Source: a phage
Sequence record: OZ346228.1
DNA length: 64,000 nucleotides
Direction: 5' to 3' (one strand)
Shown: positions 1 through 64,000 of the stretch, in pieces
Layout: each line of letters starts with the position of its first letter
Position numbering within the stretch: the first letter of the stretch is position 1
Position numbers and translations under genes: made by a program
The notes under the pieces: generated by a model
What the model was told of the DNA's origin: nothing
Databases searched by the model: none
What the model saw: only the letters and a program-made list of their open reading frames with translations

Positions 1-1463
1 ACTGTGGATGTGCAAACGCAGTAGATACTTTTGCAAACAATGAGAAATTTATCCGTAGCTACGGAACAGTGGTCCTTGCAATGGACAACGATGCGGCTAA
101 CGAGGTAGAGAAGCAAAAACACGTTATCAAAGGTGTTGAAGCCACACATAATATTGCAGCATTTTTGATGGCTGACAACGTTTACCACGTGGAATATCCT
201 GGCGAGGTAAACGACCCTGATGGTGTAAAAGATATCCGTGACATGCTGAAGGCTAAAAAGCTGGAAGATATTGTAAACATGTTCCGGCATCCTGTTAAGT
301 ATGTGCCTGATGCTGTGTCGGATTTAGAAGACTTCTCTATCGAATCTTTGCGGAAAAAGACTTCCAACGGGGTAGATATCAGCGCAGAGTTTCCAAAACT
401 GCAAAAAATGCTAAAAGGCTTGCACAAAGGGACACTCGTAATGCTTACAGGTCCATCAGGAGGTGGTAAAACAACTGTAGCCAAAAAACTGGAACACTGT
501 ATTGCAAGATACCTAATGGACCCGACATGTCCAAAGGCCGATGACTACGAAGAGGATGATCGTCTATGCATGATTCATCTTGAGGAGGACCCAGAGGAAG
601 CAATTAACTCCTTGTATGCAAACCAGTTAGGGTTTGATGTTAAAGAGTTTGTTGAAGATCCTAGCCAGTTTTTAACTGATCAAGAACATGCAGAGATTCA
701 CCAATCATGGGCAAAAGCTGGAAAAATCAAAGTGTTCAAACATTTCGGGTCTATTCCAGTGGACGAGTTGATTACCAAGCTTAAGCAAATGGTCTGCCTG
801 TACCATTGTCGCTATATTGTGCTGGATCACCTGTCTATGGTAATTTCAGGGCTTAATGTTAAAGATGAGCGAAAAGAACTGGACATGGCTATGACTCAGC
901 TGGCTGCGTTTTGTAAGCAGTTTAACGTGTTTATCTTGGTGATCGCTCACCTCAAACGTACAGAGATTGTGCCTCCTAAGGACAAGGATGGTAACCCATT
1001 ACCTTTCTGGTATCCTGTGCGAAAAGAGAATTTGCGAGGATCGGCTGGGCTTGAACAGTTGAGTTGGGTAGTCATAGGTGTCGAGGCCGAAGAAATGGTG
1101 GATCGTTCTCGTGGGCGTGTCCGTCTGGTAGGTCTTAAAAACCGTCCAGCAAAAACTTTAGGTATTGCTGACACTTTAGTTATGGACCCACATACAGGTA
1201 AGTTCCATGATGCCAGTAATTGGTACTGGGACAAAGAAATGCAGATGTTTACAGACGGAGAAGGTGGGGAGGTTGTTTGGAGACCTCAGGCCATGTTTGA
1301 GGACCAAGAGCATGCAGTTGTAGAAACACCTATGGGCAAGGTTGTAGCCGATAAGGTTGTAACTCCTACTATTAAGCCTGTTGACACGCAGGAAGACCTT
1401 CAGTACGATGATCCATCCTCTGATCCGGTCCCCGGTTTTGAGGATGATGAAACACCTTTTTAA
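1..1463 (+). CDS. DNA primase/helicase, T7 gp4-like (5' end upstream of window)
   Basis: Frame open from nt 3 with no start; TOPRIM-like VVLAMDNDAAN, Walker A LTGPSGGGKTT, helicase-like body; acidic C-terminus ending DDETPF. Confidence 0.85.
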   Translation, partial: CGCANAVDTFANNEKFIRSYGTVVLAMDNDAANEVEKQKHVIKGVEATHNIAAFLMADNVYHVEYPGEVNDPDGVKDIRDMLKAKKLEDIVNMFRHPVKYVPDAVSDLEDFSIESLRKKTSNGVDISAEFPKLQKMLKGLHKGTLVMLTGPSGGGKTTVAKKLEHCIARYLMDPTCPKADDYEEDDRLCMIHLEEDPEEAINSLYANQLGFDVKEFVEDPSQFLTDQEHAEIHQSWAKAGKIKVFKHFGSIPVDELITKLKQMVCLYHCRYIVLDHLSMVISGLNVKDERKELDMAMTQLAAFCKQFNVFILVIAHLKRTEIVPPKDKDGNPLPFWYPVRKENLRGSAGLEQLSWVVIGVEAEEMVDRSRGRVRLVGLKNRPAKTLGIADTLVMDPHTGKFHDASNWYWDKEMQMFTDGEGGEVVWRPQAMFEDQEHAVVETPMGKVVADKVVTPTIKPVDTQEDLQYDDPSSDPVPGFEDDETPF

Positions 1464-1521
1464 TGTTTAACAAAGAGTGGGAGGGGTAGTACAACCGCCT
1501 CCCCTTTAAGGAGAACTGTAT

Positions 1522-3945
1522 ATGAGCATGTGGTCGTTCGACTTTGAGTCATCCGGTTTGCTGGAAGACCCAGATCTTTATTATCACTGCGGCCTGTTTA
1601 AAGAGCTGAATAAGAACCGTTTTATGCTGTTCCTTCCTCTAAATGACCGCACACACTACTCCGAGGAGGATATAGAAAAGGCTAAGAACTTCATTCTGGC
1701 AAAGAAAACTCTTTATAAAGATTTTGAAGTTCGCATAGCAGATTTTTCAGAGTTGGAAGGTTGGCTTACAGGAAATTCTGACTGGTCACCAACAGCTTTG
1801 AACTGCCATAACTGCTACAGTTATGACTTTATGCTGATGGAAAGATTATCTGGTATTCATTTTGATATGTTCCGTGATCCTAAGTGTATGGGGACTATCA
1901 ACGATCACCAGGTTAACCTGTTTGATACGTTGGCGATGAGCCGAATCTTGTGGCCTGATCGCCCTTTACCAAAAGGTTGTCCGGACTCTGTATTCAACCC
2001 GGTTACTAAGAAAATGCAGCCTGTTGGTCCTCACGGCCTTATGGCATGGGGCTACGCCCTTGGTAACCAGAAAGTTCAAATTGATGACTGGCGCGATCTT
2101 CCGTTATGGAAGTATGTGGATCGTGTATTTGAGGACGTTATCATCCAGGAGCTGCTCTGGAAAGAGCTGGTAGCGGAATCAAAAGGTGTATTCTACGGCA
2201 AATCTGACATGCAGAACTTTATGTACGATCCTGCCAAAGAGAAGCCGAAAGGGTTCAAGAAGATCACCTGGAAGAACGCATTACGTCGAGGCATGTTGCA
2301 GCACTTCCTGATGGAGCTGCAGGCCCGTCAGGGTGTATACTTCGACATAGATGGGGCTATTGCTTTACGTGACCGCTGCGATGCGTGGATGAAAGAGATC
2401 GCTGATCGTGTTGAACCACAACTGCCTTTAAAAGAGCTGTCAATGTCTCAGCGGCCCAAGTTCCCTGAAAAGCCGTTTAACCAAGATGGGACAATCTCTA
2501 ATAATGGTTGGAAATGGTTAAAAGATAAGCTTGGCTATCCTGTGGACATGAGTGCTTTAGAGTTCAAAGCCCCACCTAAGCGAGCATTTACCTCTACAGG
2601 AGATGTCAGTAAGATGGGGATAAAATGGTGTGAAGAGATGGGCTGCAAAGACCACGATAAGATGGCTGATTTCTTGAGAGGTTATATTAAGGGCACCTCC
2701 ACACCACAACCTTTACCTAAAGAGCTGATGGATCAGGCAATAAGCGATCTGCAACAGAAGCGAATGCCTGACTGCAAGATACCTATGAAAATCAGCAATC
2801 AGGACGACATTAAGCGATACCTGATCAGTGCTGGTTGGCTTCCGACAATGTGGAGAACTAAGGATGTAACTAAGGACAGCAAGAAGAAAGCTCTACCTGA
2901 TGCAGATGTTGATGCACGAGTATATGCATACATGGACGAGCTTTTAGAGTCAGAGTATTGTGACCTAATTATCAACTTCTGGAACAAAACTGATGCTAAG
3001 TTTCAGACAACAGTGCACAAGTTCCGAAGCTTTCCTAACTCCGAAAGGATTAAAAAGGAAGTGTTCGGGAAAATACGCAGAAAAGCCAGGGCACTTATTA
3101 CTTCTCCGCAACTGAAAGATACGTTTGGACACCTATGTCCGAATCTTGAAAAATTGAACGGAGAGATGGCTAAAGATATCGTCTTGTGGTTATCATTGCG
3201 AAACCGCAGATCGGTCCTTGATCCAATCAAGGAGGATAAGGTTGATACTGGTCTTCTTAATCACCCACGTTTGAAGATTGACCATAAGCTTCCTGCTAAA
3301 AGCTCTGGATTAACAAACACTTCCCGACAGAAACACAGTATTTGTGCAAACATGCCTAAACCATCTCCTAAAGTGGTTATGGGTAAAGAGATGCGTAGCT
3401 TGTGGGGTGTTCCTCCTGGATACTTTGAGATCGGTATTGACGGGTCCAACTTAGAGCAGCTTATCGGGGCTTGGGGTGCCTTTGAGTTCGACAACGGCTT
3501 GTACTATGATGTTGTAAGTAACGGGGACGCACACCAAAACAATGCTGAGGCATATACAAAAGTAGCAGGCAGAGAGGTGTCTCGTAACGACGGTAAACCT
3601 ATCACGTATGGGGTTATGTACGGGGCACAAAAAGATAAAGTTGCAGATATGCTGGATATCTCCCCAGAGTTGGGGCAAAGGGTGATCGATGCACTTTGGG
3701 ATGCCAACCCAGGTCTTAAGGGGCGCAAAGAGGATCTGGAGAAATTCTGGGAAGCAACAGGTAAGAAGTTTATCTACTCTTTTGATGGTCATGCTATCTG
3801 GACCCGATCTAAACACTCTTTACTTAATGCATACCAACAAAATGGCGGCGCATCGTTGTGTGACTTAGTTGGGATACTCATGCACCATCAAATGGTGAAG
3901 CGTGGGTGGTACGATGAAGGTGTTCGTCGTATTATCTATTACCAT
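1522..3945 (+). CDS. DNA polymerase family A (T7 gp5-like), exon 1
   Basis: RBS AAGGAGA; N-terminal exo motif FDFESSG, HGLMAWGYALG region, motif A IDGSNLEQL, motif B KPITYGVMYGAQ; frame stops 2 codons after ..IIYYH, before any HDE motif C. Confidence 0.85.
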
Positions 3946-4787
3946 AAATAACATTGTGGCTTCGTGCAGTGATGCACGTCGAAAACCTCTTTAATTGACG
4001 GGAAGGCTAAGTTGACTTTTACACCTAAACATGGTAAAAGCTCAATATGCTAATCCGCAGCGAAGACTAAAGGGGTGTAGTTAAAATGGCTAGATCAGTT
4101 GAGTATCACGGATATACCGTGTTTGATGATGGAACAATACCTTTATCGAAACGTGATCATACAACAATGTTTTGTTTTGATAATGGTCGAGGTTACCTTT
4201 GCGTAACCATGTTCATCGAGGGGAAGCAGTGCACAAAAGGTGTCCACCACTTGGTTGCTGAATGCTTTGTATCAAACCCTGATCCTGAAAGGCTCACATG
4301 GGTGAACCATAAGGACGGAAACAAATACAACAATGCATACTGGAACCTTGAATGGACCACCCCTGGTGGAAATATCAAACACGCTTATGATAATGACCTC
4401 AGAGTAAGGCCAGTCGGTGAGTATAATGCCAACGCTGTACTGACCGAGGATGAGGTAACGGAGATTTGCGAACTGTTACAAAGTGGTTTACGACAATGCG
4501 AGATTAGGGATCTTGGGTATCCTTATGAGACGGTCAGAGCCATAAAGCAAAGAAGACAGTGGAAACATATCTCTAAAAACTACACCTGGTAGTAACGTTC
4601 AGAGACTATCGAAAGCATAGCGCCAACATAAATTGGTGCGAAGAAGCGAGTAGAGTAGACCAGCAAGTGCGGTCGAAATGGGAGGTGCCTTGGTAACAAG
4701 GTAGTGAGATAGTCCGATCCATACAGGAAACTGTATGGCTGTGCACGTAATGGTGCGGGGTAGCTTAACGACCTACCTGAACTATTG
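3946..4787 (+). mobile_element. Group I intron interrupting DNA polymerase before motif C
   Basis: Exon 1 ends on U at 3945; AGACTA (P7 5' strand) at 4064-4069; GAGATAGTCCG (P7 3' strand) at 4706-4716; P9-like hairpin CCATACAG-GAAA-CTGTATGG at 4719-4738; terminal G at 4787; joining gives ..YYH-DEYQLQV. Confidence 0.75.
4086..4592 (+). CDS. HNH homing endonuclease, intron-encoded
   Basis: HNH motif WVNHKDGNKYNNAYWNLEW; lies inside the proposed intron between P7 5' and P7 3' elements. Confidence 0.8.
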   Translation: MARSVEYHGYTVFDDGTIPLSKRDHTTMFCFDNGRGYLCVTMFIEGKQCTKGVHHLVAECFVSNPDPERLTWVNHKDGNKYNNAYWNLEWTTPGGNIKHAYDNDLRVRPVGEYNANAVLTEDEVTEICELLQSGLRQCEIRDLGYPYETVRAIKQRRQWKHISKNYTW

Positions 4788-5141
4788 GATGAGTACCAAC
4801 TTCAAGTCCCTGACACACCGAAGTATAAGACTGTGTACACCTTCGACACAATCGAAGAACTGGAAGCATTTAAGGCAGAGCAGGAGGCCAAACTTCATGT
4901 GTTCGACGGTCATAAGTACAAAAAGGCACGCAAGGATGAGGACGGAAACGAAGTGGTTGACAGAGACGGAAACACGGTGTACGATCCTATCCTGAACGAT
5001 GACGGAAAGCTTGAACTTATCTGGAGCCCTGTGGGTGAAATGGTGGTGCATTGCTTCTGGCAAGCTTCTAAAATGATGGGCGTCCCGTTCCAGATCACGG
5101 GTGAATACCTGTGTGGTCGTAATTGGGGTGATTGTCACTAA
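4788..5141 (+). CDS. DNA polymerase family A, exon 2
   Basis: Begins GAT GAG (DE of motif C) in frame after omega-G; C-terminus ..GRNWGDCH resembles T7 gp5 end ..GPNWAICH (from memory). Confidence 0.75.
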   Translation, partial: DEYQLQVPDTPKYKTVYTFDTIEELEAFKAEQEAKLHVFDGHKYKKARKDEDGNEVVDRDGNTVYDPILNDDGKLELIWSPVGEMVVHCFWQASKMMGVPFQITGEYLCGRNWGDCH

Positions 5142-5190
5142 TGTAAACTATCAACACATGGAAGTGTTGTTGAGCAAAGAGGAGACTTTT

Positions 5191-5475
5191 ATGGTAGTAG
5201 AACCAACAAAAACATTTACATCCATGACTATCCCTGTTATTATGCAGGTGGAGTGTGTTCAGGTATCTCAAGTGTGGCCTGGCACCAAAATCCCGACAGG
5301 GCCTGATTTCTTTCAGGTTGGCAAAGTGTACAATGTCTGGAAGGCACCAGATTGTTACCCTTTCATCAAAGATGACCGTGGGATGCTGTGGTATCTTGGA
5401 AATGATTTGACACTGCACCTTGGGAATGCTATTATTGCAGTATTCAGACTTAACAAGAAGGAGACTGATCAATGA
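5191..5475 (+). CDS. hypothetical protein
   Basis: RBS AAAGAGGAG then ATG; 4-nt overlap with next ORF. Confidence 0.5.
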   Translation: MVVEPTKTFTSMTIPVIMQVECVQVSQVWPGTKIPTGPDFFQVGKVYNVWKAPDCYPFIKDDRGMLWYLGNDLTLHLGNAIIAVFRLNKKETDQ

Positions 5476-5699
5476 CGACTTTGGTTAAAGCTACCTTTGT
5501 AGAAGAAAAGATGACAGACCTGTCATTCTTTAAAGAAGGAAAGACCTACGAGGTTTATTACGATAAAGCTCGTGCAAATAAAATGATTAAAGACGAGGAA
5601 GGGGTTGCCTGGTTTATCTCCCATCTGGCAAACGGTGAGTATCATATCTACGGAACCACCCTGCTTGCCAAGTTTGTAGCTGTTGAAGAGGACCTATGA
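5472..5699 (+). CDS. hypothetical protein
   Basis: RBS AAGGAG; ATGA-type overlap with flanking ORFs. Confidence 0.55.
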   Translation: MTTLVKATFVEEKMTDLSFFKEGKTYEVYYDKARANKMIKDEEGVAWFISHLANGEYHIYGTTLLAKFVAVEEDL

Positions 5700-5890
5700 A
5701 AGTAAAGTATCTGGCTGAGGGTATGAGTAGGTATTTCACCCTTGGTGAAGAATATTGGCCATTTACAAGCAACGGCGATGTCTACGTGAAAGATAATTTC
5801 GGCACGCCATGGTTTTTGCACCCTAACGGGTTAGGGTATTCTATTTATCGCAGTGCAATGAGCGACACAACCCTTGCAGAGTTTGTATAG
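5696..5890 (+). CDS. hypothetical protein
   Basis: Co-oriented ORF coupled to upstream gene. Confidence 0.5.
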   Translation: MKVKYLAEGMSRYFTLGEEYWPFTSNGDVYVKDNFGTPWFLHPNGLGYSIYRSAMSDTTLAEFV

Positions 5891-5900
5891 AGGAGGTAGA

Positions 5901-6272
5901 ATGTTAGTAAAAGGTACTCACACAGTCAAACAACGTATCGAAGTTGAGATCGATGACTGCGAGCTGAAGCATATTTTACGGTCATGTTCCAACGTTTTGC
6001 TCCTTAGTATTCTCCAGGAGCGAGCGGAGAACGAGTTCTTAAATGCACTGGCAGGCCGCCCTGGTGATTTCTGTGTGCGTAAGCGTGGTGACAACAAGTC
6101 ATGGCTGTGGGAGATAGACGCAGAATGGGATTACCATAAAAATGAGGGTATAGATGAACCTATTCGTGAATTGACGGACAACGAGGTTCAGATGTACAAT
6201 GAAGTTTGTCAGTGGGCAAAAAGTCAACAAACTTATCTTGATCCTTGGTGGATGATCGAAAATAGTCGTTGA
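5901..6272 (+). CDS. hypothetical protein
   Basis: RBS AGGAGG 5 nt before ATG. Confidence 0.55.
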   Translation: MLVKGTHTVKQRIEVEIDDCELKHILRSCSNVLLLSILQERAENEFLNALAGRPGDFCVRKRGDNKSWLWEIDAEWDYHKNEGIDEPIRELTDNEVQMYNEVCQWAKSQQTYLDPWWMIENSR

Positions 6273-6348
6273 CAGGAAGTAAGATTAGATATAAGATGCT
6301 TCACACAAACAGAGCGTTGATTGTTTAACACTTAAGGAGACCGCTAAG

Positions 6349-6603
6349 ATGAAAATTACTCTGAAGCCAGAATGCGTTGAAAATGACCGAGCTTTTAAAG
6401 ATTGCACAATCGGTGCAATTTATGAAGCAGAGTTTTGTGAGAACCCTTTGGTAAAAGCCCTTCTGGAAGAAGGAGCTCCTCTATCACAGGAAGAGCTTGA
6501 TGAGTTGGAAAACTCAGCACAGTGCCTTACCTTTAAAGATGATGAAGGAGACTCTGTCTGGTGCACTGTTAATGAAGTAGTTTTTGTAAAACCTGAACAT
6601 TAA
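6349..6603 (+). CDS. hypothetical Cys-containing protein (tandem paralog 1)
   Basis: RBS AAGGAG; KPECVENDRAFKDCT..TFKDDEGDSVWCT shared with next ORF. Confidence 0.6.
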   Translation: MKITLKPECVENDRAFKDCTIGAIYEAEFCENPLVKALLEEGAPLSQEELDELENSAQCLTFKDDEGDSVWCTVNEVVFVKPEH

Positions 6604-6666
6604 TGCTTGACAACAGTCATAGGGCCTACTATAATGGCCCTATCAAAACGAAAGGGGACCACAGCA

Positions 6667-6939
6667 ATGACCAAACAATATCAACGAATTAAAGCCAAGG
6701 TTAAGCCAGACTATCTGGAGAAGGACTCTGCTTTTCGGGACTGCACAGCTGACAAAGTTTACACAGGGGCCGTCCTGTTGAACGATGAACTTGAAGTAGA
6801 TATTCTGGGTAAAGAGGCCACTATTAAGGACGACCAAGGCGATTATGTTTGCTGCACCACACGTGAGCTAGAAATCTTAGAATACTTCGGTGAAATCTTC
6901 ACCTCTCTTGATGATTACTTAGATGATGAGGAAGCGTGA
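6667..6939 (+). CDS. hypothetical Cys-containing protein (tandem paralog 2)
   Basis: RBS AAGGGG; KPDYLEKDSAFRDCT..TIKDDQGDYVCCT parallels previous ORF. Confidence 0.6.
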   Translation: MTKQYQRIKAKVKPDYLEKDSAFRDCTADKVYTGAVLLNDELEVDILGKEATIKDDQGDYVCCTTRELEILEYFGEIFTSLDDYLDDEEA

Positions 6940-7328
6940 TGAAAAATATTTGGGATATCGATATCTTTGAAGCCTCTAAGCTTGATGGTGCTGATGGAGT
7001 GATTATGGTGTCTGATGGCAAAGCAACACTAACTTCCGGAGATATCATCTATGCCTTGGACGAGCTGGCGCTTCTGAAATCTACCGGTAACACTTTAGAG
7101 GAGCGTCTTCAAGGCTTCGCCTTCAAAGAAGGCACAAATACCGCCATGATGTGCACCACACGGACAGTTCAAGTTGGTAACGGTGTCTATATGATCATTG
7201 CTGTGTGTCCTAAATTCAGCAACGTCAACAAAGATGATGCTGACGCTGTCAACGATGTGGTTGTTCTCTTCGTGGGTGACGCTATGGCAGATCTGATGAA
7301 TGCAGGAGAAGCAGCAAATGAAGACTGA
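6936..7328 (+). CDS. hypothetical protein
   Basis: Start overlaps upstream stop; RBS GAGGAAG. Confidence 0.55.
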   Translation: MMKNIWDIDIFEASKLDGADGVIMVSDGKATLTSGDIIYALDELALLKSTGNTLEERLQGFAFKEGTNTAMMCTTRTVQVGNGVYMIIAVCPKFSNVNKDDADAVNDVVVLFVGDAMADLMNAGEAANED

Positions 7329-7620
7329 AAACATCACCCCCGCAGGGTTCTTAAAAGTATACCGTGAACTGCTATATACTACAGAGGACAGTGTTCTAGA
7401 GTATCCAGAATATCTTTTGCTGTATAAGTATCTGCAGGAGGCTGGTGAAAATCTGCCAGTTAGTGCAGAAGGTGGTCCGAACTGGATATACAGCGCATGG
7501 AGAAAGGTTGACATTCTCCCAGATCCGGGTAAAGATATGGTAGTTTGGCAGCTTATCAACAACATCGGGATTCCAATCTTTGATGAAGCTGTTAAAATCT
7601 ATTTTGAACTTGACGATTAA
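7318..7620 (+). CDS. hypothetical protein
   Basis: RBS AGGAGAAG before ATG at 7318 (track ORF begins 7300). Confidence 0.5.
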   Translation: MKTENITPAGFLKVYRELLYTTEDSVLEYPEYLLLYKYLQEAGENLPVSAEGGPNWIYSAWRKVDILPDPGKDMVVWQLINNIGIPIFDEAVKIYFELDD

Positions 7621-7637
7621 TATCAGGAGACCTTAAG

Positions 7638-7883
7638 ATGGCTGAAGTAGTTGCTCGCGCAGGACAGAAAGTACGTTGTGTGGAAGTAGGTTTTGGTGGC
7701 AAAGGGTGTCAAAACTTGACTCAAGGTAAGGAATACGCTGTTATTTCTGGTGGTGGCGACGAGAGTATTGTGTTCGAGGGCCACATCCTGGATGCTGAAA
7801 ACTTTGAAATCTTTGACGACGATGGAGATCCGATCACCTGCCTGCTGGACGGGAATTGGGGAACTTTCGAAGTGATTGGCTAA
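7638..7883 (+). CDS. hypothetical protein
   Basis: RBS CAGGAG. Confidence 0.55.
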   Translation: MAEVVARAGQKVRCVEVGFGGKGCQNLTQGKEYAVISGGGDESIVFEGHILDAENFEIFDDDGDPITCLLDGNWGTFEVIG

Positions 7884-7966
7884 CAAATACCTATTGTAAT
7901 TTACAGAAGGGGATGCTAAAATAGTGTCTCCTTCTATGTTGTTCAAATAAAATCGGAGATTCCATA

Positions 7967-8332
7967 ATGGAACAAATGAACGATCAAGCGTCGGTTGCGA
8001 TGAACGAGCAAGAACAACCTCAAGAATTTTTCTTAGGGTTAAGTAAAGATCAAGTGTCTCTTCTGCTAGTGCTTTCTTCTTTCATGGGAAGACTTCAGGA
8101 GCTCACACAACAGCCAGAGGCTGAACAATTATTCCAAGCTTTGCGTGAAGAAGAAAAATATCGTCGTTTGGACTATGCCTTAGGTTGGGTAGCTCAACAA
8201 CGAGATATGCTGATGGCCCTCTCTGGGACCACAAGTTTTGCAATGGGGCTGTTGGCTCAAGTTCAGGACAAATTAATTCAAGCAGGGTTTGCACACACGG
8301 CAAACACTAACGAAGAACAAGGAGACAAATAA
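7967..8332 (+). CDS. hypothetical protein
   Basis: RBS CGGAG; stop overlaps next start. Confidence 0.55.
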   Translation: MEQMNDQASVAMNEQEQPQEFFLGLSKDQVSLLLVLSSFMGRLQELTQQPEAEQLFQALREEEKYRRLDYALGWVAQQRDMLMALSGTTSFAMGLLAQVQDKLIQAGFAHTANTNEEQGDK

Positions 8333-9558
8333 TGAGCGTTATTCAACAATTCGCTAACCCGATGAATCCGCGTGAAACTGTTTTACTGGCTCACGGCATG
8401 ATTAAACGTGTCAGCATCAAGCCTATCAAAGGTGCTGATCCTACAACAGGTATTAAAACCACTGTGTGGCAAGGTAAGAAAATTGAATCCAGCCACACCA
8501 TCTCTTTACTGATTTCTGAACTGGATTCCTCTGATAACCTGCTTCAAGGTGGTGAAGAAGTTTGGATCAGCATGGGTGATAAGCTGCTTAAACCTGGTCA
8601 TCAAGACTCTGTCTCTGTTAAAATTGATGACAAGTGGGAAACCGTAACGCCGGGATGGATCGTAAATATTCCTTTGAAGGCAAACGAGCATAACGGTAAG
8701 ACCTATTACAAAGGCTCACTGGCTAAGATGGTCAAGCTGGGTGCAGGAGAGGCTCCAGCAGCGACTCAGCAGCAAAAACAGCAACAAGGTGCACAATCAC
8801 AAGGCCAGAAGCAGAAACCTCAGCAGAATGCCAATCAGGACGTTTTACGCATCTATGGTGATGTGACTCAGATTGTTGGCAACGTGGTTACTGTTAATGA
8901 CCACAAGATTGGCGAAGGTGCTATGGTTGTAACTGATGAGCAGCTTAAAGACCTGGTGGTAGGTGGTCGTGTTGCAGCCATTGTTGACAAAGACACCGGA
9001 AACATTATCAGTGGTTTCAAGGCCTATCCTCCTAAGGCAGAGAACGGCACTCAAGGCTCTGGTGGCAAGCGTAAATCCTCTTACGACCCTATCGGTGTGG
9101 AAACGGGGCATAGCATCAATGCGTTGCAGATCATCCTGGATCGCGGGTTTAAGGTAGACGACCCACTGGGCGTGGCTAAAACACTGCACGTAGTCACCAT
9201 TGAGCTTAAGAAAGAGTATGCTCAAGCCACCAACCGAGCTGAAGATGAAGTAGGTGCCAGTGTCGGTAATGCGGTGTTGAACGCTTGTCGCCGTATTGAC
9301 AAGAAAACGAAAGTTGATGATTTTGCAGTGGCAATTACTGCAGAAGCAAAAGATGTCTTGACTAATCTAGCTGAGCCGTTGTACGATTGGATCAAGAACG
9401 GTGCTGAGTCCACTGACCATCAAGAACCTCAGGCTGCCAAACAGGAAGCAGCTCCACAGCAAAACACTGTAGACGCTCCTCCTGTAAATGATGCGGAAGA
9501 TGACCCAATGGATCAGAATCCAGCACAGTACGTCTTTGATGATGACATCCCATTTTAA
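8332..9558 (+). CDS. SSB-like replication protein with E. coli SSB C-terminal tip
   Basis: RBS AAGGAG; 408 aa with Q-rich linker; last residues ..YVFDDDIPF match the E. coli SSB tail DFDDDIPF; core fold not recognisable by eye. Confidence 0.6.
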   Translation: MSVIQQFANPMNPRETVLLAHGMIKRVSIKPIKGADPTTGIKTTVWQGKKIESSHTISLLISELDSSDNLLQGGEEVWISMGDKLLKPGHQDSVSVKIDDKWETVTPGWIVNIPLKANEHNGKTYYKGSLAKMVKLGAGEAPAATQQQKQQQGAQSQGQKQKPQQNANQDVLRIYGDVTQIVGNVVTVNDHKIGEGAMVVTDEQLKDLVVGGRVAAIVDKDTGNIISGFKAYPPKAENGTQGSGGKRKSSYDPIGVETGHSINALQIILDRGFKVDDPLGVAKTLHVVTIELKKEYAQATNRAEDEVGASVGNAVLNACRRIDKKTKVDDFAVAITAEAKDVLTNLAEPLYDWIKNGAESTDHQEPQAAKQEAAPQQNTVDAPPVNDAEDDPMDQNPAQYVFDDDIPF

Positions 9559-9620
9559 CATTTAGTTAACATAGCCCTGCCAGAAAGGGTGGGGTATTTT
9601 TGTATAAGGAGATCTAAAAA

Positions 9621-10037
9621 ATGACATTAGAAGATATCATTGTTAAACCTGAGAACTATGACCAATACAACCTGTCAACTCAATCTGTAGACCTTGGATG
9701 CGCCACGGTCAGTGCGTGGCTGGTTAACGGAAAAGAGCTGGATAAATGCTTAGAAGCTCACATGTCTATTAACAAGTTTCTGGATGAAAATACTCACTGG
9801 CTTGAGGGTGCAGGAGTATATGCTTCATGGTTGGAAAGTATGGGATTCGACTACCAATCTGAAGAAGGGTGGTGGAGCTATTTAGCTATCTGCCCAGAGA
9901 CGCTGCAATGCTTCATGAAATATTCTGAAGATTTGGAGTACCGGGCGGTGGTTGATAGTGCTATTGCCCGTTATAGCCGTAAACCTTTTTCCCACGACAT
10001 TAAAACTGTGGAAGAGTTTGTTGAAGTTTTCTGTTGA
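9621..10037 (+). CDS. hypothetical protein
   Basis: RBS AAGGAG. Confidence 0.55.
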   Translation: MTLEDIIVKPENYDQYNLSTQSVDLGCATVSAWLVNGKELDKCLEAHMSINKFLDENTHWLEGAGVYASWLESMGFDYQSEEGWWSYLAICPETLQCFMKYSEDLEYRAVVDSAIARYSRKPFSHDIKTVEEFVEVFC

Positions 10038-10133
10038 CACAGGTGGAAAGGTGTGCAATTATAACTTCATAGAACGGGAGGACGTGATGAACGAAGAAAA
10101 CTGGGATGTATAACTAACAGGAGGCCACTGCCC

Positions 10134-10331
10134 ATGATTTATCGAATCCGTGTAAGAGAAGATGCACCAGGCTGTTACTTTGACTGGCGTGGGTGGTGGT
10201 TTCTCCACCCAATGGATGGACTCACAGATAGAATGCTGGATGCTGCCCTTTATACAGATACCGACATAGAATATAATCTCTATCTGAAGGACGGTATAGA
10301 TAACGGCCTGTTTGAAGCAATTCCTGTGTAA
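10134..10331 (+). CDS. hypothetical protein
   Basis: RBS CAGGAGG. Confidence 0.5.
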   Translation: MIYRIRVREDAPGCYFDWRGWWFLHPMDGLTDRMLDAALYTDTDIEYNLYLKDGIDNGLFEAIPV

Positions 10332-10399
10332 GAGACTGTAATAGCTATGTTTTATGATCTTCCTGTAGCACCACCACCTGTTGAACCCGGAGAACTAAG

Positions 10400-10825
10400 A
10401 TGATCTATGAAATGCCAAAACTGATTCGTGACGATGCCCAAAACGCCCACACCTTTATCATGGGCAAGCGCATGGATATTATTTGTCATAAAGATTTCTG
10501 GGAAGGTAGTTACTTCACAGAATATTTTGGTAAACTGGATAATGGTCTGCTGATCCAGTTCTACACCGATGCGGAAAACAATATCTGCTGGGAGTTCGAA
10601 ACTGAAGATATCCATAAACTTTTCACCTTCCTAGGTATTAAGGTTGAGGCCAAGTTTGAAGAAGGCGAGTGCGACGATTGTGGATTCTACGAGGTAACAG
10701 ATTTCTATCTCCCAAGTGGTGAGAACCTTTACTATGAAAGCCACTTCGGCAACTCAAATATGCCACAAGGTTGGGATGAGTTTTTTGAAATTGCGGAAGA
10801 GGAGCTGACATACCGTGATTATTGA
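10400..10825 (+). CDS. hypothetical protein, coupled to macro-domain gene
   Basis: RBS CCGGAG; stop overlaps GTG start of next ORF. Confidence 0.55.
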   Translation: MIYEMPKLIRDDAQNAHTFIMGKRMDIICHKDFWEGSYFTEYFGKLDNGLLIQFYTDAENNICWEFETEDIHKLFTFLGIKVEAKFEEGECDDCGFYEVTDFYLPSGENLYYESHFGNSNMPQGWDEFFEIAEEELTYRDY

Positions 10826-11273
10826 TACTGTAGCGGGAGATTTAATCTCCCTTTTTAAGAGCGGTGCTGGTCACCTGATCCACGGTTGTAACTGCTTTCA
10901 TACAATGGGTGCAGGCATAGCGAAAGATATTGCCCGTGAGTTCCCTCAAGCACTGGCAGCCGACAAAGAGACTGCCTATGGTAATCTGGACAAGCTGGGT
11001 ATGTTTTCTTGTTGGGAGCATTTTGCCAAGAACAGGGTCGTATATGGAATCAACCTGTATACCCAGTTCTACCCAGGGCCCAATGCTGAATACTTCTCAA
11101 TAATGAAAGGTTTTGAGCGAGTCAACGAGGTATTCAAAGGTGTGTCATTGCCGTTCTACATTCCTAAAATTGGATGCGGTATTGGCGGTCTAAAGTGGGA
11201 ACATGTAGAAGATGTAATTAATCTTGCAACCACAGATATTGATGTGGTTGTAGTAGAGTACAAAAAGTGTTGA
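10815..11273 (+). CDS. macro-domain protein (ADP-ribose binding/hydrolase family)
   Basis: GDLISLF..HLIHGCNCFHTMGAGIAKDI parallels macro motifs GDIT..NAAN..GGGVDGAI; later IPKIGCGIGGL. Confidence 0.6.
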   Translation: MIIDTVAGDLISLFKSGAGHLIHGCNCFHTMGAGIAKDIAREFPQALAADKETAYGNLDKLGMFSCWEHFAKNRVVYGINLYTQFYPGPNAEYFSIMKGFERVNEVFKGVSLPFYIPKIGCGIGGLKWEHVEDVINLATTDIDVVVVEYKKC

Positions 11274-11524
11274 CGACCATCTTCTGAGGTGATATAGTTT
11301 CCACAACAACTAAGAGAGGAGAGCACTGTGGAGACTAAAATCTTAATTCTTGCTGTGGTAGATACAACCGAAGGAGCTATATTCGAATCTGCAGGGGGGT
11401 ATTTCTACCTACCATACGGAAAAAGAACTTCCGAGCCAAGTAAAGATTCAATCCTCAAGGTGTTCCCGTGTGCTTTCTGGCTGGAGATTTTGGTATAAGA
11501 TTGCAGAGGATTTGGGAGAGAATT

Positions 11525-11719
11525 ATGAGAAACAAGAAAGAGCTTTACTCTGGTGAGTGGATCAACGATCAACAGGTGGGAGAGGTAACCTGCTTCCGAT
11601 GTTTTACCAGGTACAATCTTAAAACTGCACCAAAAAGTGTTCCAAAGACTGACGGTTATTACATAAAAGAACCTCATTGCCCAAAATGTAAATGCCGATT
11701 ATACTGGAGTAACCTGTAA
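11525..11719 (+). CDS. small zinc-ribbon protein
   Basis: RBS GGAGAG; CFRC..(x24)..CPKCKC. Confidence 0.5.
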   Translation: MRNKKELYSGEWINDQQVGEVTCFRCFTRYNLKTAPKSVPKTDGYYIKEPHCPKCKCRLYWSNL

Positions 11720-11782
11720 AAGATTGACATCTGAAAACTGCAGTGTATAATATATGCATAAACTAACAGAGAGTGATGTATT

Positions 11783-11974
11783 ATGGTAATTTTTAACCGG
11801 GATGGTATCATAGTTAGACAGCACCCGTTCCTTGAATACTATCAAATTGAGCAATGGTGCTACGGGGATTGCAGTCACTCCTATGGGCAAAGTTGGGGAT
11901 ATCGTACAGTTTTTGAATCCACAGACCTTGACAAAGTAAAACAGAAAGTTTTAGAACTTCTTAACAACAAGTGA
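11783..11974 (+). CDS. hypothetical protein
   Basis: ORF with weak RBS. Confidence 0.4.
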   Translation: MVIFNRDGIIVRQHPFLEYYQIEQWCYGDCSHSYGQSWGYRTVFESTDLDKVKQKVLELLNNK

Positions 11975-11984
11975 GTATCGTGCC

Positions 11985-12317
11985 ATGGTAACATTGGAAA
12001 GACGTAAAGCTATTGCCGCCACACTGGCAGACATCTTTTGGGATTGTAATTTAAAATCTACCCGAAATTGTGGTGCATCTGTAGATGTATTATTCCCACG
12101 GCCTACTATTGTTGCAATGGGCAACCTGCTCGATGTGGTATATGGAGCATGGGACAAGGAAGGTGGATTCTATATCTGGCAACCTGACTACGGGACTTGG
12201 AAAGAGGTTAGTGGTTCTTCGGACTTCACTCCTGCAGTGGCTAAAATGGATGGCTGGAAAATCTATGTCGGTAACGACATGGAACTGAAAGGCGAAATTG
12301 TTTACTGGTTACCTTAA
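11985..12317 (+). CDS. hypothetical protein
   Basis: Co-oriented ORF, weak RBS. Confidence 0.45.
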   Translation: MVTLERRKAIAATLADIFWDCNLKSTRNCGASVDVLFPRPTIVAMGNLLDVVYGAWDKEGGFYIWQPDYGTWKEVSGSSDFTPAVAKMDGWKIYVGNDMELKGEIVYWLP

Positions 12318-12338
12318 GAAAGTCCAGGAGATAAAGTT

Positions 12339-12584
12339 ATGAACAAAGGGTGGACATTTGTAGACGGCGTTAAAAACATGCCTCTAGGAAAGTATATTGT
12401 AGCCATGGCAGATGAGAATGGCAAGGTTGATTTCGGAGTTTGCGAGGTTGTTCTTGCAGGATCTGGTGACTATGCTCACAAAACTGGGATAATTAACGGT
12501 CATTTCTACTTTGATTACAACCCTGTTGTGGCGTATATGGCTATGCCAGAGTTCGAGCTCCCAAAGGAAGGTGCAGATGTTTAA
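12339..12584 (+). CDS. hypothetical protein
   Basis: RBS CAGGAG. Confidence 0.5.
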   Translation: MNKGWTFVDGVKNMPLGKYIVAMADENGKVDFGVCEVVLAGSGDYAHKTGIINGHFYFDYNPVVAYMAMPEFELPKEGADV

Positions 12585-12774
12585 GCTTAAATCTGCATGG
12601 AACATCGCTGTGGGGGACGAGATCCGTATCCCAGGTGGAAAGACCATTATGAAAATATCTCGTATCGAGTACGAAGGTGATCGTGTATTTCATATCTTTG
12701 CAGAAGATGGTCGAGAGATTTATATACAGGCAGGATCTCACATCTATATTCGTAAGAAAGGGGAGGACAAATGA
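12577..12774 (+). CDS. hypothetical protein
   Basis: RBS AAGGAAG before internal ATG of track ORF 12511. Confidence 0.45.
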   Translation: MFKLKSAWNIAVGDEIRIPGGKTIMKISRIEYEGDRVFHIFAEDGREIYIQAGSHIYIRKKGEDK

Positions 12775-13100
12775 CAGAGATCATCATTTCAACTGCAGGG
12801 TATGTATTCCTGACAATCATTGCACTGGCTATTTTGGTGACAGTGTATGGGTTTGTTATCCTTCCTATCCTTGAGACATTTAGTTTGTGTCGGTGTTGGA
12901 GAAAAGCTTACGGTCCACAACCATGGAAGGACTGGCCCCACCTGGTGCGCTTAGCGTTCTCTTATGCTTACGATCACTCCAGTAGTGCATGCATAACCGG
13001 ATACCACGCCCACAACTGGAGCTGGGAAGGGTTGAGGAAATGGAATGTTACAAAGACCATACCTCTGCGCATGTACAAACCTAAAAACAAAGACAACTGA
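12771..13100 (+). CDS. hypothetical membrane protein
   Basis: RBS GGGGAGG; N-terminal hydrophobic helix, Cys/Trp-rich tail. Confidence 0.5.
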   Translation: MTEIIISTAGYVFLTIIALAILVTVYGFVILPILETFSLCRCWRKAYGPQPWKDWPHLVRLAFSYAYDHSSSACITGYHAHNWSWEGLRKWNVTKTIPLRMYKPKNKDN

Positions 13101-13104
13101 TACT

Positions 13105-13620
13105 TGAAAATTCCTGGCATATCAAGTATAAGGGGGATTTCTAAAATGGATTTCCTCCTTTTGATATTTCACCGGGCTGGATATTTTAAAATTCTTAGAA
13201 AATCAGAAAATGGATCGAAAACTAAAATGGATTTTTCAGAGTAGGCGCGACAAGCTGAATAACTCATCCTATCGTTTGCACCATATTCCAGGCCACCATT
13301 ATAGATTTCCCACACATGCTAACCTCTCCCTACTAGAACTTCCTCCACTTACCCTTGACCTTCTATGGTAACAATCTAACCGCTATCTTGAAGTTGCGGT
13401 GCAGCTTTCCAGGTACTCGATCTACTTTTCATTTCAGGGCTTGGATTTTCTGAAAATTTTTCTCGATAAATTTCTCAGTACTCGATCTGTTTTTCGTTTT
13501 CTGAATCGGATTTTCTGGAAATCGTTCCGGCTCTCAACCTGAAATTTTTGGGGACGAAATCGATTTTTCGTTTTCAGAAATGGATTTTTAAAATTTCTAT
13601 ATGGGAATATTTTAGTGGAT
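13105..13620. repeat. Non-coding repeat region (iteron-like direct repeats)
   Basis: No credible ORF; AAAATGGATTT x3, GTACTCGATCT x2 inside two ~55-nt direct repeats, GGATTTTCTGRAAA x2. Confidence 0.5.
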
Positions 13621-13704
13621 ACTGTTTTATAGGAAATTGTTACGGAGGGTAATTAGCATGCTAATTAAATTTATTAAATGCGAGGAGTTCTCATTTAGAA
13701 TTTT

Positions 13705-13870
13705 GAATGATAATCATTCTCGTTTGCAGAATAACGGGCAGGCCCGGTGATTGTCTCCCGGCCCCTGTTGCCCCGGCTTGTTATTATAGTATCACACAGG
13801 ACAAAGAAAGCAAGGACTTTTTGCATAAATTTTTAAATGATAATGATAACCGTTCTCATTTTATGCAGCG
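13705..13870. promoter_or_regulatory. Two Fur-box-like palindromes, each followed by a GC-rich tract
   Basis: GAATGATAATCATTCTC (13705-13721) matches about 15/19 of the E. coli Fur box GATAATGATAATCATTATC; second copy AATGATAATGATAACCGTTCTCATT at 13845-13870. Confidence 0.35.
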
Positions 13871-14283
13871 CCCATCCCCGGTGGTTGTCTCCCCCGTCAC
13901 CGGTGCCTGCCGTCCTTTCGATATGTATATTGTGCCACCTGGCGGGGCCGCTGTCAACACTTTTCAAAAAATTTTTCTAACCTGGTGCGCTAACCGTTGC
14001 AACCTGGCGGGGCCAGCCTGGCAGGACCTAACTGACCAGGTAGGGGAGAATGAAGGCTTGTAAACCTGGTGGGCCTATGCTACAGGATAGGTAACAATTG
14101 AAGAGGAGGTACAAAAATGATATGATCCCCCTGGAAAATGTAGCTATTAATGACTCTGAGGCTATCGCCCTGGTTGAAAAGGCTATGGCGGGAGCGTTGG
14201 AACATAAAGAAGAGTACGAAAATGGTGGTTAACCTGGCGGGGGCGGCAGGTGGATTCTATCATAAAAATAATTTAAAATAGTA

Positions 14284-14313
14284 GTTGACAACAAGGTTAA
14301 TCATGGTATTATT
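14284..14313 (+). promoter_or_regulatory. sigma70-like promoter
   Basis: TTGACA -35, about 17-nt spacer, ATTATT -10. Confidence 0.45.
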
Positions 14314-14362
14314 ACCCTACAAGGTGAACAACACCGCACTAACCAGTAAAGAGGATAAATTT

Positions 14363-14560
14363 ATGAACGCATACGGGATCAAAGTACGTCGCAACACTCG
14401 CCAGGTGGTCACCAATCAAGTGATTTGCCGGGTGGATGTAACCATCAACAACGGGCAAGGCCTTTATAAATTTCGTCGCGGTCATAGCTATACCCTGCAA
14501 CAGCTTAATCGTTGCGCCCTGACAAAAGGTCAGATCAACCACTGGTTTAATAAAAAATAA
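14363..14560 (+). CDS. hypothetical protein
   Basis: RBS AAGAGG; downstream of promoter. Confidence 0.55.
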   Translation: MNAYGIKVRRNTRQVVTNQVICRVDVTINNGQGLYKFRRGHSYTLQQLNRCALTKGQINHWFNKK

Positions 14561-14564
14561 GTAT

Positions 14565-14593
14565 TGACATACAGTCAGACACCAAATACACTA
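14565..14593 (+). promoter_or_regulatory. sigma70-like promoter (weaker -10)
   Basis: TTGACA followed at 17 nt by TACACT. Confidence 0.4.
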
Positions 14594-14624
14594 AAAGCAC
14601 AAAAGACACTAAGAGGATAAAATC

Positions 14625-14810
14625 ATGAAAACCACTACCTTTAATTTTGATAATGCAGACTTTTCTTTTTCTGATGTCAAGAACTGCCGCCGTGATCGTG
14701 GATTTTACAAGGCTTATAATCTGGTGGGCCTGGACGATGACAATAATTTGCACGAAGTAGCTGAGATCCAGCTTGACAGATTGGACGGGAAAGTACTAAA
14801 AACTTATTGA
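14625..14810 (+). CDS. hypothetical protein
   Basis: RBS AAGAGG. Confidence 0.55.
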   Translation: MKTTTFNFDNADFSFSDVKNCRRDRGFYKAYNLVGLDDDNNLHEVAEIQLDRLDGKVLKTY

Positions 14811-14811
14811 G

Positions 14812-14858
14812 TTTATTTTTAGATGGCCTTGACACCAGGGCCATCAATAAAGTAAACT
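14812..14858 (+). repeat. Conserved post-stop intergenic element, copy 1
   Basis: TTATTTTTAGATGGCCTTGACACCAGGGCCATCAATAAAGTAAAC; 7-bp stem GATGGCC/GGCCATC around TTGACA. Confidence 0.6.
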
Positions 14859-14890
14859 AACCACAGTTGAGCGGAAAAGGAGGCTTAAAG

Positions 14891-15010
14891 ATGAGCACTA
14901 CACGCCAGCACACAAAGGTAACCATCATCGTTTGCATCATTGGGTACATCCTGGCGCAAATGTTGATGGGTAGCGCCAACGGTGTCGCAAAATTTTTCTT
15001 AAACTTTTAA
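14891..15010 (+). CDS. small hydrophobic peptide (39 aa)
   Basis: RBS AAAGGAGG; predicted TM helix VTIIVCIIGYILAQMLMG; below the ORF-track cutoff. Confidence 0.4.
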   Translation: MSTTRQHTKVTIIVCIIGYILAQMLMGSANGVAKFFLNF

Positions 15011-15038
15011 TTGACAAGCTAACTTAAATCGATATAAT
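15011..15038 (+). promoter_or_regulatory. sigma70 consensus promoter
   Basis: TTGACA, 16-nt spacer, TATAAT. Confidence 0.65.
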
Positions 15039-15089
15039 AAGCACATAAACGGGAAAACTTCCCAGAACACACAAAAGGAGAAAAACACC

Positions 15090-15431
15090 ATGACTACTAT
15101 GACCGCCTCAGAAAAAGCTATGCAGATCGCTGAACTGAAAAAACAGATCGCAGACCTTGAGAATAAGATCGATAACTTTGAAATCGACGAGGACAAGTAC
15201 GACGAAAACTATGATGAATGGTTAGACGAGATCTACGGCGAAATTATGATCGGAAACATTTCTTTTCTTCCGTCGCGTATCCTCAAGGAGCTAGATCCTA
15301 TCGCTTACCGCTGCGGATTTAGCGACTACATCGACAGCCTGGATATTGAGGACGATGAAGAATACCAGGAATTACAGACAGAGTTAGAAGAAGCAAAAGA
15401 AGAGCTTGCGGAGCTGGAAGAAAACGAGTAA
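15090..15431 (+). CDS. highly acidic protein (candidate DNA mimic)
   Basis: RBS AAAGGAG; about 36 of 113 residues D/E; first gene behind the consensus promoter. Confidence 0.65.
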   Translation: MTTMTASEKAMQIAELKKQIADLENKIDNFEIDEDKYDENYDEWLDEIYGEIMIGNISFLPSRILKELDPIAYRCGFSDYIDSLDIEDDEEYQELQTELEEAKEELAELEENE

Positions 15432-15432
15432 G

Positions 15433-15479
15433 CTTATTTTTAGATGGCCTTGACACCAGGGCCATCAATAAAGTAAACT
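15433..15479 (+). repeat. Conserved post-stop intergenic element, copy 2
   Basis: Near-identical to 14812-14858. Confidence 0.6.
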
Positions 15480-15520
15480 TTATACTGTTAACACTGAACT
15501 AATGCATAGGAGTTAAAACC

Positions 15521-15766
15521 ATGGCAGCACTAATCACCAAATATTATGCCCCTACCAACACCAAAAGCGCCCGTATCATGGTAAAAGGCTTCGGACGTAA
15601 AAAGGTGTACACCTGGGATTATGCCTTAGACACGGAAGACAACTACACCAACGCAATGACCGATTTTATTAATGAACTAAATAAGCAGATCTTGACAAGT
15701 TATAAAGTGACCGATATTGCTTATATAGGTGAAGGCGGGATCTGTTTTGTAGGCATTGTGAAATAG
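15521..15766 (+). CDS. hypothetical protein
   Basis: RBS/start ATAGGAGTTAAAACCATGGC, identical 20-mer to that of ORF 19764. Confidence 0.55.
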   Translation: MAALITKYYAPTNTKSARIMVKGFGRKKVYTWDYALDTEDNYTNAMTDFINELNKQILTSYKVTDIAYIGEGGICFVGIVK

Positions 15767-15767
15767 T

Positions 15768-15812
15768 TATTTTTTCGGTGGTCCTGGTTGCAGGGCCATC
15801 TATAAAGATAAT
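15768..15812 (+). repeat. Diverged copy of the post-stop intergenic element
   Basis: TTATTTTTTCGGTGGTCCTGGTTGCAGGGCCATCTATAAAGATAA. Confidence 0.3.
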
Positions 15813-15840
15813 TTATTAACACCATGAAAGGAGAAAGTAC

Positions 15841-16194
15841 ATGATCAGCGGGGCAAGTTTTATTATTGGCGCTATTGCTACGGCTTTAATTGTAAATAAG
15901 ATCCAGGATAAAAAGGAAAGAGGAAGTACCGCCCTTGCAGAATATCCATTTTGGGCATTCAACGATAACGAAGATTATATTATAAAGTATAAAAATAAAG
16001 AAGGTGACCAAGTAACACCGCGACCGATCCCGGCTTACAAAATGCAGGAAACACTATACCGCCTGGAGGCGGGTGGCGCAAAAATTGTAGACTTTTGGGG
16101 ATACGACCACACAGATCAGGAAGTTATAAAGCGCCGTATCCGGGCTATTCAGGCCAATATTGAAGTTAGCAAGGGGGGAATATATGAAAATTAA
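15841..16194 (+). CDS. hypothetical protein with N-terminal TM helix
   Basis: RBS AAAGGAG; hydrophobic N-terminus. Confidence 0.55.
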   Translation: MISGASFIIGAIATALIVNKIQDKKERGSTALAEYPFWAFNDNEDYIIKYKNKEGDQVTPRPIPAYKMQETLYRLEAGGAKIVDFWGYDHTDQEVIKRRIRAIQANIEVSKGGIYEN

Positions 16195-16381
16195 TTTCGA
16201 GAAAATTGTAAAGCGCCCTCATGATTCCGAAGAGCTGCCAGAACGCCGCCAGCGTAACAATAAACTGAATAAGCCAAAAAGGTTTGGGAAGATCTGGCGT
16301 AATCATTATGATCGTAAATTGCCCGGCCTACTTTTGGAACGTGAACGACAGGCAGAACGATACCGCCATAAAGACAAATAA
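16184..16381 (+). CDS. small basic protein
   Basis: RBS AAGGGGGG; R/K-rich; overlaps upstream ORF by 11 nt. Confidence 0.45.
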   Translation: MKINFEKIVKRPHDSEELPERRQRNNKLNKPKRFGKIWRNHYDRKLPGLLLERERQAERYRHKDK

Positions 16382-16390
16382 CAACCAACG

Positions 16391-16418
16391 CCCCGCCATT
16401 GTGCGGGGCTTTTTATTT
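16391..16418 (+). terminator. rho-independent terminator
   Basis: CCCCGC-CATTGT-GCGGGG then TTTTTATTT. Confidence 0.55.
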
Positions 16419-16538
16419 CTATCCTACGAATAGCGCCCCTGGTTGGCCCTGTAAGCGCCAAAAAGGCCCCCACCTATGCAATCGCCCCTTTAACCTGAAA
16501 ACATCGCCCAGGGCCGTTTCATGGCGTTAAAAATATCA

Positions 16539-16566
16539 TTGACATCGTCAACAGGTTAGCTATACT
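16539..16566 (+). promoter_or_regulatory. sigma70-like promoter
   Basis: TTGACA, 16-nt spacer, TATACT. Confidence 0.6.
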
Positions 16567-16598
16567 AACCACATCAAAGAGAGAAAGGAGTAAACGCC

Positions 16599-16859
16599 AT
16601 GCGTAAATTAAAAAATTTTGATAAAGTTGATGTTATCCTGAATAATTTTTACTACTGCAACAACAAGGCTATTTGGTGGCGTGATAGTTCCACCGATAAA
16701 GTCAGGGCGCGCTTTCTTCAGGGGCACTGGCAAGGCCGCCCAGTGATTAAAATCATGGGGCAATCGGTAGCGTTTAAAAATTGCCGCCGTGTTGATGACG
16801 TTGAGGAGATTTTAAACATTTTGCGCCACAATAATTTAAAAAATAGTGTTGACAAGTAA
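16599..16859 (+). CDS. hypothetical protein
   Basis: RBS AAAGGAG. Confidence 0.55.
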   Translation: MRKLKNFDKVDVILNNFYYCNNKAIWWRDSSTDKVRARFLQGHWQGRPVIKIMGQSVAFKNCRRVDDVEEILNILRHNNLKNSVDK

Positions 16860-16876
16860 GCCTCAATAAGTATACT
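16849..16876 (+). promoter_or_regulatory. sigma70-like promoter
   Basis: TTGACA, 16-nt spacer, TATACT; overlaps 3' end of upstream ORF. Confidence 0.6.
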
Positions 16877-16933
16877 TAAACACACAGGCGGGAAAACTTC
16901 CCGCCACTAACAAAGAAAATAGGAGAAAATATC

Positions 16934-17557
16934 ATGACCACCGTTAACATTACCGCAGGTTACAATTTATCTTTCGACGTGCTGACCGACGAACAAAAAG
17001 AAAAAGCCGTTGAAATGGTCCGCGAAAGAGAAGAACACAGCGGGGATAACTTTTTTGCAGAAAGTGTAATTGAATACTATAAAGAATATGTTTTTCCAGA
17101 GTATGGCCTTGAAGATACCGAAGTACATTGGTCAGGCTTTTGGTGCCAGGGTGACGGCGCGTCAATCAGTGCTGAAAACGTGGATTTAGAAAAATTTTTA
17201 CGTAAAGTAAAGGCCCTGACCAAGTTCCGATCAATTCGTCACTTGTTCGGCACAATGCACGATGGCGAGTTATCAGCCAGTGTTGAACGCGACAAGTACA
17301 GCCATTACAGCCATGAAAACACTGTAAGCGGGTACATTGATACCACTTGGCTAGATCTGACCGCCAAACAAGAAAACAAAGTGGAAGACCTGGAAGAACT
17401 GATCACCGAGACGGTACGGGAGCTATCCCGCAAGGTTTACGTAGACCTGGAGGAGGCCTATCTAGAACAGTTCACCGCAGAAAACCTGATCGGCCTTATC
17501 GAGGCCAATGATTGGCGGTTTGATGTCGATGAATATGGTGAGATGACTTTTTCATAA
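16934..17557 (+). CDS. hypothetical protein
   Basis: RBS ATAGGAG; 207 aa. Confidence 0.6.
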   Translation: MTTVNITAGYNLSFDVLTDEQKEKAVEMVREREEHSGDNFFAESVIEYYKEYVFPEYGLEDTEVHWSGFWCQGDGASISAENVDLEKFLRKVKALTKFRSIRHLFGTMHDGELSASVERDKYSHYSHENTVSGYIDTTWLDLTAKQENKVEDLEELITETVRELSRKVYVDLEEAYLEQFTAENLIGLIEANDWRFDVDEYGEMTFS

Positions 17558-17565
17558 ATAAAGTG

Positions 17566-17593
17566 TTGCAATAACCTAAAAACCTGCTATATT
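17566..17593 (+). promoter_or_regulatory. sigma70-like promoter
   Basis: TTGCAA, 16-nt spacer, TATATT. Confidence 0.45.
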
Positions 17594-17647
17594 AAAACTC
17601 AAGGGGGCAAGACGTTTGCCCCAACACAAAACAAAGAGGATAACATC

Positions 17648-18028
17648 ATGAAAAACACTACCAAGGCTATTGACACCGTTATGTTTAACCTGGTTACATT
17701 CCGTGAAGATATGAAAGATCTTCCTCGTGAAACAGTGTGCGACCATATCGAAAACTATCGCAAACTAATCAAAGAGTTGCCTTTAAAACGTGATCAATAT
17801 GCGGCTAACGCCATGCTTAATGCCATGATCAAAAAGATGATCCAGTGTGATTTAACCCTGGCCTATGATTATGCAGGCGGTCGTTTTGCAGTATACAATC
17901 AGCCCGTGCCCGGTATGAGCACCACCGAAGAATTGCACGCGCTCAATCTAAAACAAGACGTGTGGGATAGTATGCCTCGCGTGGTGGTATGGGTAGAAAG
18001 CGGAAAGATTTACGGCGATAATTTTTAA
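17648..18028 (+). CDS. hypothetical protein
   Basis: RBS AAAGAGG. Confidence 0.55.
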   Translation: MKNTTKAIDTVMFNLVTFREDMKDLPRETVCDHIENYRKLIKELPLKRDQYAANAMLNAMIKKMIQCDLTLAYDYAGGRFAVYNQPVPGMSTTEELHALNLKQDVWDSMPRVVVWVESGKIYGDNF

Positions 18029-18036
18029 TCAGGTAG

Positions 18037-18064
18037 CAGGCGGCATATTTGCCGCCTTATTGTT
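18037..18064 (+). terminator. putative terminator hairpin
   Basis: GGCGGC-ATATTT-GCCGCC then TTATTGTT. Confidence 0.5.
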
Positions 18065-18092
18065 AATCAGAACTGTAAAAGAGGTACATAGA

Positions 18093-18464
18093 ATGGAATT
18101 TATTATTTTGGCTGTATTGGTTGCCTTGTTTAACGCCTGGATCGCTGGCAAGATGGGAAGATCCGCCTTTTTATGGTTTATTATATCTATTTTCCTGGGG
18201 GTGGTTGCAACTATTGTATTGGTTATCCTTGCAATTGTTGACAAGGGGAATAATAGAAAGGGTAAAGTATTTTCAGACCTGTACGACGCTCAAACGTTTG
18301 TCAACGCCTATTATAGTGATCTTCCAGTCTCCCTACGTTGCAGCCTTGCACAACAGGTTTTCGATGAAGCTAAAACCAGAGATCACGCCCATGAGATTTG
18401 TTTAACTGAGGCGGATCGCCTATTTGAGAGGAATAGAAAATATGTGGACCAGCCGTTTAAATAA
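18093..18464 (+). CDS. hypothetical membrane protein
   Basis: RBS AAGAGG; two predicted TM helices. Confidence 0.55.
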   Translation: MEFIILAVLVALFNAWIAGKMGRSAFLWFIISIFLGVVATIVLVILAIVDKGNNRKGKVFSDLYDAQTFVNAYYSDLPVSLRCSLAQQVFDEAKTRDHAHEICLTEADRLFERNRKYVDQPFK

Positions 18465-18648
18465 TGCCACGTTAATTAACCCCTTTAGTAAAGATTTGAA
18501 GCCAGCCGCCTGGCGGGATGGATTCAATAACGAACGCTTTATTTTCAGGCCTGATCTTGAGGAATTTTATAACAATGGATCGAACAACAGCGGAGATAAT
18601 TTTTCTTGTGGTGTGTGTCGTGATAGGACTCCTGGGGGGCCATTGTAG
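18442..18648 (+). CDS. hypothetical protein (uncertain)
   Basis: RBS GAGAGG; overlaps neighbours; alternative small TM ORF 18575-18700 in another frame. Confidence 0.3.
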   Translation: MWTSRLNNATLINPFSKDLKPAAWRDGFNNERFIFRPDLEEFYNNGSNNSGDNFSCGVCRDRTPGGPL

Positions 18649-18807
18649 ATCGCGTCACTACTACCAGAAGGAAAGGGGAGACGATGACAACCAAGGATAA
18701 GCCCCGCACCGATAAGGTGCGCCGTGTTATGGTATGGCTTGAGATCATCGCCCTTGAAATATTGTTAGGCGTAGGGATGTATTTTATCTCTGTAAGTAAC
18801 TGATAAC

Positions 18808-18840
18808 GGCCCCCGATCCCTGGGGGGCCTAACTTTTTTC
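18808..18840 (+). terminator. rho-independent terminator
   Basis: GGCCCCCGATCCCTGGGGGGCC then TAACTTTTTT. Confidence 0.5.
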
Positions 18841-18946
18841 AAAAAATTTTTCTTCCGGGGTGTTGCAATCCGGTCCTGAATATGGATAATAACAATCAAC
18901 GGGGAAACATCCCCACCAACACAAAAACCAGAAAGGAGAAACAAAA

Positions 18947-19147
18947 ATGAGCAACAATATCCGCGTTATTAACTTCAAAAAAGAAGAAAAAATTGCCGTG
19001 CTGATTGACGGTCAAGAAATCTTCAAGGGCGACTATGAAGATCATCAAACGGCGATTAGTATCACTCGCGTGATTGGTTACCATAATTTTTACCCCCAAG
19101 GCGCTGAGGCGGCGGTTAAACGAATCAAAGAGATTGTAGGCCTGTAA
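18947..19147 (+). CDS. hypothetical protein
   Basis: RBS AAAGGAG. Confidence 0.55.
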   Translation: MSNNIRVINFKKEEKIAVLIDGQEIFKGDYEDHQTAISITRVIGYHNFYPQGAEAAVKRIKEIVGL

Positions 19148-19149
19148 AA

Positions 19150-19196
19150 TTTATTTTTAGATGGCCTTGACTCTAGGGCCATCAATAAAGTAAATT
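19150..19196 (+). repeat. Conserved post-stop intergenic element, copy 3
   Basis: TTATTTTTAGATGGCCTTGACTCTAGGGCCATCAATAAAGTAAAT. Confidence 0.6.
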
Positions 19197-19240
19197 TAAA
19201 CCCTGTTAAAATACCACGCAGTTAACAAGGAGTAATGATC

Positions 19241-19540
19241 ATGTTTATCCAGGCTAATAATCTTTATTTCTTTGATGGTCAGATCGTAGATGGTGTGGAA
19301 GTGGAGATCACTGGGTGCCCTGGTGGTCAGGCTATGACTTTTCGGAATAATGCCTTTGATGATTCTCATATCGTTATGAGAATGGAAGTTACAAAGCTGG
19401 ACGACAAGAAAACGCTCATTGACTATTCCGTGAAAGATCATCCAGACTACCACATGATCTATGGTGATTTGTGCATTGTTGACCGTGACAAGGTGGGCGG
19501 CATTGTGATCGCTATTGTGAACGATGTTTTCTCTGTATAG
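19241..19540 (+). CDS. hypothetical protein
   Basis: RBS AAGGAG. Confidence 0.55.
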   Translation: MFIQANNLYFFDGQIVDGVEVEITGCPGGQAMTFRNNAFDDSHIVMRMEVTKLDDKKTLIDYSVKDHPDYHMIYGDLCIVDRDKVGGIVIAIVNDVFSV

Positions 19541-19598
19541 TTCCGCAAATGATGCAAAAGAAGGCCCCTAGCAGGGCCTACAGCGATATAATCACATA

Positions 19599-19630
19599 AA
19601 GGCCATGCAACCGCATGGCCTTTATTATTT
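19599..19630 (+). terminator. rho-independent terminator
   Basis: GGCCATGC-AACC-GCATGGCC then TTTATTATTTT. Confidence 0.55.
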
Positions 19631-19763
19631 TGGCGTTACAGCGGCCCCAAGGCGCTTAAAAATTTTTTAAAGAAGTACTTGCATCAAGCCCTACAATATG
19701 GATAATAGGACGTGTCAGGGGGGGAGGCCCCAATCATTAACCGGATAGATAGGAGTTAAAACC

Positions 19764-20048
19764 ATGGCTATTGTTACCGCTGGCGATGTAGTAGAAATGG
19801 AAGCAAAATACTTAAAAGCGGGTATGCATATCCTACGCAACGATCTTGAACTGGTCCTGACAATGGTTGACTATAACCCAGGGCAAGATTATCCAAGTGT
19901 TGACTACTTTTTTGAGTATGTTGATGAAGAGTTGAAAGAGGATGAGGCCTATTGCGGTGAGTTCTGCAACTTCTTTTGTCCTGATGAGGTTGTAAAGGTT
20001 ATCTATCAACCTGGCGTAGCTTTCCCGCTGCACGCTATCAATAAATAA
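19764..20048 (+). CDS. hypothetical protein
   Basis: RBS TAGGAG; followed by AACCTGGCGGGGCC hairpin. Confidence 0.55.
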   Translation: MAIVTAGDVVEMEAKYLKAGMHILRNDLELVLTMVDYNPGQDYPSVDYFFEYVDEELKEDEAYCGEFCNFFCPDEVVKVIYQPGVAFPLHAINK

Positions 20049-20110
20049 ACCTGGCGGGGCCGAAAAGGCCCCCGCCTGAAATTATGAAAAATAAAAAGAG
20101 GCAAACTATC

Positions 20111-20344
20111 ATGATGGAACAAATTAAACGCGCTGAGGCTATTAATGGCAATGTAATCTATTTTGTCAGCAAAAACGAAAAAGGCGTACCCTATGCGGCG
20201 GTAATAGTACAGCCTGACGGCGATTATTGGTGCACTGTGTACGGCGCTTATTCTTTTGGGCGTCCAGTGCATGATAAAATTTTGAAAGTAGCGAACCCTA
20301 CCGGGAAAAATATTACAGCAGAAAAATTTTTTGAAAAAAGTTGA
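20111..20344 (+). CDS. hypothetical protein
   Basis: RBS AAGAGG before ATG at 20111. Confidence 0.5.
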   Translation: MMEQIKRAEAINGNVIYFVSKNEKGVPYAAVIVQPDGDYWCTVYGAYSFGRPVHDKILKVANPTGKNITAEKFFEKS

Positions 20345-20368
20345 CATGACCATATAAAACTGTAGTAT
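20341..20368 (+). promoter_or_regulatory. sigma70-like promoter
   Basis: TTGACA, 16-nt spacer, TAGTAT. Confidence 0.55.
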
Positions 20369-20421
20369 ATAAATCAAAAGGGGGCAACAAGCCCCACCAA
20401 CCACAAAGAGGATAAAAAATC

Positions 20422-20601
20422 ATGGCTATTATTGCAAAGACCGAGATCGTAGGCTTAGATTCTATTCTCCTCGCATATGAGGAAGCTATAGAAATGTATG
20501 TGGTTTCCTATGGTGAGTATATCCGTGAATATGAATCTATTGATCTAGCTTTTGAATGTTATATTCGCCAGGTTAATAAAGCGTACGATGATTATCGTTA
20601 A
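20422..20601 (+). CDS. hypothetical protein (59 aa)
   Basis: RBS AAGAGG; below the ORF-track cutoff. Confidence 0.45.
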   Translation: MAIIAKTEIVGLDSILLAYEEAIEMYVVSYGEYIREYESIDLAFECYIRQVNKAYDDYR

Positions 20602-20692
20602 AATAGTTTGACAACAAACAACCATCTAACAAAGCATAATACATAAGGTGGTAGAATGATCCGCCACCCGGAACAAAGAAGAGGTAAACACC

Positions 20693-20938
20693 ATGAAAAG
20701 CAATAAAGGTTATAACGGTTACAAAAACAAAACTCATTGGAATGTAAGCCTTTGGATTAATAACGATGAGTCATTGTACCGGTTGGCCCAAGGATTTATT
20801 AACGCTAATGCTAATCGTAATGATGCGGCGCGGGATATGATGCTTTTTCTGGAGCTAACCGGACAAGATAAGACCCCGGACGGCTTCAAGTACAGCACTA
20901 CGGCGATCCGTGCCGCGATGGTTGGAATGAAACACTAA
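20693..20938 (+). CDS. hypothetical protein
   Basis: RBS AAGAGG; last gene of rightward block. Confidence 0.55.
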   Translation: MKSNKGYNGYKNKTHWNVSLWINNDESLYRLAQGFINANANRNDAARDMMLFLELTGQDKTPDGFKYSTTAIRAAMVGMKH

Positions 20939-21984
20939 AAGCACATAGCCGCCAGATCTCAGAATTTACGTACGCTCACCAGTCTATAGCCTGCTAAGTA
21001 TTTATTCCAACCATAGAATAACGGAATAGTCAATACCTGCATAAAATAATTATTCGTGTAAACTGCATAACATAAATCGGCTAGGATGTCAACATTTTTC
21101 GTAAACAGCTCGAAATTATAACGGTGAGTTATAATAAACAGAGAAATCTTTAGTCGTCTAATGTTTACTGTACATTACTATACTGACTGGAATCATTAGA
21201 TGACTAAGAGAAAGATAAGAAATCATTAACAATGCAATTGTTTTATTCGTAACAATAAGGCAACTATGCAAACGGATGGCATGGCGCGACGGAGTCGCGA
21301 CATAATATAAAAGCAGTAACCATCACCCCCGTGATAGTTTGTCTGCAAACTATTAATCAGATCATAGTTGCCTTGTATTTAGTTAATCATGACATAACAA
21401 GCAAGGCAACTATAGATCTGCTAATAGTTGCCCTGCTTTTATATTATGTCATAGATTATTAGCCTGTTAATTGTTAGTCAGTCAAATCAACAACGTTATC
21501 ATTTCAGTCTTTATTGTTGTTGATCGTTATTGTTATCATGCAAACGAATGGCATGGCTTATCATTTTTGAGTAAACAATCTATACGTGAACAGTGAGGCA
21601 TGCAATAGTAAGGGCGGGAATAATGAGAGTGTAAACTGTCAGGCATGTCAATTATATCAATCGTGTCAGTTATGTCACCATTATGTCAGACAAGTTTTTC
21701 TCCTCTTTGTCAAGTGCTGCATGAAAAATTTACAATCTTGTATGGTAGCATTTTTGCGGCCCTGTTTACATTCAGTATTGTATGTATAATCCTTGTTGTG
21801 TGGGCGTTTAGACGTCTAGACGGTCAGAAGTCTGCAGGTTAATATCTAATCTATCGGCTGCTAACTATATCCCACACAAATAGTAAGAAATATAATTGTT
21901 ATGTGCGTAAACAGTAACTCATGTTATCAATCCCTGTATGTATCGCCAGTGGTGCGCATAATGGGTATTATGTTAAATTGCCCG

Positions 21985-22128
21985 TAATGATAATGGTTCT
22001 CACAATGATAGGTATTCTCATTCCCCCACACAAAATAGATTGCAAATGTTGTGCCACTATGTGAACGGCCTCACCTATTAATTTGCCTCACTGCCTCGAT
22101 ATTTGAGAATTATCATAAGAATGAGAAG
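21985..22128. promoter_or_regulatory. Further copies of the Fur-box-like motif inside the 2.2-kb non-coding region
   Basis: AATGATAATGGTTCTCACAATGATAGGTATTCTCATT and inverted GAGAATTATCATAAGAATGAGAAG. Confidence 0.3.
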
Positions 22129-23125
22129 TATTCCCATTTCGTCCGCCTGGCAGCACTCCAGTCGCTACGGCTCAGAACAGGGCAGAATTGTGTCCATTCA
22201 GATATTTCTGTCTGGCTCTTCAGGTCTGTGTGGGAAAAGTCCACCTCTCTGGCGGGGCATGGGGTCATGACGGGAAAATTGCAGGTCAATTAAAAAATTT
22301 ACGTGGTGTATGAAGCGCTCTTCAGGTAAGGCATGTATTATGGGATGAAACCCTCTTCAGGCAATGATATTTGTGGGTGTGATATTTGCTGGAAAGCCAG
22401 ATATGACGGGACTCCCGGCGGGGCAGGGGTAGTACAGACAGGGGAAATATGGAGGATGTGGTTAGGTGAATTGATCAGACAGGTAGAGTATGGAATATGT
22501 TACAGGTATGTTAAATAGGGCGGCTGAATATCTGTAGGATTTGTGTGTAAAATCAAAGACTTAAGTGGTGTTGTGGTATTTTCTATAAATAATTCAAGTT
22601 TAATAGGTAATATTTGTCTCTATTCGCTTTGTGTGGTAAACAGATTCAGATGAGATTGGTTTACAAGCGTATACATAATATACAAATTAAAGATACAAGA
22701 AACCCCCCTCCCCCTTCGGCTACCATTCACCTTTTCCTCTGACTGGTACTTAAACACTTATTCAGACTCTTCAGGTTATCACCCATATATCATATGGCAG
22801 TGACTGGTGTCCTCCGGCCCCTCTTTCGTCACCCGTCCGCTTCGCCATGCTAATGCCATAGCCAATGGTTCGGTTGTTCACCCTGTTCACTCAGGTGTAT
22901 CTCCATACCCCTTCAAAACGAAGAGAACAGAAAACCCGAATTACTCGGTAAAAGAAAAGAGAAGAACTTAATTTTATCAGGATAGGCAAGAATGTCAAGG
23001 CATGACTGCTCACTAAACAAGCAAACAGTCATGTGTGGGAGGTAAGTGATTGTGGTGGTAGGAAATTTAGTTGAAAGATGTGTTATAGGTGCTTCCAGCA
23101 CTTTAGCCGGGCAGCTAATTGTGTG

Positions 23126-23341
23126 TCAGTCCAGCGGTTCATCCTCTACTTCACTGAAATCAATGTTCATGGTCTCTTCCCAACCATCGATCTCAGCACA
23201 AGAGTGGAGTTCTTTAGGGTTTACTCCTAAAGCCTCAGCAACAGAGTCTATATTTAACACCTCTGGCAGGTATGATTCATCAAATTCAAGGTAAATCAGG
23301 CCACGAGTGTTGTCAGCTCCACCAAATATTTCTATCTTCAT
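23126..23341 (-). CDS. hypothetical acidic protein
   Basis: RBS GAGGAG; last gene of leftward array. Confidence 0.5.
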   Translation of the reverse strand: MKIEIFGGADNTRGLIYLEFDESYLPEVLNIDSVAEALGVNPKELHSCAEIDGWEETMNIDFSEVEDEPLD

Positions 23342-23462
23342 AAAATCTCCTCTGGAAATGAGAGTGTGAACAGGGTTTTATACGTCCCAATGCACAGGAA
23401 TTATGCACGTTTTCCTCTTCAGGCCATGCTTTAGCATGAGGAACCTGTGTGGGCTCGGTGCT

Positions 23463-23675
23463 TCATAGTCTACCACCTCTGAACTCTTCGTGCTCAGGCA
23501 TAATAGAGAACCAGATATCTACGATGTCCTCCCACGTCAGGTCATCAGCCTCAGGATCTGTCTGGGACGAAGATGAAGAGTCCTCAGAATCTAAGTTTTC
23601 CTCTTTAACTGGCTCATCCAAGGGACATATGGTCACTCCTTCGGATGTCTCTTCAGATGCATGTGTGTTGATCAT
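23463..23675 (-). CDS. hypothetical acidic protein
   Basis: D/E/S-rich ORF. Confidence 0.5.
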   Translation of the reverse strand: MINTHASEETSEGVTICPLDEPVKEENLDSEDSSSSSQTDPEADDLTWEDIVDIWFSIMPEHEEFRGGRL

Positions 23676-24035
23676 GTTCCACCCGTGAGTATTCCGGCAA
23701 CAGCTGCTATGGACGTAATGATCATCAGGATCACCACTAAAACTTCGGACAATGTTCTCATTGTGTACTCCATATTCTACAAACTATGTGTGGATACTAT
23801 CACTGGATCGGTAATGTGTCAACAGAAACGCCGCGAGGGTTTGGTTAAAATCCGAGCGTATGGTGATTTGGGTCAAAACGGACGTGCGTTCTCGCTACGC
23901 TCGAAAGAGAGATTTGTTTGTAGGAAGCTCTTAAACGCTCTGTAATGAGATTATCTGTCCAAGGTATGCAATCGTGCACCAGATAAAGAAAAGGACGCCA
24001 CAGAGCGTCCTAGGTGTCTTAAATTTGATATTTTG

Positions 24036-24347
24036 CTATACCCATGAGGGCTTATCAAGGTTGGAGTAGCTGAAAGGTGTCAAAAGGTGACTGTCAAAAT
24101 CTCTCAAACTATCTAAATCTTTTTCCTCGTCCTGACACCATCTGTGCCTACATTTATTGTTGTAGTGCATAGAATGCATAGCGTTCTGCAACTTAACAGG
24201 TACAAGTGATTCAGGAGTAGATAGTATTGTTGGGTATGCCAGAATCACCTCAAACAGTGGAAACACATCGAAACTAAAGTCTACCTCTGCAGAGGTTGAT
24301 GGCATATAGGAGTATTTAGCCGCCTTTGTAGACATAATCCACCTCAC
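24036..24347 (-). CDS. hypothetical protein
   Basis: Co-oriented ORF; 4-nt overlap with upstream gene. Confidence 0.45.
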   Translation of the reverse strand: MRWIMSTKAAKYSYMPSTSAEVDFSFDVFPLFEVILAYPTILSTPESLVPVKLQNAMHSMHYNNKCRHRWCQDEEKDLDSLRDFDSHLLTPFSYSNLDKPSWV

Positions 24348-24670
24348 ACAGGTTTGATAATACCTTTACCGAATAATTCTTCGTATCTAATCTTATCCGG
24401 ATCCCACTCTTGGATAATTTCGAAGACAATATCCAACCCAGGGATAATCACTTCTCCAGTGTCAAGTTTGGCAAGAACAAAACCAGAAGGCTGAATGGTT
24501 TCCCAGTTGCGCCGATTGGAATAGAAGACCTCGAAAATATCGCCGACCTTTATCTGTTGATCAAGATGTTCAAGATTCTCTTTCATATAGACGCAGCGGA
24601 TTTTTCGTGCAGGCCATAGACCACCTGCATCACGTTCATTTAGCTCTTTTACAGTAATCGGTATACCCAT
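24344..24670 (-). CDS. hypothetical protein
   Basis: RBS GAAGGAG; follows terminator hairpin. Confidence 0.5.
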   Translation of the reverse strand: MGIPITVKELNERDAGGLWPARKIRCVYMKENLEHLDQQIKVGDIFEVFYSNRRNWETIQPSGFVLAKLDTGEVIIPGLDIVFEIIQEWDPDKIRYEELFGKGIIKPV

Positions 24671-24691
24671 CTCAAATCTCCTTCATAGATA

Positions 24692-24720
24692 GTAAAAAGA
24701 GGGGCCCAAGCCCCCTCTTT
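24692..24720 (-). terminator. rho-independent terminator (- strand)
   Basis: On - strand AAGAGGGGGC-TTGG-GCCCCCTCTT then TTTTTAC. Confidence 0.5.
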
Positions 24721-24724
24721 GTCA

Positions 24725-25030
24725 TCATTCTACAGAGCGTTTGAACAGAATGTCTGCCTCAGACATGTGCTCAACCTCTTCTTCGATTTTAGCGCGACGT
24801 TTTTCAGCCTCATAGCGAATATCGAACTCGGTAGCCACCAGAGATTTGATGAATTTAGGAGAATACAGGTGATCCTGCTTCTCAACGAGAATGATATCCT
24901 TAATGGCATCTTTCAGATCTTTAATCTGAAGTTGGAGTTCTACCAGTTCTTCGATTGTTTTGCGAAGGCGATCACGCTCTGCAGTGTCAGAAGGAAGAGA
25001 GGTGAACAGTTCAACTTTAGATTTAGCCAT
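24725..25030 (-). CDS. hypothetical protein (coiled-coil-like)
   Basis: Charged, heptad-like sequence. Confidence 0.5.
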   Translation of the reverse strand: MAKSKVELFTSLPSDTAERDRLRKTIEELVELQLQIKDLKDAIKDIILVEKQDHLYSPKFIKSLVATEFDIRYEAEKRRAKIEEEVEHMSEADILFKRSVE

Positions 25031-25058
25031 AGTAAGAGTCTCCTTATGTTGTTTTAAA

Positions 25059-25310
25059 TTAACGTTCTACAAAAATACCGTTCAGTTCAATAACCAGGAA
25101 TTTCTGGTCTTCACTATCGTCTCGTGCCAGCACCTCACAGACGTATCGGTCATCCCCATCATCATCGCAGTCAAATACAAGACTGAGGACTTTATCATGG
25201 TAAACCTTCGCCACTACCGCCTCGTAAGTATTGCCGATTGTGAATCCAAGATAATCTCCGATGCATTTGACAACAACATGGTCTCCAGCATTTAAGTCAA
25301 TCTTCGTCAT
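25059..25310 (-). CDS. hypothetical protein
   Basis: RBS AAGGAG before internal ATG of track ORF. Confidence 0.5.
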   Translation of the reverse strand: MTKIDLNAGDHVVVKCIGDYLGFTIGNTYEAVVAKVYHDKVLSLVFDCDDDGDDRYVCEVLARDDSEDQKFLVIELNGIFVER

Positions 25311-25465
25311 TACTGCGCTCCTTGGGTAATAATACTGTATGTAAAACTTTAACCAGAGATGTGAATAACGCCCCAAAACACACCGATAGCGCTAAAACAG
25401 ACAAGGCCATCATTAAAGCTTCAGTAAAATCAGTCATTCCTCACCTCTTGTTAGCCACTATACTA

Positions 25466-25729
25466 TCATTTATCCTTTTCGTCAAGAACTTTTTTAAATC
25501 TTTCAGGGATATCTCCCGTTCTTAGATAGTTCATGACCTCGCAAGGTTCCCACTTGAATTTCTTACAGAGCAGGGCGGCTGAGATTGTTTCATTGCGAAA
25601 AGAAAGGATATTAATATCCCACTCTGAGAACCCCAACTTCCGAAGGGTAGCTACAGAAATCCTCACCGCAACCCAGCAGCAAAAACATGCAACAAACGCC
25701 ACTGCTACAACCCACATCAGGATGTTCAT
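25466..25729 (-). CDS. hypothetical membrane protein
   Basis: N-terminal TM helix WVVAVAFVACFCCWVAV. Confidence 0.5.
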   Translation of the reverse strand: MNILMWVVAVAFVACFCCWVAVRISVATLRKLGFSEWDINILSFRNETISAALLCKKFKWEPCEVMNYLRTGDIPERFKKVLDEKDK

Positions 25730-25818
25730 ATAAGCACCTTACTGAAATACAAGACACAGTGTTAAGGTTACTGACCAGCAAATAATTAGCAGGACCATTG
25801 CAACCTTGGCAAGATTTA

Positions 25819-26106
25819 TCATAGTGCCTCTAAGATTTCATATCCTTCAGGTCGAAATACAAGCCACTCCGTGGCTCCGTTTGGTCGATACGCTTTATAC
25901 AGAACAACCTGATCTCGGCACATGCACATGGCTACATAGTTTTCATCCACACCTGCAGCCTGCATTGCATCTTCTTCTCCGGCAACTGCTTTGCTTACAA
26001 CTTCCTTGGTAGGTAGGTGTGCGATCAGCTCGTCACCATCATTAATTCCAAAATGACTGAGTTCTCCATTGGTATCTTTAATCTTAATCTTAACCAGATC
26101 TTTCAT
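25819..26106 (-). CDS. hypothetical protein
   Basis: 1-nt start/stop overlap with upstream gene. Confidence 0.5.
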   Translation of the reverse strand: MKDLVKIKIKDTNGELSHFGINDGDELIAHLPTKEVVSKAVAGEEDAMQAAGVDENYVAMCMCRDQVVLYKAYRPNGATEWLVFRPEGYEILEAL

Positions 26107-26435
26107 TAGTCTTTCTCCAGGTTCAAAGGTCCTAAGATTTCATATGCCAGATTAGAAGTTACCAGAGGGTCTTCTGCATCTTTAGTATTGTACCACCCGT
26201 GAATAACCAGAGTCCCACTTTGTTTCATATCCAACTGGAACTGTTCTGCAGTTTCCTCATCCAGCTCCAAGATTTCCATAAGGTATTTGATGTTAGGAAG
26301 GTATGCAGCTGTTACAGTTCCCTCCACCAAACCTTCGGGCCAACCTACATCCGGATGACAAGTAGGAACCAGGTTGGTCAACTTAATGGTGTACGCTTTT
26401 TCTGCACGAGCCTTCAGTAACGGGTCAATCTTCAT
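26106..26435 (-). CDS. hypothetical protein
   Basis: Translationally coupled array. Confidence 0.5.
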   Translation of the reverse strand: MKIDPLLKARAEKAYTIKLTNLVPTCHPDVGWPEGLVEGTVTAAYLPNIKYLMEILELDEETAEQFQLDMKQSGTLVIHGWYNTKDAEDPLVTSNLAYEILGPLNLEKD

Positions 26436-26785
26436 TATTCGTCCTCCTCTTCGGTGCCTGCTTCCAGTAATAAGTTAAGAATATCTTCTGCACAAGGCTC
26501 ATAGAACTCTTGGCCTTCATTATCGATGATTTTGTAGTCATCTCCACGAATAATCAGGGGATCACTCTCAAAATTATCGAGACCTTTAACAACGACAACA
26601 CGATCGATTGCCATCATTGTAAGAACTTTATCGACATCTTCCTCTGCTACACCATACTGCAGCAGAATGTCTTTGGTAGGAGGAACAGCATCCACCACAA
26701 CGCCGTTACCAAAACCTTCTGGAAGTTTAGCTAAAATATCTTCCGGAACCACATTCACATCAAAACCGGTAATTTCTACTTTCAT
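26435..26785 (-). CDS. hypothetical acidic protein
   Basis: Translationally coupled array. Confidence 0.5.
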   Translation of the reverse strand: MKVEITGFDVNVVPEDILAKLPEGFGNGVVVDAVPPTKDILLQYGVAEEDVDKVLTMMAIDRVVVVKGLDNFESDPLIIRGDDYKIIDNEGQEFYEPCAEDILNLLLEAGTEEEDE

Positions 26786-27046
26786 TTACAGCACCTCTTC
26801 GTCAACTACTTCATAAAAATGGCCTGGGATTGCAATAGCGTTCTCACCTTCACCTGCAAACACAGTTCCGTCAAGAATCAACATCATAAGAATTTCTGTA
26901 ATATCCTCTTCCGGAACGTTGCCAAAACCTTTAATCAGCTCGTAGGTTGGAATATTTACATCTAAGATGTCACCATCTTTAGAACGGAAATCAACACCGT
27001 CCTGAATCTCTGCCGTTTCAAGGTTTTTCAATTTAATCTTCATCAA
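26786..27046 (-). CDS. hypothetical protein
   Basis: Co-oriented ORF; C-terminus FYEVVDEEVL. Confidence 0.5.
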   Translation of the reverse strand: MMKIKLKNLETAEIQDGVDFRSKDGDILDVNIPTYELIKGFGNVPEEDITEILMMLILDGTVFAGEGENAIAIPGHFYEVVDEEVL

Positions 27047-27122
27047 TCGGTCTCCTGTCTTGTTAAGATGAAGGTATTATTTCACACAGGGTTGGCGTTG
27101 TCAACACCTGTGTGCAAGAAAA

Positions 27123-27518
27123 TTACTGAAACAGTGCGGATAAATTACCTTCTGGTGGGAACTTATCTGCCAAAAACGGTGTTAGCACAGTAGCCTTCTG
27201 AAGATCTGGGGTCCACTCGTTGTTCAGAACATCCCAGTAGTACGCAATGTTGCTGTGTGGGTGCCGCATTACGAACTTTTTCCCTTCGTAGTCGTCTGAA
27301 ACCTCTACAGAAGAAATAACAACAGAATCTTCAAGGGTTTCTTCATAGAAAGATCCCCCTTCAAATTTCCAACGAGATGCAAGAGCCCCTGCCTTGAACG
27401 CTGCAGATAACGGACTGTCGGCAAGAACATACATTTCTTGCACTCTGTCGCTGCGATCTTTGCTTCTTACGTTGTATACAGTATCTGAGCTATACTCAAC
27501 ACGGTATAGGCTTACCAT
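27123..27518 (-). CDS. hypothetical protein, paralog of 29330-29728
   Basis: KFVMRHPHSNIAYYWDVLNNEWTP versus KVFVIVHPDSRVKHYWNSRTKTWTP. Confidence 0.55.
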   Translation of the reverse strand: MVSLYRVEYSSDTVYNVRSKDRSDRVQEMYVLADSPLSAAFKAGALASRWKFEGGSFYEETLEDSVVISSVEVSDDYEGKKFVMRHPHSNIAYYWDVLNNEWTPDLQKATVLTPFLADKFPPEGNLSALFQ

Positions 27519-27877
27519 TACCGCACCTCCTCAATAACTTCCACATCTGAACCTACCACAAATGCAAAAGGACAGGTTTCATGAAAGACATCTGGATCGC
27601 CGCCAAGCTTGCTAACAATCTCTCCACCACTAATAAACACAAGCTCACCGATATTCATCAGATTGCTGAAATAGTACCCATAATGATTAAAGAATGCAGC
27701 AGGGTCAGGTAGACTGGTAGCCTCAAGCACTACATCGGTTGAGGTTACTTTCTTATCATAACCTCTCGCCTTTTGAGATGCAAGATCTGCAGAATCCTCA
27801 GGAGACCGGAGATGCACAGGAATTGTTTCACCAATAAAGCGTACTTTCATATTATCACCCAACAACCATAGCTTCAA
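27518..27877 (-). CDS. hypothetical protein (start uncertain)
   Basis: C-terminus ..DVEVIEEVR; overlaps upstream ORF. Confidence 0.5.
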   Translation of the reverse strand: MKLWLLGDNMKVRFIGETIPVHLRSPEDSADLASQKARGYDKKVTSTDVVLEATSLPDPAAFFNHYGYYFSNLMNIGELVFISGGEIVSKLGGDPDVFHETCPFAFVVGSDVEVIEEVR

Positions 27878-28118
27878 AAGGAGTCATGAACGAATAAACG
27901 GCATCATCATCTGCTTCAGGGAATGCTCCCAAAGACTTCATATCTGAACCCTTGACAAATACAAGGTTTTGATCAAAGGCTTCTTGGGGGTCAATCCGAT
28001 ACATATTTCGTAGAATATCGCTTACCTCCTCATCAAGAGGTGAGTATGCTGTGCACGTTTTTCCGATCAAGCTTTGAGAATCAGGGTATCCACCTGAAGT
28101 TTTAAAATAAACAATCAT
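27855..28118 (-). CDS. hypothetical protein
   Basis: Co-oriented ORF. Confidence 0.45.
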   Translation of the reverse strand: MIVYFKTSGGYPDSQSLIGKTCTAYSPLDEEVSDILRNMYRIDPQEAFDQNLVFVKGSDMKSLGAFPEADDDAVYSFMTPFEAMVVG

Positions 28119-28209
28119 ATAGTATCACCTCTGGTAAGAGATTGGGATTCCTTTCCCACAAATAATTACAAATCTTCCTTATCGAGGAAGTATGCTAATC
28201 CAAGCAGGA

Positions 28210-28479
28210 TTATTCCTCTACAATCTCATACACATCAGGAGTTACAATCAACTCTTCTCCGTTACCCGGTGCAACAAACACCACCAAACCTTCAGGTGTG
28301 TGCTTTTTAGCCATCTCGATAACATCTTCTCGCAGAGCTGGCTCCATCAGATCAAAACCTTCACCCAGGGCATCACGAACCACCTTCATATAGTCAACTG
28401 GTTGTGCTTCAACAATCATGCCTTCAACCAGTCCACAGTTTTTGTCTGCCAGCTCAGTTTTGAATAATTTAATTTTCAT
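28210..28479 (-). CDS. hypothetical protein
   Basis: RBS GAGGAG; C-terminus ..VYEIVEE. Confidence 0.5.
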   Translation of the reverse strand: MKIKLFKTELADKNCGLVEGMIVEAQPVDYMKVVRDALGEGFDLMEPALREDVIEMAKKHTPEGLVVFVAPGNGEELIVTPDVYEIVEE

Positions 28480-28505
28480 TTAGAGGTCTCCTCAATTATT
28501 TGATA

Positions 28506-28607
28506 TTAATAGCCGTAACCTAACACATTAACTACAACTGCGATTGCAAACATAATTTCAAAGCATGCAATCTCTACATTTGGGACTAATTTCTTAATCA
28601 CACCCAT
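28506..28607 (-). CDS. small hydrophobic peptide (33 aa, tentative)
   Basis: RBS GAGGTG; MGVIKKLVPNVEIACFEIMFAIAVVVNVLGYGY. Confidence 0.3.
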   Translation of the reverse strand: MGVIKKLVPNVEIACFEIMFAIAVVVNVLGYGY

Positions 28608-28616
28608 TGTAGCACC

Positions 28617-28937
28617 TCATTCTCCAAAGTCAATCTTTACTTTGCCTTTCCCCTTACCTTTCTTTCCACCGCATTTAGCCAGCTGACGTGCTGCAACATC
28701 TACCATACGGTCAGTTGCCTCGTAAGCATCACTGCCTTTAGCCTTGGCAATAACTTCTTTTCCAGAATTGTCAAAAATGAACGCCATAACTTCCTGGTGA
28801 TCATTTTCAACTTTTACACTTACACGTGCATAGTTAACAGAGGGATGTAAACGCTCCAGCTTGGACATTTTGCGGGAAATAAAAGATACCATACCTTCTG
28901 TGATTTCTACATTGTTGCCAGTGATTTCAATTTGCAT
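28617..28937 (-). CDS. hpf: ribosome hibernation promoting factor (HPF/YfiA family)
   Basis: MQIEITGNNVEITEG..KLE..VSVKVE..ARQLAK tracks E. coli HPF MQLNITGNNVEITEA..KLE..VVLKVE..ARQLTK (from memory). Confidence 0.8.
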   Translation of the reverse strand: MQIEITGNNVEITEGMVSFISRKMSKLERLHPSVNYARVSVKVENDHQEVMAFIFDNSGKEVIAKAKGSDAYEATDRMVDVAARQLAKCGGKKGKGKGKVKIDFGE

Positions 28938-29021
28938 AACGTGTTCCTTTTAAGGAAGAGGGAATAACTATCTCTCTTTGAAAACAATGATACTAAATCT
29001 GAAGCGTTGTGTCAACAGTTT

Positions 29022-29312
29022 TTACAGCTTGTTGTCGATAGTTTTTAAAATATCCACAGCAAGATCTGCCATTTTTCGAACATACTCTGCAAACTCAACA
29101 GGATCCTTGATCAAAGAATTCACAGGGTCGTACCCTAGAGCGTTTAAAATGGCTGCAGCATCTACAACCTTCTCATCATTTGCGAAGATCTCTCCGTCAA
29201 ACTTGTAGGTCCATTTTGAGTCAACCTTAGCAGAGCAGGGTTTGTCCATGCTTGTTACACCATCGTCTTTAAACTCTCCTGCGTTATCAATATTTAGAAT
29301 TAAATCCATCAT
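29022..29312 (-). CDS. hypothetical protein
   Basis: Co-oriented ORF. Confidence 0.5.
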   Translation of the reverse strand: MMDLILNIDNAGEFKDDGVTSMDKPCSAKVDSKWTYKFDGEIFANDEKVVDAAAILNALGYDPVNSLIKDPVEFAEYVRKMADLAVDILKTIDNKL

Positions 29313-29329
29313 GGTGACACCTCACTGTT

Positions 29330-29728
29330 TCAGTTTAGCTTTTCTTCAACAACCCCATAACTTGGGGCAGAGTCAAGAGCTTTCTGGTTTAAAAGTGGCG
29401 TAGCAGAATCTGCAAACGGTGTCCAAGTTTTTGTTCTGGAATTCCAGTAATGCTTCACTCTGGAATCTGGATGCACTATAACAAAAACTTTTTCACTTGT
29501 CAACACATTAATTTCTTCTACACCCTTGCTGATAATTTCTCCGTCATAGCCCCCAGTCTGGTATCCTTCGTACCAGGTTCTTGCATAGGCATAGCCAGCC
29601 TGCCAGCATGCAGCCTCCTCCGAGGTGGAGACTACGTAGAAGTCTTTCTCAAATTCCGGAATACGCCCTTGCTTTACGCTCCAAGCTCCGCGAATTTTCA
29701 TTGTTACTTTGAAAAGCTTGTTCTTCAT
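29330..29728 (-). CDS. hypothetical protein, paralog of 27123-27518
   Basis: Shared HP(D/H)S..YW..(W/T)TP motif. Confidence 0.55.
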   Translation of the reverse strand: MKNKLFKVTMKIRGAWSVKQGRIPEFEKDFYVVSTSEEAACWQAGYAYARTWYEGYQTGGYDGEIISKGVEEINVLTSEKVFVIVHPDSRVKHYWNSRTKTWTPFADSATPLLNQKALDSAPSYGVVEEKLN

Positions 29729-29729
29729 A

Positions 29730-29984
29730 CTACCGCTCTACAATCTCTACGTCTGTTCCTACACCGAAGGCATAGTAATGTTCTTCCCCAAAGTAATACT
29801 TGGGGACACCCGCTTTGATCAGATCTAACCCGCGAATAAATACCACACCGTGTGATACAGTGGAATGCTTCTGACGCACAGGATCGTTGTCAGGCAACCA
29901 TTCAAAGTACACCGCAGGTACAACCTTTCCCTTCAGGAAGGATTGTCCCAAGTAGACGTTAGAATCAAGAATTTTAACCTTCAT
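29730..29984 (-). CDS. small protein, MKVK..EIVE paralog family
   Basis: MKVKILDSNVYLGQ..GKV..RGLDLIKAG..DVEIVER. Confidence 0.55.
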   Translation of the reverse strand: MKVKILDSNVYLGQSFLKGKVVPAVYFEWLPDNDPVRQKHSTVSHGVVFIRGLDLIKAGVPKYYFGEEHYYAFGVGTDVEIVER

Positions 29985-30201
29985 TCTCGTCCTCCACTAT
30001 CTCTGCATCCTCACCAAGGGCAAAGTTGTAGGTCCACTGGCTGTCAAAGCAGTCTTGAGATGCACCAGCGGCAATAAGATCTGCACCTTTTATTTTTAAA
30101 AGGTCAGGATAATCTTCGTTAGGGATAGCGGTAAACACTTTCCCCACTAAGGGCTCCTGACCAATATAGAAGCTTGAATCTAAAACTTTAACTTTCATCA
30201 A
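29974..30201 (-). CDS. small protein, MKVK..EIVE paralog family
   Basis: MMKVKVLDSSFYIGQ..GKV..KGADLIAAG..AEIVED; tandem to previous. Confidence 0.55.
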   Translation of the reverse strand: MMKVKVLDSSFYIGQEPLVGKVFTAIPNEDYPDLLKIKGADLIAAGASQDCFDSQWTYNFALGEDAEIVEDENEG

Positions 30202-30485
30202 CGGTCTCCCTCAGGCGGTTGTGGGACGTAAACACTGTTACGAATATCGTCAGCAGTGTAGTAATAAGTGGTTCCAACCCTATCTCGGGCTGCAATGTAC
30301 TCTGCTATACCAACAAGTGCCATTGATTTGGTGGCGTATCTTCCCCACTCGTTAGCTCCCCAGTAGAATTTAGACCAGTAGGGAATAAGACCGAACAAAT
30401 ATACCTTTTGACGAACTTCCCAGTAAGTGCCTTTTCCGACAAGTTTAAACTCTACTTCACTACTGTTAATCTTTTTCATTATCAA
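30198..30485 (-). CDS. hypothetical protein
   Basis: 4-nt overlaps both sides. Confidence 0.5.
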   Translation of the reverse strand: MIMKKINSSEVEFKLVGKGTYWEVRQKVYLFGLIPYWSKFYWGANEWGRYATKSMALVGIAEYIAARDRVGTTYYYTADDIRNSVYVPQPPEGDR

Positions 30486-30778
30486 TCTCCCTCTACCGTG
30501 GTCGGATTGTCAGTAAGAAATTGAGCATTGGCTGGAGGCACGCCTGACATTTTCCACACAACCATAAGTTTATAACCAGGCACTCTATTAAGTGCAGATC
30601 GAGTAGAGTTTGTGCACGTATACTTTCGCTTTCCAAACCCGTTCTCCATCATAATCCAGTACCCAGTATCTTTGTCACCAGGTATCGGTAGACCACCTTC
30701 ATCAACCCACTGAATTGACCACGGCACGATGGCTACAGCTTTATATTTAAACTTTTTAAACCACTCAAAAAGTTTCAT
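30482..30778 (-). CDS. hypothetical protein
   Basis: Co-oriented ORF. Confidence 0.5.
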   Translation of the reverse strand: MKLFEWFKKFKYKAVAIVPWSIQWVDEGGLPIPGDKDTGYWIMMENGFGKRKYTCTNSTRSALNRVPGYKLMVVWKMSGVPPANAQFLTDNPTTVEGD

Positions 30779-31078
30779 AATTCAGCCCCGCATAGACATA
30801 ATCACTATAAATAGGCAAACAATGAATCCGAATGCCACGCCACCCATAAACGTTAATATTGATGCAATCATAGTCAATCAGCCTCGCCTGGCAACTCTTC
30901 TACCTTAACATGCCGAAAAGTGTTACCGTAATGGTTGATCCATGACATCAGCTCACTTTCTTGCTCTTCCTCTGGGATGAACTCTCGAATACTGACAAGT
31001 TTTAAGAAAACCTAATCACAATCTGCACCCATTCTACCAGACAGACAATAGTGCTTCATAAAAACCCTCCCGCCCGGT

Positions 31079-31273
31079 TTAGAATATTGCTTCTTCCATT
31101 GCGCCTGAGAGCAACAAAGAGGTGATCTGGCTAACATTCATCTCAGACTCTACTTCCTCCCCTTTGAAAGGTTCGCGGCAGAATAGGACTGTTTCAGGAC
31201 TTTTACTTCGAACAATATAATACAAATCATTCAATGTGTTGTAGTAATAAGTGTTAAAACGTAAGTTTTTCAT
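31079..31273 (-). CDS. hypothetical protein
   Basis: 4-nt overlap with upstream gene. Confidence 0.45.
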   Translation of the reverse strand: MKNLRFNTYYYNTLNDLYYIVRSKSPETVLFCREPFKGEEVESEMNVSQITSLLLSGAMEEAIF

Positions 31274-31557
31274 TTTCTAGTCCTCTTCTTAGATTTTTGG
31301 GGAGAAACGCTTTCTGCAATACGAGACAGACGTTCTTCTGAAGCCTTACCTACTCCAGGTTTTTTGAGTGGATTATCTTTATGACCACAATCCAACTGGA
31401 TATTGGATACCTCTCCAACTTTGTAAGTCAATTCTAGCAAAAGGTTGTCGTCCTTGTCAAATGTTTTTACGATAAATTTTTTATCGTTCTCCTGAACTTC
31501 ATATCTGGTACCTGCAGTATACAGCATGGTGCCATCAGCATAGGATATCCAGATCAT
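31270..31557 (-). CDS. hypothetical protein
   Basis: Translationally coupled. Confidence 0.5.
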   Translation of the reverse strand: MIWISYADGTMLYTAGTRYEVQENDKKFIVKTFDKDDNLLLELTYKVGEVSNIQLDCGHKDNPLKKPGVGKASEERLSRIAESVSPQKSKKRTRK

Positions 31558-31901
31558 TGAGCCTCCTTTTGCTGCAACAGCATTAACTCTTTGTTAGAGA
31601 TCTTTACTGCTGTTTTTATTGTTCCATCTTCACGAAACCACGACCAGAACTCTACAGTGTCACCACTATCAAGTAAAGCATGCCCATGGTAAAAATCTTT
31701 GTCCTTAGACAGTTTCTCATCTATATCTGCATCAACACATTCGTGATCCAGAGCATTTTGCCTGAACGCATCGGTTATGCCAATGCACGCCTTGCTCTCA
31801 AGACTGGTATATCCGATATCTTTTAATTCAGTTTCCCAAGTCCAGTACCCTATAAAAGCTAAAACAGCTACCCACAGTAATAACGTTTTAATCTTTGGCA
31901 T
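31554..31901 (-). CDS. hypothetical exported/membrane protein
   Basis: N-terminal hydrophobic segment LLLWVAVLAFIGYWTW. Confidence 0.5.
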   Translation of the reverse strand: MPKIKTLLLWVAVLAFIGYWTWETELKDIGYTSLESKACIGITDAFRQNALDHECVDADIDEKLSKDKDFYHGHALLDSGDTVEFWSWFREDGTIKTAVKISNKELMLLQQKEAQ

Positions 31902-31963
31902 TCTCTCTACCTCTTTCTTAGTTTATTTCACTATGGCACATCCTTTGTGCCATATCTCAACTA

Positions 31964-32434
31964 CTACTTAAATAGTAGTTCAAAATAGTGCAAAATTAAC
32001 AGAAGTTGAACTACACCTAGTGCAACGGCGAGTATGTTAATCTTAGAATCGAAAAACTTCTTAACTTTTACTCTAAAAGGTTCCTTAATGTCCTTTACGA
32101 TCCTATCTATAGATGACCTCATATCTCTGATTACCATCCTGAACATTAAAGACGGATGCTCCCCCATCTCCGTAACGGAATCGAAAACATACTCTCTTCG
32201 GTCATAAGGGCCGCCAGCTCTGCGTATTAACCTCTCCACAGAGACCTCGAACGTCACACCTGTAACGTAATCATCTATAACAAGTCGTGACGGGTCTTTA
32301 CCTTTACTATCAAGAGGTATCAAAGTTATCTTTCCAGATTTTGTTAAAATTTCCCCTTTTTCAAGCAAGGTGTACCAATGCTCTCTGCCAAGACTGTTGA
32401 GGCACGTTTTTACATATTTAACAAACATCGTCAC
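31964..32434 (-). CDS. hypothetical protein with C-terminal TM helix
   Basis: C-terminal ILAVALGVVQLLLILHYF. Confidence 0.5.
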   Translation of the reverse strand: MTMFVKYVKTCLNSLGREHWYTLLEKGEILTKSGKITLIPLDSKGKDPSRLVIDDYVTGVTFEVSVERLIRRAGGPYDRREYVFDSVTEMGEHPSLMFRMVIRDMRSSIDRIVKDIKEPFRVKVKKFFDSKINILAVALGVVQLLLILHYFELLFK

Positions 32435-32634
32435 CCCTCATCGCACGTCTGATATAACCACTCTATAAAATCTTGATACCATTCGCCCTCTGAGCGCTCC
32501 GTAGGCCAATAATCTTCACCCTCTCGTGCATTAAAATCTGAGTATTCAACTTTCCACTCCTTTACCAGCTCGTGGAGAAGGTTTTCAGCCTGCTCTAAAG
32601 ATTTATTTTTTACCATTGCTGTCTCCTTTTTCAA
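32431..32634 (-). CDS. hypothetical protein
   Basis: RBS AAAGGAG. Confidence 0.5.
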   Translation of the reverse strand: MKKETAMVKNKSLEQAENLLHELVKEWKVEYSDFNAREGEDYWPTERSEGEWYQDFIEWLYQTCDEG

Positions 32635-32710
32635 GATAGTTATACATCAGAACTGCACCACCTAAGATGGCTACCAGTAACAATATCCCAGATAGCATCT
32701 CAATAAACAT
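32603..32710 (-). CDS. small hydrophobic peptide (35 aa, tentative)
   Basis: MFIEMLSGILLLVAILGGAVLMYNYLEKGDSNGKK; carries RBS of next gene. Confidence 0.3.
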   Translation of the reverse strand: MFIEMLSGILLLVAILGGAVLMYNYLEKGDSNGKK

Positions 32711-32835
32711 GGCTTGAAACACTGGAAGGTCTCCCTAAATTAACGCACCATTTTAAATACATGCTCTTTTCCCATAAAGGTGCCTGGCTAAGATCTGCGT
32801 AGAACGCAATCTCTTTAAGAACAGTATAGATAGTT

Positions 32836-33063
32836 TTAGGTGCGGTCTCCATCCCTACTCTCCTTCCTGATATTCTTGTAGTAATCAACTAGGCACATTA
32901 TTACGATGAAGATAACAACAGGCCAAAAAGGTGCAGCAGTGATGATGGTGATAAAATCATCAAACTTCACCCTTCGTCTGGACACGATGCATACACCTGT
33001 CAAGAATACCGCTGTTATAACGGACATTACCAGGTAACCTATTAGCACAACATTTATACTCAT
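32836..33063 (-). CDS. hypothetical membrane protein
   Basis: Two predicted TM helices. Confidence 0.45.
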   Translation of the reverse strand: MSINVVLIGYLVMSVITAVFLTGVCIVSRRRVKFDDFITIITAAPFWPVVIFIVIMCLVDYYKNIRKESRDGDRT

Positions 33064-33093
33064 TGGTCCTCCCTTTGTAGGTTAAATTGTATA

Positions 33094-33627
33094 CTACAAA
33101 TGGTCGCTGAGGGTGTCAAGAAAATTATCCCGTTCTTTCTCAGAGTTTTCATGTGTGTAGCTGAAAAACATATCGAGAATAACCTTATTGATATATTCCA
33201 GCTCCTCTGTGTTCAGATGCTTAGCAGGATCTACAATGACATCCCAAATATCATACAGACCGCACTCATGATACCCATAACGCCACTCAATTGTCAAGCT
33301 GAGCGGCAAATCTTTACCTTCACAAACAACCTTCCATCTACATATGTTGGTATCTGGTCGTACCTGTGCACGGTACACCTGCACAAAATCCAATTTGAAT
33401 TTGAGGTACTCGTCATACAATTTAAGCACAAAGCTCTCGATTTGTGGAGACACTTTTGCAGCAAACTGTGCGTATTCGTACTTGCACTGGATGATCTTTC
33501 TGCGTTTTGCAGTTAAATTTTTTGCCGCCAGTTGTTCTTCAGTGTATCTCCACCTACGATCAACAAACGCAACAGGGTCTTTGTCCCCATAGAGGTCTTC
33601 CCAGTTAATCAGAAGCATACCTGTCAC
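33094..33627 (-). CDS. hypothetical protein
   Basis: 177-aa ORF, 4-nt overlap with upstream gene. Confidence 0.55.
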   Translation of the reverse strand: MTGMLLINWEDLYGDKDPVAFVDRRWRYTEEQLAAKNLTAKRRKIIQCKYEYAQFAAKVSPQIESFVLKLYDEYLKFKLDFVQVYRAQVRPDTNICRWKVVCEGKDLPLSLTIEWRYGYHECGLYDIWDVIVDPAKHLNTEELEYINKVILDMFFSYTHENSEKERDNFLDTLSDHL

Positions 33628-33857
33628 TCCTCCACAACTTCAAGGCCTTTACCGCCTCGCTCTGGCAGATTACTTAAAGATAGGTAATACATATAATCAG
33701 GAGAGATCCTGCCAGACTCTGCACCTGCAGCTAGTAAATCCTTCCCTTTAACCAGGACAACATTCTCGTTTGCAGATAGCCGTTTTGCTTCCACAATTTT
33801 ACCAACACAGTCAACCAAGGAAGGGTACCCTAAATCTGTAAGAAATTTAACTTTCAT
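33624..33857 (-). CDS. small protein, MKVK..EIVE paralog family
   Basis: MKVKFLTDLGY..GKIV..KGKDLLAAG..LEVVEE. Confidence 0.55.
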   Translation of the reverse strand: MKVKFLTDLGYPSLVDCVGKIVEAKRLSANENVVLVKGKDLLAAGAESGRISPDYMYYLSLSNLPERGGKGLEVVEE

Positions 33858-33894
33858 GCTACCTCCTACCTACCGTCCCTGGTAAGATAAATTA

Positions 33895-34293
33895 TTACTG
33901 AACAGAGCGCGGTGCTGGGAAGGATAACTCTTCTAAAGAGAAGATTTCATTTCCTACCACCCAAGTTGCTGGGTCATCTGGATCAACAGGTTGGATAATC
34001 ATTACCTCATCCGCCTCGCACACACGTTTCCCACCCATAGTAGCGTCAGCCACTAACATACGCGGCTCTTCAGAAATGCACAGGTAGCCACCTCGGCCCA
34101 CTGTTCCTTCCACGGGATCCTGCCCTTTGACCACAATGAATACCTTCTCTCCTGTGGCGATATTACTTTTCACACTAACAGTTTGACCAACTTTAGATGT
34201 ACCGATCTTGGTGGCTTCAAACATTAAATCCCGAATTACTGTTGCATAGTTGCCGGACACTTTCTTACCTTCTTTAGTAATCTCAATCTTCAT
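33895..34293 (-). CDS. hypothetical protein
   Basis: Co-oriented ORF. Confidence 0.5.
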   Translation of the reverse strand: MKIEITKEGKKVSGNYATVIRDLMFEATKIGTSKVGQTVSVKSNIATGEKVFIVVKGQDPVEGTVGRGGYLCISEEPRMLVADATMGGKRVCEADEVMIIQPVDPDDPATWVVGNEIFSLEELSFPAPRSVQ

Positions 34294-34529
34294 AACCTAG
34301 GCTCCTTAAATGAATCTATGTAATCAATTAAATCCCAAGCATCGCGATGGGCTGTCAGAGGGTATACTTCTCCGAGAGGGATCATAGCAATAAGTCTATC
34401 AAAAACCCAGTCTGGACGCAACATTTTATGGTGATATTCCCACTCACCTTCCACAGATTTTTTCTGAGTGATCAGGATCTCTGTGTAGTGTTTCGCCTGT
34501 CTTGAGTAGATTGAAAATGACTTGTACAT
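34290..34529 (-). CDS. hypothetical protein
   Basis: RBS AGAGGGGG before internal ATG. Confidence 0.5.
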   Translation of the reverse strand: MYKSFSIYSRQAKHYTEILITQKKSVEGEWEYHHKMLRPDWVFDRLIAMIPLGEVYPLTAHRDAWDLIDYIDSFKEPRL

Positions 34530-34564
34530 AAAGACCCCCTCTTGTTGAAAACAACAATACACAA

Positions 34565-34849
34565 CTACCAGGTTACTGTCAAGTAGGCAACCGTATTATT
34601 TTTCTCTGGGGAGATGCCAACAACATCTACCTGCAGACCTCCTGCCCTTAAATCTCCAACAATGTGCGGGAAGTAATCTGAGAGATGCGAGGGTAGATTT
34701 ATCGAAAATCCGCACCCCAGAAAGCCTGCTAACGCTTTATTTTGTATCTCCCCTACAATCGCATCATAAATGGAGTTAAGCTCGTCAGGGAGCGTTACAG
34801 GACGTTTTAGCGCTAACTGGTGTAATTTGTCCTTAGCACTCATTTTCAT
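34565..34849 (-). CDS. hypothetical protein
   Basis: ATGA overlap with methyltransferase stop. Confidence 0.5.
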   Translation of the reverse strand: MKMSAKDKLHQLALKRPVTLPDELNSIYDAIVGEIQNKALAGFLGCGFSINLPSHLSDYFPHIVGDLRAGGLQVDVVGISPEKNNTVAYLTVTW

Positions 34850-35379
34850 TTCAGGTCTACCTCTGGTGGTGCCAACCACATAAATGGCGGCAAGCCTAAA
34901 CGGTTTTTCTTATCCCACACAAAATATGCATATGCTTGCCCGTCAGTTCTGCCATTTGATTGAAAAGATGGACGCTTAGATATTGTGATCACAGTGGTAG
35001 GTGCATTATCAAGCCACCATTCAAATCTGGCTTTGCTTTCCAGAAAATTAAGACGCAAAAGCATAATAACTACGTCAGCATCTTTCAACGCCTTGTCTAC
35101 AAACTCACGAGCCAAACTGTATGGTGGGTTGGTGATAATACAGTCAACATGGTTGTATTCTGTATTCAGATAGTCAACACCTTCTTGGATTTCTCCCCAT
35201 GCAGATCCTAACGGCATACGGGAGTAGAACACACCTGAGGCACTATTCCTGCAAGGCTCTAAGTAGGTCCAGTCTTCTGGGAACGGAATAAGGTCATACA
35301 GCCCTTCTGCACACCACTCCGGTGTCACATACTCATCGTAGGCGTTACGTTGTTCATCAGGTTTTCGAGCACAAGTCAT
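34846..35379 (-). CDS. DNA N6-adenine methyltransferase (small Dam-like)
   Basis: Catalytic motif IITNPPY. Confidence 0.7.
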   Translation of the reverse strand: MTCARKPDEQRNAYDEYVTPEWCAEGLYDLIPFPEDWTYLEPCRNSASGVFYSRMPLGSAWGEIQEGVDYLNTEYNHVDCIITNPPYSLAREFVDKALKDADVVIMLLRLNFLESKARFEWWLDNAPTTVITISKRPSFQSNGRTDGQAYAYFVWDKKNRLGLPPFMWLAPPEVDLK

Positions 35380-35396
35380 GCAAATCTCCAGATCAT

Positions 35397-35425
35397 AAAA
35401 GCCCTCCGAAGAGGGCTTTAGAATT
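35397..35425 (-). terminator. stem-loop/putative terminator between protease and MTase
   Basis: AAAGCCCTC-TTCG-GAGGGCTTT then TTTAT on - strand. Confidence 0.4.
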
Positions 35426-35430
35426 AATGT

Positions 35431-36480
35431 TTAAGCTTCTTCGACAATTCCTGCACCCAGGATTTTTTCATTGAGCTCTTTTGCTGTTTTAATAATATTG
35501 TCCACCAGACGCTTGCGAGTCTTATCTTTTACCTTAACCTCTTCACCGCCGTTCAGGGTTGTCTTCAATTGGGACAGAATGTCTTGAAGTTCAACGACAG
35601 AGAATCGCTGCAGATCTTCTGAGGTAATCTCGCCTAAGGCAATCTTAACGGTCTCACCACTTTCCATCTGCAGGTTCAGGAACACAGTGTGAACATCACC
35701 TTTCGAACCACCCGCTTTTGCAGATTCAACAGCATGAACTAGCTCATCTAAAGAGGTGCACTGGTGAATCTCCGGAAGACCTGCTTCACCTAGCACACCT
35801 TCTTCATCACCTTTTGCCAAAAGCTTTTTAGGTTTTTGTCCGTTCTGGATGCGTTGTATGTTGCCTTCATCCAGAATGATAGCTCCAGTTCGAGCTGCCA
35901 GCTCCTCTCCGTCCAACCACACTTCGCCACCCGCTGTGATGGATGCGATCTCATCTTCTGTCAGCACCCAACCGTAGTATTTTTCGATCAGGCGTTCGAA
36001 ACGTTTTTTCCAGTAGCTGACCTGAGTATTCATGTTCACACCATTGCCATAAGTGCCGCCTTGATAGTAGTGGAACATAAACTCTGTGTCCGGAGCCACA
36101 GTGCGTTCTTTGCAACCCAGCCATAGGATTGTTCCAGCAGAGCAGCACATCCCTTCAGCATGTGCAACAACGCTTGCCTGAGACTCGCGGAATGCCTGTA
36201 GATAAGCCATTGCAATGTGCACGCAACCCCCAGGGCTATTGATGATCACACGAATGCTTTCTTCCGGCTGAGCCATACGGATCGTCTGCAGACGAGACAT
36301 ATGATCCTGCAGGTCCTCCAAATCGTCGATATAAAGAACGTGGTCAACAACAGGTGTTGGGTAGCTGTATGTTTCCATAATACCACCCGGCATACCAAAC
36401 ATTTTATTACTCATAGGTTCGAAACCGTTCTGTTTTTCTTTCATGCCGTGTACCATGGTTCTGCGAGGTGTTAAATTCAT
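35431..36480 (-). CDS. ClpP-family (S14) serine protease with C-terminal extension
   Basis: RVIINSPGGCV, MCCSAGT (Ser), FMFHYYQG (His) parallel ClpP INSPGG..SMGA..MIHQP; extra ~150 aa C-terminal. Confidence 0.7.
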   Translation of the reverse strand: MNLTPRRTMVHGMKEKQNGFEPMSNKMFGMPGGIMETYSYPTPVVDHVLYIDDLEDLQDHMSRLQTIRMAQPEESIRVIINSPGGCVHIAMAYLQAFRESQASVVAHAEGMCCSAGTILWLGCKERTVAPDTEFMFHYYQGGTYGNGVNMNTQVSYWKKRFERLIEKYYGWVLTEDEIASITAGGEVWLDGEELAARTGAIILDEGNIQRIQNGQKPKKLLAKGDEEGVLGEAGLPEIHQCTSLDELVHAVESAKAGGSKGDVHTVFLNLQMESGETVKIALGEITSEDLQRFSVVELQDILSQLKTTLNGGEEVKVKDKTRKRLVDNIIKTAKELNEKILGAGIVEEA

Positions 36481-36540
36481 GAGAAATCCTTAATATTGGA
36501 AGTTGAAAGCTATTTATTTAAACCTGATTCACATTTACCT

Positions 36541-36852
36541 TTATTTAGCAATCACTATGGAATACTTACGATTGTCAGAAGCATCACAACTCAATGATTG
36601 CCAGTCTACCACATACCACGTATCATTGTCAACAATTACTTTATCGCCTGTTCTGTAGCAAGTGCTGCTTTCAATAATTCGAGACTCGATAAAGAATCTG
36701 TGTCGGCGCTCACGTAGCAACGCTAAGTTAATTATATTACCACCGCTGTCCTTGGTCCACACATTCTTGGATCCCTTATTTGCCAAAATTGTCTCGCCGT
36801 TATAGACAAACAGGCAGTATATTTTATTCAGTTTCTCTTGTATTGTAGCCAT
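36541..36852 (-). CDS. hypothetical protein
   Basis: Co-oriented ORF. Confidence 0.5.
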   Translation of the reverse strand: MATIQEKLNKIYCLFVYNGETILANKGSKNVWTKDSGGNIINLALLRERRHRFFIESRIIESSTCYRTGDKVIVDNDTWYVVDWQSLSCDASDNRKYSIVIAK

Positions 36853-36953
36853 ACTGTCCTTCTCTCTGTTTTGTCCGATAATAATATCTAAAGCTTACCT
36901 ATTTGTCAACAACTGTTTTAGATATTTAAGGGTGGAATAACCACCCTTCTGTA

Positions 36954-37742
36954 TTACTCGGAAACAGGGGTCCAAATATGATTTGCACGATCCTCAATAA
37001 GATTGAGTGCGATCTGACGACCCAACCCAGAACGAACGACATCGTCTGGACTATCAAAGCTGATCATTCCAACCTCAGGATCTGGATGACGAGTAAAGAA
37101 ATCCGTCACCCATGCAAGGCCAGATTTACCAGGGATGTCACGTTGGCTATTATCACCCATAATTACAAGGGTGGCTTGATCAGAGATCCTTGTGATAATT
37201 GACAACATTTCTTCAGGGTTAGTTTGCTGTGCCTCGTCAATCAGGACAAAGCATCGCTCATCGAAACTACGACCACGAATGCTTTCAACTTCACAAATCT
37301 CGATACGGCTGTTCTGACCGTCTCCCAGCATTGCGGCAAAAGCACCTTTGCCAACACGACGACAAATCGTGTCCATCATGCTTCGAAGATAGGGCCACAG
37401 TTTCTGCATTGCATTTCCAGGTTTAAATCCTGAAGTCTTTCCTGTCTGAACGTAAGGACGTGCAACAATAATCTTATCAATCTCGTTCTTACGCAGAAGA
37501 TCACCTGCATATGCAGATGCCATGAATGTCTTACCGGATCCAAACACACCGTTTACAATAATAATCTTACGTGACCCTAGATAATCAAGATACTTTTGCT
37601 GCTTCTTATTCATTGGTCTGAGAGCTGGAGCGGTGTGCTCTCTTTCGTCAGCAAATTTCTCAGCAGCCTTACGCAGGCGATCAGATTTGCGAGCCTCTCT
37701 AGCTTCATCACGCATGCGTTTTGTTTCTTTAGCTCGACCCAT
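36954..37742 (-). CDS. phoH: PhoH-like ATPase
   Basis: Walker A VFGSGKTFMA; PYLRSMMD; LIDEAQQT; VIMGDNSQRD. Confidence 0.85.
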   Translation of the reverse strand: MGRAKETKRMRDEAREARKSDRLRKAAEKFADEREHTAPALRPMNKKQQKYLDYLGSRKIIIVNGVFGSGKTFMASAYAGDLLRKNEIDKIIVARPYVQTGKTSGFKPGNAMQKLWPYLRSMMDTICRRVGKGAFAAMLGDGQNSRIEICEVESIRGRSFDERCFVLIDEAQQTNPEEMLSIITRISDQATLVIMGDNSQRDIPGKSGLAWVTDFFTRHPDPEVGMISFDSPDDVVRSGLGRQIALNLIEDRANHIWTPVSE

Positions 37743-37780
37743 GTTGGGACTCCTTTCAGATTGAGATGTGCCAAGTACTT

Positions 37781-38131
37781 TTACTGCAACAGTTTTTCAA
37801 TAGCCGCTTCCATGCTGCTTGCAACAGCCTGAACTCGGATATTCATCTCTTCTTGGTGGATCAGCTCCTTAAGCTCTTTAATGGTAAATTCTTTAGAGAA
37901 ACCTTCCACCATAATCTTGTGCAAGGCTTCTTGCGTGTCTACTTGCAAGAACTTTTCCAGTTTGTTGGCAGAGGCTTCTAAATCAGCCCGAATACGAGGG
38001 TCATCTGTGCGATTCAGCATTAGGCGTAAGCCATCAAGATTAGTAGAAATAGCATCTGCATGTTGAGTAACTAACCGTGGCAAAATGAGATCTACAAACT
38101 TATTAGCCAAATCGATACGTTCTTGTGTCAC
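37781..38131 (-). CDS. hypothetical protein (GTG start)
   Basis: GTGA overlap with upstream small ORF. Confidence 0.5.
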   Translation of the reverse strand: MTQERIDLANKFVDLILPRLVTQHADAISTNLDGLRLMLNRTDDPRIRADLEASANKLEKFLQVDTQEALHKIMVEGFSKEFTIKELKELIHQEEMNIRVQAVASSMEAAIEKLLQ

Positions 38132-38241
38132 TGTTGCACCCCCTCTTCATCTTCATGATGTTTCTTTTCACGCTTGTGTTTTTTCTTAAGCTCAAGCGCA
38201 ATCTCTTTCTTGTACGCCTTCTTCAAGGCTTTTTTAGCCAT
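38128..38241 (-). CDS. small lysine-rich protein (37 aa)
   Basis: RBS GAGGAGG; MAKKALKKAYKKEIALELKKKHKREKKHHEDEEGVQQ. Confidence 0.4.
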   Translation of the reverse strand: MAKKALKKAYKKEIALELKKKHKREKKHHEDEEGVQQ

Positions 38242-38303
38242 TTGGCACCTCCTCTGCTTTCATTACGGCAATTATAACCAACTCAACAAAGCTTTGTCAA
38301 CAA

Positions 38304-38777
38304 CTAGTCTACCTGAACCCAACCGCCTGATACTTTTTTAAACATTCTTTGGTTATCACTGCCTCGGAACGGTTTCTTGGTTGGTAAATCTTTTACATAC
38401 TTACCGTCAATGATGATATCAGCCAGTTTAATAACATCACTAGAGATATGGTCAAATGTGAACCCAGTATATACAAGAATAGTTTTCTTGTCACCAAATT
38501 TTTCCTTAATTTTCTCCATCAGGCTAATAATATCTGGCTCATTATAGTATGCTAAGGGTTCTCCACCCAGTAGAGAGATACCGCACACAGACGGGTTATC
38601 TAAATCTGACAAGATTTTTTGCAAGTCTTCTTCAGTGAACTTCCTCCCCTTATCTTTTGACCAAAATGCCTGATTAAAGCAACCAGGGCAAGCGTGTGGG
38701 CACCCAGATACCCACAAGGCAGTTCTAATACCTGGTCCTTCGGTGTAAGATATTTCTGTGTATCCAGCAATGTTCAT
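38304..38777 (-). CDS. nrdG: anaerobic ribonucleotide reductase activating protein
   Basis: Radical-SAM-like CPHACPGC cluster; directly downstream of nrdD. Confidence 0.75.
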   Translation of the reverse strand: MNIAGYTEISYTEGPGIRTALWVSGCPHACPGCFNQAFWSKDKGRKFTEEDLQKILSDLDNPSVCGISLLGGEPLAYYNEPDIISLMEKIKEKFGDKKTILVYTGFTFDHISSDVIKLADIIIDGKYVKDLPTKKPFRGSDNQRMFKKVSGGWVQVD

Positions 38778-38890
38778 AGATACTCCGCATCACATTTAGG
38801 GCAATGCCAAATAAAATCGTCTAGTGCCTTGCACCAACGAAGATTACAACTACAGCCGCACTTGCAAATTTTATAAATACCTGATGACAT
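38774..38890 (-). CDS. small zinc-ribbon protein (38 aa) coupled to nrdG
   Basis: RBS AGGAGG; CKCGCSC..(x12)..CPKCD; stop overlaps nrdG ATG. Confidence 0.45.
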   Translation of the reverse strand: MSSGIYKICKCGCSCNLRWCKALDDFIWHCPKCDAEYL

Positions 38891-38953
38891 ACTGCACCTC
38901 CTAGCTCACTGTGTGTCAATAATATGCCACATCCTTGTGGCTTTTGTCAAGAA

Positions 38954-40216
38954 TCAGCAACCACAACTTCCGTAGTGCTTAACTCGCTCGATAACTTCCG
39001 CTTGCTTACCTTTATTGTAAGGACGGGAGTTAGGACTGGAAAGGTATCCAGACACACGTCGAATTACACTGATCGTTCCCTCTTCATGGTTTCCACACTC
39101 TGGGCATACAAAGCCTTTAGCTGTTGCACTGAACTCACCAGAGAAACCACACTTGAGACATTTATCCACAGGTTGGTTAATACCAAAATACATAATGTGT
39201 TTATACCCGAAGTCAACAAGAGCCTCTAAAGCATCCAGGTTGTTTTTCAGGTTAGGTGTTTCTACGTATCCGATGTTGCCACCAGAGGATATCATAGCAA
39301 AACCTTCTTCATACTCCCACTTATCAAAAGGAGAGCTATTGATCCATACTGGCTGATGGAAACTGTTGGTGAGATATTCATGCTCGTGCTTCAACACTTC
39401 AGGATATTCACGATCCAGACAGGTTGCAGCTTTATAGCATAGACTCTCAGAAGGGGTGCCGTACAAACTAAACGCTAGTCTACTTTTCTTCTTGTATCGC
39501 TCACAAGCATCTCTCATGTGCTGAAGTATTCCAAGAGCTAAAGCCTTGTCACCCTCTCTGCCCAAAATCTGACAGGTTTCATACACACCAATATACCCAA
39601 TACTGATGGAAGCGTACCCGTCATAGAAGAGTTTATCAATACTCTCTTCAGGATCCAGGCGAGCAAGAGCGCCTTCACACCACATGATAGGGTTCTGCCC
39701 TGCCTTAGTGCCTTTCAGACGGTTAACCCTTACAAGGTGAGCTTCATATGCCAAATCCAGATACTCGTCAAGAACGGAAAAGAAATCAACACCTTCCGTC
39801 TTAGCTTTTGCCGCAATCATTGGCAGGTTAAGACTAACAACACCCAAGTTGAATCTGCCGAGGTATTTCTCCTCACCTGTTTCCAAGTCATTGTATTTGC
39901 TAAGAAAACTCCGGCAACCCATGCTCGTTACTTTACCATCTGTCGAGCCTGTCACTTTACGATTTAGTGGAACAGAAACAAAGTCAGGATAAATCCGCTC
40001 TGCAGAGCATTCCAGAGCTAATCGTTTCAAATCATAGTTAGGATCTCCAGGGTTCATGTTGACACCCTCTTCTAGGAAGAACAACACTTTAGGGAACACA
40101 GGTGTGATACGTTCTTCACCAAGACCCATTTTGTGGACTTTCAAGTAGTTTTTGGTAATCATTCTACCAAAGACTGAGGTGTCCAGACCTAAACTTAATG
40201 TGATGAATGGAGTCTG
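38954..40216 (-). CDS. nrdD: anaerobic ribonucleotide reductase NrdD, exon 2
   Basis: QTPFITLSLG.. continues from exon 1; C-terminal CPECG zinc site and glycyl-radical motif RRVSGYL. Confidence 0.8.
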   Translation of the reverse strand, partial: QTPFITLSLGLDTSVFGRMITKNYLKVHKMGLGEERITPVFPKVLFFLEEGVNMNPGDPNYDLKRLALECSAERIYPDFVSVPLNRKVTGSTDGKVTSMGCRSFLSKYNDLETGEEKYLGRFNLGVVSLNLPMIAAKAKTEGVDFFSVLDEYLDLAYEAHLVRVNRLKGTKAGQNPIMWCEGALARLDPEESIDKLFYDGYASISIGYIGVYETCQILGREGDKALALGILQHMRDACERYKKKSRLAFSLYGTPSESLCYKAATCLDREYPEVLKHEHEYLTNSFHQPVWINSSPFDKWEYEEGFAMISSGGNIGYVETPNLKNNLDALEALVDFGYKHIMYFGINQPVDKCLKCGFSGEFSATAKGFVCPECGNHEEGTISVIRRVSGYLSSPNSRPYNKGKQAEVIERVKHYGSCGC

Positions 40217-41013
40217 CTGTCTCCTCCCTGTGTTTCCACAGGGCCAGACTATCTCTTACTCTACTTCAATAAGATAATAACCCTTTATTGTGAGATGCTT
40301 ACCTTCGGCATTTCCTTCGATAGCCCTATGAACGTTACCTACGTTCAAATTTAAGGCTTTTGCACAGGCATAGAGTGAAGGATATTCACCCACCAAGGTT
40401 TTACCTTTGTATGCCTGCACTTTCCTATAGCACTTACCTGGACAAAGTCCTGTTCGGAAAGCATGTCTCTTATTATCTTCCGGCAAAACCCACTCTAGGT
40501 TAGACGGATGATCATTCAATGTATTGCCATCTTTATGATTCACTTCCCAGTTTTCAGGGTCTTCTGGGACATCCGGCAAACAATACAAGGCAACAATCCT
40601 TGAGGTTTGGATTCGAATCTTTTTACCTTTGTGGTTGAAAGAGTACATATAACGGCGTTTAACATGCTTGTTACCTTTTCCATAACCTCCCCACAATATT
40701 GGGTGTAGCATTCCACGTTTTCCGTATACGTTTCCAACCTCATCAATCACATAGTTTGATTCTTCACCATTAAGAATGATCTTTTTCATAGAGCCTCTCC
40801 ATTTCGAAGTTAGTATTTCAACTAACCCCTACACTACTTGGTTCAGAAATGTTTGTCAAGCATTTCTGCCTTTCGTTAGTCGTTACAACCGTTCCAACTC
40901 CTGTAAGAACTAGTCACGGGATTGGCATAGCTTTCGCCTTAGCGTTCCCCGTTAGCCGGATTTACCGACCCCTCTTATGAGGTTAGGAGAGTTTTACAAC
41001 GGCCAGTTTGTTA
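40217..41013 (-). mobile_element. Group I intron in nrdD
   Basis: On - strand: exon 1 ends on U; AACGGGGAAC, CAATCCCGUG, CGACUAACG (P7 5'), GAGAUAGUCUGG (P7 3'), P9 hairpin CCCUGUG-GAAA-CACAGGG, terminal G. Confidence 0.75.
40256..40789 (-). CDS. HNH homing endonuclease, intron-encoded
   Basis: HNH motif EVNHKDGNTLNDHPSNLEW; inside nrdD intron. Confidence 0.8.
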   Translation of the reverse strand: MKKIILNGEESNYVIDEVGNVYGKRGMLHPILWGGYGKGNKHVKRRYMYSFNHKGKKIRIQTSRIVALYCLPDVPEDPENWEVNHKDGNTLNDHPSNLEWVLPEDNKRHAFRTGLCPGKCYRKVQAYKGKTLVGEYPSLYACAKALNLNVGNVHRAIEGNAEGKHLTIKGYYLIEVE

Positions 41014-41874
41014 ACCGTTGACAGAAGTTAACGTGTTGATTTGATAGAGCAAAGTCTGCATGCTGTCAAATACGTCTTTATCTGTCATTTGCATTGCAAC
41101 AGTTTCAGCATCCGGCAACCAATGTTCCTGGCAAAATTTAAGGTTCTTCTCATAGGTTGCTTCAGCATACTGTGCCAGATAATGATCAATATGGCTCATA
41201 GTCTGACCACCATATTGAGCACTAGCTACCGCACTAGAGATTTGGCTAAGGATTGTTGTTGCAACCCCTATTGACTTCGGCTTACTGACATGGGCGTTAC
41301 CAATGTTGAATCCGTTTTCCAACATATCTGGATAATTTACCAAACAACAGTTTGTTAACGGACTGATCAAGTAGTCAAGATCATGCACATGGATGAATCC
41401 TTTATTGTGCTCTTCGGAGACACGGTCTGGCAGGATCTGTGTTGATGCAAGGTGTTTGCTAAGAATACCTGCAAGCAGGTCGCGATGAGTGTGTACATGA
41501 TTAGTAGGCTTATTTGCGTTTTCTTTTGTAAATTCATCACAAGTTCGATCCAAGAAGCCACTAATATCTGCAAGCAGTTTTCCACCTGCCTCTCTGTTAT
41601 TATCTCTTGTCTGTCTATACTGGATGTATTCTCTGGCTGCACATTTTAAACCCATATCCATAAGAGCATCTTCAACAAGGATATGGATATTTTTTACAGA
41701 GATCGTGCACTGGTCGGTTGGTAGATTGTTAGCAACAACTTCATTAACCGCGCAGGCGATCCGGTAAGCTTCTTCTTCAGTATGTCCAGACTCAAGTAAG
41801 GCGGACTCTGCCGCCTTGATCACCTTAATTCCGTTATAGAACTCTTCTCTACCGTCCCGTTTTACAACTTTCAC
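41014..41874 (-). CDS. nrdD: anaerobic ribonucleotide reductase NrdD, exon 1
   Basis: ATP-cone-like start MKVVKRDGREEFYNGIKV; GFIHVHDLDY..TNCCLVNYPDMLENGF; ends ..NTLTSVNG at splice site. Confidence 0.8.
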
Positions 41875-42149
41875 TTTTTCTCTCCAAAACCATTCTTAAC
41901 AAAAGAGATGAAATCGTCGGCACCGCCTATATGGACACTGTCAAGATCGCTTTCTAAGAAGATCTGCGGCAACGTTCTGGGGACAATTGGACTGCACTTC
42001 TCAATAAGCTCTTCTTTTGTGTAGCCCTCGCCAAGTGTCTTATATACAAAAGGCAGACCTTTGCTGATTGCAAATTCTTTTGCTCTGACACAATGTGGGC
42101 AGTTATCATTACCGTAAATGATGATGAAAAAAGATTTTTCGCAGCTCAT
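41871..42149 (-). CDS. glutaredoxin/NrdH-like redoxin
   Basis: Active site CPHC near N-terminus; adjacent to RNR genes. Confidence 0.65.
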   Translation of the reverse strand: MSCEKSFFIIIYGNDNCPHCVRAKEFAISKGLPFVYKTLGEGYTKEELIEKCSPIVPRTLPQIFLESDLDSVHIGGADDFISFVKNGFGEKK

Positions 42150-42152
42150 ATA

Positions 42153-43241
42153 TTAAAACTCCCAAATTTCTTCTTCAGCGTCGTTAACAGTTGTGTTGAC
42201 GCGGTAGTCAGTGTTCGACATTTCTTGGTTCGCCGTCTGTTGTAATGAAGGTTTCATCCACACCTGCATAAACGGTAGCGGGTCCTTTGTTGGCGGCACA
42301 AAGTCTTTGTCGATGTCGTAGTAATCATAAATCGGTGAGCAGTTATAGTCAACCCACTCTTTAAGCAACGGTGAGTTAAGACCTATAATCGCTCTTCCTT
42401 CGCTGAAAATATAGTCACTCCAACCGTACTCTTTGGTTCGTACTTCATCAAGAATCTCTTTTAACTCCCCCTTTATCTCAAGGAAGCTTTTCTCCCATGC
42501 GGGATCATTAAGCAAGATATCAATGATGGCAAAATCACCTTTCGAATGTAGCATTTCGTCAAGCATGATTTTTTGAACAAGCTGCGCCACCTGAACAAAG
42601 ATACCCTGTTCAGCTACTGCGAAAGTGCATGCAAAACTTGCAATAAACTCAATACTTTCCAGAGCTAAAAGTGCAAAAAGCGCTCTAAGAATGCATTTCC
42701 GCACAACATCTTCTTCAACACTAGAAGGATCCAGTCGGTATTTTGCACCAATAACCTCAAGCTCTTGCATGTATTTGACAATAACGCCAGATCTGCTCAG
42801 AACGTTTTGGTTTTCCTGAATCTCTTCTATAATCTCACGGGCATTGGGGAGGCATTGTCTAACAATCTCTGAGTAAGTTAGTGCGTGAAGAACTTCAATC
42901 TCTGACTGTTTCATCAATAGAGTGAAAAGCTCACTATTAGTGATGAATGGTGAAAAGAGGCAGATGATCGATCTTGCCGCAACGCTATCAGCCTCCCATT
43001 GCCACATCAAGGTCTGCACCATCACGTCATAAGTTGACTTTGAGCATGTTACAAAATCTGAAATAGATTGCGACAAATCCACTTCATCCTCTGCCCAATC
43101 TTGCTCTTTTTGTTTTTTGTATAGTTCAAACAGTTGTGGATATTTTTTGTTGATAGAGTCGTACATACCCATTTGCTGTCCCAGAAACAGCGGATAGTCA
43201 CCAGTTTTATGAGCGGTGTTCTCAGCATTAAATACAGCCAT
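42153..43241 (-). CDS. nrdB: ribonucleotide reductase class I beta subunit
   Basis: RBS AGAGG; position after nrdA; ferritin-like helical protein with C-terminal acidic tail. Confidence 0.75.
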   Translation of the reverse strand: MAVFNAENTAHKTGDYPLFLGQQMGMYDSINKKYPQLFELYKKQKEQDWAEDEVDLSQSISDFVTCSKSTYDVMVQTLMWQWEADSVAARSIICLFSPFITNSELFTLLMKQSEIEVLHALTYSEIVRQCLPNAREIIEEIQENQNVLSRSGVIVKYMQELEVIGAKYRLDPSSVEEDVVRKCILRALFALLALESIEFIASFACTFAVAEQGIFVQVAQLVQKIMLDEMLHSKGDFAIIDILLNDPAWEKSFLEIKGELKEILDEVRTKEYGWSDYIFSEGRAIIGLNSPLLKEWVDYNCSPIYDYYDIDKDFVPPTKDPLPFMQVWMKPSLQQTANQEMSNTDYRVNTTVNDAEEEIWEF

Positions 43242-43279
43242 TATTCTACCTCTAAAATGGGGCCGAAGCCCCTTTAAAA

Positions 43280-45595
43280 TTATAGTGCACAGCTTTCGCA
43301 ATACGGATCTTCAACTGAACTATCTGCAATCAAAGGATAGTTCTTTCTGGTTTCATCTTCAGCCTGTTTCTTGGCATGGAGTTCCTCTGCCAAGGAGTCA
43401 CCAGCACCAACCCTAGAGTTTAAATAATACCATGTCTTCATCCCGAATTTAGTGGCACGGATAAGGTACCCTAGCTGCTCCTTCATTGAAATTTTACCAT
43501 CTTTCAACTTGGTGTAGTCTATGTATAAATCCGCGCTGATTGCCTGACCTGTGAATTTTTGAATCACAGCATACATATCGATCATGTCGTTAGTATCAAC
43601 GTCCCAAGCCGAAGTGTAATACTCTTTCAACTCATCGTATTCAGGAACGATAAACAGCACCTGCCCTTGTGGCGACTTTTTAAAGATAATGTGCTCACGG
43701 ACAGGATAAACCCCGTTAGTGGTGTTTGTTGCCAGCGAAGAGCTTTCATTAGGCATATATGCTTCAAGAACGCTATTACGTAGCCCACCATTTTCAATGA
43801 TTTCTTTACGTAACCCTTCCCAATCCTGTTTAAGAGAAGGATCTTTCACCACACTATCGACCTCTTTGTTATAAGTGTCGATTGGTAACCAACCTTCTGG
43901 ATATTTTGTTTTATACATCCACTCGCAGACACCACGCTCTTTTGCCAACCGTAAACTTGCCTTATGCAAGCTGTAGCTGTGAAGTTCTGCAAGATCGTGA
44001 ACAAGCTGTTTACTTTCAGGAGATCCGTAAGTAACCTTGTGGCTGGCAATAAAATGTGCAACATTGGTAAGGCCAACCCCGATGGATCTGCGTTTTTTAA
44101 CAGTACTCTCCATGTTTTCATACGGATATGCCATGATTTCCATAACATTGTCAATCATAAGCACCGTGTAGTATGCAACATCCTCATACTCCTCTGGGGT
44201 AACCCTTCCAGCTACAAGAGATGACAGGAAGCACAATGCAACCTCACCATCATCAACATCGTACTTGAAGATATTACGCATATCTGAATAGCCTTTTGTC
44301 GGGAGGGCTATTTCTGCACACAGGTTGCTTGAATAGATCACATCTTTAAAAGGTGTATGTCTATTCATCTCATCTGTCCAGTATACGTACAGCCTTCCCA
44401 CCTCAGTACGCTGCGTGATCAGCTCAACAGCAAGATCTCTAGCCCGGATCCATGTCTTAGGAATACTGTCATCTTTAGCAATACGCTCAACCTCTGCATC
44501 GAACTCCTCCATAGACATGGTGAAGATACCCTCATACAGTTGAGGAGCGTGCTTATAAGAAACAAGCATCCAATCTAAATTCTTAGCCACACGGTTGATA
44601 AACGACCTATTAATACCGATGGAGTAGTCCATGGTGTTGATTCTTTTTGAAGCAACAGTCATAGGGTTTCTCAAACGGATTAGCTCATCAATCTGCGGGT
44701 CCAGTGCAAGGAATGATACTGTTGCAGAACCGCCACGTGATTGTTGTCTGTTCTCCTTAACACCAGCATCAATACCTCGATAATATGGAATCTTACCCAT
44801 GTGTTTAATAGTGTTACCGCGAACACCATCACCTGCAGATCTTGATGATAAATAGTAGCCGATACCTGCTTGGTTAACCGTCATTGTGTACGCAACTTCA
44901 CGTGCCACACCAATAGATTTTGCTGTATCGTCAGCTTTTATTACACAACAAGATGCATACCCTGTCTTACCTGTGCGCAGCCCGTTTAAGTACGGTGTCG
45001 GGGCATTGATCTTTAAGTCGGACAGATAAGTGTATAATTTTACAACATCGTTGATACGACGTTCTTTCGGCATATTCTTCATGACAGCCATTGCTATCCC
45101 CATAAACATCATCTGGGGAGATTCAAACAAGGTGTCTTTAAGAGTATCCTTGATCCCGTATTTGTCGCGAAACTGTTTAAGGACTGCATAGCCATAGCCG
45201 AGATCTTTACTGTGGTCAATAACAGCGTCTAAAGTGTTTAGCTCGGTAAAGCTATATCCCATATCCTCCCAATACCCTTTCTCAACCATGTCGTTGTAAA
45301 ATGATGGTAAGGAAGGGATCTTTGTAAACCCTCCAAAAGCCTCTTTATAAATCTGACCAATAAGAACACGACCAGCCATACGGGAATGTGCTTCGTCTTT
45401 ACGGCTAACACAGGAGTCTATGATAGCTTGGTTAACTTCTTTGGTTGTACATCCATCATACAGTCGTTTGTATGCATCCAGTGCAATATGTGACCAATTG
45501 CCGTTACCGTCGTCACCGAAAATAGCTGCCTTATTTAAACGTTCTGGATCGAATGCCACTTCACATCCGTTGCTTTTAATTACCTTGGTGATCAA
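43280..45595 (-). CDS. nrdA: ribonucleotide reductase class I alpha subunit
   Basis: 771 aa; active-site signature NLCAEIALP; C-terminal Cys pair. Confidence 0.9.
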   Translation of the reverse strand: MITKVIKSNGCEVAFDPERLNKAAIFGDDGNGNWSHIALDAYKRLYDGCTTKEVNQAIIDSCVSRKDEAHSRMAGRVLIGQIYKEAFGGFTKIPSLPSFYNDMVEKGYWEDMGYSFTELNTLDAVIDHSKDLGYGYAVLKQFRDKYGIKDTLKDTLFESPQMMFMGIAMAVMKNMPKERRINDVVKLYTYLSDLKINAPTPYLNGLRTGKTGYASCCVIKADDTAKSIGVAREVAYTMTVNQAGIGYYLSSRSAGDGVRGNTIKHMGKIPYYRGIDAGVKENRQQSRGGSATVSFLALDPQIDELIRLRNPMTVASKRINTMDYSIGINRSFINRVAKNLDWMLVSYKHAPQLYEGIFTMSMEEFDAEVERIAKDDSIPKTWIRARDLAVELITQRTEVGRLYVYWTDEMNRHTPFKDVIYSSNLCAEIALPTKGYSDMRNIFKYDVDDGEVALCFLSSLVAGRVTPEEYEDVAYYTVLMIDNVMEIMAYPYENMESTVKKRRSIGVGLTNVAHFIASHKVTYGSPESKQLVHDLAELHSYSLHKASLRLAKERGVCEWMYKTKYPEGWLPIDTYNKEVDSVVKDPSLKQDWEGLRKEIIENGGLRNSVLEAYMPNESSSLATNTTNGVYPVREHIIFKKSPQGQVLFIVPEYDELKEYYTSAWDVDTNDMIDMYAVIQKFTGQAISADLYIDYTKLKDGKISMKEQLGYLIRATKFGMKTWYYLNSRVGAGDSLAEELHAKKQAEDETRKNYPLIADSSVEDPYCESCAL

Positions 45596-45822
45596 TTTGC
45601 TTCCTCCACTTCATCAACGTATTTATCAAGGCAGGTATCAGTATCTTGCTGGATAAAGGTATCCTCTTCTACAGAGATATTTATAATTTTGCCTGTATAC
45701 TCGTCATAATAAACATCATCATACATTTTAATATCGTTTGTCAGGCCGTTGAACCAAAGCCAACCAACATACTCTGACCGACTTGCAAAACCAAGATCCT
45801 TCCACTTGGAGTTATGACTCAT
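45592..45822 (-). CDS. hypothetical protein
   Basis: RBS AAGGTGG; 4-nt overlap with nrdA start. Confidence 0.45.
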   Translation of the reverse strand: MSHNSKWKDLGFASRSEYVGWLWFNGLTNDIKMYDDVYYDEYTGKIINISVEEDTFIQQDTDTCLDKYVDEVEEAN

Positions 45823-45832
45823 CTTCACCACC

Positions 45833-46294
45833 TTAGCTTTCAATACCGAATAATTTTTCCAGGCGATGCAGATCTTCAAAATTGAAAGGTTCATCAACAA
45901 TATGAATATCTTCAGCCTTTTCAGATTGTTTTGTATACTTTCTTACATTAACACGATCCTCTACAGGAATATCATACGGAAGATCTTGAACAAGCATTGC
46001 CTCACCAGGTGCTTTATCCACATCTAAAATATCTACACCGTTATACATTTGCGGGTATCTAAAGTCTGCACGCATGACACCAGCAAATACATCTGCCTTT
46101 CGATAATGTGTTGGCTTATTTTTGCATCGAACGTTTTTTCCACGAAGAACATCAATACTTTTTAAATCAAACCCTACGGCAAAGAGTGCAGCTCGGAGAC
46201 CGTTTCGTGTGCGAACGTTAAACCCGGGAACGGTAGATAGGAAATCCAAAGTAACTGAAATAAATGTCTTTTTAGGAATCATAACATTACTCAT
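45833..46294 (-). CDS. hypothetical protein (weak dUTPase-like motifs)
   Basis: RBS GGAGA; VGFDLKS, RTRNGL, GVMRADFRY loosely resemble dUTPase motifs but order is atypical. Confidence 0.5.
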   Translation of the reverse strand: MSNVMIPKKTFISVTLDFLSTVPGFNVRTRNGLRAALFAVGFDLKSIDVLRGKNVRCKNKPTHYRKADVFAGVMRADFRYPQMYNGVDILDVDKAPGEAMLVQDLPYDIPVEDRVNVRKYTKQSEKAEDIHIVDEPFNFEDLHRLEKLFGIES

Positions 46295-46392
46295 ATCTGT
46301 CTCCATTTCTGGCTCACCAACAAAGTGAGCCATTATTATAGATTATCTAATACTATTAGTCAACACAAAAGTTACCTATCGCTGTGATAGGA

Positions 46393-47376
46393 TTAACCTT
46401 TCACGAAGTGGTTATTAAGCAGTTGTCTGTGCTGAACCCACCCACAAAAGTTGGCAGACCAGAATTTACCATCACGGTCTTGATGGGTTACACCTTCCTG
46501 CCAAGTACTGATGTCTTGTGTGATTTCACATGAAGACAGGTAGTAGTTTAAACGTTCCATTGCGTTATCGTGATCCATAGGTGTTGCCTGGTGCTCGTAA
46601 GGGCTTGCATGAATACGATCCCCACCAATCAATTTTTTAGCCACACTGTCTGCCTTTTCAAACGTGCTGTCAATATTTCGATAAGATACTTGTGCACAGC
46701 AACTAGCACTGATAGACAGAGCTTCTTTAGTATCGAGAATGCAGAGCTTTCCTTCTGTGTCACGTACAGCGTAGTTAAACTCCCCGTCCAAATAAACGTG
46801 CTCTACATATGGAGTGTGCCATTGACCCGGTTTAAGGATTTCAGGAGTGCTATTCACAAGAGCCTCCCACATACAATTAGCTAACATCTGAATCGTAGGA
46901 TCCGCATCGTGCCAGCAACGGAGGTGGAAAAAATTATTCCACTCGGTGCTTGTTACAACTGTTTTCATGCGCTGAAAAGGCTCCACTAAGCGGTTACATA
47001 CTTGCTTATGGTAACCAGCAAGGGCAAACTTCTCTGCATGCCAAGCGGCGTTTTTTGCAGCTTCTTTCCAAAACTCTTCCGGAGTTAGCTCCATATCAGT
47101 GTACTCTACACGGATCTTTTGATCGTGTTCCCCACCATCTTCCATTCCTCGCTTATTTACACCGAAGCGAACTGGCATTGCCGGATTCTCCACAATCTGT
47201 TGCAGCATCTTTCCGACAGGCACTGCACGGGAAGACATGGCGTTTCGGCTGAACACTCGGTGCGTCATAAGCTCTGAGTGAATAATTCGAGGATACTCTA
47301 GCTCAAAAGTGGTGATGCGCTTACCTTTCTCGGAAATGCTGTCAGCAATGATCTTTGCAGTGCACAGTTTTAGCAT
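46393..47376 (-). CDS. thyX: flavin-dependent thymidylate synthase ThyX (long form)
   Basis: ThyX-type motif THRVFSRNAMSSR; 327 aa, longer than typical. Confidence 0.7.
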   Translation of the reverse strand: MLKLCTAKIIADSISEKGKRITTFELEYPRIIHSELMTHRVFSRNAMSSRAVPVGKMLQQIVENPAMPVRFGVNKRGMEDGGEHDQKIRVEYTDMELTPEEFWKEAAKNAAWHAEKFALAGYHKQVCNRLVEPFQRMKTVVTSTEWNNFFHLRCWHDADPTIQMLANCMWEALVNSTPEILKPGQWHTPYVEHVYLDGEFNYAVRDTEGKLCILDTKEALSISASCCAQVSYRNIDSTFEKADSVAKKLIGGDRIHASPYEHQATPMDHDNAMERLNYYLSSCEITQDISTWQEGVTHQDRDGKFWSANFCGWVQHRQLLNNHFVKG

Positions 47377-47576
47377 TATTTAGCTCTCCTTGTTTTAATT
47401 TTGGAAATTTCGTCTGGGTTTATGTTGGCCTTAAATGCAAGGTATCTGTTGAACATATCGGAGCACATGTCTTGGGTGATCCTGGAGGCATACACCAGCT
47501 TACCTCCCAGATCATACACCTCTAGCCAGTCACCGTATCTGACTACAGGATCGCCACCTTTAGAACATCTGCCCAT
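47376..47576 (-). CDS. hypothetical protein
   Basis: 1-nt overlap with thyX start. Confidence 0.45.
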   Translation of the reverse strand: MGRCSKGGDPVVRYGDWLEVYDLGGKLVYASRITQDMCSDMFNRYLAFKANINPDEISKIKTRRAK

Positions 47577-47577
47577 T

Positions 47578-48171
47578 TCAAATACCTTCTAAAAACTTTC
47601 CTATTTTATACCAGCTATTAGCGGTATAGTCAACACTGACCTTTAACTCCTCAAATTGCTCATAAGGCGTATCTTTTAGGATTTTAATAACTTCAGGGCG
47701 TGAAGCGAATTGGTTCAGGTATTCATGCCTGTCGTCAATTATAACATCTACAGCCACATTTCCCTTGAAATGCGTGGCGTAGAAGCCGTGACCCTGGGTG
47801 TGATCGTCCAGATCCATAAAATCACTAGTCCAACGCTTTAAGAACCTTGATTTAGATGCAAGGTGACCTTTCTTGCATACCGAGATAAATGCAAGCTTGT
47901 GACCACGAGCCACCAAATCTTTCATAACCTCAATAGCCCCCTCTTCAGGCTTAAGAAAGTCGTAGAGGAACGGGTCACTCCAGAAATCAAAAGGCCCTAT
48001 GATGTTTTCTTTGGGGCGATCAGGCCAATACTTTGACAGATCGTAATACATTAACCCATTAGAAGGTTTAGTGACTGTCTTACTGGCTGGACCATATAAA
48101 CGCTCCAACCACTCCCACCATGCTGTTCCTGAATCTACCAGTGTCAAATCTACATCAATACCGATTAACAT
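47578..48171 (-). CDS. HAD-family phosphatase (putative nucleotidase)
   Basis: N-terminal HAD motif I IGIDVDLTLVDSG. Confidence 0.55.
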   Translation of the reverse strand: MLIGIDVDLTLVDSGTAWWEWLERLYGPASKTVTKPSNGLMYYDLSKYWPDRPKENIIGPFDFWSDPFLYDFLKPEEGAIEVMKDLVARGHKLAFISVCKKGHLASKSRFLKRWTSDFMDLDDHTQGHGFYATHFKGNVAVDVIIDDRHEYLNQFASRPEVIKILKDTPYEQFEELKVSVDYTANSWYKIGKFLEGI

Positions 48172-48782
48172 TCTTCTTGGGCCTCTTTAGCATCAATATA
48201 CTTGCACACAATCTCCGATGCACATTCCCAAGGTGCACCTTCAGGGTTTACAACATCGAACTCAATTCCTTTTATTCCGTTCTTTTCCAGACTTAGATAG
48301 GTTCTGGAATCATTTCCCCAGTCATATCCGACACGGTGAATACGGAACAACAACAGATCTCCACCTGTGCTGTACGCGTACTCGCTAAGGCATGCCAGCT
48401 CCTCTTTGAATCCACCATCGGAGTAAACAACAACCCCTTTACCTTTAGGGAAATCTTTCTTCAAAGATGCGACTGCGGCTTTACCGAAAGCATCTTCACC
48501 AAAGATAGGTTTAATCAGATTTTCACTACAATGGATCATCCATTCTCGCGGAGAAACATGCTTGCCGTCTATCATTAAGAAAGGGCAAGGCTCTTCTTTG
48601 TAGTGGCGGTCATAAAGTGCATTCCAGAGTTGAGGAGTTACACCAGCTGCCTTAATTGCCACACTGAAGAGCATCTCCTTAACCTCACGGTGGTGTGAGT
48701 TAGGAATAGCTTCCAACAAGAGATCTGCAATGTGATCCTTACCACTGCTGGGTGGGGCGTTAAGAACAATAATATCCATCAA
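48165..48782 (-). CDS. P-loop nucleotide kinase (dNMP kinase-like)
   Basis: Walker A LNAPPSSGKDHIA; size and context like T4 gp1-type kinases. Confidence 0.55.
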   Translation of the reverse strand: MMDIIVLNAPPSSGKDHIADLLLEAIPNSHHREVKEMLFSVAIKAAGVTPQLWNALYDRHYKEEPCPFLMIDGKHVSPREWMIHCSENLIKPIFGEDAFGKAAVASLKKDFPKGKGVVVYSDGGFKEELACLSEYAYSTGGDLLLFRIHRVGYDWGNDSRTYLSLEKNGIKGIEFDVVNPEGAPWECASEIVCKYIDAKEAQEEC

Positions 48783-48982
48783 AAACCTCCGTGGTATTCT
48801 TCAACTGCATCAATAATACTTTTACACTTATCTACCAGCTCGTTAGCCACTACAGCATCGTCTTCCCAAACAGCTTCCTCGATCTGATCAAGCAATGATC
48901 GCATCTTACCCATCATTTCTGGGATAAAGTCTTCTGAAAAGCTGTCTGGAATTGTTAACTTTAGTGTCATTGCGTTCTCCAA
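48779..48982 (-). CDS. hypothetical protein
   Basis: 4-nt overlap with kinase start. Confidence 0.45.
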   Translation of the reverse strand: MENAMTLKLTIPDSFSEDFIPEMMGKMRSLLDQIEEAVWEDDAVVANELVDKCKSIIDAVEEYHGGF

Positions 48983-48997
48983 TCATACTATGCGTTA

Positions 48998-49456
48998 TTA
49001 GAAGTTTGTTTTTACACGTCCCTTTTCATCAACCTCGTTGTTGGCTAGAAGCGTTACAAAGTCTGTGAAACGGACATGAAGAACTCTTTTCTTATCAAGG
49101 TATCCTAAAGCCACCCCTGAGAAATTTAGCATCAAAGGGGCTAAAGAAGCTCTGGCACTGAAATGCTGTTGTTCTACCCTTCCAACACCCTTAGTGTAGG
49201 ATGGGTTAAGATTGTAAGTTCTGAATCCCAGTTTTGTTGGAGCTTTAGAATTAAAAACAACTTTATAGCGTTTCTTACTCAACTTATGCTCCAGGATAAG
49301 CATTCCCTTATCACCCTTGATAAGTTGAAAATCTGTAAAGTGCTCTTTTAATACGAAAGGTAGTGCCAGTCCCATCGCCTGCCCCCTTTGTACCGCTGTC
49401 TCACCAAAAGCTTTTGCATCAGTAAGTTCTTTGGTCAAGTCTATGCTTTTGATCAT
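48998..49456 (-). CDS. hypothetical protein
   Basis: Co-oriented ORF. Confidence 0.5.
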   Translation of the reverse strand: MIKSIDLTKELTDAKAFGETAVQRGQAMGLALPFVLKEHFTDFQLIKGDKGMLILEHKLSKKRYKVVFNSKAPTKLGFRTYNLNPSYTKGVGRVEQQHFSARASLAPLMLNFSGVALGYLDKKRVLHVRFTDFVTLLANNEVDEKGRVKTNF

Positions 49457-50267
49457 ACCTAGTCTCCAAAATGTATTGTAGTTCTTTCTTACCTATACTC
49501 TTCATTCCGGCAGTCTTACCTGCTTCTTCTTGAAAAGAAGAATAGCATTCAGCAAACACTCTGTCAACACCGTCAACTAAAGATTTTATGAAATATGTTG
49601 ATTCTTCAGATTTTGGGTCATCCTCCCCCAATACTTTTCCAGCATTATACCCAACACGTCTTACACAGAAGTCGTAGTCATCTGGAGTGCTAAAAGAAAA
49701 TAACTTATTCTCCCCAATCTCTACAGGATCCCTGTTGCACGCCTTTTTCTCCCAAATTTGGAAAACACACGGCACGTCATAAGGTTTGCCATTAAGTAGA
49801 AACGAGTTCTTAGGGCACCTTTCACTGTAGACAAGGTGCATCGACATGTCCAGTTTGTTTGCAAAAAATATTTTTTCAAATGTCCGTGGCAAGATGAAGG
49901 CTATAGCCCCTCCAAGCTCTAGCAATGATGCACAATGGTTAAAGAATTTGCAAGCTAAAGATGAATTCTTGCCAAATGGTGGGTTACCTATGAAGACATC
50001 TGCCTTGGGATGCACCTCCAAGAAGTTTGCCTGAATGCACGGTGTTGGTCCTTCAAATTCAGGATCTGGTACTAGATCGTAAGACAGTATCTCTGAAAAT
50101 AGTTTTGAAAAAGAACCCCTTCCAGCAGAAGGCTCAACGTATGCACAATTTCCATACTTATCTTTTACTTTACCAACAAGATATTCTGCATACTCAGGGT
50201 TTGTGTAATATTTGTCGTTGGACTCTTTCTTGCTCAAAGTGCCTCCAAAAGGAAAAGGGAGGCGCAA
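49419..50267 (-). CDS. DNA N6-adenine methyltransferase
   Basis: AdoMet motif VEPSAGRGSF and catalytic motif FIGNPPFG. Confidence 0.7.
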   Translation of the reverse strand: MRLPFPFGGTLSKKESNDKYYTNPEYAEYLVGKVKDKYGNCAYVEPSAGRGSFSKLFSEILSYDLVPDPEFEGPTPCIQANFLEVHPKADVFIGNPPFGKNSSLACKFFNHCASLLELGGAIAFILPRTFEKIFFANKLDMSMHLVYSERCPKNSFLLNGKPYDVPCVFQIWEKKACNRDPVEIGENKLFSFSTPDDYDFCVRRVGYNAGKVLGEDDPKSEESTYFIKSLVDGVDRVFAECYSSFQEEAGKTAGMKSIGKKELQYILETRYDQKHRLDQRTY

Positions 50268-50283
50268 GCCTCCCTATACTTGA

Positions 50284-51273
50284 TTAGATTATCTGAATCA
50301 GGGTGTTTTTCATTTCTTCTCTGGTACGGATGTTGTTACGGTCACGAACAACAGATCCACAACCTTCGCAGCGATATGTTTTAAATGCACTCAGTTGAGT
50401 ATACGCCAAAGCTTCTTCCTCGTGAAGGTGTTCTCCACCGCAGCGTGGGCAACGAACTTTTGGCTCCTCATCCTGGTAGTACAATGACATATTGGGGTGC
50501 TGCTTAGCAAACGGGCGTGCCAGCAAATACAGGCCTTCCAGAGATAGGATATCACCAACATTGTACTCCCGCATCTGTTTAAACGCCTCAAGATCACCAT
50601 GAACACACTTGATCCACATTTCAAATGTGTGGTCAATCAGTTTCTGTCGGGCAAGTTGGAAGTATTTGCATGCATACTCCAAAGTGTTTGCATTCAAACG
50701 GAATGCCTTCTTGATCATTTTAAGGGTGTCAACCTCTTTGTATGGGCTTGTTGGAGGCAACCCGTGAAATGCAAATCGTTGGTTTGCCCACCCACAGTCA
50801 AAACCTGAATTGTGGGCTACTGCGACATCACATTTATCCAGATAATACCACAAGTCCTGAATCAATTCGAGGTCATTGTGAATATCCTCATCCCACATTT
50901 TGTAATCGGGAAGAGCGCAGTCAACCACACTAGGACTGTCTAACCACTTACCTGCGAAAGTTAGCATATAGGGCATAATTTCAATACCGCAGGTTTGAAT
51001 GTTGGTCTTATAGTGCCCAAAGAACCAGCCGTTTGTTGGTGATGTTTCTGTATCATACACCCAAACTTTAGCTCCTTTGTGTTCTTCAAGGAAGCGCTCA
51101 GTTGCTTCTCCTACAATCTCTGACATATTCTCTTGTGCACGTTTAAGCTGTAGTCGGATCCAACTCTCACGTGACTCACGGCCTAAAAATTCACGAGCAA
51201 TTTGTCTATTAGTGTATCCCTGCTGCTTTAGTGTTAAAATTTGCTCAAGAGTTAACTTTGTCATCATCGTCAA
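50284..51273 (-). CDS. DnaQ-like 3'-5' exonuclease with N-terminal HTH and C-terminal zinc ribbon
   Basis: Exo I VYDTETS, Exo II VAHNSGFDCGW, Exo III HGDLEAF; N-terminal GYTNRQIAREF; C-terminal CPRCGG..CEGCG. Confidence 0.55.
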   Translation of the reverse strand: MTMMTKLTLEQILTLKQQGYTNRQIAREFLGRESRESWIRLQLKRAQENMSEIVGEATERFLEEHKGAKVWVYDTETSPTNGWFFGHYKTNIQTCGIEIMPYMLTFAGKWLDSPSVVDCALPDYKMWDEDIHNDLELIQDLWYYLDKCDVAVAHNSGFDCGWANQRFAFHGLPPTSPYKEVDTLKMIKKAFRLNANTLEYACKYFQLARQKLIDHTFEMWIKCVHGDLEAFKQMREYNVGDILSLEGLYLLARPFAKQHPNMSLYYQDEEPKVRCPRCGGEHLHEEEALAYTQLSAFKTYRCEGCGSVVRDRNNIRTREEMKNTLIQII

Positions 51274-51279
51274 AATTCC

Positions 51280-51501
51280 TTAGTAAAACTGAAGAATGTC
51301 TTTTAAAGCGAAGTCACGATATTCGCCCTTGTCTACATCAAAGGCATGCATCAACCACTGCTCTTCTTTATGATACTCTGTAGAGCCAAACCATAAATTA
51401 GGCTCAGTAACGCAGCGATCTGCAACAACACCTTTCCAGTTACGGTATTTCATCCTGATCAGGACTGAGTCGCAAGGATTGAATACCTTTTTCATCCCCA
51501 T
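51280..51501 (-). CDS. hypothetical protein (start uncertain)
   Basis: Short ORF overlapping endo VII 3' end. Confidence 0.35.
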   Translation of the reverse strand: MGMKKVFNPCDSVLIRMKYRNWKGVVADRCVTEPNLWFGSTEYHKEEQWLMHAFDVDKGEYRDFALKDILQFY

Positions 51502-52045
51502 AGAAATCTCTCTCCTCAGTTTTCTTTATAAACTCCTGCATGTAGGACTCAATAGCCTCATGCTTGGTGCACTCTGGATTAATGACAAGATTGAGATCTG
51601 ATTCTGCTCGTGCAATAATCGTAGCTTTAGAGCATCTCCTCAAGAACTTTGTCATATCATCTCTGTAGTTTTTGTGGAGCGGGAAGTCGCTGTAGTCTTT
51701 CTCCAGATAGTCAGCCATCCGGCGCAACGCCTCTGATAAACTGCAATCTGTATACTCGTTACAGTATTTCATCCAGTATTTAAGCACATACCCCTCAAAG
51801 GTATTAGTGCACTGAGACAAAACACCCCTGCAACGACCAGTCAGATGATCATGATCTAAACAAGGCTTACGAAGTGGCTCGCACAAGATCGGATCAAGAC
51901 CATCCTGCTCCTCTGACAATTCTTTTCGAAAGTTGGCTATGTCCTTAGAATCTTTTAGCCACCCGCTATGAACGGGGGCTTTGACAGCTTTCTTTCTTAT
52001 TTTACGCTTTGCGATAACCCCTCCAGATGCGCCCTGCCTATCCAA
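51440..52045 (-). CDS. endonuclease VII-like Holliday junction resolvase
   Basis: CLDHDHLTGRCRGVLSQCTNTFEG parallels T4 gp49 NHLDHDHELNG..GKVRGLLCNLCNAAEG (from memory); start uncertain. Confidence 0.65.
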   Translation of the reverse strand: MDRQGASGGVIAKRKIRKKAVKAPVHSGWLKDSKDIANFRKELSEEQDGLDPILCEPLRKPCLDHDHLTGRCRGVLSQCTNTFEGYVLKYWMKYCNEYTDCSLSEALRRMADYLEKDYSDFPLHKNYRDDMTKFLRRCSKATIIARAESDLNLVINPECTKHEAIESYMQEFIKKTEERDFYGDEKGIQSLRLSPDQDEIP

Positions 52046-52626
52046 TAAGCATCTGCGAGATCGGCCTTACCTTGTACCAAATTGATCCCATCTAGGAACC
52101 CAGGTTCAGATACTTCGCAGGCCTTAACCATCAACTTTTTATCCATCGTAACAGGTTTCTTCACAGTATGCTCTTTACCTGTCTTTTTGTCAAGCTTTTT
52201 CTTCTCCTCAAAAGCAAGTTCCTCAGGAAGATGACTACGAGCAAACTTTTTGGCAGTTGTTGGTGTCACAGTGTGGACCTTAAACAGGCCGTCATTTTCA
52301 CAATCAGCTAAAGCATCCCAAAGCATAACTTCAAGACCGTAAAACAACCCAGCCAGTTCGCGTGTGGCATCCCCGCGTGATCCAAAGGAAAGCCCTTCCA
52401 TAACCACGGTGTCAACGCCGTGCGTGTGGATGTAATATCTGACCTGTTTGCAGATCCAGTCAATACGCTCAGCAGCTGTTGCAAAAGAAACCGTCCCTGG
52501 TTTCTTCTCTTTTGCAGATGAGCTTTGAGTTCGTAACACAACCTTATGAACAGGCTTTCCATCGTCCCATACAACGCAAGCTGTGTGTGTCAACGACTGG
52601 TCTATGGATAATAGACGCTCTCTCAT
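51997..52626 (-). CDS. RuvC-like resolvase (putative)
   Basis: LSIDQSLTHTACVV, VVMEGLSF, ADLADAYWIGRAH loosely match RuvC GIDPG..IE..ADAADALAIA. Confidence 0.5.
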   Translation of the reverse strand: MRERLLSIDQSLTHTACVVWDDGKPVHKVVLRTQSSSAKEKKPGTVSFATAAERIDWICKQVRYYIHTHGVDTVVMEGLSFGSRGDATRELAGLFYGLEVMLWDALADCENDGLFKVHTVTPTTAKKFARSHLPEELAFEEKKKLDKKTGKEHTVKKPVTMDKKLMVKACEVSEPGFLDGINLVQGKADLADAYWIGRAHLEGLSQSVK

Positions 52627-52955
52627 GCTTCCTCGTCCTCCTCTCCTTCATCAGGAGCATAAGCCTTATCTTTGAACAAGACGAGAGAGCAAAGCTTAAC
52701 ATCTGTTTCCACACTGGTGAACATGCATAACCGCTCGCCCTCAATCAGCTCACAATCCTCTTTTAAAACAGCAGACCATACACGGTCATCTGCGTAATCA
52801 TCCGTGTACAGGATGTATGAAATGGTGTCATCTTCATACAACCGCCACATACCTGTGGCAACAACGAATGTATTTTTTGTTTTAAGTGTCCCTGTTGTGT
52901 GATCATCCTCAAAAACAGCTTCCATAATTGCGTTATCTACAGCATTTTTAGTCAT
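52623..52955 (-). CDS. hypothetical acidic protein
   Basis: 4-nt overlaps; acidic C-terminus EGEEDEEA. Confidence 0.5.
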   Translation of the reverse strand: MTKNAVDNAIMEAVFEDDHTTGTLKTKNTFVVATGMWRLYEDDTISYILYTDDYADDRVWSAVLKEDCELIEGERLCMFTSVETDVKLCSLVLFKDKAYAPDEGEEDEEA

Positions 52956-54094
52956 CAGATTGCTCCAACATTTCTAAGAACGTTAACAAGTTTTGTCTGG
53001 TCATTAAATGTCCGCTTCATATACAAACAGTCAAAAATTATACTCATCCATTGACCTACGGAAATTCTACGATCAATACCATTGAAGTCAGTATACTTAA
53101 CAACACCTTTCGGGAACCACTTCTTGTACTGATCAATAATAGCCACCCACATCTCCTTTGGAGTGCTGCACTGAGACAGTAGGTAGAATGCTGAGGCATC
53201 CCCGAACTTACCCTTACCGATAAGTCCTTGATACGGCTTGATGTTGTCAGCAGAGTCACCACACAGCATTTGGTATCCGAAGAACAGCATCCCGTAACCG
53301 CCAACCTCTCCATTGGGCTTCATGAAGATGTTCCCCATACCGTTATCGATCAGCATAGGGGTTTCCCTTACAAAATCTCCCTTATCGTTTCGCATGGGAT
53401 CGAACACAAGCCCCGGTAGTGTTCTTTGGTCCTTATCAATAGAGATAATAAACTTGTTGAACTTACCTGTTTTTTGGTAGTGGTTCCAACCTTCAAATTG
53501 CTGGATAGCTAACCAGTCGTCAGCCTCGATACCGTTGATCACTTGAGCATTATACTGCTTTTGGAGATACTGTCTTGCATCTCCAAGCAGCAGTGGTCGA
53601 AGAGTATTGTTACGGTTGGCTTTATATCTTTCCGGCATGGGAAGATCTAGTCTGAAATTACCTGTGCCTCCAAGTACCCCCACGCACCGATCTTCCGGAA
53701 TACCGAGATAATTAAGGACTGCATTAGCTTTACACTTAATTGTGTGCAAGCAGTTCTCTACAGGATCAGGGGTTTGGATATCCAAGACATCGAAATCTTC
53801 TCGTGTCCACGGAATAAACTCCTTGCCAGCCTTTTTACATGCAGCTTCACGGTTGGTATTCTCAGCTTTTAACCAACCACCAACGGTGTTCTTCTGCCGC
53901 CCCCAGAACTCTGTTCGTGTTTTAAACATCTTCTTACGTCCGGAGGCTTTGTGTGTTACCTCAATTGTCCTTTTTTCACAACTTGCTGCAGCTTGATATG
54001 CAACCTGATCGAAGTCATAATAAACTATAGCGTCAGGTTCAAGAAGATCAGCCAGACAATCTATGGACTCAATAAGTGGATATTCTCTACTCAA
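52955..54094 (-). CDS. 5'-3' exonuclease / flap endonuclease (FEN)
   Basis: GIEADDWLAIQQ matches the FEN G(Y/F)EADD motif. Confidence 0.75.
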   Translation of the reverse strand: MSREYPLIESIDCLADLLEPDAIVYYDFDQVAYQAAASCEKRTIEVTHKASGRKKMFKTRTEFWGRQKNTVGGWLKAENTNREAACKKAGKEFIPWTREDFDVLDIQTPDPVENCLHTIKCKANAVLNYLGIPEDRCVGVLGGTGNFRLDLPMPERYKANRNNTLRPLLLGDARQYLQKQYNAQVINGIEADDWLAIQQFEGWNHYQKTGKFNKFIISIDKDQRTLPGLVFDPMRNDKGDFVRETPMLIDNGMGNIFMKPNGEVGGYGMLFFGYQMLCGDSADNIKPYQGLIGKGKFGDASAFYLLSQCSTPKEMWVAIIDQYKKWFPKGVVKYTDFNGIDRRISVGQWMSIIFDCLYMKRTFNDQTKLVNVLRNVGAI

Positions 54095-54395
54095 AGACCC
54101 TCCTGTTAGTTATTCTGCAAGATGGTTGGATGCTGTAATGGAATGCATCATCACTCTCTGCAATAAGTGACTCAACATCCCAATACTTTTCAAAAAGGAA
54201 CGGATTAGACCCCCAGTGGTGGGTTATTTTCATCAAGGAGTCTGGTATCATATAACCACAGATCTTAATTACATCGCCAGGTTGAATTGTGTTTTCATGA
54301 AGGTTGCTTGCCTTCTTCAGAATCATACCTTTATGATTCTCGTTTGCATACAACTGGACAATATCTTTATCTTCAACAATAAAAATTTTAAGCAT
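54087..54395 (-). CDS. hypothetical protein
   Basis: Overlaps FEN start. Confidence 0.5.
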   Translation of the reverse strand: MLKIFIVEDKDIVQLYANENHKGMILKKASNLHENTIQPGDVIKICGYMIPDSLMKITHHWGSNPFLFEKYWDVESLIAESDDAFHYSIQPSCRITNRRVFE

Positions 54396-54454
54396 ATCTA
54401 GTTCTCCTAGTTTATAGATATCTGACCGATAATATCAGATTAATAACACTTTTG

Positions 54455-54748
54455 TCAAGACTTTTTAGTCTTTCTTGGAGAGCTTTTTGTTGATCTTTTC
54501 CTTTTGTGGTAGATTCCAAGTGCAGCGTTTTCTTGGGCGCACGTTTTAACAGTTCTCAGAGAAGAACTTTCAGCTTTAGGCAGGTTTAACTCCCACCAAC
54601 CGAGCCAGTAAAGTTCTGATTCCGACAGCTGCTCAGATTCAGCCTTCCGATACAATGATTGCATACCTCTAATGATGTCGTCCAGAGGTGTATCGAATAC
54701 AAAAGCTGTCTTATCGAATTTCTCTTTTACAGGTCTCTTAGCCATCAA
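54455..54748 (-). CDS. hypothetical basic protein
   Basis: K/R-rich C-terminus. Confidence 0.45.
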   Translation of the reverse strand: MMAKRPVKEKFDKTAFVFDTPLDDIIRGMQSLYRKAESEQLSESELYWLGWWELNLPKAESSSLRTVKTCAQENAALGIYHKRKRSTKSSPRKTKKS

Positions 54749-55184
54749 GGTAACCCTCTATCCACGAAAAGTCAGTCTTCCATTCTGGAACTTTACTAAG
54801 CTCACGCCACTCTGCAAAGCAGTCTCGGTAATACGCCTCTGCCATACTCTTGGTGATCTTATTCACCTTAGCCAACTGATTAACTGCCTGAGCATACTTT
54901 CCACGGATATTTGCTAACCCAGGATGCACCGATGTGTGACAATCCGGGCACAGTGCTATCAGTCCGACAAGCCGGATCACTCCCTCTTCGAAAGTGTAAA
55001 GTTCATGACACTCCACTGGGTGTTTGCTGCCTTTACCGCCGCACACCTCACAAGTGTAGTTGGCTTCTCTATAGCACTTCTTACGTATCTTATCCCACTC
55101 ACTCTTCTTCACAGCGTTTCGGAGGTTATTATACCAAGCTGTTTCTGGGATCAGTTGCACAATAAGCCTGCGTTCAGACTTCAT
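54738..55184 (-). CDS. zinc-binding protein (possible HNH-like)
   Basis: CEVCGG..HPVECHE..CPDCH; start chosen at internal ATG. Confidence 0.4.
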   Translation of the reverse strand: MKSERRLIVQLIPETAWYNNLRNAVKKSEWDKIRKKCYREANYTCEVCGGKGSKHPVECHELYTFEEGVIRLVGLIALCPDCHTSVHPGLANIRGKYAQAVNQLAKVNKITKSMAEAYYRDCFAEWRELSKVPEWKTDFSWIEGYLDG

Positions 55185-55212
55185 TAAACGTCCGTCTTCC
55201 ACGTGTTCTCCC

Positions 55213-55419
55213 TCATTCAAAGAAATGGGTGCGAGGGCAGGAACCTGCCTCACCTTGTTTCACAAGCTCGTAGAGCTCACCTTGACTTGTCTCATAAAGG
55301 CAAATACGTTTACCATTGTCCCGATATACATCGACAAGATACGCTGTTTCACCTGCAAACACGACACCACAGGCCAGACATGCTACCATGAACAAAATTG
55401 CCAATAGAAAATCTTTCAT
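55213..55419 (-). CDS. small signal-peptide/TM protein next to endolysin
   Basis: N-terminal FLLAILFMVACLACGVVFAG then hydrophilic tail. Confidence 0.45.
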   Translation of the reverse strand: MKDFLLAILFMVACLACGVVFAGETAYLVDVYRDNGKRICLYETSQGELYELVKQGEAGSCPRTHFFE

Positions 55420-55482
55420 GGTTAAGCCCTCCTAAACATTTTATGAGGTAACAATACCACGTCCGTGTGGTTATGTCAATGA

Positions 55483-55953
55483 TCAATCAAGGACAACACC
55501 GCCTGCCTTTTTAAACACCTCGATCAACTTCTCGATCTTCTGTTCATGCTGACCATATCCAGCACCAGGTAACGAAGCCCAGCGGGAACGGCATTTATGG
55601 ATAGCCTCGTGGATACGCCCTTCGTCAATGTCGGCGAGAGCCTTGCACTCACGGATCAGTTGCAACGCAATCTTGTCCTGACTGGCGGGGCCAAAATCTG
55701 GCAATCCTAACTGTTCCATGTAGTGTTTAGCAAACTTCTCCAAAACCTGGTAACGACCAGCAGCGGAGGAGGTAAGTTTAGCATTTAGCTTAACGTACAC
55801 ACCTGGATGCTTGCTGTAATCGCTAAACAGCTTGCCACCAACTATGACATCGTATCCCCGATCCTTAGTGGGTTGCCTACCATTATCTGTGCCTTCCGAA
55901 TATGCGATCATGTCCAAGAAAGCTTTTCGTTGAACATTTTTATCAAGTTTCAT
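55483..55953 (-). CDS. endolysin, lambda R-like lytic transglycosylase
   Basis: QRKAFLDMIAYSEGTDNGRQ, YDVIVGG, WASLPGAGYGQ near-colinear with lambda R (from memory). Confidence 0.9.
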   Translation of the reverse strand: MKLDKNVQRKAFLDMIAYSEGTDNGRQPTKDRGYDVIVGGKLFSDYSKHPGVYVKLNAKLTSSAAGRYQVLEKFAKHYMEQLGLPDFGPASQDKIALQLIRECKALADIDEGRIHEAIHKCRSRWASLPGAGYGQHEQKIEKLIEVFKKAGGVVLD

Positions 55954-56076
55954 TTTTCATACTCTCCAGTTTACTCATAACTAACACGATCAACAACACT
56001 ACACAGTGTGGTTATGTAGGTGCCGATTGAAAACCATCATTCAATTGGCTACCGTTACCTACTGAACCTTCCTACA

Positions 56077-57360
56077 TCATTCAAGCACCTCCCAAGTGTC
56101 TGGGTTAACATTTCGGACGCAGATACCGACAGGGAATTGGTAATTGTTGTCTTCTGTCCTTGCTTGGTATTTGAAGGTGACAAACTTGCCGATCATTTCC
56201 TGCATCCTGTCATAGCTACGCTCCTCGTGCGTGCCTTTCATCTTCATTTTAACAACAACACCTTCCTTGTCAACACAGATAAGAACACCTTCATCATTCT
56301 TATCTTTCTCAACGTCAATAACTTTCACCTCTGCGTCGTTGAACTTTTTCCATTTCAATGCTTCAGATGTTCGCTGACCATACTCATATTTACCGCAGAA
56401 ATTACGCATGATAGTACCTTCATATCCTTCGGACATGAATATACCAACAGATTCTTCGCAATGATCAACTGTGTACGCAAGCTCTGCGTCAACAACCTTG
56501 ATATGATCAAGCATCAGAGTGGTAACGGTATCCTCTGCATCCATAAGATCCTTGCAGCGTCCAGACTCTGTTTCTGGATCCCACCACACCTTGTCGCTAG
56601 GAATATCAAAAATGTGATACTCCAGATCGTAGCTACAGTATCCACCGTAACGCAAATCATCACGAACAGGCTCAACATCGACAGGAATATCTACCTTGTT
56701 GAAGTTTTTGTATGTTGATAAGCCTGCCTTAATTGCTGCATGACGGCGTTTTTTATCTGCCTCATAGTCTTTATCGATCTCGGCCTGAATCTCTTCCTGT
56801 GTGCGCCACCGTTTAGCAAGAGACACTATTTTCTGCAAAGGAAGACCATGAATGTATAGTTCCCCATCAAGTTGTTTAATCCCAGTGGTAGAATGGAAAG
56901 AACGAAGTTGCTCTAAAAGCTTTCCTTGAATAGGGTAGGACTTATTACCACGGGAAATAAATTTAGGCTCACCATTTTGGAAAACAACAAGCAGACGAAG
57001 GCCATCTAACTTACGCAAGATCCAGCAAGGTAATTTAAGTGCCTTGCCACGCTTCAGGTAGTCATGCACCAGCATAGGTAAAAGATCAACACCCTGCTCG
57101 CAATCTTCCATGTTTTCAACATACCCCAGACGGACTTGTTTTTCCCACTTGCTGATAGCCTCAAGCTCGGCCTGTTGCTCAGCTGTAGTCTCGTTGGCAC
57201 GACCTACGTTTTTAGGTGTACATACCGTCTCTTTGTACTGCAATTTACCGTCAAGCTTGCCAAACTCTACGATAACCTTTTCGCCATCAGTGAATACTTT
57301 CCACTGTTGGTAGCTGCCATCTTTGTTCAGTGCGTACAGTGTTGTTTTGATTTGATGCAT
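56077..57360 (-). CDS. ATP-dependent DNA ligase
   Basis: Adenylation motif I RKLDGLR (KxDGxR); 427 aa. Confidence 0.8.
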   Translation of the reverse strand: MHQIKTTLYALNKDGSYQQWKVFTDGEKVIVEFGKLDGKLQYKETVCTPKNVGRANETTAEQQAELEAISKWEKQVRLGYVENMEDCEQGVDLLPMLVHDYLKRGKALKLPCWILRKLDGLRLLVVFQNGEPKFISRGNKSYPIQGKLLEQLRSFHSTTGIKQLDGELYIHGLPLQKIVSLAKRWRTQEEIQAEIDKDYEADKKRRHAAIKAGLSTYKNFNKVDIPVDVEPVRDDLRYGGYCSYDLEYHIFDIPSDKVWWDPETESGRCKDLMDAEDTVTTLMLDHIKVVDAELAYTVDHCEESVGIFMSEGYEGTIMRNFCGKYEYGQRTSEALKWKKFNDAEVKVIDVEKDKNDEGVLICVDKEGVVVKMKMKGTHEERSYDRMQEMIGKFVTFKYQARTEDNNYQFPVGICVRNVNPDTWEVLE

Positions 57361-57629
57361 TACTCGGCCTCTTCCTTAAAAATTTTAAACATCTCTTCTT
57401 TACTCATTACCAACCAGTCTCCCATAAAGTCAACTAACCAATCTCCCTGGTACAAAACCAAGTTGCCAAACGGCTCAACAAGCTCACACATGCGACGAAT
57501 ATCTCTGGTCCGAACAGGTGACGATGTAAACACACCTGTATCAATCCACCGTTGCAGATCAGATACTGATGAAGAGCTTCCATCAAACTGGTGTGCTTCT
57601 ACAGGTTTAGCAAGATTAAATAACGGCAT
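57360..57629 (-). CDS. hypothetical protein
   Basis: 1-nt overlap with ligase start. Confidence 0.5.
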   Translation of the reverse strand: MPLFNLAKPVEAHQFDGSSSSVSDLQRWIDTGVFTSSPVRTRDIRRMCELVEPFGNLVLYQGDWLVDFMGDWLVMSKEEMFKIFKEEAE

Positions 57630-57924
57630 TGCAGTCCTCCTTCTGTAGTAGGTCTTTTATAGGATAAACAAGTAAGTGTGGATCGGAATAACGTATAGTC
57701 CTATTCTGCCACACTATGAACTTTATTACAACCAAATTTACAATATCTTTATCACCATGTAGCCCAACACACACATTTGTCCATATTTTGTGGTTGAAGA
57801 TCTTGCTATCGATGTAGATTTTAGTGTCAAACTTATCTTCCATTCTACCTATAAGTTTGATCAGCTCCTTCATCTGGTCGCCAAACACAGCATCTTTTTC
57901 AAGATCTCTGGAATGCTTGTACAT
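57616..57924 (-). CDS. hypothetical protein
   Basis: Co-oriented ORF. Confidence 0.45.
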   Translation of the reverse strand: MYKHSRDLEKDAVFGDQMKELIKLIGRMEDKFDTKIYIDSKIFNHKIWTNVCVGLHGDKDIVNLVVIKFIVWQNRTIRYSDPHLLVYPIKDLLQKEDCNAVI

Positions 57925-57986
57925 AACTAACTACCTCACTGCATACTTTCCATAATAAGTAAAGCCGGGTAATCCCGGCTATGTTG

Positions 57987-58700
57987 TTAAATATACTCTG
58001 TTACATCCTTGAAGCTCGAAGGCTTCATAATCTTACCTTTACTGTCAAGGAATATAATAACTTTATTACCGTTGTAGAACTCCTCTTTAGCAACGAAACC
58101 TTCGTAGCGACCACCAAAACGACGCTCAAGATCTTCAATCTCTAACTCTATGAGCAATTCAGTAGACATATCTGCACTGGCACCGTGAGAATATCGTAGA
58201 TGGTTGATCCGTGCAAACTTGCTGTCATTAGATTTGAGAACCTTCCGCATCATCCCACACACATCGCCGCGAAGCTGGAACAGCAAAGCTGTTGACAACT
58301 CCGCTAAGCGGTAAGCTGACGCTCTTTGCTTGGATGTGTTTTTCGCAGCGATCAGTGTATCATAGAACTCACCGATCTTGAACTTAAGACCTCGTGGATT
58401 ATCAAACAGGTTTGACCACTTTTCGTGATTATCATTAACAAGATAAGCGGCATAACTTGTGACAACGTGAAGATCGCAGGCCTCTTTTAGCAGGTGATCT
58501 CCACCATCACCTTTCTCCAGCTCTTCCAAAACCTCATTGAACTCTTCCTCAATGAAGCTAAGCTGTAATTCGAATGGTGTGTATGATTTTTTCACTTTAG
58601 CTGCCACACGGTTCCAGTTTTCCACCCAGTTGGCAGACCAAAGGTAGTTTTCAGGCTGAGACAGTTTTTCCAGGTTGTCGATCAGTTTAGTATTCAGCAT
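57987..58700 (-). CDS. hypothetical protein (possible MazG-like segment)
   Basis: IEEEFNEVLEELEKG..EACDLHVV weakly MazG-like. Confidence 0.5.
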   Translation of the reverse strand: MLNTKLIDNLEKLSQPENYLWSANWVENWNRVAAKVKKSYTPFELQLSFIEEEFNEVLEELEKGDGGDHLLKEACDLHVVTSYAAYLVNDNHEKWSNLFDNPRGLKFKIGEFYDTLIAAKNTSKQRASAYRLAELSTALLFQLRGDVCGMMRKVLKSNDSKFARINHLRYSHGASADMSTELLIELEIEDLERRFGGRYEGFVAKEEFYNGNKVIIFLDSKGKIMKPSSFKDVTEYI

Positions 58701-58713
58701 TAAAGGTCTCCTT

Positions 58714-59475
58714 TTAAAGTTCCATAAAGTTTTCTACAGTTTCAATAAATGCTTTATCAGAGAAAGCGTCAACAGCACCGTTAAACCATACAGGGATCCC
58801 GCGATCCTCATATTGATAAAGGTCGCTACGTGAAATGCCACTCCCATCTGCACTCTGCGAGTCATACTTGTTTACAATCAGCAGTTTTGTGCCTTTACAA
58901 GTAGCAGGAAACAATTCCCAGTTAAAATTAATAACTGTGTTAGAACAACCTACTAGGATCACCATATCATTGCTTGTGAGAGATGTCAACAGGTCATACA
59001 TGTCTGTATACTTAGGAGCAACCTCACCGAAGAACACTACATTGGGCTTAACCCAGGTATACTTGCCTGTATCTACCTCCGTGTATCCGATATTTTTAAT
59101 TACATCATTACCTTCAGCATCTTCGTAGGTGATTTCAGGCAAATACCCGTGGACATGTAAAATATCTTCATGTTTTACACCAGCACGCTCCAGCAAATCA
59201 TCTACATTGGTGGTAAGGTTGATCACACGACCAGACCAGCGGGAATACCACTCAGCGATCCGAAGATGTGCAAGGTTAGGATCAACACTGCCCAGAGCTA
59301 CACGACGTGCATTGTAAAAGTCATGCACCTTATAGTAGTTCTTGGCAAAGGTGTGGATGTTGCACACCTCATCGATGCTGAAATTCTCCCACATTGCAGT
59401 GCTACCAGATCGGAAAGTGGGAATACCAGATTCAGCGCTCAAACCAGCACCGGAGATAATAATCAGTCGTCGCAT
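58714..59475 (-). CDS. Sir2-family NAD-dependent protein (no zinc ribbon)
   Basis: ISGAGLSAESGIPTFRS, LTTNVDDLLERAG..HVHG, VVFFGE; no CxxC..CxxC pairs in small-domain region. Confidence 0.75.
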   Translation of the reverse strand: MRRLIIISGAGLSAESGIPTFRSGSTAMWENFSIDEVCNIHTFAKNYYKVHDFYNARRVALGSVDPNLAHLRIAEWYSRWSGRVINLTTNVDDLLERAGVKHEDILHVHGYLPEITYEDAEGNDVIKNIGYTEVDTGKYTWVKPNVVFFGEVAPKYTDMYDLLTSLTSNDMVILVGCSNTVINFNWELFPATCKGTKLLIVNKYDSQSADGSGISRSDLYQYEDRGIPVWFNGAVDAFSDKAFIETVENFMEL

Positions 59476-59483
59476 AAGTGTCC

Positions 59484-59834
59484 TCAGTAGATGTTTTGTT
59501 TAATCTCTATTCCAAACTTCTTGAATGAGTCAGCAGCAAGCATAAATTTACGAGCTGCCGATGGATTAGAAGTATGCACGAAAATAATCACGTTGTCAAT
59601 AAGTGGTGGCTTTCCGAATACAAGTTTCTCCTCTAGCGCAGAGAAGCAGTCGTACCCTTCAAGCACTTCACCTAGATCATTGTCAAAATACCACTCAGAT
59701 ACGCGTCTGTAGAGCTTTCTCTTATCATTAAGAAAATCCATAAACTCAGAAGAATTCTTTAGCCACAGAGCGTCTGGGAGTCCATAATCTGACGGATCTC
59801 TAAAATCATCAAGCCACACAATCCACTTCTTCAT
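59484..59834 (-). CDS. hypothetical protein
   Basis: 4-nt overlap with RNA ligase gene. Confidence 0.5.
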   Translation of the reverse strand: MKKWIVWLDDFRDPSDYGLPDALWLKNSSEFMDFLNDKRKLYRRVSEWYFDNDLGEVLEGYDCFSALEEKLVFGKPPLIDNVIIFVHTSNPSAARKFMLAADSFKKFGIEIKQNIY

Positions 59835-60766
59835 TGCATATAGTCCTCGTTGTGGAAATAGTAGTCCAGTATCTCACGACGCTCCTGCTCTAATAAGCAA
59901 TTCCACACATCTTCTGTATAGTTGCTACGAATAAATTTTACCATACCGTAAAACTCTTCGTCAACACGTTTAAAGATATCATCATCCCAAATCTTCCAAG
60001 CTTTACCCCTCATTACTGCCTTCCGTGCCAGATAGTATGGAGACTTGATCTTCAGCTGCAGATCATAAGGGTAGTAAGGCTTACGAATCATATACCCTTC
60101 ACCTCTTGTTTCTGCAGCTAATTCTTTTGCATAGCTGAACGGAATTTCACGCACAGTGTTAGGACGTTTTGCACCAAGGTATTTGGCAATCCCATCTAAA
60201 GCTGCTTCTGGTAGCATTATTCCAGAATCATTATATCTGCAACCTATCAAATATGCGCCATGGTCTTCTTGAACAATATGCGGATCTGAAGGGTGACAAA
60301 TTTCAAACATGAATGTCATGTTTTCATTGCCCATAACCTTCTTGATAAGATCTAAATTACCACATTGCTCTTGGATGGTTTCCTTTGCAAGGTTACAATA
60401 TGGAGAATCAAGAGACCCGGTTGTTGAGAACAATAGGTCACCTTTATGAGATGATACCACACCAAGGAATCCGTTCTTTTTCTCTACCGCAGTCACAAGC
60501 TTATTGTCAGGCAGGTTGGTGGAGTTTTCTCCCAAGTTAAACACTTTTGTGAAGGGCCATGCCACAACATTTCCTTCATTACCTACAACAATGCCTCGGC
60601 ACTCCAGTAAACGAGGGGACAAATGCCATAAATTGTTGTAAAATACTTTTCTAGCATATTTATAGATCTTTAACCCGAGATCTGGGTAATACCTACTGGT
60701 TACAAGACCTTTGTCAACTAGGTCGTCTGCATTAAAATACTTCATTATATGTTCCTCATTTGTCAT
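59831..60766 (-). CDS. RNA ligase, T4 Rnl1-like
   Basis: LECRGIVV, KVFNLGEN, motif I EKKNGFLGV, GDLLFSTTGSL parallel T4 RnlA LECRGIMF, KFFNLNEN, TKEDGSL, GDEILFKSKGSI (from memory); start may be ATG at 60745. Confidence 0.75.
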   Translation of the reverse strand: MTNEEHIMKYFNADDLVDKGLVTSRYYPDLGLKIYKYARKVFYNNLWHLSPRLLECRGIVVGNEGNVVAWPFTKVFNLGENSTNLPDNKLVTAVEKKNGFLGVVSSHKGDLLFSTTGSLDSPYCNLAKETIQEQCGNLDLIKKVMGNENMTFMFEICHPSDPHIVQEDHGAYLIGCRYNDSGIMLPEAALDGIAKYLGAKRPNTVREIPFSYAKELAAETRGEGYMIRKPYYPYDLQLKIKSPYYLARKAVMRGKAWKIWDDDIFKRVDEEFYGMVKFIRSNYTEDVWNCLLEQERREILDYYFHNEDYMQ

Positions 60767-60809
60767 TTTGTCAGTCTATCCTGCCACACAAATAACCTAG
60801 TGTCAACAC

Positions 60810-60838
60810 TTGAAATTAACAAAACAGTTAGGTATACT
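60810..60838 (+). promoter_or_regulatory. sigma70-like promoter in divergent region
   Basis: TTGAAA, 17-nt spacer, TATACT. Confidence 0.45.
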
Positions 60839-60866
60839 ACCGTTGAAATTAAAACGGAGGGTCGCT

Positions 60867-61277
60867 ATGTCTAAAATGCTATATATCGTGCGTGGTCTAC
60901 CAGGGTCTGGCAAATCAACACTGGCAAATGAGCTATCTTTAGAGGGTCTGTATCCACATTTTGAGAACGACATGTTCTGGTATGACGATGACGGCAATTA
61001 CAACTGGGATGCAAGTAAAGTAACACTCGCAGCAAAATGGTGCAAAGATAACGTAGAAGATATGATGCGTATGGGATACGACCGTATCGTGGTAAGTAAT
61101 ACGTTTACAAAAGAAAAACATGTGCAGGAATATGTTGACATGGCAATCACTCACGGGTATAGTTATACCGTGATCGTGGTTGAAAACCGCCACGGTAATA
61201 AAAGCATTCATGATGTTCCAGACAAGGTTGTGGATCGTATGGAACGCCAGCTTAAAAACTGCATTAAACTTAAATGA
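60867..61277 (+). CDS. P-loop polynucleotide kinase-like protein
   Basis: RBS ACGGAGG; Walker A VRGLPGSGKSTLA; divergent from RNA ligase. Confidence 0.6.
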   Translation: MSKMLYIVRGLPGSGKSTLANELSLEGLYPHFENDMFWYDDDGNYNWDASKVTLAAKWCKDNVEDMMRMGYDRIVVSNTFTKEKHVQEYVDMAITHGYSYTVIVVENRHGNKSIHDVPDKVVDRMERQLKNCIKLK

Positions 61278-61284
61278 GGAATGT

Positions 61285-61839
61285 ATGAAATACTTTGTAA
61301 CAAGCGACACACACTTTCTCCACCAGCGGGTCATGGAGTTTGATTCATGTCAAAAACACAGATCTCAGTATGATCACAATCTTGACAGTATGAATGCAGG
61401 AATCATCGCCGAGTGGAACTCTGTTGTGTCACCTGCAGACACTGTGTTCCACTTGGGAGATATTGCGTGCACTAATGATAAGAATATCAACAACTTACTT
61501 CCAGATATTCTAAATATGTTGAACGGACATATTATTCTTGTTCGTGGCAACCATGACACAAGGACGACTGTCAGAATTATGAAAGAGTTCGGTCATGAGG
61601 TTGTAGATTATTACGAGCTTCGCCACAACAAGAATTTGATCTGTATGAGCCATTACCAGTTTGCAAAGTGGAACAGAAAGCCTCACGGATCAGTCCAACT
61701 GTTCGGTCATGCTCACGGAACCACACAACAGTTGTTTGGCAGGCAGCTTGATGTCGGTTGGGATGTGTGGGGGAGACTCTTACCATTAGAAGAGGCATAC
61801 CGTATTGCAATGAGTTTTGATATTGACAGCAGGGAGTAA
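61285..61839 (+). CDS. calcineurin-like metallophosphoesterase
   Basis: RBS TGAGGA; motifs SDTHFLH, HLGDIA, VRGNHD. Confidence 0.7.
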   Translation: MKYFVTSDTHFLHQRVMEFDSCQKHRSQYDHNLDSMNAGIIAEWNSVVSPADTVFHLGDIACTNDKNINNLLPDILNMLNGHIILVRGNHDTRTTVRIMKEFGHEVVDYYELRHNKNLICMSHYQFAKWNRKPHGSVQLFGHAHGTTQQLFGRQLDVGWDVWGRLLPLEEAYRIAMSFDIDSRE

Positions 61840-61886
61840 TCCCTGCTATTTTAAAGAAAATTGCCACACAAGGAGAATCAGGAGAT

Positions 61887-62237
61887 ATGAAAGATGGGGA
61901 TAAGCTGCTATATCTTAAAGTCCCCCTTGAAATACTATCTATGTCAAAAGTTTTGAATGACACAACTGGGGAGGTTGTTGTTCTTGACTTGTATGACAAG
62001 ATCGTATACTGCTACCTGCACAACTGGTATAAGCTTGGAGGAAATTCACGCTTCACACCAAGCACAAGGAAAATTGCAGCAGATGTTGGGATAAAGAAAA
62101 CAAAAGCAGCAGCGTGCGTTAAAACTTTAGAATGTGCAGGAGTGGTTGAAACATCCACACAAGGGAGAGGTAAAAGATGCACATTTTCCAAAGTTTTGCC
62201 ACCAGAAGAAGTTATTCGGATGTCAACAACTGGTTAG
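61887..62237 (+). CDS. putative DNA-binding (HTH-like) protein
   Basis: RBS AAGGAG; STRKIAADVGIKKTKAAACVKTLECAGVV resembles an HTH; followed by palindrome array. Confidence 0.5.
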   Translation: MKDGDKLLYLKVPLEILSMSKVLNDTTGEVVVLDLYDKIVYCYLHNWYKLGGNSRFTPSTRKIAADVGIKKTKAAACVKTLECAGVVETSTQGRGKRCTFSKVLPPEEVIRMSTTG

Positions 62238-62311
62238 ACCAGTAAAAACTTAAATATCTGTACTATAAGGATTCGTATGTTTTATGTTCGCCATGGAACG
62301 GATACTATTAA

Positions 62312-62394
62312 CTGTCCGTGATACGGACACTACTGTCCGTCACGCGGACACATCTGCCCGTAATACGGACACTAACTGTCCGTGATACGGACAC
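62312..62394. repeat. Four tandem 19-bp palindromic sites, 21-22 bp period
   Basis: CTGTCCGTGATACGGACAC, CTGTCCGTCACGCGGACAC, CTGCCCGTAATACGGACAC, CTGTCCGTGATACGGACAC; followed by ~130 bp AT-rich DNA. Confidence 0.6.
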
Positions 62395-62528
62395 ATAAAG
62401 AATATAACTAAAATAACTAAATAATAAAAAATAAAAGATCTAGTACTTATGGTACTAAGTACATATACTTAACTTATGTAGAATATACTAGATCCTAAGT
62501 ACCATGTTTTAAATTTATTACTTACTAT

Positions 62529-62790
62529 GGGCAGTGTCGGCCCTTCATTGGCACTCGCCTACGAGGGGGCGAGATGCCGGGCCTCCTTGGCGCACACAAT
62601 AACAGAAGTTCATACATGCAGGTCTGTTAACATGTGTGGGAGCGAAGCGATAGCGCAGGCCAAAGGCCGAGCACTGATGTGGACCACCGACGAAAGCTTG
62701 CCAGCGCCGTAAGGAGTCGGTTGAGAGTCTCCCGCGCGAGCTTGGATGAAGTTTATGTGTGGAAACTGACAAGAAGGCCCCTAAATCGCT
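62529..62790. other. GC-rich structured non-coding element (candidate ncRNA)
   Basis: ~260 nt of sharply higher GC flanked by AT-rich DNA; hairpins GGCACTCGCC..GGCGAGATGCC and GGCC-AAA-GGCC; track ORFs here on both strands look spurious. Confidence 0.3.
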
Positions 62791-62898
62791 CCACAGCTAT
62801 ATAAACTATACCAGGTAATGCAATCGCACCAGTTTGATAGAAAAGCTCGTTACAAAGCGATACAGTGAGTTTTTCTATAACTTGAAGAGGAGGCAGCT

Positions 62899-63477
62899 AT
62901 GGGTTCACGCAAAGATGACCGTGAAAAGATTGCAAAACGTTATCAGAATGAAGAACAGATGGAGAAAACTTTCAAGTGGAAGCCAGGTTTCCAGCGTAAT
63001 CATTCTAACGCTCGTGATCGTAAGCATCCGGATAAGTGGCTAACACCGCCAAATGATGGCATGCAGGTTGGGGATGAGAAGGAGATGTCGCCTGGAAAAG
63101 ATGGCAACTACATTCGCACTAAGGACGCTGGTCCAAAGGATGACAGCTATCTTGTAGATAAGGTTCTTGATGGTATCAATGTAGATGTTGACACTGCACG
63201 AAACCTTTTTCTTGGGTGGTATCGCACAGGTTTTTTCGACATCAAGGCTATTCGTCGTGTTTGTGATATTAAAAAGTCTGCATATGATGACGACTCGTTA
63301 CATCGCACCCTGAGACAATATTCAGAAAGATATGGTCATCCGGTTATCACTCTTGACGATGTTAACGAAGTGATGTATCATGCAGAGGTTGTTGCAGGAA
63401 GATTCGGTGATGCATATCTTGATATCCTTTCTGCAAAGGATGAGGTAATGTTAAATAAGATTTACTATGAACGCTGA
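62899..63477 (+). CDS. hypothetical protein
   Basis: RBS GAGGAGG; 192 aa. Confidence 0.55.
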   Translation: MGSRKDDREKIAKRYQNEEQMEKTFKWKPGFQRNHSNARDRKHPDKWLTPPNDGMQVGDEKEMSPGKDGNYIRTKDAGPKDDSYLVDKVLDGINVDVDTARNLFLGWYRTGFFDIKAIRRVCDIKKSAYDDDSLHRTLRQYSERYGHPVITLDDVNEVMYHAEVVAGRFGDAYLDILSAKDEVMLNKIYYER

Positions 63478-63487
63478 GGAGCGCTTA

Positions 63488-63676
63488 ATGAACAACCCGG
63501 TAGCAAAGAACTGTAATAAGTTCAACAAGTCTGCAATTCACACTGACAGGAAAAAGAGCTGGTCTCCTGACATTGACGAGGAGCTTGAGAGTTACTTTGA
63601 AGACCTGGTCACTAATGCAGATGAGGTTGCGATTAAAGAATACGCAGACAGGAAGGATAAGGCCGGAATCTGTTGA
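63488..63676 (+). CDS. hypothetical protein
   Basis: RBS TGAGGAG before internal ATG. Confidence 0.45.
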   Translation: MNNPVAKNCNKFNKSAIHTDRKKSWSPDIDEELESYFEDLVTNADEVAIKEYADRKDKAGIC

Positions 63677-63752
63677 CAAAAATAGTGTTACCTGATAAGA
63701 TCTGCAATATGATGTGATGCAATTTTAACTTACGAGGTCTACAGGTAATGCT

Positions 63753-63995
63753 ATGTTTAAGGTTAAGCTCGTTTTTCGTTCCATGAATGAGGATTATTTA
63801 GAAGATGAAGGTGAATTTCGTGCACTGGATGATGCAATAGATTTTGCCAACGACTTAGCTTGTATGAATACGGGTTATGGGCTATGCTGTTGGGATGGTG
63901 GTGTTCAGATCGGTGATAGCAAGATCTTCTACTTCTACCCTGAACCTGATAACAAACAAATTAAGTATGTTTTATTTATTTGTGCTTTACAATGA
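63753..63995 (+). CDS. hypothetical protein
   Basis: 80-aa ORF, stop at 63993-63995. Confidence 0.5.
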   Translation: MFKVKLVFRSMNEDYLEDEGEFRALDDAIDFANDLACMNTGYGLCCWDGGVQIGDSKIFYFYPEPDNKQIKYVLFICALQ

Positions 63996-64000
63996 GGTTG

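Follow-up and report, generated by a model that had tools for sequence, protein, structure and literature searches.

A predicted iteron-type replication origin next to a winged-helix gene of rV5-like Escherichia coli phages

The DNA analysed here is a stretch of 64,000 nucleotides (OZ346228.1), which is called the window in the following. The 1.1 kb around the locus matched 119 phage records with 90-100% identity, all of them Vequintavirus. The window therefore comes from an rV5-like E. coli myophage of this genus, and the genomes of the matched records are about 137 kb long. For tests on the whole genome (about 138 kb), the window was combined with the remainder of the near-identical phage isim genome. 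The genome has a GC content of 42%. Upstream of the gene that opens the locus lies an RNA-repair-type cluster with Sir2, RNA ligase, polynucleotide kinase and phosphoesterase. Downstream, small ORFs come first and a tRNA cluster second, after which the lysis (spanin) genes and then the large terminase gene are reached. About 4 kb, with the tRNA and lysis genes, separate the large terminase gene from the locus. A search of the 64-kb window for tRNA and tmRNA genes found none. The phage has replication genes of its own, encoding a T7 gp4-like primase-helicase, a family A polymerase and a Pif1/Dda-like helicase.

The features of the locus are collected in Table 1. An HTH-like gene had been noticed at its left end from the letters alone, and this gene is present. 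It corresponds to ORF79 of rV5 and encodes a small winged-helix protein. Among 8 diverged relatives, the variable columns were distributed over the three codon positions as 8/10/34, which shows that ORF79 is a real coding gene. A sigma-70-type promoter precedes it, and the rV5 record has a promoter annotated at the equivalent place ('P76'). No terminator-like site was found in a scan of 60600-63100. Transcripts from this promoter would therefore run on across the palindromic array and the AT-rich DNA that follow the gene. The original GenBank records, including that of rV5, annotate the product as a 'putative transcriptional regulator', and the RefSeq copies of rV5, FV3, FFH2 and V18 as a 'replication initiation protein'.

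Table 1. Features of the locus with their positions in the 64-kb window and, for the regions compared, the share of variable columns among 8 sequences with about 10% protein divergence.
Feature	Position	Strand	Basis or detail	Variable columns
Sigma-70-type promoter, TTGACA-18-TATTTT with TG	61823..61852	+	10/12 matches; TG precedes second hexamer	
Gene for 116-aa winged-helix protein (rV5 ORF79), predicted initiator	61887..62237	+	PHROG, 4RO3, AlphaFold2, codon-position pattern	14.8%
Spacer, gene to array				28%
Iteron array				8.1%
Iteron 1, TGTCCGTGATACGGACA, perfect palindrome arms	62313..62329		motif match	
Iteron 2, TGTCCGTCACGCGGACA, 1 mismatch	62334..62350		motif match	
Iteron 3, TGCCCGTAATACGGACA, 1 mismatch	62355..62371		motif match	
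Iteron 4, TGTCCGTGATACGGACA, perfect	62377..62393		motif match	
AT-rich stretch, predicted DNA unwinding element	62395..62525		131 bp, 19-21% GC, lowest duplex stability	9.1%
Two tandem ATAACTAAA 9-mers	62404-62421		inside AT-rich stretch	
9-bp perfect inverted repeat GATCTAGTA/TACTAGATC	62437-62445 / 62486-62494		invariant among relatives	
GC-rich (52-61%) conserved non-coding block, at least 2 stem-loops	62526..62800	+	codon-position, indels, plasmid homology	22.5%
Hairpin in GC-rich block	62550-62578			
Helix in GC-rich block	62686-62691 / 62716-62721			
Next gene (rV5 ORF77)				12.8%

The four tandem palindromes that had been reported every 21-22 bp were confirmed, with start-to-start spacings of 21, 21 and 22 bp. 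They had been described as 19-bp palindromes. The 19-bp sequence CTGTCCGT..ACGGACAC is the repeat unit, but its outermost bases are asymmetric and the true palindrome has 17 bp, TGTCCGT-N3-ACGGACA. The array lies 3' of the gene, and the stated position directly after it amounts to 75 bp between the ORF79 stop codon and the first site, which starts 426 nt from the start codon. When the window was searched for the motif at up to 2 mismatches, 5 matches were observed. In 100 shuffles that preserved the dinucleotides, the mean was 0.12 and no shuffle had more than 1. The array obtained a Tandem Repeats Finder score of 110, and at up to 1 mismatch the motif was confined to this array in the genome of about 138 kb. 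A few GenBank records mark the repeats, but only as 'repeat_region'. A scan of 61853-63100 for promoters of the sigma-70 type found none at the sites or after them, and no promoter was annotated there by the rV5 authors.

The AT-rich DNA that had been noted after the palindromes was found as described, at about 130 bp. It contains the only 100-bp window below 24% GC within the 64 kb, and at scales of 50, 100 and 130 bp no other duplex of the 64-kb window is as unstable. Also in the genome of about 138 kb it has the lowest 100-bp stability, with -102.2 kcal/mol compared to a mean of -132.6 (sd 5.9), and the next value is -110.9. In addition to the tandem 9-mers, the stretch holds four GTAC-centred motifs and two GATC sites. 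The hairpin proposed for this DNA stands as far as the perfect 9-bp inverted repeat is concerned, but the fold was no better than that of shuffled sequences (z = -1.28), and the idea of a thermodynamically special fold was rejected.

The conservation of the locus was followed in the variable columns. The iterons and the AT-rich stretch were less variable than both flanking genes and far less variable than the flanking non-coding DNA (22-28%). By these shares, the constraint on the iterons and the AT-rich DNA is about that on codon positions of the non-synonymous kind. A metagenomic ortholog has only 70% identity in the protein, and its spacer between gene and array could not be aligned, but the first iteron, CTGTCCGTCACACGGACAG, and the 21-bp spacing were kept. 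The AT-rich stretch is conserved in its sequence beyond its composition, which hints at an extra or a different function.

The relatives of the ORF79 protein were searched at several levels. At the BLAST level it is restricted to Vequintavirus, and an exhaustive profile search with an E limit of 0.001 yielded no more than 15 proteins. The match to PHROG 12838 'replication initiation protein' was strong (E 5e-80), in a family that is defined by the ORF79 protein itself. Weak matches were obtained to the N-termini of the larger initiator families phrog_8102, phrog_428 and phrog_270. In Pfam, HTH_36 reached 24.5 bits (gathering cut-off 25) and DUF6945 reached 27.4 bits (cut-off 28), and precomputed Pfam data assign PF13730 to close orthologs. 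The Pfam search, which extended to E 1, listed neither Phage_rep_O nor RepA_N (PF06970), no terminase family was matched in Pfam or PHROGs, and the hhalign comparison with lambda O gave a probability of 0.1%, which is no detectable similarity. The distant relatives are of the HTH_36, DUF6945 or DnaD_N type and match PHROGs named 'replication initiation', 'O-like' and 'DnaD-like loader'. The longer ones among these homologs carry C-terminal extensions. The ORF79 protein, as judged from its 116 residues, from Pfam and from the model, is a single winged-helix domain without a C-terminal domain for recruiting a helicase or loader.

A structural model required an alignment of 25 sequences, since AlphaFold2 gave an unusable result from the single sequence (pLDDT 39). 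The model from the alignment had a pLDDT of 77.7 and showed a winged helix whose wing is a basic beta-hairpin. PDB 4RO3 was the nearest solved relative by sequence (hmmsearch, E 2.5e-6) and by fold as well (Foldseek, E 1e-5, TM 0.67). The next-best fold matches in Foldseek were the staphylococcal RepA_N initiators 4PQL, 4PT7 and 5KBJ with TM 0.52-0.56, and these include a Rep-iteron DNA complex. Among the weaker matches by sequence or fold were repressor-type winged helices, namely CodY, MarR and LexA. In phage 4MG, which belongs to the sister genus Seunavirus, a distant homolog of 105 aa (35% identity over 48 aa; phrog_8102, E 6e-37) adjoins an AT-rich run and two direct repeats of 18 bp with a spacing of 23 bp, where transcription diverges. 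Two further distant homologs, L023 and L025, are found close to palindromes that are scattered over a large regulatory region at distances of 130-180 bp.

The AT-rich stretch is followed by a GC-rich non-coding block, which is beyond the coordinates first reported (61887-62525) but clearly belongs with them to one region. In rV5 this block had been given as a protein gene ('ORF78'), which was rejected. The variable columns showed no codon-position bias (9/9/9), and indels, of 1 bp and 18 bp among the relatives, break the frame. The block was also considered as the decayed C-terminal half of an O-like gene, and this found no support; blastx against O-like ORFs matched only an rV5-like contig. 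In Rfam there was no match at the gathering score in the window, and an E-value scan of 62200-62950 gave only unrelated families at chance level. Within Vequintavirus, RNAalifold showed no covariation signal on the block (term +0.7), and the folding energy was ordinary (z -1.3 and -1.0).

A signal for structure was seen only against plasmid homologs. Two patches of the block have counterparts, with 84-89% identity, in the non-coding DNA of small circular E. coli 'plasmids' of about 13 kb, for example NZ_CP020521.1, and a record of 39.6 kb consists of three such units head to tail. When the phage version was compared with that of the plasmids, 5 compensatory pair changes were found, 3 of them in the 6-bp helix and 2 in the hairpin, and the G-U pairs favour the + strand. 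The compensatory changes and the G-U bias indicate that the GC-rich element acts in single-stranded, folded form, be it RNA or ssDNA. Candidate roles are those of a transcript, of a packaging signal, and of a site for single-strand initiation or primosome loading. One of the plasmids encodes a capsid protein. It also encodes baseplate, tail and tape-measure proteins with 38-54% identity to the tail proteins of Vequintavirus, and this plasmid resembles a satellite or mini-phage with ties to the rV5-like group. A literature search found no paper on rV5 satellites. The plasmid with the capsid gene carries its own iterons, AT-rich repeats, the shared GC-rich element, promoter-like sequences and an O-like HTH_36 initiator gene, in this order, and the iterons, AT-rich DNA and GC-rich element have the same order in the phage. 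Its iterons are palindromic (CGGAAATATTTACCG); six copies are present, with a spacing of 23 bp among the first three. It is the GC-rich element that the plasmids share, not the phage iterons.

The occurrence of the palindrome arrays in other phages was determined by scanning metagenome contigs for two adjacent GTCCG-N5-CGGACA palindromes. At least 120 loci were found, with a chance expectation of <1 by a rough estimate. Among the matches listed, the arrays had 2-7 sites 20-23 bp apart, and at about 22-25 of the listed loci the array was within an initiator ORF, mostly with 3-7 sites at 22-23 bp spacing. These array-bearing ORFs, again among the matches listed, encode 165-560 aa and match the PHROGs 'replication initiation protein' or 'O-like'. 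In the same listed matches, the array begins about 300-520 nt into the ORF and just 3' of the HTH_36 domain, and the 80 bp after it are on average 11 GC points below the contig. TGTCCG-N5-CGGACA is a widespread class of predicted iterons. The recognition helices of the proteins encoded beside the same iteron were not visibly alike in alignments that were partial. A scan of the IMG/VR viral contigs with the exact pattern gave no array, and three matches to the exact pattern in bacterial genomes were discarded as unrelated MAG contigs, probably due to chance. In marine contigs, the same palindrome pair was observed between a polymerase gene and a small-terminase gene, just upstream of the latter.

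The locus was then compared with known origins. Lambda has four iterons with spacings of 20, 24 and 23 bp. The first of them begins at nt 348 of gene O, and AT-rich DNA comes after the last. In both phages there are four dyad-symmetric sites of 17-18 bp, in which arms of 6-7 bp flank a centre of a few bp, and the sites are about two helical turns apart (20/24/23 vs 21/21/22 bp). In both, AT-rich DNA comes immediately after the sites and then an inverted repeat, the array starts about 350-430 nt past the start codon of the winged-helix initiator gene, and this gene is under an early promoter that reads through the origin, which is a predicted one here. Since the array begins 426 nt past its start codon, the layout in rV5 looks lambda-type, with an initiator gene that ends just before the iterons. 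There are also differences. The iterons are contained in O, whereas ORF79 ends 75 bp before them, and no sequence similarity connects the two proteins (hhalign 0.1%; Phage_rep_O unmatched). The ORF79 protein has no C-terminal domain and the phage no P-like loader; the rV5-like phage supplies its own T7-type primase-helicase. The AT-rich DNA of lambda has about 40 bp, compared to 131 bp here, which is about three times as long and conserved in sequence.

The nearest solved relative, 4RO3, is the N-terminal domain of RepA from the Vibrio cholerae PLE, a RepA_N-type initiator (PMC7145576, Barth et al.). PLE RepA itself does not evidently resemble the RepA_N family in its primary sequence (PMC7145576). 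It shifts the iterons of the PLE origin in EMSA, and the replication that it drives occurs only with the replisome of the helper phage ICP1 (PMC7145576). Its N-terminal domain is dimeric and binds semi-palindromic iterons, which parallels what is predicted for the ORF79 protein. PLE RepA is without helicase or primase activity of its own and relies on a lytic myophage replisome that includes an SF1B helicase (PMC7145576); the parallel here is the Pif1/RecD-like helicase that is encoded by rV5 (PMC3606486). A C-terminal domain is present in PLE RepA and absent from the rV5-type protein. The PLE is a satellite and the predicted initiator here is the phage's own, and the iteron sequences are unrelated and the protein identity is only about 29%.

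The staphylococcal RepA_N initiators (pSK41 and pTZ2162 RepA) have the same winged-helix N-terminal fold, and their iterons are bound by dimers. They differ in belonging to another host phylum, in their Pfam family RepA_N, which the ORF79 protein does not match, and in C-terminal domains that contact the host DnaD and primase and are absent here. In staphylococcal RepA_N plasmids, the origin is within or beside the rep gene (PMC7145576), as is predicted here. In the oriV of RSF1010/R1162, iterons are followed by an AT-rich stretch and by the GC-rich structured ssiA/ssiB. The RSF1010 iterons are 20-bp direct repeats that are bound by RepC, and the ssi sites are used by the plasmid primase RepB'. 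The succession of iterons, AT-rich stretch and putative structured GC-rich element at our locus parallels this oriV in the order of the parts only.

The rV5 genome paper sought the origin by skew analysis only and without success (PMC3606486). The cumulative GC-skew minimum is at about 60,800, at the divergent transcription point, and the switch reported by the rV5 authors is likewise at the divergent transcription point, about 1.5 kb from the array. Because the minimum coincides with the transcription divergence, the signal is inseparable from gene orientation, and GC skew was rejected as an origin locator. No DnaA box was found close to the locus; the 64-kb window has 3, all distant, and this number is at chance level.

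On balance we think it probable that the locus is an iteron-type replication origin of the rV5-like phage with an initiator that has a DNA-binding domain only. We counted for this origin the initiator-type relatives of the protein, the phased and unique sites, the least stable duplex and the selection on the DNA, and in addition the array layout in other phages and in lambda, the 4MG homolog with its repeats, and the unsuccessful skew search. Counted against it were the occurrence of the same winged-helix class in repressors and the scores just under the Pfam cut-offs, the lack of similarity to lambda O, and the lack of a recruiting domain, which leaves the step from binding to loading unaccounted for. 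The recognition helices that are not alike, the palindrome pair beside the small-terminase gene in marine contigs, the skew switch about 1.5 kb away and the conservation of the AT-rich DNA at the level of its sequence were also counted against it.

We infer binding, unwinding and initiation at the locus from these comparisons. The winged-helix protein would be made early from the host-type (sigma-70-type) promoter, and its dimers would bind the four 17-bp palindromes. Since the sites are two helical turns apart, the dimers would all be on one face of the DNA and might bend or wrap it like the lambda O-some. The strain from the bound dimers would then open the adjoining AT-rich stretch of 131 bp, and the phage primase-helicase, the family A polymerase and the Pif1/Dda-like helicase would load on the opened DNA. 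Because the predicted initiator is without a C-terminal recruiting domain, the loading would probably occur via the open DNA itself, via read-through transcription or via the neighbouring GC-rich element. Read-through transcription assists origin opening in lambda. It may also assist at this locus, since there is no terminator between the gene and the predicted origin.

A wider proposal, which we regard as speculative and would not expect to hold in full, takes the 660-bp intergenic region as a hub. It would combine the iteron origin and its DNA-binding-domain-only initiator with a new structured RNA or ssDNA element that loads the replisome or the packaging machine. This element, and not the iterons, would have been copied by the undescribed 13-kb plasmid satellites of rV5-like phages to hijack the helper machinery.

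The sequence-only reading had offered an initiator with iterons and an unwinding element next to a repressor with a cooperative operator. The initiator is favoured by the initiator-type relatives of the protein and the single cluster of sites, and further by the adjoining least stable duplex, the arrays inside O-like genes and the absence of a sigma-70-type promoter at the sites. An operator or roadblock array appears rather unlikely. Here, the small protein would be a regulator that binds cooperatively and blocks or tunes the read-through into rV5 ORF77-76 and the tRNA cluster, or its target would be a promoter of an unrecognised, phage-type kind within the AT-rich DNA. Dimeric repressors go well with palindromic sites, and with no terminator before the next genes the sites are transcribed, but they lie 3' of the regulator's own gene and away from its promoter. 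The conserved sequence of the AT-rich stretch is a promoter-like behaviour, whereas no sigma-70-type promoter was found at or after the sites (61853-63100) and none was annotated by the rV5 authors. The best-characterised relatives of the protein are initiators and not repressors, although CodY, LexA and MarR-type domains are among its weaker matches and the original GenBank annotation is 'putative transcriptional regulator'. The scattered palindromes near the L023 and L025 homologs are more operator-like, but an operator leaves the most meltable DNA of the genome beside the sites unaccounted for, and so it does with the same arrays inside initiator genes elsewhere. Initiators often regulate transcription, and regulation may be a second role of the protein rather than a true rival.

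Packaging was weighed as another function of the locus. Vequintaviruses package by the headful mechanism and are circularly permuted (PMC8407724; PMC13211470). A pac site must therefore exist, and it is unmapped in Vequintavirus. That the array and the GC-rich element are this pac site, which marks the concatemer for the terminase, and that the protein is like the DNA-binding part of a small terminase, seems highly improbable to us. No small terminase is annotated beside the large one, where spanin genes are found, but the ORF79 protein is without a terminase match in Pfam or PHROGs, and some 4 kb with tRNA and lysis genes lie between the locus and the gene for the large terminase. The GC-rich element is common to the satellite-like plasmids with rV5-like tail genes, as expected of a copied signal. 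However, the plasmids share only this element, and their own iterons and O-like initiator fit replicon-specific origins. The same palindrome pairs just upstream of the small-terminase gene in some marine contigs speak for packaging. The ends of several short-read contigs and of one GenBank record fall at the array, but contig ends are common at tandem repeats and in very AT-rich DNA, where assemblies break.

An iteron origin with a winged-helix initiator, which is the reading we prefer, is a well-known kind, and the 'replication initiation protein' guess is already present in the automated annotation. In the literature that was searched, this locus is undescribed and no paper linked Vequintavirinae with iterons. 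Distinctive here are the putative initiator that consists of the DNA-binding domain only, with the predicted origin just outside its gene, and the long AT-rich stretch that is conserved in sequence, with a candidate structured element adjoining.

The rV5-like phages are among the most frequently isolated E. coli phages and are present in typing, biocontrol and therapy collections, and the locus is a concrete candidate origin for this much-used genus. With a defined origin and initiator, the control of replication would become testable, and the role of a gene that is labelled both 'transcriptional regulator' and 'replication initiation protein' would be clarified. If defined, the origin would also be an engineering handle for plasmids that are amplified on infection and for replication-defective mutants. 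The mechanistic question is how a lambda-type origin and an initiator without a recruiting domain are combined with a T7-type replisome, and the same question applies to PLE RepA. The TGTCCG-N5-CGGACA iteron class and the structured element shared with the plasmids may serve as starting points for studies of phage origins and of the satellites of virulent phages.

Four GTAC-centred motifs (AGTACT, GGTACT, AGTACA and AGTACC, between positions 62437 and 62505) and two GATC sites were found in the AT-rich stretch that follows the iteron array. The unrelated E. coli myophage anhysbys (Phapecoctavirus) has five AGTAC motifs in a run within a large AT-rich intergenic region (L011, 340-580). The motifs of the two phages may represent a shared recognition motif for a protein or a primase.

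A distant homolog of the 116-residue protein is encoded by phage 4MG of the sister genus Seunavirus. Next to its gene lies a pair of 18-bp direct repeats, AGCCTAnnCTCAAATTGA, with a spacing of 23 bp. AT-rich DNA containing AGATCT palindromes extends for about 110 bp beyond them. This arrangement is situated at a divergent transcription point and probably represents the corresponding origin module in Seunavirus.

Features of the predicted origin region and of its probable counterpart in phage 4MG
Feature	Location	Remarks
105-residue distant homolog, 'replication initiation protein', with neighbouring repeats	L010 2169-2640, phage 4MG (Seunavirus)	phrog_8102
GC-rich non-coding block, conserved	window 62526-62800	directly 3' of the AT-rich stretch
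Stem-loops in the GC-rich block, at least two	hairpin 62550-62578; helix 62686-62691 / 62716-62721	compensatory changes

In the window, divergent transcription and the cumulative GC-skew minimum coincide at about 60767-60809, some 1.5 kb upstream of the iterons. A skew change was reported in rV5 at 66675-66725 (PMC3606486), which corresponds to this position, and the skew signal is inseparable from gene orientation.

Three independent short-read contigs from Logan (L005, L009 and L021) stop inside or just past the iteron array, and the GenBank record MG065672.1 begins exactly at it. These ends are probably assembly breaks caused by the tandem repeats or by low-coverage AT-rich DNA, with a physical end of the DNA as a possible alternative. 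Separately, 18 GenBank records (MG0656xx) are named 'Campylobacter phage' with C. jejuni given as the host. Over the predicted origin region they show up to 99.5% identity to rV5-like E. coli phages, which likely means that those phage stocks were mislabelled or contaminated.

Tandem arrays of TGTCCG-N5-CGGACA, with 2-7 copies spaced by 20-23 bp, are widespread among environmental metagenome contigs of 31-75% GC (at least 120 loci, L026-L145). Among the matches listed, one class of arrays sits within O-like initiator genes. A second class, with different neighbours, consists of palindrome pairs exactly 20 bp apart (at least 76 loci). In the marine low-GC contigs L041, L067, L096 and L132, for instance, such a pair separates the gene for a family A DNA polymerase from a 153-residue ORF, after which comes a small-terminase gene.

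The C-terminal tip of bacterial SSB reads ...DDDIPF. Similar acidic tails ending in PF or PY, such as ...EDCDEAPF, ...YYDTGEPF and ...NDDMVLPF, were observed in the longer distant homologs of the 116-residue protein (P0009, P0016, P0017, P0019, P0024, P0026, P0027 and P0029-P0032). This likeness suggests that the tailed homologs would recruit a replication partner that binds the SSB tail. The rV5-type protein has no such tail.

The GC-rich block had no match in Rfam. The rV5 annotation places 'ORF78' there, yet the block does not look coding. Its stem-loops are backed by five compensatory changes relative to homologous non-coding DNA of 13-kb E. coli plasmids. This GC-rich element is common to rV5-like phages and a set of small circular E. 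coli 'plasmids' (L149, NZ_CP020521.1, 13.7 kb; L150; L151; L152, NZ_CP043822.1). These encode a major capsid protein, an O-like initiator, and baseplate, tail and tape-measure proteins with 38-54% identity to those of Vequintavirus, and carry their own palindromic iterons (six copies of CGGAAATATTTACCG). One plasmid record of 39.6 kb is a head-to-tail trimer of a 13.5-kb unit. The plasmids appear to be satellites or mini-phages, so far undescribed, of rV5-like phages.

Follow-up and report, generated by a model that had tools for sequence, protein, structure and literature searches.

Single-strand initiation signals are found near plasmid origins, as in the case of ssiA and ssiB in the oriV of RSF1010 and of the G4-type 'G-site' downstream of the oriR of R1. 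These ssi hairpins are active only in single-stranded DNA and are recognised by a primase or replisome, in either case independently of the initiator. Origin transcripts are known as well, namely those of the ColE1 RNA II pre-primer, T4 oriF/oriG and the T7 primary origin, and the cos sites of P2/P4 and of cos-type PICIs are cis sites common to a helper and its satellite. Additionally, Vibrio has small circular episomes known as PISP and cf-PISP, 11-16 kb in size, which carry a capsid gene of PF03864 or PF05065, replicate in the manner of plasmids and have been interpreted as phage satellites persisting as plasmids. This lifestyle was not described until 2026, and then for Vibrio alone (PMC13230959).

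The rV5-like phages are widely isolated and form part of E. coli phage-therapy and biocontrol collections, and their replication origin and non-coding elements have had no description so far. In the rV5 paper only skew changes tied to transcription were reported, the skew analysis being inconclusive, and of non-coding features it marks no more than a 'non-coding' box (PMC3606486). The searchable literature yielded no origin mapping, transcriptome or report of satellites for Vequintavirus. The present analysis covered a stretch of 64,000 nucleotides (the window; sequence record OZ346228.1) from an rV5-like Vequintavirus infecting E. coli. It contains a GC-rich block that is a real element without earlier description, non-coding and with a shape kept by compensating mutations. 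The block provides, for rV5-like phages, a concrete candidate both for the region of the origin and for a cis or RNA element conserved within that region.

The GC-rich block and its neighbourhood

Along the + strand, an initiator-like HTH gene is followed by phased palindromes, an AT-rich stretch and the block. The features of the region are the following:

61887-62237, + strand: gene for a 116-aa winged-HTH protein that resembles replication initiators (Pfam, PHROG)
62309-62394: four iteron-like 22-nt units, each with a 17-bp palindrome TGTCCGTGATACGGACA (repeat search)
62395-62528: AT-rich stretch of 19.4% G+C; nested palindromes occupy 62437-62510 (composition, inverted repeats)
62529-62797, + strand: GC-rich structured block (composition, homology, consensus fold)
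62527-62712 (+ strand), 62634-62804 (+ strand) and 62545-62772 (- strand): ORFs inside the block, on both strands, without conservation
62837-62878, + strand: conserved leader hairpin of the next gene, outside the block, 12-nt arms 92% complementary (inverted repeat)
62899-63477, + strand: downstream gene for a 192-aa protein, function unassigned (PHROG 12226)

The initial annotation had described an isolated block, far richer in GC than its flanks and placed between a palindrome array and the next gene, and both points were borne out. The G+C content of 62529-62797 was 57.6%, compared with 19.4% in the left flank (62395-62528) and with a mean of 42.8% (sd 3.3, z = 4.5) over all 269-nt windows of the 64 kb, among which the block ranked top with a value reached nowhere else. 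It lies between the array at 62309-62394 and the gene at 62899-63477. The block was present in 119 of the 119 related Vequintavirus records with an identity of 88-100%, and indels of 1, 3 and 17 nt were observed among close relatives. In the divergent phage L136 the identity was 83%, with the homology beginning at 62536. No match was obtained in the E. coli chromosomes searched with the block. The 14-mer GCTTGCCAGCGCCG gave chance matches only among the IMG/VR matches listed. The gapped pattern ATGTGGA-N30-60-AGTCTCCCGCGC gave at least 51 matches in GTDB genomes, all by chance, and none in IMG/VR, since one pattern position is polymorphic. When an 18-mer was compared with metagenomes, four phage-type and two satellite-type loci were recovered among 111; therefore, the block family is narrow.

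The 116-aa HTH protein matched HTH_36 and DUF6945 of Pfam slightly under the cut-offs and PHROG 12838, 'replication initiation protein', with E = 5e-80, followed by weaker matches to PHROGs 8102, 428 and 270. The iteron-like units are spaced 21-22 nt, their copy number ranging from 3 to 6 among relatives, and the AT-rich stretch, a candidate DNA-unwinding region, is almost invariant among 11 Vequintaviruses. The 192-aa protein had no Pfam match, and its tblastn matches were found only in Vequintavirus records; synteny searches with this protein and with the 116-aa one likewise led to the genus Vequintavirus only. The leader hairpin at 62837-62878 is nearly invariant, L136 included. The phased repeats, AT-rich stretch and initiator-like gene that characterise an iteron origin are thus all present in the region. 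The strand switch and the minimum of the cumulative GC skew are ~1.7 kb away from it. DnaA boxes (TTWTNCACA) numbered 7 in the window against 8.3 expected, with none in 62200-62900. T7-type primase sites (GTGTC/GGGTC at the 5' edge) were discounted because their chance frequency is too high.

The comparison with L136 revealed an exchange of part of this region. Its flanking genes are 83-90% identical to those of the source phage, whereas 61850-62535 is exchanged for another HTH protein (a 143-aa homologue with 28% identity to the 116-aa one), other repeats and an A-rich tract in place of the AT-rich stretch 62395-62528. The HTH protein and the repeats were swapped as a pair, and the homology resumes exactly at 62536. 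From there on, the block and the adjacent coding gene together were 83% identical over the combined alignment, with about equal conservation. The repeats at the iteron position are unrelated in L136 and in every satellite described below.

Coding potential and conserved folding

The ORFs inside the block had been noted to lack a ribosome-binding site, which was the case for the 56-aa ORF at 62634-62804, with its GTG start. Its translation, compared with 5.8 billion proteins, matched only four clusters, all of them rV5-like and without a Pfam domain. No reading frame was open in all variants of the three sequence classes, and together with the indels of 1, 3 and 17 nt this shows that the block does not encode a protein.

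No tRNA, tmRNA or group I core had been recognised by eye, and the searches likewise returned none: ARAGORN detected no tRNA and no tmRNA in the window, and the Rfam covariance models, those for the group I intron, Y RNA/YrlA, 6S, SRP, RNase P and C4/CI antisense RNA included, gave no match at gathering thresholds over its whole 64 kb. At E<=10, only sub-threshold matches to rli43, mir-154 and HOTAIRM1_3 appeared in 62200-63000, outside the block or at its edge, the rli43 match having 22.5 bits against a gathering score of 100 bits and lying mostly in the AT-rich flank. A Y RNA beside the RNA-repair genes was ruled out, there being no model match and no conserved Ro-binding helix. ToxI-like mimics are known in the rV5-related phage phiTE. 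A ToxI-like antitoxin RNA of a type III toxin-antitoxin system, for which tandem near-identical repeats of about 34-45 nt are the criterion, was also ruled out: there is no direct-repeat family within the block, and the modules punctuated by TGTGTGGG are unlike in sequence and length.

The block folds into multiple hairpins, as initially described, but with an energy barely beyond chance. The RNA fold reached -103.6 kcal/mol (z = -2.0 for the + strand and -1.65 for the - strand), the DNA fold gave z = -1.7 and -1.4 for the two strands, and the RNAalifold energy was -73.6 (+) versus -73.0 (-). The comparative evidence for structure is stronger than the folding energy. Covariation across homologues, suggested beforehand as a check, was found in several helices kept by compensatory substitutions (0/500 and 8/500 shuffles, see below), and the RNAalifold consensus comprised 72 pairs with 98.4% of cells paired. 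The elements of the fold are the following:

62532-62542 with 62665-62676, + strand: long-range helix P1 (RNAalifold, 11 pairs)
62550-59/62568-78, + strand: hairpin M1, GGCACTCGCC / GGCGAGATGCC, 8-nt loop, 100% of cells paired
62593-62636, + strand: hairpin M2, outer CACACA...TGTGTG and inner AACAG/CTGTT (inverted repeat)
62677-62738, + strand: conserved core consisting of ATGTGGACC, stem and loop GAAAGCTTGCCAGCGCCGTAAGGA, and GAGAGTCTCCCGCGCG (covariation, covariance model)
62732-37/62757-62, + strand: G·U-rich helix CCGCGC / GTGTGG (RNAalifold helix 11)

Hairpin M1 is extendable by GGCCC (62539-43) and GGGCC (62579-83). In the satellite L014 it carries four stem substitutions, all within two pairs that changed from G-C to U-A, a covariation equalled in only 8 of 500 shuffles. 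Helix P1 encloses M1 and the hairpin at 62593-62636 and competes with the outer M1 helix. At its terminal pair, 11 sequences have U-A, 3 have C-G and 1 has U·G, and in L136 the pairing is retained only via a register shift, as read from the alignment. The 3' arm of M2 bears a TGTGTGG motif. In Murica and typing phage 5 a 17-nt deletion turns M2 into a shorter perfect hairpin (CACACATG/CATGTGTG), and in L136 ACAGC/GCTGT replaces AACAGA/TCTGTT. P1, M1 and M2 are also kept in the DNA fold of the block.

In the core, the stem 62686-91/62716-21 surrounds the 24-nt loop GAAAGCTTGCCAGCGCCGTAAGGA, which contains CC-GTAA-GG. Double changes were observed in three of the six stem pairs (AU6/GU2/GC3, CG8/UA3 and AU8/CG3) with all cells paired, and the observed score was reached in none of 500 shuffles. 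The loop is identical at 23 of 24 positions to that of the S1 satellites; the sole difference is the GTAA/GGAA tetraloop position, polymorphic among phages too. A covariance model, R1, found exactly one copy in the window, with 95.6 bits. The helix 62732-37/62757-62 encloses a small hairpin, AGCTT-GGATG-AAGTT, and is an alternative to the 3' hairpin 62758-63/62790-95. It could form on the + strand only, and one of its G·U pairs is replaced by G-C in two lineages, Aya and L136.

Homologous blocks in plasmid-like satellites

A homologous block was found at the same position in about ten plasmid-like satellites of E. coli of ~13.5 kb (NZ_CP020521.1 and NZ_CP035869.1 are examples), which repeat the order of variable palindromic repeats, AT-rich stretch and a hairpin array with the homologous core. 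These elements encode a 306-aa O-like/HTH_36 initiator and have repeats of their own. They also have genes for a capsid E-type head, the tape-measure, the baseplate and tail completion, and about 2 kb of their DNA is non-coding and rich in hairpins. When their tape-measure protein was compared with the phage collection and the matches were ranked by coverage times identity, the Vequintavirus tape-measure came top (26-27% identity over 71%, E = 6e-12). Of the ten satellite proteins scanned, none could be recognised as a terminase or a portal, and one satellite 'plasmid' is a head-to-tail trimer of 39.6 kb. In BLAST comparisons of the 64-kb window with the satellites, the block was the sole DNA similarity detected; the satellites have two further non-coding regions. 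The presence of the block in these elements points to satellite-plasmids of a virulent coliphage, and to a common nucleic-acid module as the place where helper and satellite make contact. Such satellites could alter the yield and host range of therapeutic rV5-like phages.

The initial annotation had placed the block beside RNA repair genes. A tie to these neighbours (Rnl, PNK, phosphoesterase) found no support. The setting of the block is an origin-like iteron/AT-rich module instead of RNA repair, and the block also occurs in satellites, from which the repair genes are absent.

In the satellites, one to four hairpin modules separate the core from the AT-rich stretch, and therefore the distance of the core from the putative unwinding site varies. 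Modules of the block are shuffled among satellites. The block of the S2-type satellites had no match in any of the phages, its hairpin and loop being different. Among the 76 satellite hairpins scanned, strict Watson-Crick stems with 3-nt loops formed the commonest single class (22/76); 15 of these 22 have stems of at least 5 bp, and wobble pairs are rare in them. In the window, GCGAAGC at 62642-48 belongs to this class. A reading of the satellite loops as UUCG/UACG tetraloops, which would argue for RNA, was rejected because they are 3-nt loops (CCC-TTC-GGG, GTGCC-TAC-GGCAC). The satellite stems contain 6 G·T versus 8 C·A, mostly redundant, and therefore give no information on the strand. A likeness of the satellite loop to SRP RNA domain IV (CCGGAAGGAGGCAGC) was rejected because its 'GCAGC' forms a stem that covaries and there was no match to an SRP model. 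The satellites carry two canonical intrinsic terminators on the - strand where the block begins on the left, and to its right a weak - strand promoter; these predicted signals could delimit an antisense RNA of roughly 480 nt.

Possible roles of the block and comparison with known systems

Our tentative explanation, which we hold with less than even confidence, is that the block is the origin-proximal, conserved GC-rich arm of an iteron-type origin region and is active as a folded single strand of nucleic acid rather than by way of a protein. The small winged-HTH protein would bind the four phased palindromes, the adjoining 19%-GC stretch would open, and the hairpins of the block would form in the exposed + strand DNA or in a rightward transcript crossing the region. 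Once folded, they may be the place of priming or replisome entry, or of its control, the 24-nt loop on its covarying stem (62686-62721) serving as a putative sequence-specific recognition site. The initiator, iteron and AT-rich part would be exchangeable while the block stays constant, perhaps because its partner machinery does not change. The 13.5-kb satellites, with their own initiator and iterons, would have copied the block and might therefore be able to use or sense the machinery of an rV5-like helper.

An origin in this region, and a role of the block in replication, are suggested by the succession of initiator-like gene, four spaced palindromes, 19%-GC stretch and block, by the L136 swap that ends exactly at 62536 and by the same architecture in the satellites, with a block structure under selection. 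The 3-nt-loop Watson-Crick stems (22/76) and the about equal folding of both strands are DNA-like traits, and the satellite tape-measure, closest to that of Vequintavirus, points to the helper. Against this, the phased palindromes may be operators of a regulator instead of iterons, DnaA boxes show no enrichment and are absent from the region, and the one to four satellite modules make the spacing between AT-rich stretch and core variable. Moreover, no origin has been mapped in any rV5-like phage and the skew of rV5 is linked to transcription only (PMC3606486). Three traits lean to RNA more than to folded DNA: the helix 62732-37/62757-62 with its many G·U pairs, the tetraloop that is either GUAA or GGAA, and the intermediates with G·U.

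These last traits belong to the main alternative, namely that the block is a regulatory, structured non-coding RNA acting in gene expression and not in replication, which is possible, if somewhat unlikely. It would derive from a rightward early transcript or from a sense/antisense pair, and it might act on processing or stability, bind RNA polymerase or a protein, or serve as a kissing partner between satellite and helper transcripts. Every flanking gene is on the + strand, and predicted terminators are absent between the HTH gene and the block; therefore, transcription of the block is expected. The stems show A-U/G·U/G-C and C-G/U·G/U-A series, the tetraloop alternates between GUAA and GGAA, and the helix with three G·U pairs is retained or improved in two lineages; the first of the two series, the tetraloop and this helix favour an RNA of the + strand. 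The loop common to the phage and S1 satellites on a covarying stem is the pattern of an antisense-recognition loop, a possible ~480-nt antisense RNA of the satellites would suit this alternative, and wobble-free stems are expected if both strands are transcribed. However, Rfam holds no matching family, the phage, L136 and L014 share no promoter or terminator with a constant spacing to the block, the folding z is only about -2 with the + strand no better than the -, and the commonest loop size, 3 nt, is unusual for natural structured RNAs. The strands also conflict, + from the phage data and - from the satellite terminators, and no Vequintavirus transcriptome was found in the searchable literature. 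The strict Watson-Crick stems with 3-nt loops fit folded DNA or a sense/antisense pair as well as RNA, and the compensatory changes do not discriminate between RNA and folded DNA. For the structured RNA first proposed speak the non-coding nature of the block, its conservation (119/119) and the compensatory maintenance of several of its helices, whereas the phage block is bracketed by no sigma-70-like promoter or intrinsic terminator and the energies are about equal on both strands.

The remaining explanations are less probable. A helper packaging site is the classic sequence common to a satellite, as in P2/P4 cos, and the block could be the pac region of a headful-packaging phage, copied by satellites for packaging by the helper terminase. 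The block as the only BLAST similarity between window and satellites, the lack of terminase and portal among the ten scanned proteins and the 39.6 kb trimer, expected from headful packaging of concatemers, agree with this, as does the reported circular permutation of the rV5 genome (PMC3606486). We consider it improbable: the block lies in the early region beside initiator-like functions and away from packaging genes, covarying stems are unexpected in a double-stranded terminase binding site, the S2 satellites carry another hairpin and loop with zero phage matches, and either of the two other satellite non-coding regions could carry a pac site. It is quite improbable that the phage merely carries the block along as a GC-rich remnant without function, be it a scar of recombination or DNA of satellite or foreign descent. 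Its composition unlike the remaining genome, its modules shuffled among satellites and the recombination junction at its left edge would suit such an origin, but not its presence in all 119 records, a conservation against L136 about equal to that of the adjacent coding gene (83%, combined alignment), the compensatory stem substitutions and the lack of matches in E. coli chromosomes. That a small arginine-rich protein is encoded by the 56-aa ORF (62634-62804) is very improbable indeed. This ORF is annotated as hypothetical in a few records, and the frame is open over the core in phages, L136 and some S1 satellites. However, it is shifted among S1 satellites by a 1-nt length difference, the S2 satellites have stop codons in all + frames, and compensatory stem changes replace four to five of its residues. 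In the phage variants, non-synonymous changes are at least as frequent as synonymous ones, as read from the alignment, and the GTG start without a ribosome-binding site and the four rV5-like clusters without a Pfam domain argue in the same direction.

A further proposal, speculative and in our view unlikely, is that the block is the handle by which satellite-plasmids of E. coli, a family not recognised before, take advantage of virulent rV5-like phages. The satellites would have copied the origin-proximal module of the helper and kept its loop at 23 of 24 positions, while the stem drifted by compensatory change. If so, the helper replisome would copy the satellites or, alternatively, a satellite antisense RNA would pair with an early RNA of the helper to sense or throttle the infection. 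Either would be a satellite-helper interface at the nucleic-acid level, unlike the known protein-based induction and the sharing of cos or pac.

Compared with the ssi signals and the G-site, the region has the same order of repeats for an initiator, AT-rich stretch and stable hairpins, and the block contains short stable loops of the GCGAAGC type. Stable hairpins of one strand near an unwinding region, which define an ssi, are thus present, and recognition by a primase is suggested only by analogy. The block differs in being far longer (about 270 nt, several helices), without sequence similarity and common to a virulent phage and satellites, and some of its helices depend on G·U pairs, whose folding in DNA is poor. 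With origins of the ColE1 RNA II type it shares a structured GC-rich non-coding sequence adjoining the origin, whose folding there decides the start of replication, and the independence from a replicon-specific initiator. Those origins, however, have no iterons or initiator protein, and for the block no promoter, RNA I-type partner or Rfam match was identified. The lambda origin also has four phased dyad-symmetric repeats followed by an AT-rich stretch, and the initiator-like proteins here have HTH_36 and O-like PHROG matches. By contrast, the origin of lambda is located inside the O gene and lacks a long block of GC-rich hairpins, and the phage protein here is a 116-aa DNA-binding domain only. 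As in the cos of P2/P4 and PICIs, the nucleotide similarity found between helper and satellite is confined to one short stretch of non-coding DNA; cos sites are double-stranded terminase sites near packaging genes, whereas the block covaries as a folded strand within a replication-like module. Finally, the E. coli elements resemble PISP and cf-PISP in being small and plasmid-like with a capsid gene, but the Vibrio ones have no tail genes and carry parA/repA (PMC13230959), whereas those of E. coli have the tape-measure, baseplate and tail-completion genes described above, together with the O-like initiator and the hairpin-rich non-coding segment of about 2 kb.

Composition and coding capacity of the block

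The block at 62529-62797 had a G+C content of 57.6%, compared with a mean of 42.8% (sd 3.3) over all 269-nt windows (z = 4.5). This value was reached by no other 269-nt window, in agreement with the isolated GC-rich block of the initial annotation, and the left flank (62395-62528) had 19.4% G+C. When the folding energy was compared with that of shuffled sequences, z was -2.0 (+ strand) and -1.65 (- strand) for RNA, and -1.7 and -1.4 for DNA. The single-sequence fold was only slightly better than the shuffles; what is exceptional is therefore the composition, and energy taken by itself gives the hairpins no significance. Rfam gave no match in the window at the gathering thresholds, and only noise at E<=10. 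Neither tRNA nor tmRNA was detected by ARAGORN, as the earlier inspection by eye had suggested.

A small-protein gene, for which a 56-aa ORF annotated in a few genomes would be the candidate, is very improbable. This ORF has a GTG start without a ribosome-binding site, and a search among 5.8 billion proteins returned only four clusters, all rV5-like. In an alignment of 11 Vequintaviruses, the block contained an indel of 1 nt and deletions of 3 nt and 17 nt. No reading frame was open across all three sequence classes: of the two satellite classes, S2 had stops in every + frame and S1 length differences of single nucleotides. Judged from these sequences, the block appears not to encode protein.

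Occurrence in phages and circular E. coli elements

In DNA searches, matches to the region 62200-62900 came from 119 phage records (88-100% identity), and every one was a Vequintavirus, the rV5-like E. coli myophages of ~137 kb. A divergent Vequintavirus (IMG/VR contig L136, IMGVR_UViG_3300010279_000001, and metagenome locus L286) carried a block with 83% identity. Eighteen GenBank records (MG0656xx) named 'Campylobacter phage' (host C. jejuni) were of the same virus type, with 97-99% identity to E. coli rV5-like phages across this region; their labels are probably due to wrongly assigned hosts or to contamination with coliphages.

The only other replicons in which these searches found the block were circular E. 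coli 'plasmids' of 13.2-13.7 kb and a 39.6-kb head-to-tail trimer. The family (13.2-13.9 kb, one member assembled as the trimer) comprised L014, L015, L137-L144, L221 and L241 (NZ_CP020521.1, NZ_CP043822.1, CP148565.1, NZ_CP035869.1, NZ_CP178698.1, NZ_CP074841.1, NZ_JBUCKS010000006.1, NZ_AP045055.1, CP134895.1 and two metagenome contigs). The main features of both replicon kinds were as follows.

Genes and terminators in the window and the satellites
Left of the block, - strand: DNA ligase, Sir2 protein, cREC_REC receiver-domain protein, T4-type RNA ligase
Left of the block, + strand: polynucleotide kinase, metallophosphoesterase, 116-aa HTH protein
62899-63477: next gene rightwards, 192-aa product, genus-specific, no assigned function
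Satellites: PF03864 major capsid, tape-measure, tail-completion and annotated baseplate proteins
Satellites: 86-aa HTH protein; 306-aa HTH_36/O-like replication initiator
L138 1398-1420 and 1483-1511, L139 1281-1303 and 1366-1394, - strand: tandem terminators between hairpin array and AT-rich/iteron region

The satellites also contained ~2 kb of non-coding DNA rich in hairpins, and no terminase or portal was recognised in them. Ranked by coverage times identity, the top phage-collection matches of their tape-measure were Vequintavirus tape-measure proteins (26-27% identity over 71%, E = 6e-12), and their capsid protein had distant matches only, to myophages of 133-150 kb. Except for the block, nothing similar to their ORFs or non-coding stretches was found in the 64-kb window by BLAST. 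These elements resemble satellite-plasmids of rV5-like phages; to date, this lifestyle has been described in Vibrio only (PMC13230959).

Additionally, ~2.7 kb of the window (21300-24000) lacked any ORF >94 aa and is likely to be the box marked 'non-coding' in the rV5 paper. TGTGTGG/CCACACA heptamers occurred 30 times in the window (9.4±3 expected), 8 of them in this region, where the + strand copies were spaced ~400 nt. The region also held repeated CTCTTCAGG motifs, ATAGTTGCCYTG (x3) and TGTCA (x6, ~10-11 nt apart); sigma-70-like promoters were enriched (16 vs 8.2±3, mostly - strand), and Rfam gave no match. Short modules at 23089-23125, 21866-21885 and 22026-22040 were common to the window and the satellites' non-coding region, a homology that rests on reading the sequences, since they are too short for BLAST. 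They comprise the hairpin pair GGTGCT-TCC-AGCAC / TTTAGC-CGGGC-AGCTAA followed by TTGTGTGT (cf. L143); CCCACACAAATAGTAAG (cf. L014, immediately 5' of its M1 hairpin module); and CCACACAAAATAGAT (cf. the satellites' CCACACAATAGAT).

Origin-like context

The block had been placed initially beside RNA-repair genes; a tie to these was not supported, and its context is an origin-like module of HTH gene, palindromes and AT-rich stretch, a pattern repeated in the satellites. The 116-aa protein matched HTH_36 as well as several PHROGs that bear the name 'replication initiation protein', and its gene is followed by four units each with a 17-bp palindrome (21-22 nt spacing), an AT-rich stretch and the block. 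Each satellite has its own palindromic repeats (e.g., CCCCGGTAAATATTACCG, CCTGTTGGAATTTCCCACAGG, CGGAAGATTTCTCCG) and then AT-rich sequence of the CTAATAGATAAA type; 3' of this lie between one and four hairpin modules, with TGTGTGGG as punctuation, then the shared core, strong promoters and an operon with the O-like initiator. DnaA boxes were not enriched in the window.

Compared with the window, L136 had 90% identity in the phosphoesterase gene and 83% in everything rightwards from 62536. The segment 61850-62535 was replaced (L136 2173-2770) by a 143-aa HTH protein (28% identity), unrelated repeats of the GATACATATTTGCATCAGAT type and a different A-rich tract. Since HTH protein and repeats were replaced together, they would form an exchangeable cognate pair, with the block as constant partner. 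The exchange of HTH gene, repeats and AT-rich stretch as one cassette is a clear case of specificity-module replacement. The origin could not be defined in the rV5 genome paper (PMC3606486), and no transcript or replication data for Vequintavirus were found in the searchable literature.

As for the neighbouring genes, those at 58714-61839 (Sir2 family, cREC_REC or cyclic-phosphate processing receiver, T4-type RNA ligase, polynucleotide kinase and metallophosphoesterase) straddle the divergent-transcription point near 60800, and the cluster has the appearance of a cassette for RNA repair or anti-defence. A nearly invariant hairpin with 12-bp arms (62837-62878, ATAGAAAAGCTC...GAGTTTTTCTAT) lies in the leader of the 192-aa gene and is kept even in L136, whose 3' block part has diverged. 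In relatives, a tRNA cluster lies ~2.6 kb downstream.

Conserved pairing and the nature of the folded strand

The multiple hairpins proposed initially, slight by energy, gained comparative support for three helices: the stem 62686-62691/62716-62721, M1 (62550-59/62568-78) and the long-range helix P1 (62532-42/62665-76). In phages and S1 satellites, the first showed pairs AU6/GU2/GC3, CG8/UA3 and AU8/CG3 with every cell paired. Its covariation was reached by 0/500 shuffles, a control that overstates significance because the sequences are related, and diversity is low (one genus and about ten satellites). Its 24-nt loop, GAAAGCTTGCCAGCGCCG(T/G)AAGGA, was elsewhere invariant in these sequences, and the CC-GNAA-GG hairpin within it varied solely as GUAA<->GGAA. 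At the same position, S2 satellites have a different perfect 8-bp stem (GTCCGGAT/ATCCGGAC) and an unrelated loop. M1 was also present in satellite L014, its four stem substitutions being two G-C->U-A double changes; with those of the first stem, these provided the compensatory changes for which a check across homologues had been advised. P1 (11 bp) was predicted by RNAalifold from 16 phage sequences, its terminal pair being U-A in 11, C-G in 3 and U·G in 1.

Further support for conserved pairing came from L136, where the alignment reads GGGAG...CTCCC -> GGAAG...CTTCC and AACAGA/TCTGTT -> ACAGC/GCTGT, and from the two phages with the 17-nt deletion, in which a shorter, still perfect hairpin remains. 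Among phages alone, double changes affected 1/72 pairs, a variation too low for statistics. Some predicted helices exclude each other (P1 and the outer M1 stem; the G·U helix 62732-37/62757-62 and the 3' hairpin 62758-63/62790-95), and therefore the global fold is not settled.

The best-supported reading, held tentatively, is an origin-proximal element acting as a folded single strand. Its main rival, somewhat less probable, is an RNA with a regulatory role, which might work as a sense/antisense pair in helper-satellite cross-talk. A + strand RNA is favoured by G·U intermediates in covarying pairs, by the loop of GNRA type and by a helix in which three pairs are G·U and one of these became G-C in two lineages; in addition, no terminator is predicted to separate the block from the + strand genes upstream of it. 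Against it, RNAalifold energies were equal on both strands (-73.6 vs -73.0), and the two-hairpin module aligned across satellites had double changes in 6/12 pairs and one-sided (wobble) changes in none, which counts for folded DNA. Moreover, in a scan of 76 hairpins from the window's block, from L136 and from the arrays of the satellites, 3 nt was the commonest loop size (22/76, with stems of at least 5 bp in 15 of 22). These loops include C-GAA-G and the heptamer GCGAAGC at 62642-48, a classic hyper-stable DNA mini-hairpin; satellite sequences that resemble UUCG/UACG tetraloops are 3-nt loops too. The structured RNA first proposed thus receives partial support.

The left edge of the satellites' hairpin array carries, on the - strand, two canonical intrinsic terminators, and a weak - strand promoter lies to the right of the array; this layout would suit either an antisense transcript or the shielding of the repeats against transcription that enters the region. 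The G/C-tract terminator hairpin has four G-runs (GGGGGAATGGGGAGGG...GGGG) on the + strand. A pac site would suit an element common to phage and satellites and is unlikely beside the origin-like order; a functionless remnant, against which the compensatory changes speak, is a little less likely still.

RSF1010 carries ssi hairpins beside iterons and an AT-rich stretch, and R1 has a G-site downstream of oriR. These would be the nearest anatomical parallels of the block; if its active form is RNA, it would parallel origin transcripts such as ColE1 RNA II.
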